Shown here: positions 1-64,000 of the stretch, in pieces
Layout: every line of letters starts with the position of its first letter
Numbering within the stretch: the stretch's first letter is position 1
From: Octopus vulgaris
Lineage: Eukaryota
Direction of reading: 5' to 3'
NCBI GenBank assembly: GCA_951406725.2
Contig: OX597840.1
Coordinates: 1,488,001 to 1,552,000, forward strand
DNA length: 64,000 nt
The notes under the pieces: model-generated
Told to the model about the DNA's origin: nothing
Database searches by the model: none
What the model saw: the letters and a program-made list of their open reading frames with translations, nothing else
Made by a program: the position numbers and the translations under genes

Positions 1-14
1 CCAATGCAGGTAGT

Positions 15-250
15 ATGTCGATTATATCGACACCGATGTTTAACTCGTACTTATGTTATCGACCCCAAAAGGACGAAAGAGCCAAAGTCGGCTTTTGAAC
101 TAAGATTTTGAACTAAGAACGTAAAGACGGACGAAATGACGTGAAGCATTTTGCCCGACGTGCTAACGAGCAATGTCCACAACATAAAGACGAATGAAAG
201 GCCGCTAAGTATTCTGCCCGCTGTGTTAATGGTTTTGTCATTTCACTGTC
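15..250 (-). mobile_element. Degenerate tRNA-headed SINE, family 1
   Basis: Diverged match to the family-1 copies at 23605 and 32968 (ttatcgacccc..aaagtcg..tttgaact.agaacgta..gacgaaat..aagcattttgcccg.cgtgctaacg). Confidence 0.65.
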
Positions 251-399
251 TTAAATATAAACTGTCTTTGGCTGGGCTTGGGGTGAGCACGTGTTACGAA
301 AGACGCTGCGTTTGAGACTCTAACGATTCTTTCAATGACATTTTTAAAAATATTGATTTGAAATTTTCGGACAAGGGCAGCAGATATGTGAGGTGTATT

Positions 400-555
400 A
401 AATCGGTTATATTGATTCTATTGAGCCATCAATCACGAAAGCATGAATTAGGCAAAGTCGACCTTGACGGAATTTGAACTCAGAACGTAGACAGACGAAA
501 TGTCGCTAAGCATTTTGCTTGGTGTGGTAATGTTTCTCCGAACACATCGCTTTAA
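400..555 (-). mobile_element. Degenerate SINE, family 1
   Basis: ggcaaagtcgaccttgacggaatttgaactcagaacgta..gacgaaatgtcgctaagcatttt matches family 1. Confidence 0.65.
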
Positions 556-1619
556 TGCAAGATTCGCAGGATATTTTCGAGAATGTAATGAGCCGGAAAA
601 TTTACGATTCTGTCAATGAAATTTTTTAAGAAAAGCTGCAACGAATCTGCTTCACTTTAAATAAGCATTATATAAGCTCTATATAAGAACACGTTATATA
701 AGCTCTATATAAGAACAAAGAATTTGAAGAGCTTCTTGTAGCTGAGATAATTCTATGGCTGTTCTCACATGACTACGTCTCTTATGGTTGTTTATGGAAA
801 CATCCCTTTACATCGTCGAGTCCTCGAATACAGTATGTGGTTTCCCTAATTGGGTAAAAACAGCAGGAGTTATTTTGCATTCAATGGCAAACGTCAAAAG
901 CTAATGAATAGCCAAGTCATAGAAGAGTCGTGCTGAATATGGTTTCTAAGATTGCCTACTGAAGTAGCCCTCTACGCTGCCGTCAACCCGTCGAATAATG
1001 TCCTAGATTATTGCTTGATTCATACAAAACAGCAAATTATGTCTCCGTGAAATCAACATTATTAAATAATCACATTGTCAAAATCGTCAGTCTCGAACGG
1101 AATGCATTTCGCAATTCCTTCTCAGTTCATACCCAGACAAAGACCAGTTTGCCTTAAGGCGGCGAACTGACAGAACCATTACCATAGGGGCGGAATACAT
1201 AGCGGCATTTCCTACACCTTTTCCGTCCTAGACATTACTCGTAGGCAAGTCGGGCAAATTCAGTTAAAAATCAACTAAAGACAGCTGTGACTCTATAATT
1301 ATTTCGGGATAGATAAAATAAGTGCTTTAGCGTAAATGTTTCTGGCTTCCTCATAGTGTTCTATTGGTAAGAACATTGCGGTGGTTTGCCATTGCGTTCA
1401 TCCAAGTCAATGACCGTCGGCCAGGAAGGAGTTCATCAGACCTTCGATAAGTCTTATTTTTAGTACTACTGGAAGTCAAGACACCCTTCTCACAAGAGTA
1501 GCAAGCTACTCAAGTGTAGAGGGTCAGTTTAGTCACTGACCACTCGACCATGGAACACGTATTACTGGTTTATACGGTACCAATACCAAGCCATATCTGC
1601 CTGATATGAAATCTCCGAC

Positions 1620-1937
<318 letters not shown>

Positions 1938-2074
1938 GATATTTCAGTATCCTAGACCACTGGTTATAAATTGAAATTAATCAAATTGATATTCAATTTT
2001 TCACCCTTATTATTTAAATACCTATCTTCTAGCTCTGTCTGTCCTCGCAGTCTGTTTGCCACCCTTCCACTCCT

Positions 2075-2143
2075 CATATATATATATATACATGTATATG
2101 TATGGCTTTATATGTACATAAATATATATATATATATTATATA

Positions 2144-2233
<90 letters not shown>

Positions 2234-2587
2234 CATGCATTTATGTATGTATGTATAAATACACTTATAAAAACACACAGACTAGTCTCGTATTGTATGG
2301 AAACGTACATGAATATTGTAGAATAAAGATTAAGGTCACGCTGACCTAGAAACATGCATTCGTGACGATTATTACGCGAGAAACCTGATAAAGACCATGC
2401 AGTCTTATTATATTGTATTATAACAAGGTATAATATAAATTCAATTAGGACAGAGAGGTGCTAGTTGGCCATCTTAACGATTTCAATAGGAATTTATTAA
2501 TATATTTACCTTCCTGTATCTATCTGACTTCTCTGATATAGCTCTATTTATATATCTCTCTCACTTTCTCTTTCTCTTTCTCTCTCT

Positions 2588-2641
<54 letters not shown>

Positions 2642-2738
2642 CGCTGTTCTCCATTTGCGACTGCATGTATATCATATATGTGTACATATACACATGTATA
2701 CATACACACACACATATATACATATATACATACATATA

Positions 2739-2797
<59 letters not shown>

Positions 2798-3007
2798 TTA
2801 CATATATGCATATATATATACATATACGATATACACATATATATATATATATATATGTATGCGTGTATGAATATATCCATCTATATGTCTATCTATCTAT
2901 CTATCTGACTATGTATCTATTTGTTCTATTCTCCCTCTCGTTCTTCCTCCATCTCTCTTCGACTCGCTATACATATGTAAATATAAATATATGTATTTAA
3001 GATATAC

Positions 3008-3059
<52 letters not shown>

Positions 3060-3515
3060 GTATATATATATATGTATGTATATATATATATATGCATATA
3101 TAAATGTATATATGTATATATATGTATATACATATATATATATATGTATGTATTTAGATAGATAGGCAGATGGATAGATAGATTGATAGATAGATATGCT
3201 TATGTATACACAATAATATAAATACACACTCACACACAAACACACATATATTTATACTTTTATACACATATAGAGAGGGACTGTGAGCGATTTATAAATG
3301 AATACATCCATCCATCCATACATACATACATATATACTTACATACATACATACAAACATGCATACATACATACATACATACATACATACATACATACATA
3401 CATACATACATACATACATACATACATACATACATACATACATACATACATACATACACACATACATACATACAGGCATACATACATACATACATACATA
3501 CATACATACATACAT
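2075..3515. repeat. Compound (TA)n/(TACA)n microsatellite field
   Basis: Direct runs with short unique interruptions. Confidence 0.9.
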
Positions 3516-3549
3516 AAATAGAGAGGGTGACACACTGATAGACGGATAA

Positions 3550-3988
3550 ATCTGAGAGAACGCATTCTATGCCCTATCCACAAAGGTGAAAGCAGAGCAG
3601 AGGTAAAAAATTTCTGGCCGATCTCTCTGACTTCGCTTATCAGTAAAGTCAAAGAGAGAATCATCAGAAAGAATTTGATGATATTCCTAGAAGAGAATAA
3701 CCTACTGAAAAATACACAGCATGGCTTTCTTCCAGGTGGAAGCTGCGTTACACAACTCCTACAATATTACGACTAGGTTTTGAAACAGCTGTTAGGCCAT
3801 TCCGATGTCAACGTGAAATATCTTGAATTCGCAAAGGCATTTGGTAAGTTAGATCACGGCATGATGTGTCAGAAGCTGCGAGAATTTGGCATTTCCGGTA
3901 AACCGGAAGAGTGGCTGCATAACTACCTTAAAAAACAGAAGTAAAGCGGTTGTAACCAATGGTACCCTTTCTGAGGAATCCCAAATAC
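3550..3988 (+). pseudogene. Decayed non-LTR (CR1/L2-type) reverse transcriptase fragment
   Basis: Frame from 3564 reads CPIHKGESRAEVKNFWPISLTSLISKVKE..QHGFLPGGSCVTQLL..YLEFAKAFGKLDHG..EWLHNYL, then after a frameshift RSKAVVTNG. These are N-terminal LINE RT motifs. In-frame TAG at 3774-3776. Confidence 0.88.
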
Positions 3989-4960
3989 CTGTTTGGATGG
4001 ATTTGAGGGAGTATGCAGGTTTTATCGTGGCCACAGAGGCTGCTGCATGTATTATATCATTTAGTCTAGCCATATTGACATTTGTCTCTGTGGCTATTAT
4101 TTCTGTGACGGTCAGGTTCATGCTATTTATTATTGATGTTGTTTTATTATCAATTTCAATTTTGGGGAGACACCATCGGTGGTCCCTACTGAGATATGTG
4201 CCTTTCAGTTCTTTGATTATGCTATTTTTTAGAGTATTATAATCATTAATTTGATCTTCACTGTTTCCAGGATTTCGATTTGTTTCGTATTCCCTCCCGT
4301 TCATATATCTGTTTGTGGTGTTCTGGTTTCGTGCATTTTTGATATCATTATACATCCCTACAGTCTGGGTTTCTTCGTTTACTTGGTGTTTGTTGGACAT
4401 ATTACGTCTGTCTTCGTATTTTACAGTCCCAGTAAAATACTTATGATAATATCTGGCATTGCTGTGTGGTTGCTATTTCCTGATGTATTTTTTCCTTTTA
4501 AGTGTTCTATTTTGTGTTGAGAATATATCCCCGTATGTTAGCTATTTTATTAGGGTTCATTGTTGTATCTAAATCTTGATCTAGGTTATTTTTCTTCCAG
4601 ATTTTATGTATATGTTGTTTTGTTTCCGTTCTTTCGGTAGAGCACTGCTGCAAAATAGGCATATAGGATTGAAGTACATTCCTCGGATGTCCATTTATGC
4701 GTCTTTAATATTACTTGCGGTTCATGAGGGATAACATCTGCCCCTGAATTTTGAAGGTAATCATTTTCGTAGGATACCAATCCGTTTATTTCCGGTGTTA
4801 AATGGTTTTGCGAGTGTAGTTTTTCGTACTTTTTGTCTAACAAGTTTAAAGTACGTACCTCCCGAATGTTATCCTTGGGTATAATACGGGTATTATTTAA
4901 TTTATTTTTCATTTTTCTGTGATATTTGGTTGTGGACGGAGATGGTCTAATGTTGATTGG
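3989..4960 (-). mobile_element. 5' ORF region of an R4/Dong-like non-LTR retrotransposon, decayed
   Basis: ORFs 4604..4912 and 3849..4400 plus linker give HKWTSEECTSILYAYFAA..TYT*IWKKNN..NPNKIANIR and RWCLPKIEI..LNDIIHAAA. I recognise these as resembling the pre-RT N-terminal region of R4/Dong-type elements. Interrupted by stops. Confidence 0.55.
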
Positions 4961-5839
4961 ATTGCAATGTGATGAGCGAGTTTACAGGTGTTGTGCGAGT
5001 ATCAGAGATGACACAAAGTTAAAACTCCATTTCATTTGGAAAATAGAAAGAGATTTTAGTATTTCATACACAGATATAATTCTAACGATTATGTGAGGTG
5101 GACACTTTACCTTCGTCACGTATATTATCAATCTTACCTGAGGGCAAAGTTAATGATTCTGTTTTAACATGCGTCTGGAAGAGCATGCTGACTATTGACG
5201 ACTTGAAAGGAAGCAGAAATGCATATTAAGCAATGCAATCACTGTGATTCTTCGATTTTCAACTGATGCTATCCATCACTCCGTTCTGTCAGACAACCAT
5301 CAATCCATATACCCTTTTATTCATTACTCACCCATGTATTCAACCATGCATCTAGCCAAACAGCCATTCTTGAAGTCAACCATCACCACGTTTCTTCAAA
5401 TACCGACGCACATCTCCATCAATCCATCCATCCAGTTATCAATCCCAAACCAAACCAGCCATATATCCACCACCCTTCAGTCTATCCTTAGACATCAAGG
5501 AATCCATTATGCCACACAGGCAACATGCCGTTGCCCATCTTTACATACGGAGGCTATGGTGATGGTGATGGTGATTGTGGTGGTATCACTGACAGTTGTT
5601 GTTGAGGTGGTGAGACTGATCATGGTGGTGGCAATGATAGTCAAGGTAACGATTATACAATAATCGGTGGTGGTGGCGGTGACAAAGGTGAAGGTGGTGA
5701 TAATGGTGATTGTGAGGATGGTCGAGCAATGATCTTCGTGGTAATAATGCAGTTCATAAGGATGGTGACGATGTTGTGCTTGTTGTTGCCACCAGTAATG
5801 TTTATTTCAATTCGTGTTAGGTTGTGTTAATAAATAATA

Positions 5840-6290
<451 letters not shown>

Positions 6291-6542
6291 TATCATTATC
6301 ATTATCACACGCATCATCATCATTAACTTGTAAAAAAATAATTTCTTTAATTCTGAAATTCTTTATTCGCTAATTCTCCAAGCCGTAATTCTTATTTTTA
6401 TATATTTTAATTATTCAAATCCATAATTTTTTTGATTTTCCTTAATATTTCATTTCTATAATAATTTCATTCCGAGGAATTCATTAACTCCATATATGTC
6501 TATGAATGTGTGTGTATGTGCATATGTAAATAGATATATATG

Positions 6543-6599
<57 letters not shown>

Positions 6600-6679
6600 G
6601 TGTATATACGTATATATGTATAAACATGTATACTTATATAAATACACATGAATTTATTTGTTTAAATATGTGTATATAA

Positions 6680-6745
<66 letters not shown>

Positions 6746-7224
6746 GGAGAGAGAGAGTGAGAGAGAGAAATAGATAGATAGATAGAACGTTTCATACATA
6801 TGTATGCATATGTATATATGCATACATACATGTAGTAGTACATACATCCATACGTATATATATATATACATATATAAATCCATATATACACACATACGCA
6901 TACTGCAATATCCTGGCATATCCGGATTTATCAATGCCGGAATATTATCATGATACCAAAAATTCATTACATTTTTTGTTATTTAACAAAGAAAACACGA
7001 TGTGAAAGTAGAAAGGCAATTTAGGATATCACTTCTACAGATACTTAGCAAATTTCTGCTGACTGCCAAATTTATTAGATTGTAAATATATATTGTCGTC
7101 AGATTAATTCATTCATTTTCTTTTCCTGTTCGTTTAAAAGTGTGATTTCACGTTGGTGGGCCTTGCTAGGGTTATTACACCTATGACGACACAACATGTA
7201 CGCGCATTATTATTATTATTATTA

Positions 7225-7720
7225 TTGAGTGAGAGAGCAGAGCATGCCATCGAAGTGACACTGGGGTAAAATATACGAAGCCCAGTATACCCATCATGAC
7301 TACCTGTCTGATAAGGGTACACCAGGCACATGCATCACAACCATATGTGTGCGACATGGTGATCTCATATCAAGATAAACAGCACATGACCTTGCAGGTG
7401 GAGCCCAGATATTATTATTATTGTAATCAAAGTGACATGCCCAGTATACCCAGCAAGACTACCCGTCTGATAAGGGTACACCAGGAACATGCATCACAAC
7501 CATATGTACGCGACATGGTGATCTCATATCAAGGTAAACGGCGCATGACCTTGCAGGTGGGGGCCAGTTAGAATTTTCTTCTGGTCGAGTAGCTCACCCC
7601 GCTCAAAAGGTCCCTGAATAAGGGTTGTTTAAGGATATTGAACCCATGTTTCCAAAGACGATCTATCCAAACCTGTAAGAATTCCTTTCAACACACGGCT
7701 ATGATGCTGCCCCACTACTT
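7225..7720. mobile_element. Interspersed non-coding repeat, copy 1, flanked by (TTA)n and with an internal ~130-bp duplication
   Basis: Highly similar to 10922-11380; 7281-7408 is repeated at 7441-7568. Confidence 0.8.
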
Positions 7721-7793
7721 TTGATCGTTATTGGTATTATTATTATTATTATTATTATTATCATTATTATTATTATCATTATTATTATTATTG

Positions 7794-7953
7794 AGGCGAG
7801 ACCTCACAGAATCGTTAGCACGCCGGACAAAATGCTTAGCGGCATTTTGTGCCAACTTACAATTTCAGTTCAAATGTTGCGGGATTTGATTTTGCTTTCA
7901 TCTTTTCAGGGTCGATAAATTAAGTACCGGTAAAATTCTGGGGTCGATATAAT
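7794..7953 (+). mobile_element. Degenerate SINE, family 1
   Basis: cagaatcgttagcacgccggacaaaatgcttagcgg..gggtcgataaattaagtacc. Confidence 0.75.
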
Positions 7954-8059
7954 ATACTATTCTCCTCTCACAAAACATCAGGCCTTCTGCTTATAACAGA
8001 AAATAGTAAATAGTGTGTAAAGTTCAAAGGCAATCCACCAGTGAGAAGTGTCGGAAGAT

Positions 8060-8560
8060 TTAAAGGGGAAAAAGTGCGTACAATCAATTTTTCCAGTTTT
8101 TCGCGCTTTTTTGTCGGGCAGGGATAATTTTCGGCATAAAACAGATACTTGATAGAACTGCCGTTACATGATGGTATTTTAGCCGTAAAAACCAAAGAAA
8201 TCGGACTTTCCAGTAGAAAGGTTTTGTACCGTGTAACCCTCCAAAAATGCAAAAAATCGATTTTTTTCGAAGGTTTTGTCTGAAATGTTGCACGAAAATT
8301 ATAAAAATCGGACATTACTGTAAAACCTTTTTCCACGTGCAACTTGCCTTTTTTTTTGCAATAATTGATGCGGTTACTTTAGTTTTATCGATTTTTCTCC
8401 TAGAATATCGTATCTCTAGGCATCGTTTATAGGGCAGTGACCTGCTTGGGTAAATTTGCCATTTAATAAAAAAAATGTCATCGAAATCAGATGAAAAATG
8501 TGGAAACGCATGAAAGGCACACACATACATACACACACATTTTGAGTTTTATAGATATAG
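8060..8560 (-). mobile_element. Probable 5' part of a non-autonomous Helitron
   Basis: Minus strand begins TCTATAAAACTCAAAA, then a (TGTA/TG)n tract and ctgatttcgatgac, like the 5' ends of the Helitrons at 14077 and 46164. No 3' hairpin/CTAG seen. Confidence 0.45.
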
Positions 8561-8728
8561 TTATATATATGTGTGTGCGTACGTGTGTGTGTATGTATTT
8601 ATTTATATACCAGCGTATATACATAAATAAATGAATATATATATATATATGTATATGTATTTATAAACAAATGAATAAATATATATATATATGTATATGT
8701 TTTTATATATATGTGTGCATATACATGT

Positions 8729-8773
<45 letters not shown>

Positions 8774-8959
8774 GTATGCATATACATGTGGGTATATATA
8801 TTCATGTGTATATATTATTTACATACGTATGCATATATATACATATACATACACACACAGACACACCGGCACTCTATTTCTCTCTTTCACTCTCTCTCTC
8901 TCTCTCTCTCCACACACACATACACACATCCATACATCCATCCATCCTTCCATCCAGAA

Positions 8960-9042
<83 letters not shown>

Positions 9043-9095
9043 ATCTATCTATATGTGAGAATGCATTTATGTACAAATATAAGTATGTATGTATG

Positions 9096-9157
<62 letters not shown>

Positions 9158-9535
9158 CATAAGTATATATATACATAATATATTTATAGTCCTGTATTTG
9201 CATTTTTATGTATGTATATATAAATATATATTAATATACGAAAAAAATCATATACAAATAAATAAATACACACATATATGCATGATGAGGTTAATATACC
9301 CATTGCTGCATGTATAAAGCTTTGTATAAGTGTTTATCACGCATGAAATATATTTATATGGAACAAACAATTAGAGAATAAATTATTCTTTATAACAAGA
9401 TAGAAATGCAAACAACCAGGACCAAAGTCATTTTACCCAGCTAAAATCACACGTATATATATGTGTGTGGTTTTGTGTGTCTTTAAGTGTGTGCATATGT
9501 GTGTAGCAGGTTGGTTGCGCTTCTGTATATCTTCT

Positions 9536-9567
<32 letters not shown>

Positions 9568-9843
9568 GCGTGCACGCGTGACAGAGAGCGGGAGCGGTGT
9601 TTACGTGTTTTGTTACACGTGTGTGTGAGTTTCCTGAATAAACGCAAGGGGGTGTGAAACCTTGTTTAATAACGGAATGAATCGTCAACATCTCTGTTGT
9701 AAGAGGAAATTCACTTTATTTCATTAAGGAATCTATCCATCCAACCATCCATCCATCCATACTTCCAACTAGAAATCTATCTATCTATCATTTATCTGTG
9801 TGAGTATGTATGTTTGAAAGAATGTATGTATACACACACACAT

Positions 9844-9898
<55 letters not shown>

Positions 9899-9915
9899 TA
9901 TACATATATATATAC

Positions 9916-9956
<41 letters not shown>

Positions 9957-9970
9957 CATATATATATAAG

Positions 9971-10010
<40 letters not shown>

Positions 10011-10150
10011 TATAGATATATAAACACACACACACACATATATATACATATATACATATATATGCATATGTACATATATATATATTTACATATATATTCA
10101 CCTGCTTGTCTATATTAATATATAGACACATGTGTATATAAGGTGTGTGA
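8560..10150. repeat. Compound (TA)n/(TATC)n/(CA)n microsatellite field
   Basis: Direct runs at 8560-9230 and 9820-10150, with unique sequence between. Confidence 0.8.
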
Positions 10151-10630
10151 GTGTTTGTCATTTTATATAATGTGATGTAGGTTTGTATCTCAGAAATGAA
10201 ATATTTATACGCTTCTCATGGTCGACATTGATCCCTATAGCCGTTTCAGCACTAATTGCATCCACTGTCGCCTCATTGACCAGAAATGAAATCACCATTT
10301 TCTCAGAAATTGTTATTTCAATAATTCTAGATATTCACTTACACTTCCTTCAATTCTACAGATAACTTTTCAGAAATCAGTGATTTTATCACTAACCGAG
10401 CTGTCCACAATTGTGTTCCACAGATTTTCCAACTGGATCCGATGCAAAACTGCAGCGACTTATCTTCTGTCACCTGTTTTCGATTTCTCCGAAATACGTG
10501 CGTCTGACGAACCGATACCGTTTGCAATTCGTAGCAACAGTATTATTTATCCTTCTCTTTCCTGATGTCCCCACCTGTTGTCGATATTGCTCTTTACCGA
10601 ATCAAATACCCCAGCCGTACTTTCTTTCTT

Positions 10631-10844
10631 TAATTTGTTTCAGTCATTTGACTGCGGCCATGCTGGAGCACCGCCTTTAGTCGAGAAAATCGACTCCAGG
10701 ACTTATTCTTTATAAGCCAAGTACTTATTCTATCGGTCTCTTTTGCCGAACCGCTAGGTAATGGGGATGTAAACACCCCAGCACCAGTTTTAAAGCGATG
10801 TTGGGGGACAAACACAGAGCCATAAACATATATACACACACACG

Positions 10845-10878
<34 letters not shown>

Positions 10879-10921
10879 CAACAGGCTTCTTTCAGTTTCC
10901 ATCTACCAAATCCACTCACAA
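10631..10921 (-). mobile_element. SINE family 2, head missing
   Basis: tttcagtcatttgactgcggccatgctggagcaccgcc..gccgaaccgcta..ctaccaaatccactcacaa matches the copies at 22717 and 48930. Confidence 0.85.
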
Positions 10922-11380
10922 GACTGGGAGTGGTATACGAAGTCCAGTATACCCACCATGACTACCTGTCTGATAAGGGTACACCAGGCACATGCATCGC
11001 AAACATGTATGCGCGACATGGTGATCTCATATCAAGATAAACAGTGCATGACCTTGCAAGTGTGGCCCAGTTCGAATTTTCTTCTTGGCGAGTAGCCCAT
11101 TTCGCTCGAAAGGTCCCTGAATAAGGATTGTTTAAGGATGTTGAACGAACCACCCATGTTTCCAAATGTGAATTATCCAAACCTCCAAGAATTCCTTTCA
11201 ACACACGGATATGATGCTGCCCCACTACTTCTGCTCGTGATCAGAGATGCACATATCGTCAGCCACTAAGGGACATGCTCAACTGGTTAAGGTCAAACAA
11301 CTGACAAGCAAATCTGTGGTACTGAGCAGAATATTTGCTGTAGCCCATCTTTTATACCAAGACAAAACAATGAACATGAT
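10922..11380. mobile_element. Interspersed non-coding repeat, copy 2
   Basis: Similar to 7225-7720; followed by (TTA)n at 11381-11560. Confidence 0.8.
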
Positions 11381-11428
11381 ATTATTATTATTATTATTGT
11401 TGTTGTTGTTGTTGTTATTATTATTATC

Positions 11429-11461
<33 letters not shown>

Positions 11462-11498
11462 GTTATTATTATTATTGTTGTTATTATTATTATTATTG

Positions 11499-11549
<51 letters not shown>

Positions 11550-11819
11550 TATTGTTATTATTATGGTCACTGCCTGGAATCAAACGTGAAATCTTGGACT
11601 TAGTAGCCCGCGCTCTTAATCACTACGCCATACGCCATATATAAATAATGTAAATAATGTAAATAATGTAAATAATGTACATAATCCCTCATCTCTTAAA
11701 TATAAAAGTGTATCATACTTTTGTAGATGTCGCAATTGAATTTTGTGCCCGTTCCACTCGGTTTTTATTGCCATTTATGCAGGTTTCTCCATTTTTCTTC
11801 CTACAGTAATACTGCAGCG

Positions 11820-11887
11820 TATTTCACAGCTGTTTTTTTCTTGTTGTTTTTCCTGTTGTTTATGTTTTTTATTGTTATTGCTGCCTC

Positions 11888-11918
<31 letters not shown>

Positions 11919-12797
11919 GCACCTGCTGTTATTCTCGTTGTTTACTGTTTGGTTCCATTTGCCGACAGCGCTGCCAGCAGTACGGTTAATAGAGCTGTTC
12001 ATTCTGCTGCTGCTGGTGTGTTGTTTTTGCGGTCGGTTGTGGTGGCACAAATGCTGTTGTTATCAATGCTGCTGTTGCCGCTTCTGCTGCTGCTGTTCGT
12101 CCTAATACTGTTGTTGTTGTTGTTGGTTTCTGTGGCTGCTTCTCCTACTGCCACTCTTGCTAAAAATGATGCTGCTGTTGCTACTGCGGCTGTCTTATGG
12201 TTTCTTGCTGCTGTTGTTGTTTACGTTCTTGTTGTTGCTGCTGTTGCTCTTAGTGGTGGTGGAGAAGGAAAGAGAAGGTGGTGGTGGTTGTGGTGGTGGT
12301 TGTGGTGGTGGTGGTTGTGGTGGTGATGGTGGTGGTGGTGCTGGTGGTGGTGATTTTGGTGGTTGTGGTTGTGGTGGTGGTGGTTGTGCTGGTGGTGGTT
12401 GTGGTGGTGATGGTGGTTGTGGTGGTAGTGATGTTAGTGGTAGTGGTGGTGGTGATAAAGGTGGCGGTGGTAGCGGTGGTTGTGGTGCTGGAGGTGCTGG
12501 AGGTGCTGGTGGTGCTGGTGGTGGTGGTGGTGGTGATGGTGGTGGTTGTGCTGGTGGTGGTTGTGCTGGTTGTGGTTGTGGTGTTGATGGTGATGGTGGT
12601 GGTGGTGGTGGTGATGTTGGTGGTAGTGGTGGTGGTGGCGGTGGTTGTGGTGGTGGTGGTGTTGATGCTGATGGTGGTGGTGGTGCTGATGGTGGTGGCG
12701 GTGGTGTTGTTGGGAGTGGCGGCGATTGTGGTGATGGTTGTGGTGGTAATGGTCGTAGTAGTGGTAGTGGTGGTGGTGGTATTATTGGTGGTGTGTT
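11820..12797. repeat. Degenerate (GTT/GCT)n grading into (GGT)n
   Basis: Trinucleotide low-complexity tract; explains the poly-G/V/P/T ORFs. Confidence 0.9.
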
Positions 12798-13455
12798 GTA
12801 ATGCACTTGGAAGACATTTGGCTGGCTCGTCTTTTTGCACGCGCTTTTGCTGTGCGTACGTGTACGAGTGTGTGTATGAGTGCATGTGTGAGTATGTGTG
12901 TGATAGAGGGAGAGAAAGAGAAAGAGAGAGATAGAGAGAGACTTGGAGTTGCCAATAAGTTGTGCCTTAGGGGTTATGACTTCGGTTTCAACTGTAACAT
13001 CCCTCATTCACTTTGTCGCCCCACCCTATTTTCTGGCAATTTCCCGAATCTGTTACATTCGTCATTTATATTTGTGGAAACAGGCAGCAGTGCCAATACT
13101 ACTACTACTACTACAACTACTACTACTACTACTACTAACAACAACAAAACGAAAATAATGATAATGATAATGATTTTTGCATTAGCCACAGGGTCAAATA
13201 TGAGAGACACATCACAAGGACACTCTCCAAAGTGTCGGTCAGGGTTTGCATGAAAGGTGAGAAGTAAAAATGGAAATGATGTTGAAATGAGATACAATAT
13301 ACAGGGAGTACTACAAAGTTTGTGATATCATGGATGATGCAATTCGCATGGTTCCGGTTCAGTCCCACTGCGTGGCACATTGGGCATGTGTCTTGTATTA
13401 TATCACCGGGAAGACGAAGGCCATCTTTGGGTGTAGACGGAAATTAAAATAAGAC

Positions 13456-13491
<36 letters not shown>

Positions 13492-13496
<5 letters not shown>

Positions 13497-13781
13497 TAAT
13501 CCAAATATGAAAGCACAAAAAACACAACAACGCGAGGACGTGGAACAAATATAGTATTATTGGACGCTCAGGAAAGAAGGAGAGTTTAACGTTTCGAGCG
13601 GAGCTCTTCGTCGGAAACATAGGAGAAGGAAAGATCCAGAGAAGAGAAGACAGAGGAAAAAATCACACGCGGTCATATATATATATATATATATATATGT
13701 GACCGCGTGTGTACCGTTGGCGATTTTTTCCTCTGTCTTCTCTTCTCTGGATCTTTCCTTCTCCTATCTTTCCTTCTCCTA
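13492..13781. mobile_element. Hammerhead-bearing short element family A (minus, 13492-13675) plus an inverted partial copy (13699-13781) around a (TA)n spacer
   Basis: Matches copies at 36548, 47476, 47776 and 53551; the two arms are reverse complements across 13675-13698. Confidence 0.8.
13584..13618 (-). ncRNA. Minimal type I hammerhead ribozyme motif (U4C core variant)
   Basis: Minus strand reads GUUU-CCGACGA-A-GAGC-UCC-GCUC-GAAA-C-GUU-AAAC: stem I GUUU/AAAC, stem II GAGC/GCUC, palindromic ACGU stem III. Confidence 0.7.
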
Positions 13782-13784
13782 TAT

Positions 13785-13826
<42 letters not shown>

Positions 13827-14076
13827 GTATGCATGTACGTTTGTGTGTATATTTTTCTGTGTATGTATTTGTCTCCGATCACCGCCTTACCACCATTGTT
13901 CAAAGTTCCGCAAACGAAATAGAATAAATACAAATTTTTGGAAACAAATAAATCGTAAGGTCGATTCGTTCGAGTAACATTGCTCAATGCCGTGTCCCAG
14001 CATGGACGCAAATCTAATGACTCACACAAGTAAATGATAAAATATAGAGTACGGTTTTACGTTTCCTTTTTATTTA

Positions 14077-14589
14077 TCTATATATATAAAACTGTAGTTG
14101 TGTGAGTGTCTGTCTCCTACGATTTAGATTCCTAACTCTTCCCACATTTTGCGGTGCAGTTTAACCAAATTCGGGTATTTTATAGTCGTGATTAATATCG
14201 AGCCCGTCTGAGTATTAGCGCGCGTCTACGATGAGTCTACGATTTTAAAAATAATTTAATATCATTTTTTATTCCATTTTAATGCATAATTTTTCGCGTG
14301 TCGATGGCGGCAGAGTTGGCGTCCATTGTCACACCTGCACCTGTTTGCTTCTCCCCCTTCTTCCCTCCCTCGTGAAGCTGTGGGGAAGGGAGTTGAAGGA
14401 AATCAACGTCGTAATGCGTTGTCAAGGAGACCAGCGTTCTATTAGAACAACGACTTCATGGCTTGAAGACACCAAAACCGAAATGGCTAAGAAAGCCCGA
14501 ATTGGCATCTATAAAGGAAGTAACTCCCTAAAAATGCGTATATAGTTATTTCCCTTACAAACCCGAGCAACGCCGGGCGATACTGCTAG
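14077..14589 (+). mobile_element. Non-autonomous Helitron with both termini (~513 bp)
   Basis: 5' A|TCTATATATATAAAA, subterminal hairpin cccgagcaacgccggg, 3' CTAG|T; inserted at an AT site with no TSD. Confidence 0.85.
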
Positions 14590-14829
14590 TCTATTATAAA
14601 CCGTCTTCTTGTCTTTTCCTCTGATTTAAGTTTTCTAAACGTTTCTAAGGTTTGAGGCTGTTCTTACTGTTGTTTCTGTTGTTGGGCTTGGTATTTTGGT
14701 GTTTGGATATTACATCGTTTTGGATTTTCACGTTCCGTTGCTGCTGTTGCAGATAAAACATGCTGTTTATTGTTACACTGATGTTTGCTGGAGATGTTGA
14801 TGTTGTAGGAGATGACGCGGATTAGATGC

Positions 14830-15226
14830 TGCTGCTGATGATGACGGTTGTGGTGGTGGTGGTGACATTGACGACGATAATGTCGGTGATGTTCGCGTTA
14901 TTGTTGGTAATGATGATCCTATTAGTGATAATGTTTGGAATGCTGATGATGTCGATGATGACGATGAAGGGGATGATGATGATGATAATGATGATGATGA
15001 TGAGGTGGAGTAAGATAATGACGAAGAAGATGAGGAAGGTAATGATAGTGATGATGATGATTATAATGATGATGATGATAATAACGATGATGAGGATGAG
15101 GATGATGGGGAGGATAATGACGGTGAGAATGAGGATGAGGATGATGATAGATGATGAGGATGAGGATGATGCTGACAACGATGATGAAGATGATGATGAT
15201 TATGAAGATGATGATGATTTTGATGA

Positions 15227-15260
<34 letters not shown>

Positions 15261-15285
15261 CATAATCATGATCAAGATGAAGATC
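14830..15285. repeat. Degenerate (GAT)n
   Basis: Direct trinucleotide tract. Confidence 0.9.
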
Positions 15286-15629
15286 CAATAACTTTAACAG
15301 AAAAAAAAGGCAGAGAATTCTACAACGAACCTGTACTGATTTGTTTTTTTTTTATTGCCAGAAGGGCGACGAATGAACGACATTACATTGGCAATTAATA
15401 TAACAATGAATGACGATGAGGATATATATTACGCTTCGGCTAACATTGCTGCTGCACTTGCTGCAGATGTTGCCGAGGAGAAGTATAGGGAGAATGTGCA
15501 AAGGTAGGGGTGGGAGTAGGTCTAAATGTAACAAGAGCATAGGGAGGGGGAACGGGGCTGATTTGGAATGGCTACAAGGACAACAAGAGTAATGAACACT
15601 TACGACTGAATGCCTACCATCTTTGTTAA

Positions 15630-17381
<1,752 letters not shown>

Positions 17382-18119
17382 GAATGTTATTGCTGTTGCC
17401 TCTGCTACATTTATTGGCCTTGTTTTGCCGTCATGATAAAATTATCATTATAAATGTGATTTTGAGCATTATGATTATTACGGCGAATATTATCATTGCT
17501 GACGCTGCTGCTGTTGCTGCCGCTTCCCCTGCTGCCACCTATGGCGTCAGTGTTGCCGATGTTGGCGCCTTTGTGTTTGCATTTGTTGTTGCTATTATTG
17601 TTTTTTGTTGTTGCTGTGGTTTTATAGTTTTAAATTTTAAATTTCTGTCATTGTGTACTGGTGGGTATTTTATATTTGCAAAAAAAAAAAATTGTTTGTC
17701 TTTTCGTTTTCATTTTTGTTCTGTTTTTTTTTTTTTAATTTTTCTACTGCTTTTAGGAATTTAAGAAGAAAATAAACGTGATTTTCCAATTAAGAATAGC
17801 AATTAAACACAACAACAACAACATCAATGACAACAAGTGCAACACTTTAAAATTGAACCGTAGATGAAAAATGAAATACAATTCATTATAATTGAAATGA
17901 GAAGACATAAGAAAATTAATTGCCATTGTATTTGTTGCTTTTTATTTTTTAGCCCTGAGTCGGTAACCAACAAGCAGATCTATGATCAAAGCATTCCAGA
18001 AACGACCATCAATATACGGATTTTTTAAATTCAATATTACAAGAACTATAATATATCGAGCTTTTTGCTTTGATGTTCTGGTGTATAGCTGGCTTAAATT
18101 TCATGCTGTGCCAAAAATG

Positions 18120-18540
18120 TATGCAAGTCTCTGATGCAAAGCTTTCACTTGTCGTTGATGCATCAGAACTGCAATTAGTACGGTTTTATAGCAATTTTAA
18201 ACTAACCACTTTCATCAGAAAACTGGCTGAAACACATCACAGTGCATGTGATCGCAGACTATTGACGATTTACCTTTCTGTGAAGCATTTTCAGTGCATC
18301 CTTCAGGGAAAGCTTTTCACTATATATACTGACCACAAACCTCTTACCTTTGTCTTGAAGTCCGAACCAGAAAAGTACTCAGCAAGAAAGACTCAACACC
18401 TTGATTTAATATTCAACACATATCCAGTGTACAAACACCGCTGCAGAAGCATTGTCCTACTCTGGAGTCACGAGCCACCTTTGTCTTGAAAAGTACTCAC
18501 CAAAAGAGACTCAACACCTTGACTTTATATTCAACACATG
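18120..18540 (+). pseudogene. Ty3/Gypsy Pol RNase H fragment
   Basis: LSLVVDAS..RKL..HSACDRRLLTIYLSVKHFQCILQGKLFTIYTDHKPLT..KYSARKTQHLD follows the Ty3/Gypsy RNase H motif order (TDAS, YS..DRELLA, FTIYTDHKPL). 18370-18420 is duplicated at 18488-18538. Confidence 0.85.
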
Positions 18541-18614
18541 ATCTGTGTTTGAAGCCCTGCACAATCTATCACAATTGCTGTTTGACTGTTACAGAGAATG
18601 TGACCCTCAGCCCA

Positions 18615-18800
18615 GCATTCGCCATGATAGATCGCTAGCCACTACACATACTTTATTTTGACCTGAATGTTTTGTCCTCTGAACGACATCCCCTGGACTA
18701 ATTTAAGATATCTTCTCCCGAATTTGCTAATAAATCTACTTGTTGTCTACTCCACCTGTCCTCGTCTTTTGATCTTTTTGTGAATTCCTCCGGAAAATAT
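18615..18800 (+). mobile_element. Family B-related short element lacking the hammerhead segment
   Basis: cgccatgatagatcgctagccactacaca and ccacctgtcctcgtcttttg..ttttgtgaattc resemble 56020-56231 and the reverse complement of 53932-53990; ends at a TA run. Confidence 0.5.
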
Positions 18801-18855
18801 ATATATCTGTGATGTATGAACAGATTCGCCTTATCCTAGAGACCCATATATATGG

Positions 18856-18887
<32 letters not shown>

Positions 18888-18906
18888 GAATATATACATA
18901 TGTATC

Positions 18907-18953
<47 letters not shown>

Positions 18954-19181
18954 TTCATATTCCTCTGAAACTTAACATGAATGCATTTCACGTTTCTCAT
19001 GTGCAAATCAATTTTGCATAATTCCATGTTGTACTAAATTCCATGCAAACATTTCATGCTCGTATTATATAATATTCACTTAATAAACGTTGTTTACCAT
19101 GCATCTATTAATATTGTTTTTTTAATGCACCATGCATAAATTTCATATTTTCAGTTACATAACAAACATACATATTATTTA

Positions 19182-19304
19182 TTGATAGTTATCGCCAAGG
19201 TAATGTGGCAGTCCAGAAATATAGGACGAATGCTGCAACAATGGCAACAGCAGCATTCGTCCTATATTTCTGGACTGCCATATTAGCTTGGCGATAACTA
19301 TTAA
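19182..19304. repeat. Inverted repeat, 55-bp arms, 13-nt loop
   Basis: 19182-19236 is the reverse complement of 19250-19304 with three differences. Confidence 0.95.
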
Positions 19305-20109
19305 CATCCAGTACCGCTGCCGTTGTCTCCTTTAGATAGACTTAGAAATATTGATATTTCTATACATATGATTTGTTGTGCATAATCTGCATATATTTCA
19401 CAGTTGGTATCATATAGCTAGAACAGGCTCCATGTTACGTTATATGACAAGCATTCACCTCACAATCTCGCGTAATATAGTATGCATGCATGTTGTGTAA
19501 TAACTGGAACTCTATCGATTAATGGGATAGCCTTCTTATGGCATTAACGTAAAAGTGGCGGAGTACATCTCAAACACTAAACTTCATTCGCAAGGAAATC
19601 CAGTGTGACAAATAACGTAACTATGCTGCTCCTTTGAAACACAGGTACAACTCATTCTTGTCAGGTGAGTGAACTTGAGAAACATGAAATAAAGTGTCTT
19701 GCTCAAGGACAGAATATGACACCTGGAATCTGAATACCCTAGTTTACGTGCCTTCGCTGATTTTTTTAATATAAAATGCGTATATTTCACACTGTTCCTT
19801 TACATATGTATATGTTTTAAATTATTTGTTGTATATCTTACGAGCATTAAATAATTTCTGGATTCAGCCAGCGATACAAGCGAGATTTGACTGCTAATTC
19901 TAGCACGTTATGCAACGTAATAGACGATGCTACTGCTACTAATAAAACTGCTGCTGTTAATGTTGTTGCAACAGAGGTTGAAATGATGATACTGAGGAAG
20001 AGCGGGAGTAGGAGGAAGGAAAGAACGGTGGCGACGCCGACAATGACGATGATGTTCATGCTGCTGCTGCTGCTACATGTGACAAAGAGTTTACTGGTGG
20101 CTGTGACAA

Positions 20110-20116
20110 CGACTAC

Positions 20117-20157
<41 letters not shown>

Positions 20158-20269
20158 CGACGACGACGACGACGATGACAATGATGACGATGACGATGAC
20201 GATGATGATGGTGGTGGAGATGATGATGATGATGACGACGAAGATGATGATGATGATGAAGATGATGAA

Positions 20270-20306
<37 letters not shown>

Positions 20307-20356
20307 GTGATGGTGGTAGGGATGATGATGATGATGACGACGACGACGACGACGAC

Positions 20357-20398
<42 letters not shown>

Positions 20399-20400
20399 TG
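20110..20400. repeat. (GAT/GAC)n microsatellite
   Basis: Direct run. Confidence 0.95.
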
Positions 20401-20831
20401 AATGGATGGATGGCAGCACACGCAAAACACAAAAACAATGCCTTCAACTCTAATCGATCAGACCTAAGCTTAAGATAAAGTTGTTCCATCATGCGCCCCG
20501 CCCCGTCTAGCGTTTCGTAGTTCAACGACCATATTGTCCCCCATGATTTCTTTATTTAAAGCTACCATGAAGGAAATTTAGTTACTAATTCTAGCATCAT
20601 GGACGACTAAAAGGTAGGTTTTTTCTTTCGTTGCTTCCTTATTTTCCATGATTCTCAAACTGGACTCTGGCTATGCAGGGGCAGAAAGTTTATGCGGTAC
20701 ACTTGATCTTTGCTCTCCACCATGTCTGCCTTGTCGCTGCTTCTAAACAAGCAGGGACAGCTTTAATTTGGTTACAGACTTTACAAAATATAGTGTGGTG
20801 ATACGTAATAGATTACCTGAAAATCAGACTT

Positions 20832-21247
20832 ACCTATTTTTTTACTACCCACAAGGGGCTAAACACAGAGGGGACAAACAAGGGCAGACAAACGGATTAA
20901 GTCGATTATATCGACCCCAGTGCGTAACTGGTACTTATTTTATCGACCCCGAAAGGATGAAAGGCAAAGTCGACTTCGGCGGAATTTGAACTCAGAACGT
21001 AGTGGCAGACGAAATACCTATTTCTTTATTACCCACAAGGGGCTAAACACAGGGAGGAGAAACAAGGACAGACAAACGGATTAAGTCGATTATATCGACT
21101 CCAGTAACTGGTACTTATTTAATCGACCCCGAAAGGATGAAAGGCAAAGTCGACCTCGGCGGAATTTAAACACAGAATGTAGCGGCAGATGAAATACCGC
21201 TAAACATTTCGCCCAGCGTGCTAACGTTTCTGCCAGCTCGCCGCCTT
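20832..21247 (-). mobile_element. SINE family 1, head-to-tail dimer with apparent TSD
   Basis: Full unit at 21017-21247 plus a headless unit at 20832-21018; flanks aaaatcagact(t/c)acc at 20820-20834 and 21248-21262. Confidence 0.88.
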
Positions 21248-22716
21248 AAAATCAGACTCACCGTTATGAAAATCAGACCTACCGTTATGAGTTCGAATGC
21301 TTCAAATCCGTTAATATGGGACATATCTGAAGGTAAAAAAAAAGTATGCCCAAAGAGAATAGATCCTTCAGTAATCACCAGTATCACGATAGAAAATAAC
21401 TACTTGATTACAGACCCTCGAAAGGTGAAAAACGCTAAGTGAGACTGTGTAGGTCTTGATCTCAGTAACGAGGTAAATAGACGTGAGGAGATTAACCGAT
21501 AAGGGAGCCCGCATCTGGGGGTCACTCTGCTGGAAATAGTAGCCAAATATCCTTCAAATCACATGCTTGTAAGATATAGATGAAAACATACTCTGTGTCT
21601 AACTCTGGGTGAAATACATAACGTGATGGTCATGACCGGAAGCTTTAGGGAGGTGGAGAAAAATAACAACGAGAATGAATAGAAAAAACATTGTGTAATA
21701 TGGTTTTTTATATAATGTAATGTGTCTGAATGAAACTGATGGTCACATGTGGAACGCTTTTGTTCACAAGCTCGTTACTTTAAGACTGATCTAAGGATAA
21801 GTAATAATAAAGTTAACACACTTTAAATAATCTTTTCAGCAACAGGCATAACGCCTGATGTATTGGCGCCGTGGGGAGGAAAAGGGGTTTTCGCTTATAT
21901 CAAGACCTGTTCATGAAAGATTGAAGGGCAAGTCGCCATCGGCGAAACTGGGAATCATAAAGTGAACCCCGAATAAGTACGGCTTAGTATTTTGTCCGAC
22001 GCGCTAACGATTCTGCCACCTCGCAGCAATTATTCTTTTATTCTTTTGCGTGTTTAAATCACTTGACTGCGGCCATGCTGTAGCAAATAATTCTACTCTC
22101 TGTGCAAAGTCTGAAAATTTGGGGAAGGTGACTAATCGATTTAAAAGACAGTATTACTCATGTGATACTTGTTGTATCGAGCCCGAGCCAATAAAAAGCA
22201 AAGTCAACCTCGGCGGCATTCGAACTCAGAATGATTAGTCAGAAGAAATCCTGCTAAGCATCTTGGCCGACACCCTAATGATTCTAGTTGATAGCCGCTT
22301 CACACACTTTAAATACAATGATTTTATAAGTTGGTCTGCTCACGTTGCTATTTTAAGATTACTCTGGGGATAAGCAAGCTGAAATAGAACATGCATTATT
22401 AAATAATATGGTTTTATGATGGTGGAAATTTGAGAGGTAGTATTGTCATTTATGGAACGCTTTGATAATAAATACGATGATATAGATGATACCTGCTTAA
22501 AAAAAGTATTATTGTCATGGAGTTTCTTACAGTTGTAGAAAAGGATTTTTTAACTGGTATTTCTAAATTCGGTATGTGGTGAAGCAATTAGCTGAACTCT
22601 AATTATAATTAGGTTTAAATTATAATATATTTGTGTAATTTTACCCGAAAAAGGTTATTTTAACCTACCGATCTACTTGGTAAAATTCTTAATTAATTGA
22701 TTGATTAATTAATAAA

Positions 22717-23119
22717 TTTACTCTCTTTCTCTTTACTCTTTCACTCGTTTCAGTCATTTGACTGAGGATATGCTGGAGCACCACCTTTAACCGAGCAACT
22801 CGACCCCAGGACTTATTCTTTTGTAAGCCCAGTACTTATTCTATCGGTCTCTTTTGCCGAACCGCTAAGTAACGGGGACATAAACACACCAGCATCGGTT
22901 GTCAGGCAATGCTAGGGGGACAAACACAGACACAAACACACACACACATATATATATATATACATATATATATACGACGGGCTTCTTTCAGTTTCCGTCT
23001 ACCAAATCCACTCACAAAGCCCGAGGCTATAGTAGAAGATACTTGCTCAAGATACCATGCAGTAAGACTGAACCCGGAACCATGTGGTTGGTAAACAAGC
23101 TACTTACCACACAGCCACT
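22717..23119 (-). mobile_element. SINE family 2 (tRNA-like head, internal TA/CA microsatellite)
   Basis: Minus-strand head gtggctgtgtggtaagtag..gggttcagtc with A/B-box-like motifs; body shared with at least five other copies. Confidence 0.88.
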
Positions 23120-23244
23120 ATCCCTCTATTATTAATTTTTTAAATATATATATAGGTATATCATCCTTCCCTAGGAGCCAGCTGTAAAATCCGAAAGGAG
23201 TGCAGCTTTTAAGCTACTATGCATATAAAAGGGTAAATATCCAC

Positions 23245-23560
23245 TTCGGTTATGAATGACCATGGGACTATACCTGGAAATTAGTCTCCGAGGTACAAAC
23301 CGGGCAAGGTTGTTTATGGAAGAGCAGCAGTCTTCCATGGATACGAGCCTCCTCTTTCCACGGCACTAATGTTATCCTAGAGAAAAGTTAAGGCCAATAC
23401 AGCTTGGTACAAGTGACGTCACCACTCATTTTCACAGTTGAGTGAACTGGAGTAATAAAGAGTTTTGCTCAAGAACACAGATCATAGCCCGGTCCGGGAA
23501 TCGAACTCATTACGGCAATTTTGTGAGCCCGACGCTCTAACCACTGAGCCAGGCTTCTTT
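23245..23560 (-). mobile_element. SINE family 3 (tRNA head, CORE-like central domain)
   Basis: Head tggctcagtggttagagc..gagttcgattccc; matches the copies at 29155 and 62690. Confidence 0.85.
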
Positions 23561-23604
23561 CAATTCTCCCCCAACCAAATTCACTCTCAAGGCAGTGATC
23601 TCAA

Positions 23605-23838
23605 GGCCGTGAGCTGGCAGAAACGTTAGCACGCTGGGCGAAATGCTTAGCGGTATTTCGTCTGCCACTACGTTCTGAGTTCAAATTCCGCCGAGGTCGA
23701 CTTTGCCTTTCATCCTTCCGGGGTCGATTAAGTAAGTACCAGTTATGCACTGGGGTCGATATAATCGACTTAATCCGTTTATCTGTCTTTGTTTGTCCCC
23801 TCTGTGTGTAGCCCCTTCTGGGCAGTAAAGAAATAGGT
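23605..23838 (+). mobile_element. SINE family 1, full-length monomer
   Basis: A-box-like tggcagaaacgtt, B box gagttcaaattcc, central gcctttcatccttccggggtcgat..aagtacc, tail ending gtaaagaaatagg. Confidence 0.9.
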
Positions 23839-24489
23839 ATAGTATGAGAAGACTCTTTAAGTGGTACTTAGTGGAACTGAACGCAAGACCAATTTTTTGA
23901 GGAACAAGCTTCTTAGGCACAGAGCCATGGTTGGAACGTCTTTGATAATAAATCGCTAGTTTAGAAATGAACTGGGACTAAACAGCAACAAGGGAAGATA
24001 ATTTGGCGATGTAGTTTTATATCGTGTGACTGAACGACAACAAATGGCTTGGTCATTTTTGGAATGTTTTGATAACAAATCCGGTTGATTAGGATAAATC
24101 TGTGTCCCCCCCCCCCAAAAAAAAACAAGAACTAAAGTGAAACGCGTTGGCGAATGTGAACGTAGATATAATGTGTTTGTGAAATATAAAGTTGTGATGG
24201 TCACGGTTGGTACATATTTGGTCATAGGTCCAATACATTAGGATTCACCTTGGACCGGAAATGAACAATAGCTACAGCAGCAACAAAAACGAAAGCATTG
24301 TGCCACACAATTTATATTGTCTAACGCTCCACCGATTCTACAATCCAATGGCAGCAAGCAGGTTTTTTTTTCTCTTTTTTCCAAATGAGCAAAGATACAC
24401 AAATAAGGACATTGGAAACAAAAAGAAAACAAAAAAAAGGAAAGACAGCCACACATTAATAACAAAGGAACGAAATGTGTTTCTCTGAG

Positions 24490-24689
24490 CGTGTGTGTAT
24501 GTGTGTGAACGTGTGTATGCGTATGTGTGTGTGGGCGCTCATGTGGATATGTGTGTTTATCTGAGAGTGCGTAGGTTCTTATGTGTCTTTCTACATGTTC
24601 CTATATACGGAAGTATAGGTGAGTGTTGTGTATTCCGTGTGTATGTGAATATATGTGATGTTATATATGTGTAAGTATATGTGTGTGCG

Positions 24690-24720
<31 letters not shown>

Positions 24721-25062
24721 TCATTCATAGATACATACATACAAACGTATGTGTGTCTGTGTGTATACATATGTGTGTGTGCGTCTTTGCGTGACAATGT
24801 ATGTTGATGTGTGTGTCTGCATTTGCATGCATATGTGGGTGCACGACTGATTGTGTGTGTATATCTGTATGTGTGTTCGTCCATGTCCGAGTGTATGTAC
24901 GTGTTTAAGCGTTTGTGTATGGGCGTGTACGCGTCTGTGAATATACGTGTGTACATATATATATGCGTATACATATGTGAGTATGTGTGTTTATGTGTTC
25001 GTGTGTGTATGTGTGTGTTTGTGTTAGTGTATATATGAGTGTGTACATCTGCGTGTGTGTGT
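24490..25062. repeat. Degenerate (TG)n/(TA)n tract
   Basis: Direct low-complexity run. Confidence 0.85.
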
Positions 25063-25419
25063 TGGAGGAGCGCAATGTTATTCAGGAAATACTATAAACA
25101 TCATAAAACGTAATTAATGAACCGCGAAAAAATATAAACAATATACGAAAGAACGAAAACAAAAGGATAAACAAACAACAATAAACACAAATAAAACAGA
25201 GGTAAAATGAAAAATAAAAATAAAAACCATGAAATAAAAACATGGAACAATGAAAGACGGAGAGGTAAAAAGAAAAGTAAATAAAACGAAACGAATAAAA
25301 CCAAAATATTAAAACAATAACCAGGAAGGCAGAAATCGAAATGATATAAAGGGGAGAGAAGGACGATTGATAATGTAACAGATTAAGGGAGAATTTTTTT
25401 CTAAAATATAATAACGATG

Positions 25420-25474
25420 ATTAAAATTAATAGTAACGATAATAATAATAATAATAATGATGATGATGATAATA

Positions 25475-25528
<54 letters not shown>

Positions 25529-25651
25529 GTAATAATCATAAAGATAATAACAATGATAGTAATAATAATAATGATGATAATAATAATAATAATAATATTA
25601 ATAATAATAATAATAATGATAATAACAATGGTAGTAATAAGAATAATGATG

Positions 25652-25742
<91 letters not shown>

Positions 25743-26024
25743 TAATTATAATAATGATAATAACAATGGTAGTAATAATAATAATGATAATAATAATAAT
25801 AATAATGGGAATATTAACAATTATAACAACAACACTAATAATAGAAATAATGATAAAAATAATAATAATGATGATGATGATGATGACGATGATGATGATG
25901 ATGATGTTTATCACCATCATCATCATTATCACCACGAGGAATGGTCGCAAGTATTTTATTCATTACGGTGATGATCAACAGGACCATCATGGCTGCGAAT
26001 TATAATGATCAAAATGATAATGAA

Positions 26025-26086
<62 letters not shown>

Positions 26087-26443
26087 TAATAATAATAACA
26101 CCAATAATGATAATAATAGCAATAAATAATATTGATAATAATAATTATGATAACGATAGTAAATAATAATAATAGTTATTATTATTATGGTAATAGTAAT
26201 GGTAATAATTATGATAACGGTGATGATAACGACGATGATTGCGATGATGGCGATAATGATATTAACAGCAACAACAACAACAACAACAGCTACAACAACG
26301 GTAACAATAATAGTAACAGTGAAAATGCTAATGATGATGGTAATAATAATGATAATGATAATGATAATAATAATGATAATAATAATAATAATAATATTAA
26401 TAATAATAATAATAGTAATTGTAATAATAATAATAATAATAAT

Positions 26444-26537
<94 letters not shown>

Positions 26538-26566
26538 GTAATTGTAATAATAATAATAATAATAAT

Positions 26567-26603
<37 letters not shown>

Positions 26604-26748
26604 GTAATTGTAATAATAATAATAATAATAATATTGATATTTCGAAATGCAAGAAAAATAATCTTGATCCTAAACAATTACAATGACAACGATGATGCTG
26701 ATGATGATGACAATAACAACAACAACAACAATAATAATAATAATAATG
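25420..26748. repeat. (AAT)n microsatellite field
   Basis: Direct trinucleotide runs. Confidence 0.93.
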
Positions 26749-28139
26749 TTAATTTCTTTTATTGGGTTGTTGGTCACAGAACGTAAAAGAGAAATTTGGA
26801 AGGCAAAAAGAGGGTAAAAAAGGGGAATCGATGAGCGGAAGATCGGTGGAGATTAGAGGGAAGTGTGAACGACCGAGAAGAGGAGATGGACGGAGAGGAT
26901 GATGGGAAGAAGGGAGTGAGGTGAGAGGAGAAATTTCAGCAGAGGAGTAGGAGAGAAATGTAAATTGAAATGGAAGAATATTAGAATGAGTGTAGGGAAG
27001 TTAGAATCTGAGAGTAAATGAAAGAGAATAGCAATATTTAGTGGAAGTGATTGAAGAAACGTATTAGAGTACCATATGAAAGAGAAAATAAAGGGAGATG
27101 AATAATAGACCCCACATCAACAATAAGGTGTGTATCGTTCTACTCTTTTGATTTTTAGTATTAAAATATGTATTTTTTTTCTTATAGTTTTGAATGTTAT
27201 ATACGTCAGTTGATCGACTTAGCATAGCAGAATAGGTTGTAATTCCATTTATAAATTATATTTTATATATCAAACACGTGTTTCCCACAATTGGATAAAT
27301 ATTTATAGCTGATATAATCATTCCGTTTTAATATTTGATGGGATTCGAAATTTAAATCTGAAAGTATGTGATGTATTACTCATTAATATGTGGCAGGATT
27401 AGATATGTTAAAATGAGATTAATTAATTAAAAGGCAAAGCAAAACTAACAAAATCAGTCATTCATGATATTTGATGGAATTAGAAATTTATGGTTGAAAT
27501 TGAGGGATGGGATTAAAATGAAAACTAAAGGGGAGATAATTATTTCTTCATAGTATTTGGTGGGATTAAAATTCAAAACTGAAATTCAAGTTATAAAAGG
27601 CAAAACATACAGAGTATAATAAACGTACAGAATATAATAATTCCTTCTTTATATTGGGCGGGATTTGACATTTAAATTTAAAATTAAAGAAATAATAGGA
27701 AAAATGCATTGGATTTACATATTTAATCATGTTTTTTACTTATACCGAAGTACTTAAAATTTCTGAAATATAATAAGAATATCTGGTCAACTTGGCTCAT
27801 AATTCCATTTAAATATAATCGCTTGAATCATTCTGCCATGAATGAATACTCTTCGAATATTCCCAATGTAAATAATTTAATCTTATATTAAGAAATCATA
27901 TTGAACTTGTATGTATATATGCACACACATGCGCACACACAAGCACACACACATTCATGTATATGTACATATCTATCTAACTATGACCAATTGGCTAACA
28001 ATAAACAATTGTTAACCAGCCGAAATTGCGAGGATGATCCGGTTCTTGACTGAAGATTGAAGGCTTCGAATGTCCCGTCCGTGTTTTTTGTATCGTCTTC
28101 TGGATGCTTTGCGTTCTTGACCCAGTTTGTATTTTTTAC

Positions 28140-28214
<75 letters not shown>

Positions 28215-28296
28215 TGTGTGTGTGTGTGTGTACGTGTATGTGTGTGAGGGTAAGTGCATGTGTGTGTATGTAGATATGTATGTATGTATATATACA

Positions 28297-28440
28297 CTTT
28301 TACTTGTTTCGATCAATTGACTGTGGCCATGCTGGAGCATTGCCTTTAGTCGAGCACATCGACCCCAGAGCTTACTCTTTGTAAGCCTAGTACTTATTCT
28401 ATCGGTGTCTTTTGCTGAAACGGGGACGTAAACACACCAG
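28297..28440 (-). mobile_element. SINE family 2, 3' part
   Basis: ttgactgtggccatgctggagca..tacttattctatcgg..ggggacgtaaacacaccagc. Confidence 0.8.
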
Positions 28441-28542
28441 CTAAGCATTTAGTCCAACGTGCTAACGACTGTGCCAGCTCGCCGCCTTACATACCCACAG
28501 ACATACACACAAACACATATGTATATATATGAATATATATAA

Positions 28543-29092
28543 TCTTTTCTACTCTAGGCACAAGGCACGAAATTTTGGGGAAGGTGGCAACTTGTACTTA
28601 ATTTATCGACCCCGAAAAGATGAAAGGTAGAGTCGACTGAATATAAACTCAGAACGTAGCGGCAGACGAAATACCTATTTCTTTACTACCCACAAGGGGC
28701 TAAACACAGAGGGGACAAACAAGGACAGACAAACAGATTAACTCGATTACATCGACCTCAGTGTGTAACTGGTACTTATTTAATCAACCCCGAAAGGATG
28801 AAAGGCAAAGTCGACCTCGTCGGAATTTGAACTCAGAACGTAGTGGTAGGCGAAATACCTATTTCTTTACTACCCACAAGGAGCCAAACAAAGAGGGGAC
28901 AAGCAAGGACAGACAAAAGGATTAAGTCGATTACATCGACCTCAGTGCGTAACTGGTACTTATTTAAACAGCCCCGAAAGGATGAAAGGCAAAGTCGATC
29001 TCGGTGGAATTTGAACTCAGAATGTAACGGCAGACGAAATACCGCAAAACATCTCAACCGGCGTGCTAGCGATTCTGCCAACTCGCCGCCTT
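28543..29092 (-). mobile_element. SINE family 1, head-to-tail trimer
   Basis: gaaatacc recurs at 28668, 28852 and 29036 (184-bp period); only the rightmost unit has the tRNA-like head. Confidence 0.88.
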
Positions 29093-29154
29093 ACACAGAT
29101 AAAGACAATTACAAAACGTCTGGTGATGCTTAATCGCTTTCATGTCACGACACA

Positions 29155-29467
29155 GACCATGGGATTGCACCTAGCAAGTTACCCTCCCAGGCACAAGTCT
29201 GGGCAAGGTTGTTTATGGAAGACCAGCAGTCGCCCATGTATACCGGTCTTCCCTCTCCACACCACTGATGCTATCCAAGGGAAAGGCAAAGGCCGATACA
29301 GCTTGGCACATGTGTCGTCGCAACTCATTTCTACTGCTGAGTGGACTGGAGCAACATGAAATAAAGTGTCTTGCTCAAGAACACAACACGCACCCCGGTC
29401 CGGGATTAGAGCTCACAACCTCACGATGGTAAGCTCGATGCTGTAACCACTGAGCCATGCAACTTCG
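29155..29467 (-). mobile_element. SINE family 3
   Basis: Matches 23245-23560 and 62690-63018. Confidence 0.88.
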
Positions 29468-30224
29468 CAATCGCTTTCATTAGCTTACAACTAATTCTAG
29501 TATGAGCATCTCTGCATACAGATTTGACTACCAGCTCTAAATCGTATAGTTTCCTCAGCACCAAATTAATTGCTCTTGAATCCTAAATCGCTCTTTCTTC
29601 AGTAACTCTTCCCTCTCTCATTTCTTATCTTCTCTTTCACTCCCACCTCTCTCACGTGACTTCATCAGAAGATTTCCGCATGAACATCAGGATTTCATAT
29701 ATCATTCCTTACATAAGATGACGACATGATTGGGGGAGAAATGAGGATTAGAATTAAGAGAGAAAAATTCGAAGGAAATGTTAACCGTTAACAACAGCAA
29801 TAAATGATCTGAAACCACATGGGGAAACCGACAGCAGCAGCAACAACAAGAACAATTACAAAAACAGACTCAAGGATATAAATTACATCCGAAGGAGGGA
29901 AAATCAAATGAGCATTACAGCAGCAACATCAATAATACGATTATTAAAGAAACACGGCAAGGACTAACCCCTCCTCACAAGGAAGCAAAAAAAAATTGTC
30001 TAAAATATATAAAAAAAGAAATCTTCGAAAATTAGTGGGAAAAAAAATCAATTAAAAGTGAAAGAAAAACAATAGGGATAATTATAAGATTATAAAAAAA
30101 GAATAAAAATTAAAATTATAAAACCAAAAAAAGCACTTTCGGAATCGCTGTAAACATTGCAAACACCAGCAAGAACGATATCACGAATAGTAGCAAACGC
30201 AATAAACAACAGGCAAGGCAATAA

Positions 30225-30226
30225 TT

Positions 30227-30287
<61 letters not shown>

Positions 30288-30308
30288 TGATGATGATCAT
30301 AATAATAA

Positions 30309-30377
<69 letters not shown>

Positions 30378-30578
30378 GTAATAATGATAATGATAATAAT
30401 AGGTTTAGTAGTAATGCTAATAATTGTAACCATAATAATCGTATTATTAATAATAGTAACAACAAAAACTATAATAATAATAATAATAATAATAGGCATA
30501 ATAATGGCAATACTACTAATAATATCAATAATGATAACATTAATAGTAATATTGCTCATAATAATAACAATAATGATT

Positions 30579-30610
<32 letters not shown>

Positions 30611-30638
30611 TAATAATAATTATAATAATATAATAATA

Positions 30639-30683
<45 letters not shown>

Positions 30684-30735
30684 TTAATAATAATAATGAT
30701 AACGACGATAATGATTATTTCTCAGTAATAATAAT
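30225..30735. repeat. (AAT)n microsatellite
   Basis: Direct run. Confidence 0.93.
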
Positions 30736-30887
30736 GAGATTAGTACCCAATAATTTAATCTTGAGACAATAGAATCCAATCGGGTGCCATGATTGGATTC
30801 ATCCATTAGGATGGAGTTTAGTGTTGCTCTCCCCCACCATGTCTCTTCTGGATATAATTAGCTATCGCCATTGACACATGTCATCTG

Positions 30888-31550
30888 CACCACCACCACC
30901 ACCACCACCACCACCGCCGCCACCAACACCACCACCACCATCACAACCATCACAACTACCACCACCACCACCACCACCACCACCACCACCACACAACCAT
31001 CACAACTACCACCACCACCACCACCACCACCACCACCACACAACCATCACAACTACCACCACTACCACCACCACCATCACAACCGTCACAACTACCACCA
31101 CCACCACCACCACTACCACCACCACCACCACCACCACCACCACCACCACAACCATCACCACCACCACCACCACCACTACCACATCACAACCATCATAAAT
31201 ACCACCACCACCACTACCACCACCACTGCCACCATCACAACTACCACCACCACTGCCACCACCACCACCATCACATCTATCACAACCATCACAACCACCA
31301 CCACCACAATCATCACAACTACCACCACCACCACCACCACCATCACAACCATCACAACTACCATCAGCACCACTACCACCACCACCACCACCACCATCAC
31401 AACCATCACAACCATCACAACCACCAGCACCACCACCACCACCACTACCACCACCACCACCACCACTACCATCACAACCATCACAACCCCCCCCCCCCCC
31501 CCACCACCACCACCACCACCATGACAACCATCACAACTACCACCGCCGCC
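30888..31550. repeat. (ACC)n microsatellite with recurring atcacaacc interruptions and a poly-C run
   Basis: Direct run. Confidence 0.93.
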
Positions 31551-32967
31551 AATAACGTTGCCATCGTTGCCACCATTGCCATTTTCATCCAGTTTATCTA
31601 TCGATCCATATATTGTAGTTTTCACTTGAATTGCTGTCGTTGTTGTTGCTATATCAACCTCGTGGTCACGATGACCACTCGGATGGTCAACTAATGGGAA
31701 AATAATTATATTTATCATTGCAATTATATTGATAACTCTTAATGATAGAACTGACATTCTGTTGCCCCTTCATCTTTTTTTTTTTTCCTTTTCTGTTTAC
31801 CTGATGAGCTAAAACTTAGCTGGCTTCCCAGGTAGATCGGTGCGCTATTTTCTAAAGAAGATTGGTTCGGAGCCCAAAGAAGAGAAGAAAGCCATCAAGG
31901 AGGTAGACGAGGTCTTCCCTTGGTTACGATGACTGAAAATTCAAGCTGTTTTAATTAACGGAACAGCCTGCTCGTGAAATTAACACGCTAGTTACTATGC
32001 ACGCCACAGATATGCAAACAGATATGCATCAGATTGACTGATGAACAGAATGTGACAAAGTTAGGACCTTCACATACAGAAAGAGCTCAATGTTTGCCAG
32101 CAAGGACACAAAACGCTGCCGAAAATCGAATTCATGTTCATACGATGGTGAGACGTATACATTAACCACTAAGGTAGGCACCTTTACAGGAAATTGGCAC
32201 ATCAGTTAAAAGAAGCAGAATTTTGTTATGGTTGATAAGAGGCTGCAAGTGGAACCCTTCTGCAGGCAAAGACCTATTCCGTCCCTGCTGTCTGTCTCGA
32301 GGGAAGCGAACATTTAATGGGGCAAAATCTCTTTGAGCTTGAGATACTTGAAGATGACACGGACAGTTTTTTGATATTGTGATTTATTCAAGTTCAGAGG
32401 TTGCAGATCCCGCATTTTCCTTTATATGGCAAAGCATCTCCGTTCTTTATTTAACGTTTATTTCACTTAGGGACTCTAAGCTTAAAAGTTCAATTTACTC
32501 CCAGTTGTCCAAATGGAGACAAGTCGTCGTTGACAGCTGCATTCGTCACAGATGGCATAAAGGGGTTGTAAGCAATTGGCAGATGCATTTTGTTGTCTGT
32601 AGCGAATTGATCAAGGCAAGAGCGAAAAAGTACTCTCTGATAAAAACTGCTAAAGTATGTGAAACCTACAAGTTATAATTTAGCATGCCTGTCGGGGATG
32701 AAGAAAAAAGCAAACGATGAAAGAAGAATTAACCATTTTTCAAACTTTCCTGGGGTCAGCAAATAGGGAATAACAGTTGCTACCCAATTACAAATATCGT
32801 GCTACACAGTGTAATCAGCCGAAGAAATAGTATCTATTAAGGCTCAGATGATTCAAGGATAAAAAAGACGAGTAAGTAAAATTATTTTGATAAAAGAAAA
32901 AATAAACAGAAAGGAAAAGTGCTTCGAAGGAAAAAAGACGTTTAAAAAATGGTAATTAAGAAAAAAC

Positions 32968-33200
32968 GGCGGCGAGCTGGCCGAAACGTTAGCACGCCGG
33001 GCGAAATGCTTAGCCGTATTTCGTCTGTCGTTACGCTGTGAGTTCAAATTCCGCCGAGGTCGACTTTGCCTTTCATCCTTTCGGGGTCGATAAATTAAAT
33101 ACCAGTTACGCACTGGGGTCGATGTAATCGACTTAATACCTATGTCTGTCCTTGTTTGTCCTCTCTGTGTTTAGCCCCTTGTGGGTAGTAAAGAAATAGG
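32968..33200 (+). mobile_element. SINE family 1, full-length, with 17-bp TSD
   Basis: ggtaattaagaaaaaac at 32951-32967 and 33199-33215; tRNA-like head and B box intact. Confidence 0.93.
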
Positions 33201-33744
33201 TAATTAAGAAAAAACAACGGACAATAATAGCAAAATTGTAATATCGTGTGTACATACGTTCAAATGGTACTGTATGAGGTGTGGGGCCCATGCAGCCATT
33301 TCATTTTTCATTTTTATATAATATTCCTCCTCTTTCGTTTTATGTTTATTGTCCCCACTGTGGAGTTGTGTCTGTCCTTGTTATGTCCACTCTTTGCCTA
33401 TAATACAGATTTAACATTACCAATCTACTAATCTGGCTGCAATTAAAGATTACTGATGGATAAATGGGGATGGTAAACATTAACGTCTAAGAACCTTAGG
33501 GATATTGGAATTTAAAAACATACCTTCGCCCTGCAAAAAACTATCACTACAAGAATCGTAAGAAAGTGTAAGATTTTACTCTGTAGTGAAGAAGCCCCCT
33601 TTTTATGTACGTAGTTTCTTATTCAATCGCACCGGGCGGCAGCTCGGCCTAGTGTTTTCTCCTATAGGCTCAGCGCCATAAGTTAAAAAATTTTGCATGT
33701 GACCAACTCACATTTGGCTCAGTTTTTTTGGCAATACTGCCGAA

Positions 33745-33899
33745 TGCAGGAGTGGCAGTGTGGTAAGCAGCTTGCTTACCAATCACACATGGTTCAGAGT
33801 TCAGTCCCACTGCGTTGCACCTAGGGTACCTGTCTTCTACTTCGGCCGACCGAAGACTTGTGAGCGGATTTGATATACTGAAACCGAAAGGAGCCTGTC

Positions 33900-33902
<3 letters not shown>
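33745..33902 (+). mobile_element. SINE family 2, 5' half
   Basis: gcaggagtggcagtgtggtaagcagcttgc..gagttcagtcccactgcg, running into (TA)n. Confidence 0.8.
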
Positions 33903-33935
<33 letters not shown>

Positions 33936-33938
<3 letters not shown>

Positions 33939-34193
33939 GGAATAAATCCAAACTTACAGGGAAAAATTAGATTTAGGGTTAAATCCAATTTTATAGTATA
34001 AATATATTATATTATATTATATAAAATTAGAGATATATATAATTTTCTAGATGGTGTAATTTAATTGTTCATTTTGAATTGATAAAAGGTGTTCTTTTTC
34101 TAATTTTTATGTATATATTATATTGTGTGAAATTTGATTTAGTATTTCTAAATTGAATGTTTTCCCTGTAAGTTAGGATTAATATTCCCTCAA

Positions 34194-34250
<57 letters not shown>

Positions 34251-34315
34251 TAGAAAAAAAGCACCTTTTATCAATTCAAAATGAATAATTAAATTACACC
34301 ATCTAGAAAATTACA
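33936..34315. repeat. Interleaved inverted-repeat pairs within (TA)n
   Basis: 33938-33976 vs 34148-34189, and 34040-34104 vs 34249-34313, are imperfect reverse complements. Confidence 0.8.
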
Positions 34316-34809
34316 TATAATAGAAAAGTTAAAATTAAAACAACAATTAAAAAGTAAAGATTAAGTAAATTGATTCAGTATTTGCTTGTAAGTTTGTGCA
34401 TGGATTGTGCCTCTAATGCCAAAAAGCACGCTCGCCAAAAACAGAATGGTTATCAGGTCATCGTAATGAGATCAGCGGCGCCTAAACAGCTACGCCAGTT
34501 CGACTCATCGAATTATCGCATGGGATTAGTGCTACTTTTCTGCTTCCATAAGTCCATCAGAAATGTATCTCATAATGAGTCACCTATAGATTTCAAATGA
34601 AGTAATTAGTGATTTTCTTACTAAATTTCCCGCTGTAACTAATCTTATAAAATGACTGCATTATTAATTCTTATCTCCTTCGAAGTATATTTAAGTGTGA
34701 ACCCTATCTTATCAACCTGGCTGCCGGGTGGCGAGGGTTCAAGGATCAATAGACGCTGGTGAGAATGATGAGTCAGCCCGATCAAACCAACATTCCCGTC
34801 CCTAATTTG

Positions 34810-35932
<1,123 letters not shown>

Positions 35933-36129
35933 TTAATTTTGCAGGGATGCACTATACATTTTCCAAAGGAAATCATTAAAATATTCGCACCTTGAGGTGC
36001 AGGTGTCACTGTGCAGTAAAAGGCCTTCTGCCCATACACGAAATTCCTGGTTCAGACCCATTGAGTGGTACATACATACATACATACACACATACATACA
36101 TACATACATAAAACTTACACACACGTATA

Positions 36130-36452
36130 TAAGTAAGCGACACTCCGTAGGTTACGACGATGCGGGTTCTAGGTGATACAAGCAGCGCAAAATCCGGCTC
36201 GTGCAATTTGGCCAGCATGTGGCTGAAGGCTCCACAGACTGATGCATGCTTAACGTAGTTCTCAGGGAGATTGATCATGGCACAAAACGTGACAGGGCTG
36301 GCCATTTGAAATACAAATACGTTTGCCAATTGAAAGGATTGATACAATGTGGAATAAAGTGTCTTGCTCAAGTAGACAACACGTCACCGGGAATTGAACT
36401 CATGACATTATGAACGAGAGCCGAATACTCTAACCACTAAGCCACGTGCCAT
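36130..36452 (-). mobile_element. Older tRNA-headed SINE sharing the family-3 central motif
   Basis: aataaagtgtcttgctcaa and minus-strand head gtggcttagtggttagagt..gagttcaattccc. Confidence 0.65.
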
Positions 36453-36505
36453 CACACAGCGACACACACATACATATACATACAAATATGTGTTTGTGTA
36501 TGTTA

Positions 36506-36547
<42 letters not shown>

Positions 36548-36552
<5 letters not shown>

Positions 36553-36722
36553 ATCCAAACAAGAAAACACAGAAAAAAACAGCAACGAGAGCACGTGGAA
36601 CAATTAAAGTATTATTTGACGCTCAGGAAAGAAGGGAAGGAGGGTTTAACGTTTCGAGCGGAGCTCTTCGTCGGAAACAAGGAGAAGGAAAGATCCTAAG
36701 AAGGGAAGACGGAGGAAAAAAA
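36548..36722 (-). mobile_element. Hammerhead-bearing element family A (motif at 36644-36678)
   Basis: gtttaacgtttcgagcggagctcttcgtcggaaac is identical to the motif at 13584; the 3' end abuts (TA)n. Confidence 0.8.
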
Positions 36723-36732
36723 TATTAATCCA

Positions 36733-37362
36733 TAAATAGGGGCAAACGAAAAAAATTCTAATGCCAAATATGCCGAAAAATTGGACATATTGTCCATTAA
36801 CCATATCATTTTTTCACAATACGCACGCTACTCCAAAAAACGGTCGACAGAAATTTCTAAAAAATTCCATTATTACCATATCGGACCGATTTCAGGGTTA
36901 GCTTATAACAGCCCTCCCTTCGTCAGTGATACAGTGGCAAGAAAAATAATTGAGATACTTACTCATACCCATGGAAGAAGCGAACAATAAGTCATGAGCA
37001 CAATTAAGTACCCCAAATACATCCAAAACAGAAATACTCCAGCCCATTCAAGACACGTGCGATTTGAACTGAGGTTCTCACAGAGTGAGAGAGTCCGGAA
37101 GTGGACGCTTAAATTTATATCTAATGTAGGATAAAATTTTTTTCGAAAAAAATTCTTTTCGACAAAAATTGTATCAATGGCCAGCATATTAAAAAATACC
37201 TTTAAAGGTTAAATTCATAAACAATTAATAAATAAGGGCAAACGAAAAAATTTCTAATGCCAAATATGCCGAAAAATTGGACATATTGTCCATTAACCAT
37301 ATAATGTTTTCACAATACGCACGCTACTCGAAAATTTTTTTTCTAAAAAAGTTTTATCCTAC

Positions 37363-37366
<4 letters not shown>
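36733..37366. mobile_element. Rearranged AT-rich repeat remnant, possibly from a DNA transposon
   Basis: A ~100-bp direct repeat (36733-36832 / 37229-37330) and an inverted pair (37123-37162 / 37328-37366). Confidence 0.45.
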
Positions 37367-37419
<53 letters not shown>

Positions 37420-37504
37420 ATGTTTGTATGTATGTATATATATGCGTTGCTGTGTTATAAGATGTTTGCTTCCAAACCACATGGCTTCAAGTTCAGTCCC
37501 ACGA

Positions 37505-38475
37505 TGATATCAAAATCACACATCGCCATTACCTTTGGAGCTACACCAATTTTTTCATAGGCCTTGACTTCCTTGATTTCCTTGGCTCTCTAAAGCTCCT
37601 CTTTGGCGCAGGGTCCTTTCTCAATATCCAGTACCCCAAACAGCCACCTGATCTCACCAGTGTTCTGGGTTGTGGGAGGTGGCTTTCCTAGTTGGATCTT
37701 GAAATGGTCCAGCCATTTACAGCTTCCTATCATCGGAACTTGTTCCGTGTCAATTTGATCAACCTCCATTTCTTCCAAACTGTGATCTCGTTGATGATGG
37801 TCCAGCTCTCTTTACACCAAAACCCGTCAACTGCACTTCCATATTTCTGATCTCCCTCAGTGCCACTTCTCTGGCCTCACTGTAAGTGACAAAGAGATCT
37901 TTCTCCATCACCTGCACATTCTATTTCCTTTCCTCCGTAGGATCAGCAAGGAATCGGTCCTTGGCAGCTCTCAGGTGCTCTCTAGCTGCTCAGATATTTG
38001 GGTCTGGAGAACTGACGTTCCTTCTCACTTTCTTTTTCTTTCTCACCAGGTCCGCAGTTGCTTCTACCACTGCTTTGGTGAAGTACCTGTACCTCCTCGT
38101 TACCCTCTCTTCAATTCTTCGAATCACTGTCACTTCTGCCTCTCGACATAAAACACTGAACCTGTTCCTCATTTCTACTGTGTACCTCTCCTGTTCCTTT
38201 TCACCTTCCATGAAAGCTCCCCACTCATAGCTTGCTATCCGGGGATGACACTTACTTTTTCTTAAGCTCACTTGGATCTTACTCATAACAGGCCGGTAGT
38301 TACTGTCCAGTGAACTGTAACAGCTGCATGGTTCTGTGTTCACAACACTATTCCGCCACTTCTACCTCACCAGAATGAAATCCATGTTGGAGTTTAACAA
38401 GTGCGTATCAGAAACGTAGGGCCACATTTTCTCCGGATTCTTCCTGAATTTGGGAAGAAACTATCATCCATTATA
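37505..38475 (-). pseudogene. Decayed RTE-clade LINE fragment (APE endonuclease C-terminus and linker)
   Basis: FRKNPEKMWPYVSD..MDFILVR*KWRNSVVNTE..LDSNYRPV..VSLRK, then YTVEMRNRFSVL and WLDHFKIQLGKPP..IEKGP..EEL. These are degenerate IDYILV/SDHR and pre-RT motifs, with stops and frameshifts. Confidence 0.8.
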
Positions 38476-38516
38476 GTTGTTGTGATCCATATATATACAT
38501 ACATATATACATATAT

Positions 38517-38721
38517 GTGGAGGCGCGTGGCGTAGTGGTTGGGGTGTCAACACTATGATCGTAAGATTGTGGTTTCGATTCCTGGACCGGGCGACGCGTT
38601 GAGTTCTTGAGCAAATCACTTCATTTCACGTTGCTCCAGTCCACTCAGCTGGGGCACGCATATGCCATAGAAACCGGGAAAGCGGGCCCATGAGCTTGGC
38701 TAGGCATTAAAAGGGCGCATT
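38517..38721 (+). mobile_element. tRNA-headed SINE, family 3b
   Basis: gtggcgtagtggtt..gtttcgattcctggacc..ttcttgagcaa..ttgctccagtccactcagctgg; counterpart at 42352-42598. Confidence 0.85.
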
Positions 38722-38762
38722 TATTTTTTATATACATATATATGTATATATATATATGTATA

Positions 38763-38810
<48 letters not shown>

Positions 38811-39052
38811 TGCATACATATATTTTTATATCTATCTATGTATATATATATACATTATATCCTGTCACAGATTTGTATATATAATTAAACTAAGCGGTCG
38901 TTTAGTAAATGTATTCACACGGCATACTTCGCGAGACTACCAGAACGCTCTCTACTCGACTACCGTCAAGTAAACCTGGTAGGTGTTCGGGAAGTGCATT
39001 CTCCCATCAGCCAGGAGTGTCAATGACTCCCACTACAACAATATATATATAA

Positions 39053-39086
<34 letters not shown>

Positions 39087-39589
39087 TTACATATACATAT
39101 ATATATACGCCTGCATATATTTATATATACATATACACATACCTACGTACGCGCAGCTGCATGCGTATGCATATTTATATACCTCCCTATGTGCACCTGC
39201 ATGTGCAGACAATTATATATGTAAATATTTAAATATTTAAATATTTAAATATTTAAATATACCTACATCTCAGGCCCAGACGCTTAAAACTCCACACGCT
39301 CATACCTCATACGCACAAGCACTCACACAGCGACATATACATGCACTCACTATCAGCCTTATCTATTCACATCATGGCATACACACATACGCGTACACCT
39401 GTGATATCACACCATGAATAAATAAATAACATCCTAGAGGAATATGATTTTACATTTTCAAATTCAAGTGAAAAGATTTTTATTTTCGTGTATCATATTT
39501 CTGTAAATCTTGCTGGTAATATGAAGATAAATTAATGAGATAAATGTTTACCATAATATTTTTTGTGTAAAAATTTCTATTTTACTCAC

Positions 39590-41150
<1,561 letters not shown>

Positions 41151-42351
41151 TCTTACGATTACATAACTGATATTTCAATTATTCACTTTTTTGTCATTTT
41201 TGTCATTTTTGTCATATATCAGTCTGTGATTTGCAGGACTTTGAATGTGTAATAACAGTCTCGTAGGTAACGAGATGGCAGAATGTTTGCGACGTTGGAC
41301 AAAAATGTTTTAAGCTATGTTCTATGGATATTTTTATGTCTATTATTTTTGAGCTAAAATTTGAGTCGAACTTGAGTTAAATTACATTTCTCCTTGAGCG
41401 TGACGTCGGTGACTCCCAGTGTTAACCTCCCAGCAATTACTAGAACTTATATACATCTCATATTACTGGAGCCACGTGGTCCGAAGTGCTTAGCTGAAGA
41501 TCGCACAGCTGCGTCTCGTCTAGCAATCGAAACGACGACACTGGAAAGAAGAAGGTGCTGGGATTTAATCCTAAGCACTTGACAGACTATTAAAAGTTTG
41601 TGGGTACTTATATTTCTGCATGATTATCATAAACCTACGGTTATTACAATCATGCACAACCATGGGTACCTACAAGTAGAAAAATGTAAAATACTTATTA
41701 TGTATCTGAATGAGCGAGTTCTGCCTAACGCTTGAGGTCGTTTTATTTTCGAGCTCAAAATGCCTAATTTTTTACAATTTTTATCAAATGTTCTAGAAAC
41801 TTCGTTTTACTGGCAATTTCATAAAATTTCTTTCACGTGTATGGTTTTATATTTTGTGTTCCAGCTGATACAGATTATTCCAATTTTATTATTTAGGCAT
41901 TCACGCTTTCCGCAGCAATACAGATAATTTCTCGTCACTCGTCTGACTTTTATTGCTATATAATTAAACTGAAGTTCTGAGCGAGAAATTTTGAAACTTG
42001 CTAAAAGCCGTGCTACACTTCCATGAGTTACCTAATGCAATTGAAATCATTAAAATAATCTGAATTTTCTCGGGAGAGACTGATGGAAGATACAGGGAAA
42101 AAGTTGACGAATGAATTTCTCTCATTTCTTTTATCATTTGCTTGATTTTGTCATGCTGCAGTTTCTGCTAAATCGAAATAGAAAATTTAGTCGAAATCAC
42201 GAAGCTAGTAATATTTTTTTGAAGGGTGTGGGCATTTGTTCCATCCTTCTCTTTTGTTGAAGCGTTAAGTCATGAGGTTTTAAACTAAACAGCACAGGTT
42301 GTGAAGCAGGGGCTGGAAAACAAATGCAAATGTAGGCAAAGTCATGTACAT

Positions 42352-42598
42352 ATATGCGCCCTTTTTAAAGCCTCGCCATGCTCATGGGCCTGGTTTCCTT
42401 GTTTCTATGGTGTATGTGTTCTCAGCTGGACGGGACGCCAGTCTATCACAGCGTTACTCCTTTTTGCCAGCTGAGTGGACTGGAGCAACCTTGAGGTGTT
42501 TTGCTCAAGAAAACAACGCGTCGCCCGGTCCAGGAATCGAAACCACAATCTTACGATCATGATGCTGGCACCCTAACCACTAAGCCACGCGCCTCCAC
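42352..42598 (-). mobile_element. tRNA-headed SINE, family 3b
   Basis: Reverse-complement match to 38517-38721. Confidence 0.85.
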
Positions 42599-43781
42599 CA
42601 TGCACACATATACATACATAAAATATATACGCTGAGCTTCCATATGCAGTTTTCTTCTGCGTAATTCATTTACAAGTCATTGATTCGCCTTGGGCCAGTG
42701 TAGCAGATAGTTATCAAATGTGCTGCATAATGGGAACGAACCCGAAACTGTGTGATTGCAAAACGAGCTTCATAAGGCACACATTTATGTCGAATTGATA
42801 AACTAACTAAGAAACCTACGAGTGCCTACATGATTCGCTATATTAACAGGGATTTTCCATATCACACCCTACCTCTTTCAAAAATGAGAACGTAGATGAT
42901 ACGGATAACTCAGTGCATAATATCAAGCACTAAGTATATGGTGTCTGAGCAAAAGGAGGAATGGTGAAAGCTAGAATGCCAGAGATGTTAGTTCGGCTCG
43001 GTATATGTTGATCTTCGGCTAAATGATAGACAAAAAGGAAACAAAACAACGACCACACAGAAGAACAATGACAGACGTATTTACATAGACATTACAGCTA
43101 CTAACAAGAGCAGTTAAATCTCCGCGAAATAAAACAGCATGATTAATGTTGGTACTTGAAACAGCCGTAGGTTAAATTGTAGTGTGAATGAAATACATAA
43201 AGTCTATAACAATTACCTATCAAACAAATTCGTAAATGCCTTTTTTTTTCTTTTTGCTGATTTCTTTACCGGAAACATGCATTTTTAGCACAGAACGTCC
43301 AGGCTATTCGAAATATCAGTGTCTGGTGATCCGCCAGCATTTTCATTGAAAACCAGTTTTTATTAACGCAGTAGACAATTTCAGATTTTTTCTCCGAAAA
43401 AGATATTAGGTTTATAAATAATATAATAAGTTATAAACGTCACTTCAATATAAATAATAAATTTCAAAGAGATATCGCTTTGAGATGTTACTTTAAAATA
43501 AAATATTATATCAATTACGCCGTTCAATATTTGTAAACAAACGAAAAATCCTTTACATACCCGTATGTTGCGCCGTTTAAATTTTAAAGAAAAGTCTATG
43601 ATATCGGTTAACGTTTTCTAGATATATTATTTTAGAATAACAGGCACCATTGCGAAAACTGAGAATGAACCTCATGGCAATTCTTTTGTAACTCGGTATA
43701 TCTGGCTGCAGACCATAGCAGCGAAAATTATCTCAGTCGATTCTGGTGGGTTACAAGATACAGAAGAAAATTAACGTATTG

Positions 43782-43877
43782 TTCTGTTGTGTCTGGGGAG
43801 AGTCATTTTCTTTTTGTGCCTTATAATGTACATTATAAGGCACAAAAAGAAAATGACTCTCCCCAGACACAACAGAA
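43782..43877. repeat. Perfect 96-bp spacer-less palindrome
   Basis: 43782-43829 is the exact reverse complement of 43830-43877, centred on aatgt|acatt. Confidence 0.97.
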
Positions 43878-44134
43878 TATGCTTCAACACACGAACACAA
43901 ATAAAGAATCTTGCGAAACAAATCCAAAAACGAAGCCTATTATTTGCCTTTAATTTACTTGTGGTGGCTAATATCCTTCACCTAAATCAACATTGCTGTA
44001 TTATAAATACCGTCGTCATTATTGTCGTCGTGGTATTCACCATTGCCATTGACATCGTAGTTGTGGTGGTCATCGTCACAATTACGATGTTGGTGTTCAA
44101 ATAGAAGAGTGAATGAGTTTCATGTTACTGCTTT

Positions 44135-44426
44135 GGGTGATGGTAATCATGATAATGATAATGATAATCAGGAGGAGGTGGAGGAGAGTTGAATGGTGGT
44201 GGTGGTGGTGTTCGTGGTGGTGGTGATGGTGGTGATGGTTGTTGTGGTGAAGGTAGATGGTGGTTATGTTGGTTGTGGTGGCAGTGATGGTATTAATTCC
44301 GGTGGTGGTATTGGCTGTGGTGCTGTCACTACTGCCGAATATCTGGGGGATGATGACGACAATGATAACGAGGACGACGATATGAAGATGTTGATGATGA
44401 TGAGGAGGAGGAGGCGGAGGGGGAAG

Positions 44427-44458
<32 letters not shown>

Positions 44459-44560
44459 AACGATGAAAATGAACATGATAATAGAGACGACAGCGATGTC
44501 GATGACAACGTCGAATATGGTGAAGATAATATTGCCAATGGTGATGATGATGATTGTGAG
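44135..44560. repeat. Degenerate (GGT)/(GAT)n tract
   Basis: Low-complexity trinucleotide run. Confidence 0.8.
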
Positions 44561-45021
44561 AACATTGTCTTCCTTACTGTTATTTTGTTTTTACAAAACA
44601 AAACCAAACAAAGAAAAAGCAATCTACGGCAGTAACATGAAAAGTTCTTTCAGAAATCGAAGTGAATGATTTGCTATACAAAAAACTACGCTTTGATATC
44701 GATCTGGTGAGTTGTTTGTTCGTTGTATTGCAATATTTCATTCTAAAATTGTCAATCACGATCGAAGGGATGTCCAATAAGACGATTTGTCCTGTCATGA
44801 TAATTTGACGTTTTTTCATTGTCAATATGACATTCCCTGTGTTGTAGCTTCGTTACCGTTCTTGAAGTTCTTGTACTTAGCACAAGTCCATACTTAAACT
44901 CAGCAGACAAGACGAAAAGAATTCGGAACATGGTTGTGTGTTATCTTGTCCCCAGATCTGCTCTGGCCTGGTGTAGCGAGGGTGATCACCTACGCGCTCA
45001 AGTATGGCTTATTTAATATAT

Positions 45022-45181
45022 TCTTATTTCTTTACCGCCCACAAGGGGCTAAACACAGAGGGGACAAACAAGGACAGACAAACGGATTAAATCGATTATA
45101 TCGACCCTAGTGCGTAACTGGTACTTATTTAATCGACCCCGGAAGGATGAAAGGCAAAGTTGACCTTGGCGGAATTTGAAC
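45022..45181 (-). mobile_element. SINE family 1, 5'-truncated
   Basis: tatttctttaccgcccacaaggggctaaacac..ggcggaatttgaac. Confidence 0.85.
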
Positions 45182-45322
45182 AAATATTTGGTATTGAGCA
45201 AGTAATTCATTGGATGATACCATCAATTAATGAGGCTAATTCAACCTCTAGTTTAATTTAAAAGCGATTTATTTATTGCTGTAATAGTAATAAACACAAG
45301 CATAAGTGAATTATACTGGTAA

Positions 45323-45732
45323 AATGGAAATAATAAAAATTGACACTTTAAAAGTTATACAATTTCCTCCTAAAATGTATAAATGAAAGAATTGATGAAT
45401 TCATCCACAGACTCAGATGGAAAGCCTTACATTTTCAATAGAAACATGAATCACAGGATATAAATACCAAGAAATATGTGAAAAGTAAAGAAAAGACCAC
45501 TACCAAATAACGATCTAGATGTCTTTGAACAAGAACTGGATTATCATCAAGAATATAAAATTCACCAAGTACCCACTTAGAAGAAACGTACAACAGAGGA
45601 AGCTTAATGACTTACTATACGAACTAAGGATCAGGGATGGAATTATTGTACATTCAGACAAAACTAGAAATATTGAAACTCATCATAATTTAATTCAAAA
45701 AGAAATCGCAGAAAAATCAATACAAAATAGTT
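45323..45732 (+). pseudogene. Decayed N-terminal ORF region of a Penelope-like retroelement
   Basis: Across frameshifts: DEFIHRLRWKALHF, RPLPNNDLDVFEQEL, IIKNIKF, IIVHSDKTRN. The RxRWKA..F, FExxL, NIKF and DKT motifs precede the RT in PLEs (recognised by eye). Confidence 0.55.
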
Positions 45733-45766
45733 AGCAACAATACGCTTAGATATGTATATATGTATA

Positions 45767-45806
<40 letters not shown>

Positions 45807-45807
<1 letters not shown>

Positions 45808-46164
45808 TAGCAGTATCGCCCGGCGTTGCTCGGGTTTGTTTCGACCCGCTGGAATTGTAATTTTGAAGAGTAAACATTTTGTGAACATTTTTCTGGTCGA
45901 AATACACCGAAAAGTGGCGACACAGCAGTCAAAAAATCGTAAAAAATAGGGATTTTCATAGAAAAAAGCAGCTTTTTGATGTAAATAATTTCTGGTGTTA
46001 ACATGGTCCGATTTGAATTTTATGTTCTACGGAAGGAAGAGCAACCCTTCTTCTATCATACTTTCAATTTTGGTCAACTTGCGCCGCAGGGTCTTGGAGG
46101 AGATAGTGTTAGTTGAAGGTTACCAAACGTGACGCACACAGACAACTTCAGCTTTATATAGAGA
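45807..46164 (-). mobile_element. Non-autonomous Helitron with both termini (~358 bp)
   Basis: Minus strand A|TCTCTATATAAAGCTG at the 5' end and acaaacccgagcaacgccgggcgatactgCTAG|T at the 3' end, the same 3' terminus as 14557-14589. Confidence 0.85.
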
Positions 46165-46634
46165 TAACACACACACATTAATACACATACATAGACACAC
46201 ACACACAAGTATGTATGGATGTATATATGTACATCTGTCCACTTCTTGCAATATTTTTATCCTTCACTTCCTACACACACACACACACCTTATTAGTTTA
46301 CAATTTCTTTCTGTCAACAATTGACAACAGAAGTACGCTCGCCAATTAATACTACCAAAATTTAACGACAGAAAGTAAATTAAAAACCAATTTAACTTTT
46401 CTGTATTGTTATGGCAATTCGACCGTCGGTGTGTTTTTGCAAATGTGTTCGAATGAGAAGTGAGTTGTGTTTGGCGCCTTTTTTACTAATAACAAACACA
46501 CACGTGTGTGTGTGTGTGTCTGAGTGTTTGTATGTAGTTGTTTGAAACGTTTGTGTTTGTCACTGTCATATATGTATGTGTATGCGTGTGTGTGAGGAAT
46601 GGCAAACCAGATAGATAGCGCGCGAAGTTCTTTT

Positions 46635-46768
46635 GAAGTTCGCGCTCCGCTTGTGTTTGTGTGTGCGTGCTTTAGGTACACAGCACAACATTACTGTCTC
46701 CGTCTCTTTACGCACACTAACAAAAGCACTTCACTTACACACCACACTTTCTGTGTCGCACACTCCAT

Positions 46769-46814
<46 letters not shown>

Positions 46815-47319
46815 CACGCACGCACACATGTACATCAATGCTTTCGGAGTGAAATGTAAAAATATTGAGTTTTCTCGAATTTTGTCTTAATTGGGGGTGA
46901 AATTGAAAGAAATTTTGTATGGCATGACCGAATGGGAGTACTTGTAACAATCATAGGTAAACTGTAATTGAAGAAATTGTGTGAGGAGTAAATCGTTATG
47001 TATTTATTTGTTTCTGTTTGCTGTTTTTTTTTTTTTGAGTAGTGGTTTAAGGTACACTTTCACTTTAATCGTTGCACACTTGCAAAGAGAAAGGAGGAGA
47101 AATTAGGGTGGTAGCGTGAGTGAAGCAGATCGCTCCGCTTTTGTGTGTGCGTGTGTGTGTGTGCTGTAGCCCACACGAAGAAAAGCACTTCACTTACACA
47201 CCACAATGTGAGTTTCCTCTAAATTTTGCTTAATTGGGGTTGAAATTTTAAAACCGGACCTGGCACGACCCGATGCATTCTACTCTTAAAAATGCTAGGT
47301 AAATTGTAATTGAAGAAAT
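46635..47319 (+). repeat. Diverged tandem duplication of a non-TE-like cassette (46635-46978 and 47122-47319)
   Basis: Shared blocks cgctccgctt, aaaagcacttcacttacacaccaca, cttaattgggg.tgaaatt and taggtaaa.tgtaattgaagaaat. Confidence 0.8.
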
Positions 47320-47380
47320 CCTATATTGTAGATTTCTATAAGAGACAAAGGGAGGCAGATAAAATCTGCCTTTTATAATA

Positions 47381-47439
<59 letters not shown>

Positions 47440-47475
47440 AATTATTATTATTTGAGGGAATATATATATATATAT

Positions 47476-47999
<524 letters not shown>

Positions 48000-48929
48000 A
48001 TACATATATACATTTATAGATATGTATACGTGTGTTTATATATATATATATTGTGTCTGTGTGTGTTTGTCTATATAAGTGTGTCTGTTTATCATCACCC
48101 CACCGCATGACATCCTCACAGCGTAGCATTTCGTCAAAATACACCGATAGTATAAGTACCAGGAATTAGAGCTAAAAACGTGACAGAGGTACTGCTGTCG
48201 ACTAAACCCCTTGAAGTGTTACCCTAGTATGGACGCAGTCCAATAGCCATCAGAAATAAAAGATGTAGTAAAATAATAAAATCTGCCGCATTCCGCGTGT
48301 CTAAAAAACCAACAGAGGGTTTGATGAGGATTTTGTCATTATTTGTAAATTCCTGTGTCACAATAGAACATAATTGCTATCCAGCTTAACGCAGTTATTT
48401 CTCTTGGTATTGTTATAATTTTCTTCTGTGTGTGTGTGTGTCTTTAACCCCAGATTAACACGACTAATGAAGTCTAACTTTCGATGACGTTCACGATTTT
48501 GACTTGAAGGATTAGTCGTGTAAATCCACCCGTATGTTCGTTTAATTCTTTATTTCATCAGCGTTAAAAGACAAATAAAAGACACACAAGATCTCCGCAG
48601 GATTTGATCTCAGTACTTAAAAGCGTGGTGACTCATGCTCCGAAATGTATTTTCTGATGCTCCAACGATTCTGTTAAACTACCTCCCTAAGATCATAAAG
48701 AACATCAAGGCATTCCAACTGAGACCATCCTCTCCTTGTAGAGTTTTCTATGACAACATCAGTTATTTTTCTCTTTGCTGCATTTAACAAAGGAATGGTT
48801 CTTTTTGGCTCACTTACGTAAGCTAAGGCATGGCGTGTAGTTAAGAATCTTGATTTGGAGCTATTCTCAGGCGCAGTCGTCACTGTGGGGTACAAAGCTT
48901 GCTTCCGAACCACATGATTCCATGTATAT

Positions 48930-49345
48930 ACTCTTTTACTCTTTTATTCTTTTACTTGTTTCAGTCATTTGACTGCGGCCATGCAGGAGCACCGCCTTTA
49001 GCCGAGCAAATCGACCCCAGGACTTATTCTTTTGTAAGCCCAGTACTTATTCTATCGGTCTCTTTTGCCGAACCGCTAACTGACGGGGACGTAAACACAC
49101 CAGCATCGGTTGTCAAGCAATGCTAGAGGGACAAACACAGACACACAAATACACACACATACATATATATATATATACATACATATACATATATACGACA
49201 GGCTTCTTTCAGTTTCCGTCAACCAAATCCACTCACAAGACATTGGTCGGCCCGGTGCTATAGCAGAAACACTTGCCCAAGATGCCACGCAGTGGGACTG
49301 AACCCGGAACCATGTGGTTGATTAGCAAGCTACTTACCGCACAGC

Positions 49346-49348
<3 letters not shown>
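48930..49348 (-). mobile_element. SINE family 2, near full-length
   Basis: High similarity to 22717-23119. Confidence 0.9.
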
Positions 49349-49426
<78 letters not shown>

Positions 49427-49981
49427 GCATGTATAGATAAAAGTATTCACTTGCTTTTTTTGCAGTGCGAGCTTTTAAACACACGCCTGACTCTTTATAA
49501 AGTAACGTGAAATACCCAATGCGCGACGCAGAGGGTCTCAACCGGGAACAACATGGTGGAAAATCGATCGTCTTAACAACACAGCCACACTTCGGCTTAA
49601 ATATGTTAACACAAAAAAAATTAAACAGAATACTTTTCCATAATGTCAATTTATTTTGATTACATGTAGTATGACGTATTAAATATTAAAATGTCTTTTA
49701 AAATGCTGATCAAGTTACAAGCCGAAGCAGGTTTAGCTGTCTGTAGGCCAGCTCTGTTTAATAATAATAATTAACGTTTCTACACTCTGTACATTAAGTA
49801 TCTGTATGTACCTCTTGGCGCAGTTTTTTAAAAAAAGCAATTGTGCTTTAACTACATGATGGCATGTAACAATTAAAATGGATTTCAGTCGATTTCGAAG
49901 ATGAATATGAAGTTGTTCGATCAATTGCACTACATGTTAATAAGATACGAATGCAAATATTTTTCTGTTACTTTTAAATTT

Positions 49982-50225
49982 TGCTTGTTTCAGTCCTAAG
50001 ACTGCGGCCATGCTGGAGTACCGCCTTGAAGAATTTTAGTCGAAACATTCGTCCCCAGAAATTTATATTCTTTTTTTTAAAGCCTTGTGCTTAATCTATT
50101 GGTCTCTTTCAACGAACCGCTTAGCTACAGGGACGTAAATATACCAACATCAGTTGATAACAGGTGGCAAAGGGGCCAAACCGAGACAAAAACACTCATT
50201 CACACACATACATACACATGTATAC

Positions 50226-50281
<56 letters not shown>

Positions 50282-50442
50282 TTACAGAGAGAGAGAGAGG
50301 CGAGGTTTATGTCAGTTTCCATCTACCAAATCCACTCACTATGTATTAGTCGGCCCGAGGCTATATTAAAGCACATTCGCCCAGTAGGACTGAATCCGTA
50401 ACCATGTGGTTGGCAAGCGACCAAACAATCACGCCTATACCT
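49982..50442 (-). mobile_element. SINE family 2, diverged
   Basis: gactgcggccatgctggag..gaaccgcttag..ctaccaaatccactcac..accatgtggttggcaagc. Confidence 0.8.
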
Positions 50443-51416
50443 CTGTAAAGCGTTTGATATTCTATAAACAGGTATACCCTGATATTATTAGCTGTATTCC
50501 GGATAGTATTGTGTGATAAAAGTGGACCTTTGAAATGTAACCAAAATCTATTGGACGTTCTTTTACTTAATTTCGGTCTAACCAACTTCGATCACATAGT
50601 TCGGAATAACACGAGTCTAGAGCAAAAATACCGAAAATATCACACAACGGAATCAAACCAATGATTTCGCAATTCTGTAGTAACCGTTGTATCCATTTGG
50701 CCATGTTTTCTACAGCCCTGCATATTCACATTACTGATATCTAACCATTAGTTGTGCCGGTACGCTAAAGGTTATGTTTGAGAACATAGTTGAGAATAAT
50801 ACTGTAGCATAGCGGACATATTTCCGTACTTGCCAAAACAATGTCATCAACATTTGCAATTGATTAATACGCTTTTTCCTCATGGTTAATCATTTAAATA
50901 CGTTAGCACTAACTTTTCGATTCACTCCCCAGCACATAAATACATTCGAATGTGCACACATACCATATATACATGTTTGTACTTAGTAGGATACACTGAC
51001 GCAACAAATACGAGTTGGTACTCAGGAACGAATATTTACTTACTGTAAAAATTAATTTGAATATTTGCATATATAAAGATATCTGAAAATAAAATATTGG
51101 ATTAATAGCAAAAAGGTGCAACCACGCAAAACACGTTTGCACGCACCACTTTGGGATGGTATGAGGAACATTAACAGCCGTGCATGCTTGTATAATTCAC
51201 TTGTAAAACAGGCTGCTGAGCAGACCAGAGAGAGTTTTTGTTTTATAAATAAAATCACAAAACATGATATGAGCGCTTACATGAACATAGAGTCAGAGAA
51301 GACTCTAGTGATGAGGCTAACTTCTAATTGGCTTGTCTGAGAATATAGTCATATAAAGATCAAAAGTAAAAATACAAAAGGAAACGTGAATAAACAGAAA
51401 AGGGAAGACAAACTCA

Positions 51417-51490
51417 GTGTTGGGAATGCACAAAGATGTTAGTATAACAATTTATTAAGTTAAATTAATATTAAGTAGGTGTCAAAATAC

Positions 51491-51557
<67 letters not shown>

Positions 51558-51630
51558 TATATATGCATATACAGATGCATCCACAGAAATATAGGCATGA
51601 ACACTGTCCTCTACATATTTGTACAGATGA

Positions 51631-51692
<62 letters not shown>

Positions 51693-51945
51693 GTATGTAT
51701 ATATATGTATATATATATGTCTATCTATATATCTTTCTATCTATCTATCTATATCTCTCTATATATATATAGAGAGAGAGAGATAGATAAATAAATATAT
51801 ATATGGATAGACAGATATATACATATTCATGTGTACAAATACGTGTGCTGTGGATACATATATATATGCATATATATATATATATTTATATATATACTAT
51901 TTATATATGTATGTATGTACATGCATGTATATGACTCTCTATATA

Positions 51946-51990
<45 letters not shown>

Positions 51991-52084
51991 ATACATATGT
52001 ATATATATTCGTATATCGACACCTAATTAATATTAATTTACATTATTAAGTTGTTATACTCTCATTTTAGTGCATTCCCAACAC
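51417..52084. repeat. ~80-bp diverged inverted arms enclosing a (TA)n-rich interior
   Basis: 51417-51497 vs 52003-52084 (gtgttgggaatgcac..agtataacaa..taaattaatattaa.taggtgtc..atacgaat). Confidence 0.85.
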
Positions 52085-53387
52085 ACATACACACACACAC
52101 ATATATATATATATATACTTATTTATATATGTGTATAAATCGATATATATATGTATACTTATTTATATATGTGTATAAATCGATATATATATATATATAT
52201 ATATACATACATATATAGATACATATAGAGGGACAAACATATATACGATCCTATTTTAGTAATGGAGATTAATATTTAATATATATTAAATGTTACTGAC
52301 ATCTACTTTAAAGATTAAAACAAAATTCTCAGCAATCGATAATAATAATTATGAAATCCTATTTTCCTCATCATCAACTCCCATACACCAGCTGAAAGAA
52401 AATATTATTTCCGAATAATTTAAATGCGTGTGTGTGTGTCTGTGTGTGTGTGTGTGTGTGTGTGTTTGTGTGTGTGTAAGACTGTTGTAGTTCGCTTGAA
52501 GCACTCTAATATCGAAGAGTGAAAATAGAAGCTTCTGTCAATGGAGAAATTTTAATGTGAGCCTTTATATTTCAAGGCGCAAACGCCCCTATTCAATAGA
52601 AAACCACAGTCTTGAGAAAAATCCAGTTATTCAGTTAGGGTCCACTTATACCTACGTAAGTAGGCTTCTCTCAATGTTGTTCACTTCTTCTGAAGATGGG
52701 CTTTGTGTCTGAAATATAAAGGATTTATGAAGCGTTCCGCAATATCACAAGCTTCTATTTACTCCGTTTTTGCCTTCTTCAAAACAAGCACAACACACGC
52801 ACACACACACACACAAACACACGCACACACACACACATACGTACACACACACGTACACGTATTTGCATCCATGAGGTAGTCTTCGATTGTTTTCTCCAAA
52901 GAGTATTTGAAGCCCATATTTAAATAGCATCGATTATAGATGTATTTACTTCGTCATAAACTTTTAAAAACATATTATATATATATATATGGTGCCACAG
53001 TACTGCTTTAGTCTAGTGACTGAAAAGAAGAAAGGCAAAATATAGCAGATATATATATTGAAGTGACAGAAGCTATATTAACACGAGAAAGTAAAATTTA
53101 TTACCACTTAAAACTGGACGTTGAGAAAAAATGTCAACAGGCTTTTGTGGTACATGTTAGCATTCTCTTTTATATCACTAGCAGGACAAAATTACCATTG
53201 TCCCCATGATTACGGCCTTCTTTGGCATTCTCAGTGATGGGCTTCTGACAACGAACCGTGGTAACGATTCCGCTTGCAATCTATATAGCATCACAGAGCC
53301 CTATACAAAAAACAATGAAATCCAAGGAATATATTATTATTACGAGAATTTATCACTCATGAAAAGAAGATGATGTGCGATACAGCG

Positions 53388-53462
<75 letters not shown>

Positions 53463-53550
53463 TATATATATATGTATGTATATGTACGTATATCTATCTA
53501 GCTTCTACCTATGTATATCTATATATATATTTTATATAGATATACATGTT

Positions 53551-53870
<320 letters not shown>

Positions 53871-53931
53871 TTTGTATGTATGCATGTGTATGTATATATA
53901 CATACATATACATATATATATATATATATAT

Positions 53932-54095
53932 AGGTAGAGTTTACGAAAAAAACAAAAGACGAGGACGGGTGGTGTACAAAAGAGACAGAGGTACTAGTAT
54001 AACGCTCAGGGATAGAAAAAGTCTTTTACGTTTCGAGCCTACGCTCTTCTACAGAAAGGGACACAGAAAGACAAGGAGAGAAAAAAGGAGAAAAA
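53932..54095 (-). mobile_element. Hammerhead-bearing element family B (motif at 54023-54058)
   Basis: Minus strand reads CUUU-CUGUAGA-A-GAGC-GUAG-GCUC-GAAA-C-GUA-AAAG; embedded in (TA)n. Confidence 0.72.
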
Positions 54096-54108
54096 TATAT
54101 GCATATAT

Positions 54109-54213
<105 letters not shown>

Positions 54214-54220
54214 CATATAT

Positions 54221-54372
54221 TTGTTAAAGGGGATAACAAATGTTAAGGCAAGACAATCATCTCAAGTCATATACGTTATTATTATTGGAAAAATTCGAAT
54301 TTTTCCTATGATAATAACGTATATGACTCGAGATGATTGTCTTGCCTTAACATTTGTTGTCTTCTTTAACAA
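54221..54372. repeat. ~150-bp imperfect spacer-less palindrome
   Basis: Centred on ggaaaaattc|gaatttttcc; arms include acaaatgttaaggcaagacaatcatctc / gagatgattgtcttgccttaacatttgt. Confidence 0.93.
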
Positions 54373-54564
54373 TTATATATCCGCTGTATCGGAAATCTAC
54401 AATGGCTTCATAACTACCGTCTCGGCTATAACCCTGGGGCCCTGGAAATCCGTTACAGCACTTACCTAGAGTACCAAGTCGTTTAGATCACCTGTGAATT
54501 TCACACCAATATTTTATATATGTATATATATACATACATATATATATACTCCATGGTCATACGT

Positions 54565-54811
54565 GAGAGATGTCATCGCAGAGTATACACGCAGGATAAT
54601 CGGTGGACGCACGCAGTTGTTGAGTGGTACCCGCTTGAGAGGAAAAGACCACCCGGAAGACCTCCACGACGGTGGAGTAACGATTTCTGGAGGACGATTG
54701 GGATCACGTGGATGAGAAAGGCGCGATCCAGAGAGGAGTGGACAGCGTGCTGTGACCAGCGGTGTCAAATGGACGCCTGACGGACTGGTCGGTCAAGGTG
54801 ATCAAGGTGAT
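54565..54811 (+). mobile_element. 3' end of an RTE-clade LINE
   Basis: DNRWTHAVVEWYPLERKRPPGRPPRRWSNDF..GITWMRKARSREEW is a typical RTE C-terminus; a short 3' UTR ends in (tcaaggtga)x2. Confidence 0.85.
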
Positions 54812-54905
54812 ATATAAATACATATTATATATATATATATAATGGCGGTGCCCCAGCATGGCCACAGCTCATTAGCTGAAACTGGAAAAATCAGAATCAA
54901 ATCAA

Positions 54906-54947
<42 letters not shown>

Positions 54948-55270
54948 AATAGGGTGCAGCAAAAAGGTTGGCCCGAATTCAAAGGTTAATAAAAACAAAC
55001 ACGCGTAGATAAAGGAAAAAAAAACTTTGCATTTCCATGAAGGCCATGTTGGGGAGTGTCTGAAACAAAAACAAAAACAATAGCATTTAATGAACTTCAT
55101 AGAAAAATACAGATTTTTCATACACCTTCATGTCTTTGTTTTTTACTGATCGTTGAAAAGCACGCAACCTTTCTGCCTCACTCTGCCGCTCTCTCTCTCC
55201 GTTTCTAACTCTCTCTCTCTCTCTCTCTACGTATCCATTCCCAAGTAAAATTATATATATACATATACAT

Positions 55271-55301
<31 letters not shown>

Positions 55302-55369
55302 CATATACACACACACGCAAAAATGCATATTAATTATTCAGTACGCCCTCGTGTATATCTATCTATCTA

Positions 55370-55412
<43 letters not shown>

Positions 55413-55959
55413 GTGTATGTATATATACTTACATATATACATACACGTATATCACAGGCTTCCATAAAATTTCCTTTTATCACCCAGAAGACATTCTTTG
55501 GCAATATGCTACGACAAACTATACTTACCCAATGTACTCCGTAGTGGGACTGAAACAGGAACTGCATACCTGCTATACCTGCTAAATGAACTCCTTCACT
55601 GCACAGCTATAGATCAACATAGATTGATCATAAACTCATAGAAAGATATATATATCTATATATATATATATATATACTTGCCGAACCGCTAAGTAACGGG
55701 GACATAAACACACCAGCATCGATTGTCAAACAATGCTAGGGGGACAAACACTAATACATACTAATACATACACCAACCCTATACATACACACGTCCAGAC
55801 CCCTCATACGCACTTATACTCTCTCATACACTCACACACACTTATACAAACTAATACGTACTAATACATATTAATACATACTAATACATACACCAACCCC
55901 TACATACGCCTGTCCAGACCTATCCTAGGGTCATTCAACCCTATTATCAACCCTATTAT

Positions 55960-56229
55960 CTCCCCTTATTTCGCTCTCGCGTCTCATGTTTGATCTTTGA
56001 CCTCTGGCCGAAATCAGATCGCCATGTTGATTCGTTAGTTACTGCACGCATTTTTTTTCTCTCCTTCTTTCTGTGTTTTTTTTCTCTCTGTGTATCTTTC
56101 TGTTGAAGAGCGTAGGCTCGAAACGTTAAAGACTTGTTTTATTTATATTTCCTGAGCGCCATACTAATACAATTGTTTGTTTGTTTTCCACCTGCCTTCG
56201 ACTTTTGTCTATTTTCATAAAGCTTCCCG

Positions 56230-56231
<2 letters not shown>
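55960..56231 (+). mobile_element. Hammerhead-bearing element family B (motif at 56095-56132)
   Basis: UCUUU-CUGUUGA-A-GAGC-GUAG-GCUC-GAAA-C-GUU-AAAGA; the 3' end abuts (TA)n. Confidence 0.72.
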
Positions 56232-56322
<91 letters not shown>

Positions 56323-56466
56323 TATAGATAGATAGATAGACAGATAGATTAATAGACTGATAGGTGAATGGAAAGAAACATCGTTTGATAGAGATGATGG
56401 GTAGATAAGGACATTGATAGACAGACATATATATACATATGTTGCTGTAGAAGTATACATGAATAG

Positions 56467-56528
<62 letters not shown>

Positions 56529-56579
56529 TAGCTTTATTTAACAAAATGTACTGTCCGTTCACAGTTTTGTTCTATATAT

Positions 56580-56629
<50 letters not shown>

Positions 56630-56708
56630 TATATAGAACAAAACTGTCCGACGAACGGGAACGTGAAACTCGTAAGCTTTTGTTAAATTTCTGCTGCTTT
56701 TAAATAAA

Positions 56709-56745
<37 letters not shown>

Positions 56746-56871
56746 CTATTCATGTATACTTCTACAGCAACATATGTATATATATGTCTGTCTATCAATG
56801 TCCTTATCTACCCATCATCTCTATCAAACGATGTTTCTTTCCATTCACCTATCAGTCTATTAATCTATCTG

Positions 56872-56908
<37 letters not shown>

Positions 56909-56949
56909 ATATCTATCTATCTATCTATCTATATATATCTATCTATCTA

Positions 56950-56982
<33 letters not shown>
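56232..56982. repeat. ~750-bp fold-back centred on (TA)n at 56584-56622
   Basis: 56330-56470 and 56742-56882 are reverse complements (the ORF track gives identical peptides on opposite strands); the inner arms are partly complementary. Confidence 0.92.
56637..56684 (+). ncRNA. Candidate minimal hammerhead motif, family C
   Basis: AACAAAACUGU-CCGACGA-ACG-GGAA-CGU-GAAA-C-UC-GUA-AGCUUUUGUU; proximal stem I is imperfect. Confidence 0.5.
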
Positions 56983-57014
<32 letters not shown>

Positions 57015-57418
57015 CAGACAGATATTGACTAGGTAAACATAGGTATACACAGAGATTGTGAAAGGGACATTTATACATACATAGAGATAGTTAGATAGAT
57101 AGAAAGATTGATTGATAGATATATATAGAGATAGATACATGCATACATGCATACATACATACATACATACATACATACATACATACATACATACATACAT
57201 ACATAGGTGATTAGGAAGAAGCATCGTTTGATAGAGAAGACGGGTAGATAAAGTTATAGATAGACATACAGATATATATTGCTGTATAGATGAATAGACA
57301 GATATGTATATACACACAAGTCAGGCAGATAGAGAAATATATAGGTAGATACACGGATTGTGAAAGGGATATTGATACATACATGGAGATAGATAGACAG
57401 ACAGTTAGTTAGTTAGAT

Positions 57419-57460
<42 letters not shown>

Positions 57461-57461
57461 G

Positions 57462-57506
<45 letters not shown>

Positions 57507-57769
57507 GGTTTGAAGGAGGAGGTATACAGACACAAGAGACGAGGTATACAGGAAGACACACATATTCTTTTGACAGTTTTAAAATAAATATCTGATATTG
57601 AGTAAAACTTTCAGTTTGGCAATCAAGAGCGCTTGTCATTGACAAGAGTGGTTGTAAGCCAAATGAAAAGAAAGTAAGAAAAAAATATAACAAACTTTTC
57701 ACTTCCGTACATAACTCGAGTTGAAATTAAAACCAATACAAGCACGCACACCCCAGCCAGATATAAATT

Positions 57770-57779
57770 ATGTTTATAG

Positions 57780-57811
<32 letters not shown>

Positions 57812-57821
57812 TATATATATT

Positions 57822-57914
<93 letters not shown>

Positions 57915-57971
57915 TGAACTATACAGTATATATATGTGTGTGTATAGACGCACATATATGTATATATGTAG

Positions 57972-58032
<61 letters not shown>

Positions 58033-58735
58033 ATACATACATATATATATATATATACATATATATATACACAGATATATGGAAACAATTTTTTTGTTGG
58101 CATAATTGAAACTGTTGTTGCACAATCCAGCGTTAATCGGAGGGGGTGTACGAAACGTGGTGATGTATATCTTCAAGAAGATATAAAAATGCGCAAATGT
58201 AATCCTACATGCATACAGGTGTTTGGGTGAGGGCGAACGGACATGTGTTTTGGAATGTTTGTGTGTATGTGTACCTGTGCTTATCTATGTGTTTCCGTGT
58301 ACACAGGTGAATACATGTGTTTGTACGCGAATGTATGGATTGTTGTTTCTTTGAATAAAGTGAAAGTGTTCTTTTCTGTACAGACATATATACACACCTG
58401 TACATGCACAGACACAGGCATATATGCGCATATGCAGAGGCACACACACTCACACGCGTACACACACTTACGCGCTCGAACACACACTCACAAGCGCGAA
58501 CACATACGCACATACCTACGTACATATACGCATACGTAACTCACATAGAGCCATACGTAAATTTGTAAATCTGCACATTGACAGATAGACACAGAGATAA
58601 ACATCATATACGCATACATACATGTATATAGACATACAACACATACACATATGAATATAGACGCACAACATACACATACACACATATATATATAGACACA
58701 CAGATTTTTCCTAAAATACATATTCATATAGTAAC

Positions 58736-58790
<55 letters not shown>

Positions 58791-58887
58791 CATATATATA
58801 CACATATACATAGAGAGATAGATAGACAGATTTGATAAATAGAGAAGATAAATACATACATAAATATTCGTATATATATATATATTC

Positions 58888-58952
<65 letters not shown>

Positions 58953-59421
58953 TATATATTTATATTGATTCATATATATTTTATCAAATTATATAGTATT
59001 GTATTATATTATATATATAGATATATTATATATATATATCGATATATGTATCTATAAATATACATACTTGAAAACATACATATTATATAGATGTACACAG
59101 GAATATATATATACGGGTGTTATTGACAATTTCACTCTAAAGAGACTGAAGAAGGAACAAATATAAAAACCAAAAATAGAAAGGAAAAGGAAAATATGAA
59201 GAAAAAAAACATTACTATTACAATAATAAATAAATAAAAGCTACGATATCATGTGAAGTATAAAAAAAATTAAGGAAAACAAATAAAATAAAAAACAAAT
59301 TATGAACCATTTAAAATAGATTGCTCAAGGGAGAGAATTTTGTAGGTGATCTATTAAATTTACTTGTCATCGATTTTAATGTTTCTTAACGCGTTTCTAA
59401 CTACGTAGATGAAAGTGTGTG

Positions 59422-59487
<66 letters not shown>

Positions 59488-59815
59488 GGTTATATAAATG
59501 TGTGTGTTTGTATATACAGTTATACATCGATTTTGTGTTTATGTAATTTGTAAATTTTCATATGTATACATATATGACAGTCTTTTTTATATATGCATAC
59601 ATACACTGATGTATAACACGGATAGAAAAACTGACATACACGAGCATAGGTGTATATATATTTAAACGTGCGAACATATAAGCACATACACATACGAATC
59701 TACATACATGCATATATATATGTGTGTATATATCATATATTATATATATACATTTGTATTTACATGTATATATATATATATATATACGATATATGTATAT
59801 GTGTGTATCTCTGTA

Positions 59816-59877
<62 letters not shown>

Positions 59878-59890
59878 TATATATGTATAT
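57770..59890. repeat. (TA)n/(CA)n-rich microsatellite field
   Basis: Direct runs with short unique spacers. Confidence 0.85.
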
Positions 59891-60269
59891 CTTTGCAGAT
59901 TTTGGTTTTGGGTTAAATGGGATAGATTTCAATGTGGGTGGAATTCTGAAATATGTTGTTGAATAAGAATTAATCAGAGAGATTTTGAAGATTTTAATTT
60001 ATTAAAAAGAATAATTGAAAGAAAAGAAGAAAGTGACACCTCTTAATGCTCTTGAATTGGTGAGAATTTTCTCGAGAAATCAAAGCAAAAATTGAGGAAG
60101 CGGAATGAGTTCAAGACATACCTGGTTCAAACTGCCACATAACTATGTAAATCCTTGTATTAACATCGTTCTTTTTTACTGGTGCCTCGACTACCTTTAG
60201 TTTTAATCATGTAGATACGCTAAAAAATATTCGCTTAAATGATTTGCACGAGGCCAGCATATCTATCAA

Positions 60270-60650
60270 TAAGTTGATAAGAGCGACGCCAATATTCAAC
60301 TGGTACTTTTTTCATAGAACCTAAGAAAGATGGACAGTAGAATCGACCTGGGCGGAATTTGGAATCAGAACATAAAAACGGGTATTTTCCACGCTCAGCA
60401 TTTTGTCGGATAAGCTAATGATTCTTCAGTCTCGTCGCCATATAATTTAATAAATGACGGTCTCAAATCTTACCTCAAGGCCAAAGATTCGTGGGCCTAG
60501 GGGGAGGTCGATTACATTGAAACCCAGTGCTCAATTATTTCTTATTTTATCGACCCTAAAAACATGAAAAGCACAACCGATCTCGGACGAAAAACTGCTA
60601 GCCATTTTATAATGCGAGATGACGATTTTGCCAGATCGACGCCTTATATG
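60270..60650 (-). mobile_element. Two old family-1-related SINE remnants
   Basis: tcaactggtact..tcgacctgggcggaatttgga.tcagaac and tcgattacattga..cccagtg..ttttatcgaccc. Confidence 0.55.
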
Positions 60651-61700
60651 CTGTTTAAATATTGGTTTCCAGTTTTGGTAGAATGCCAGCAGTTTGGGGG
60701 CAAGAGCTAAGGCGATTAGTTCTAATCCAGCGCTCGACTAAGATCTATTTTATCAACCCCCATTGGAGGAAAGGCTAAGTAAACATCGACGGTATTTATA
60801 CTTAGAACGTAAACAACGGCCAAAATATCTCAAAGCATTCCAGAACCGGGTAATGTTTGTGTTCTGGAGTAATCCAATTTATTTGACATTGCTCCAGTTC
60901 ACTCAAGTTTCATATATGAGTAATCTTGCGCCTAGTGGGGAACATGTGTCCCAAGAGAGATGGCAATCCGTCTCTATCATTCACTATGTCACGGAAAAGA
61001 TCTTCGTCCTTTTTTATCCTACACACACGCACGCATGTATATCAGTGACAGAAAGAATATGGAGATATATGCATACGTACATAAATACATACATAAATAG
61101 GTACATACATATACATACATACATACATACATACATACATACATACATACATACTTACACACACACACATATATATATATAATATTAAATTGGCTAGACG
61201 CGATATAAAATCTAAAATGAAAAATTCAATTATAACAAATATTTCCGACGTTGCTATAAACAAATATGAAAGATCCTTATAGCCACAAGCGTAATAAATA
61301 TCTATACACTGAGACGGCAGTTGATTGCCCCCACAGCTAACGAGGGTTCCATATTGGCAAGCCAATTTCGCTTGGAGGTAAAGCTCAGCAATAGAATTTC
61401 TCCATCGCTGATGGTTAACATAAATTCTTCCTCACAGTATATAGAATATACCAATTAATTTGTCATCAAAATGTTAATGGGAAAATTATAAAATAATAAA
61501 ATAATAAAGGTAGCTAGACGTAATGTGCTGTGTATATATATATATCAGTATCATCGAGTTAACGAAAGGAGGTGCCCTGGTGTTAAAAAGAGTAGTAATA
61601 TCTTTCTGTACGGAACAACCACGTCGAGGTGGTATTACTTTTCAGTGGAGTTACCATTTGCTTCATTATAGAAATTTTAGAAGTAGCTGCTTCGCTTCTT

Positions 61701-61760
<60 letters not shown>

Positions 61761-61774
61761 CATGTATGTATATG

Positions 61775-61826
<52 letters not shown>

Positions 61827-61903
61827 CACACACACATATATATGTGTGCGTGTGTGTGTGTGTATAAATGAGTGCGTATGTATCGAGAAACACAAAAAAA
61901 ACG

Positions 61904-62098
61904 TTTGTTTCAGTCATTTGATCGCGGTCATGCTGGAATACCACCTTTACGCGAACAGATAGACCTGAGGATTTATTCGTTCTAAGCTATAACTGATTAT
62001 ATTGGTCTCTCTTAGCTGAACCGCTTAGGTTACGGAACGTAAACACAACATCTGTTGACAATTGATTGTGGGAGGACAAACACAGACACAAACAACAA

Positions 62099-62133
<35 letters not shown>

Positions 62134-62298
62134 TTGACATATAAATATACGACGGGCTTTTTACAGTTTCCGCCTACCAAATCCATTCACAAGGCTTTGG
62201 TCGGCAGGAGGCATTTTCCCAATGTGCCACGCAGAGGAACTGAAACCGAAAACATGTGATTGGGAATCATGCTTCTTACCACACAGCCACTCCTGCGC
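61904..62298 (-). mobile_element. SINE family 2, diverged full-length
   Basis: tttcagtcatttga..gaaccgcttag..accaaatccattcacaagg..ttaccacacagccactcctgcgc. Confidence 0.85.
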
Positions 62299-62453
62299 GT
62301 ATATATATATGTTTGGTATTGTATGTCTGTGTATATATTATACATAATATATATATACACACACATACATACATACATACATACATACATTACACACATA
62401 ATGTTTTATATACATATACATACATACAAATATTTTTCATAAATTTGGATATT

Positions 62454-62524
<71 letters not shown>

Positions 62525-62689
62525 AATGTATATATATATATGTCTGTGTGTGTGTGTATGTGTATGTGTCTGTCTGTCTGTCTGTCTGTGTGTATATGCA
62601 TACATACATATATACATACATATATATATATATGTATATACGGTTGTAGACAAATGCATGCGAATATACATTCATACATTAAAGACCTT

Positions 62690-63018
62690 CTTCGATCATG
62701 AATGACCATGGGATTGCACCTAGAAAGTTACCCTCCGAGGCAAATGTCCGGGAAATATTGTTTGTGGAAGACCAGCAGTCGCCGATGCATACCAGCCTCC
62801 CCTCTTCACACCATCAATGTTGTCCAAGGGAAAGGCAAAGGCCGATACAGCTTAGCACCAGTGATGTCTCGCAACTCATTTCTACAGCCGAGTTAACTGG
62901 AGCAACGTGAAATAAAATGTCTTGCTCAAGAACACAACAGGCAGCCCGGTCCGGGAATCGAACTCACAATCTCACGACTGTAAGCTCGATGCTCTAACCA
63001 ATGAGCCATGCACCTTCA
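62690..63018 (-). mobile_element. SINE family 3, full-length
   Basis: Minus-strand head with A box tggctcattgg and B box gttcgattcc; matches 23245 and 29155. Confidence 0.88.
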
Positions 63019-63467
63019 CATGCATACATATATTTAAATACATATGTCTTGTCTCGTTCATATTGTTATTGATATATTTCTCCAGTTATTATTCATCCTC
63101 AAATAATGTATCTTGAAACTTACACACAGATTTGTATTTGATTTCTAAGGATAACTAAGAATTTTTTCTTTTATTGTTACCTTTTGTAAAGGGTAAGAAT
63201 CGTGCTGACAAACTTCCAAGGGCCCTTCTATGCTGTTGAGATCAGGAAATTTAATGCTCGTCTTGAATTTTCTAATTATCTATTGTGTAGATTTATTTGC
63301 TCAAGTCCATTCAACGGCAGTAATTCTGGAACAACACCTTCAAGGATATTGACCCCTAGTACTTTCTTTTAAGACTGGCACTTATTTTGTGGCTCGCTTT
63401 TGCCGGACGTAGACAATCCATGTGATGGTGGTGGAGAAACACATACACAAAAACTTACACACACACC

Positions 63468-63528
<61 letters not shown>

Positions 63529-63538
63529 ATATATATAT

Positions 63539-63730
63539 AAATGAAAGATGGAGTTGAACGACGAATTAACAAAATTCCTTTAATCTCGACATATGTTTCG
63601 AAGGAATAAGGGGTGCAAGGCGGCATAATGCACCCTTATTCCTTCGAAATTAGGAATATGCAGCCTTCGAAACATATGTCGAAAATAAAGGAATTTTGTT
63701 AATTCGTCGTTCAACTCCATTCTTTCATTT
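63539..63730. repeat. Nested fold-back: ~65-bp outer arms plus an inner hairpin
   Basis: 63539-63604 vs 63664-63730; inner tttcgaaggaataagggtgca / tgcacccttattccttcgaaa. Confidence 0.93.
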
Positions 63731-63878
63731 ATTTGTATTAAAAAAACACACAAATTTCCACACGAAAGCACGTGATCTCTGCCCTTGGCATGTAGCTTCA
63801 AGTGTGTTTTTCTGACGTGAATTTGCTACCCAGGTATCGGTTAACCGAATTATCCATAATAAGATAATTCATTCAACT

Positions 63879-63953
<75 letters not shown>

Positions 63954-64000
63954 AAACAAGTCAAAATAGAAAATGCTAAAATAATTTTATACAGAACATT

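Follow-up and report, generated by a model that had tools for sequence, protein, structure and literature searches.

Exact 184-bp tandem units of an octopus SINE, probably formed by insertion of the element into its own copies

A SINE in the window, the 64-kb stretch of Octopus vulgaris DNA analysed here, is linked to further copies of itself through a single fixed junction; the element probably inserts into its own copies, which yields exact 184-bp units. Visible in the DNA are the tandem structure, a junction that occurs family-wide, target-site duplications that open with GGT(A), and an older head and last unit at the trimer that forms the largest array. The window is microsatellite-rich animal DNA, microsatellites dominating the whole-window repeat-finder output, and together with the SINE it presumably resembles octopod DNA.

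On the minus strand, the trimer extends from 29090 to 28541. One tRNA-type SINE head is followed by two units of 184 bp each and by a third that carries the tail of an older subfamily. Its parts are the following, numbered in brackets by the positions of the SINE monomer:

29044-29090, minus strand: SINE head (positions 1-47), with an A-box-like motif at 29080-29069; older-type and diverged beyond the body behind it
28860-29043, minus strand: unit 1 (positions 48-231), with the GGTATTTC site, a B box at 29016-29007, the central domain and a young tail ending in GAAATA
28852-28865, minus strand: junction 1, from the GAAATA tail end to position 48 (GGTATTTC), located by motif search
28676-28859, minus strand: unit 2 (positions 48-231), with a young tail and lacking the A box
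28668-28681, minus strand: junction 2, identical in sequence to junction 1, located by motif search
28589-28675, minus strand: core of unit 3 (positions 48-140), with a 6-bp deletion and a damaged B box
28541-28588, minus strand: older-subfamily tail of unit 3, about 28 bp being absent between core and tail

Tandem Repeats Finder reports 28589-29043 with a period of 184, 2.5 copies and 87% matches. The earlier note had described a 184-bp trimer: the period stands, whereas the array holds 2.5 units and a foreign tail, its third unit being an 87-nt core. Measured against the majority of six units, unit 1 has 13 differences in 184 bases and unit 2 has 9; the two are 18/184 bases apart, so they are not near-identical, and they have two derived bases in common. 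The 87-nt core of unit 3 carries seven substitutions and a 6-bp gap relative to the young majority. Its tail agrees in 17 of 18 bases with the tail of an old copy (22113-22130) and also matches the consensus built from the loose ends of old copies in public contigs (reference 33133). The chimerism once proposed from the different tail of the distal unit therefore holds, this tail being that of the older subfamily. The first 23 bases of unit 3 (positions 48-70) are of the young type and depart from the loose-end consensus, which is old-type.

The trimer head and last unit look older than the middle units, young units lying inside an older frame. The head has 8 differences in 47 bases, compared with 5/141 in the three young heads (p 0.004) and 13/184 in its own body (p 0.046). 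A T at SINE position 19 is found in the trimer head, in six of the seven older-type heads of the window and in none of the three young heads, an argument on head age that concerns a single locus with a single diagnostic base. Another element, with the same kind of head and a different body, starts about 50 bp behind the trimer tail (28310-28490, minus strand). Members of another SINE-like family with a tRNA-like end (29155-29469 and 23244-23554) are situated 50-60 bp from the heads of the trimer and of the monomer at 23605.

The SINE monomer is 231 bp long. It contains an A-box-like motif (11-22), a B box (75-84), both located by a motif scan of two copies, then a central domain and a tail ending in GAAATA; the inner array units correspond to positions 48-231. 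The element is short and interspersed, has at least 100 copies, carries Pol III A and B boxes and is flanked by target-site duplications at two of five loci, all features of a tRNA-derived SINE, and no tRNA gene was identified by ARAGORN. Among the repeats of Octopus, SINEs predominate (PMC8967140, PMC12988792). Among the octopus tRNA-derived SINEs are OR1 and OR2 (Ohshima and Okada 1994, cited in PMC4824008 and PMC4758252), and membership in the CORE, Meta/MESC or OR1/OR2 SINEs is defined by a central domain matching the published consensus (PMC4824008, PMC4758252, PMC3531059).

Five young-tail loci are present in the window (the trimer, a dimer and three monomers), next to at least eight older relatives. 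The loci other than the trimer, with the duplications flanking the dimer, are:

20835-21245, minus strand: dimer, consisting of a young head, a 180-bp unit, the junction (21011-21024) and a 184-bp unit, delimited by alignment
21246-21262, minus strand: upstream target-site duplication of the dimer, 17 bp, opening with GGTG and matching at 15 of 17 positions
20818-20834, minus strand: downstream target-site duplication of the dimer, opening with GGTA directly behind the tail
32968-33198, plus strand: full-length monomer, the reference of the contig survey
23605-23840, plus strand: monomer ending in GAAATA-GGTAT, with no target duplication found
45025-45182, minus strand: 5'-truncated monomer, its tail followed by AGAA, the opening letters of a 217-bp junction (position 15)

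The arrays of the window thus comprise 2 and 2.5 units. The first unit of the dimer has 180 bp, not 184, owing to a 4-bp deletion, and its last unit shows no greater age than its first (6/184 vs. 10/180 differences). Two checks had been suggested for the units. Greater likeness within arrays is not observed, the differences being 14 and 18 within arrays and 12-23 between loci (13 pairs). Clades by unit position are not visible in the two arrays either: the first units of trimer and dimer are 21/184 apart, compared with 12-23 for the others.

No LINE 3' end with the young tail was found in the window or in eight supplement files of PMC9115989. A fragment of LTR-retrotransposon-type RNase H lies at 18052-18489 on the plus strand (Pfam RT_RNaseH, E 3e-10). 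The open frames 3849-4981 and 37990-38361 have no Pfam match.

The window contains the junction sequence, GAAATACCTATTTC on the plus strand, at three places only: 28668 and 28852, which are separated by 184 bp, and 21011. This motif search confirms the GAAATA-GG-TATTTC junctions that had been pointed out at 28668 and 28852 as the same as that at 21011. With up to two mismatches, eight matches are obtained versus 1.09 expected, a number reached by none of 100 shuffles; six of the eight are the three junctions read on both strands, since the motif is nearly palindromic. The monomer at 23605 does read into the junction, as had been noticed: it ends with GAAATAGGTAT at 23830-23840. A SINE with a fixed junction is thereby borne out, the sequence being identical in all three cases in the window. 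Three of the seven young tails run into the junction, in a window chosen for its multimers, against 3-6% under random GGTA targeting (p 0.0006-0.005); such targeting was rejected as the sole source of the junctions. An assembly artefact was likewise rejected, as the joint is present in contigs of all four sequencing runs surveyed (among the pieces listed, none on the trimer locus itself). Scans of viral contigs, metagenome contigs and prokaryote genomes gave no motif match.

Target-site duplications of 17 bp are found at two of the five young-tail loci, the dimer and the monomer at 32968. The monomer has a perfect copy on either side (32951-32967 and 33199-33215), which opens with GGTA at the first base after the tail. 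Because these duplications open with GGT(A), the target already held the word that follows the SINE tail; per base, the background is 0.003 for GGTA and 0.011 for GGT. No flanking duplication is present at the trimer or at two of the three monomers. The upstream duplication of the dimer is contained in a 21-bp tandem duplication (21248-21290), and the base after the downstream one opens another GGTA.

GGTA occurs once in the SINE head, at position 48, which is the return point of the 184-bp junction. AGAA also occurs there once, at position 15, the return point of the 217-bp junction. Each of the two end words has its own junction.

To survey the family, contigs from four runs were aligned to the monomer at 32968: X2 and X9 belong to organism A, X3 to organism B and X8 to organism D. 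The counts below are capped and come from the matches listed, which for joints are 15 of 847 rows and for loose ends 24 of 1778. All 24 candidate runs consist of contigs and none is on record as RNA, X9 being RNA by guess only. In run X2, at least 263,304 contigs fall on one SINE copy, of which at least 2,254 have a different 5' flank. The 184-bp return from the tail to position 48 is seen in at least 19, 26, 22 and 23 contigs of the four runs. Its presence in all four runs, under three organism labels, indicates an old and general property of the family's DNA. A second return, with a period of 217 bp (33198 to 32983), leads from GAAATA to AGAAACG at position 15 in at least 8, 10, 13 and 8 contigs; no array of that type exists in the window. 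Whole SINE copies placed behind a tail after a spacer are seen in at least 30, 5, 39 and 21 contigs. The rows joining 33202 to 33039 (at least 42, 15, 57 and 30 contigs) were left out, as they may represent the same junction or neighbouring older copies.

Contig exits cluster at SINE position 1 and at the tail end. In all four runs, the commonest listed 3' exit from the reference lies after GGTA (at least 804, 254, 1474 and 599 contigs), and GGTA is the only exit at the end of the young tail among the matches listed. The median loose length of these exits is 255, 15, 116 and 175; the range of 116-255 in the three runs outside X9 implies that many GGTA exits represent monomers with unrelated DNA behind them. 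Joints between opposite strands at the head (reference 32968 to 33039/33041) are present in at least 13-22 contigs of the runs other than X9 and correspond to head-to-head neighbours. In X9, the head/tail depth is 0.51, compared with 0.69-0.75 in the other runs, and relative to tail depth the 184-bp joint reaches 14 x 1e-5, compared with 3-9 x 1e-5 elsewhere, among the matches listed; these ratios are not counted as evidence of expression, as they derive from contigs with capped counts and a shallow run losing single-copy flanks can give the same values.

The explanation towards which we lean, with slight rather than strong confidence, is LINE-driven priming in which the RNA end pairs with GGTA targets, resident copies of the SINE included, and the resulting multimers then serve as source genes. 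In CR1, L2, RTE, I and R1 elements, the 3' end of the RNA pairs with the cut target (PMC6007223), and joining at the 5' side by annealing of the target overhang to the nascent cDNA has been described (PMC4245944). For the octopus SINE, a LINE enzyme would begin where the RNA end GGUA(U) base-pairs with a nicked GGTA target. Ordinary GGTA sites would thereby receive a monomer flanked by a 17-bp duplication. If the target is instead position 48 of a resident copy, its overhang would have the same sequence as positions 48-64 of the new cDNA and would anneal there, so that the new head would be discarded; the product would be a head followed by two units, and no further duplication would arise. 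In the case of the trimer, two young units would have entered an older resident copy.

Multimers formed in this way would keep the promoter and could act as source genes. Since the junctions are far commoner than random GGTA targeting would give, the multimers must, on this explanation, also act as sources. Their RNA could be copied whole, as may have happened for the dimer with its single flanking duplication, or be primed just behind an inner tail, giving monomers that read into the junction. The junction also sets a TATTT two bases behind the tail, and part of the transcripts may end there, yielding an RNA that ends in GGUAU. In mammalian systems, TATTT terminates 42-50% of Pol III transcripts (PMC8466645). 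This step of the explanation is weak here because the same or similar motifs stand elsewhere in the unit: TATTT recurs at SINE position 50, and each unit has between one and three occurrences of TGTTT or TCTTT.

Against self-insertion stand the lack of a duplication at the trimer, the lack of an age gap between the units of the dimer, the lack of a match to a partner LINE in what was searched, and the fact that a single locus is informative. The joint expected from a self-insertion resolved in the ordinary way (from about position 64 back to 1) does not occur among the 15 of 847 joint rows listed. Furthermore, the young-type start of unit 3 means that the host of a self-insertion would need to belong to an intermediate subfamily.

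The multimeric master gene named in the earlier note as the simpler alternative is retained as a part of our preferred explanation; taken alone, it ranks below it. In that stand-alone form, which seems unlikely but merits consideration, a single multimeric founder gene or a few of them would account for all the observations, dimers being copied whole and monomers primed behind the first tail, with no repeated self-insertion, and the extra unit and old tail of the trimer would come from later unequal recombination or gene conversion, unequal recombination having been proposed for SINE arrays (PMC11481361, PMC10702118). The single duplication around the whole dimer with two young units agrees with this, as does the same junction in the three window cases and in runs of three organism labels. 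The two derived bases common to trimer units 1 and 2 point the same way, and a crossover in the core would give unit 3 its young start and old end. However, two separate exchanges would be required to frame the young units with old sequence at both head and tail, no clade by unit position is apparent (in two arrays only, the first units being no closer than other pairs), and each of the two junction types would call for a founder of its own, placed at the one head site that fits its end word.

A jump of the reverse transcriptase between templates is a rather improbable origin of the arrays. Having copied one RNA as far as position 48-52, the enzyme would switch to the 3' end of another SINE RNA by way of the GGUA(U) common to both, repeated jumps building the array in one insertion. 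An exact period, a foreign last unit and the one duplication flanking the dimer would all follow, and template jumps of LINE enzymes have been reported. Moreover, the 3' strand of a predicted 12-bp hairpin (-14.1 kcal/mol) opens with position 48, a possible pause or cut site. On the other hand, the head should then match the RNA of the first unit and all parts should be of one age, whereas the trimer head is older-type and more diverged. The guided template jump put forward in the earlier note is accordingly conceivable through the direct repeat GGTA(T) and not through the inverted repeat.

A circular SINE RNA is probably not the cause of the fixed junction, and the junction constitutes no evidence for a new circular RNA. 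The 3' GAAAUA had been thought to pair with the internal UAUUUC. This intramolecular pairing was rejected: its predicted probability is at most 0.01 in all four monomers (0.0002, 0.0000, 0.01 and 0.0000). In the two monomers with an intact head, the internal site is instead paired by the GAAAUG of the head in the predicted 12-bp hairpin (probability 0.89 and 1.0), whose predicted energy compares with -4.2 kcal/mol for the tail duplex.

The circle of about 184 nt suggested earlier finds no supporting fold, ribozyme or splice signal, and the arrays open at an intact head. In all ten tests, the predicted folds of circular units do not surpass those of shuffled sequences (z -0.5 to +1.6), and no rod-like circle is obtained; the same holds for the folds of whole monomers against shuffles (z 1.23 and -1.51). 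The hammerhead core CUGANGA is absent from both strands of all five doubled units, and a scan with Rfam gave seven matches at E up to 10, all far below the gathering score, with no ribozyme and no tRNA among them. Spliceosomal back-splicing was rejected as well: the tail end is donor-like (AG|GTA), but none of six junction registers has GT-AG, the sole register with a GT start having CG, not AG, before the re-entry point.

A 184-nt circle, ligated by the host after cutting and reverse-transcribed for more than one round, is very unlikely. It would account for the exact period and the fixed junction, its unit length is near that of small RNA circles, and the depleted heads, prominent loose ends at the junction and high 184-bp joint in X9 lie in the predicted direction; yet the pairing, fold, hammerhead, Rfam and GT-AG tests all speak against it. 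So do the intact head that opens both arrays, which a circle would lack, the contig exits at position 1 and at the tail end, the unit differences, which within arrays are in the range of those between loci, and the presence of the junction in DNA-type runs; the duplications opening with GGTA and the old tail are left unexplained. Equally far-fetched is a ribozyme-free variant, in which host nucleases would cut at the hairpins of head and junction, the ligated 184-nt circle would be an intermediate in transposition of a Pol III SINE, and cDNA concatemers would be captured by resident copies. Divergent RT-PCR is uninformative on a circle, the junction being equally present in genomic DNA and in linear transcripts of multimers.

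Tandem SINE arrays of the type TSD-(SINE)n-TSD are described in the blood clam Scapharca broughtonii (PMC11481361). Like the octopus arrays (two of two here), they have a complete first tRNA head and later units cut at a fixed head position; they too consist mostly of 2-3 units, some of mixed families, with one duplication around the whole. Inner clam units lack part of the tail, whereas the young octopus units keep the whole tail with the same GAAATA as the monomers. Unequal recombination is proposed for the clam (PMC11481361), while here the junction word is the start of the target duplication of the monomers. SINE-derived satellites of squamates (PMC10702118) resemble the arrays as well, with tandem partial-SINE units (115-145 nt in the variants described), one longer terminal unit and a similarity of ~81-88%. 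However, they comprise 20-1000 homogenised units with a subtelomeric lean, compared with 2-3 units and one array with a retroposon-like duplication here.

In RTE, CR1, L2, I and R1 LINEs and their SINEs (PMC6007223), as here, the last letters of the RNA are the first letters of the duplication; there, the end is a microsatellite and the match spans one to few bases, whereas the octopus word is non-repetitive, has 4-5 letters and also occurs internally. A large share of the copies of B2, Dip and Ves SINEs is likewise found in dimers and trimers (PMC8466645). Those multimers are described as whole SINEs joined head-to-tail, in contrast to the inner units here, from which precisely the initial 47 (or 14) bases are missing. 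Non-LTR retrozymes (bioRxiv 10.64898/2026.07.22.740005) also form short tandem units, for which a circular-RNA origin is proposed; each of their units contains a type I hammerhead, which is missing from the octopus SINE with its Pol III-type head. No published description of this SINE junction was found in the literature searched, mostly open-access papers. Tandem SINEs and end pairing are both known there, and a self-feeding link between the two was not found.

If the preferred explanation is true, a very abundant SINE picks its targets with a word from its own body. Self-insertion would make multimers that become source genes; target choice, SINE multimers and the initial stage of SINE-derived satellites would then be connected in a feedback loop. 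The two tail types with their two matching junctions (184 and 217 bp) would serve as a built-in control to distinguish insertion, template jumping and recombination.

Other tandem arrangements are present in the window. Three diverged older-type SINEs stand head to tail at 60225-60845 on the minus strand, with a spacing of ~210 bp and short AT-rich spacers, and older-type pairs resembling this array lie at 21825-22305 and 14-555. An unrelated repeat at 7281-7582 is also in tandem, with a 159-bp period, 1.9 copies and a short ATT run between them.
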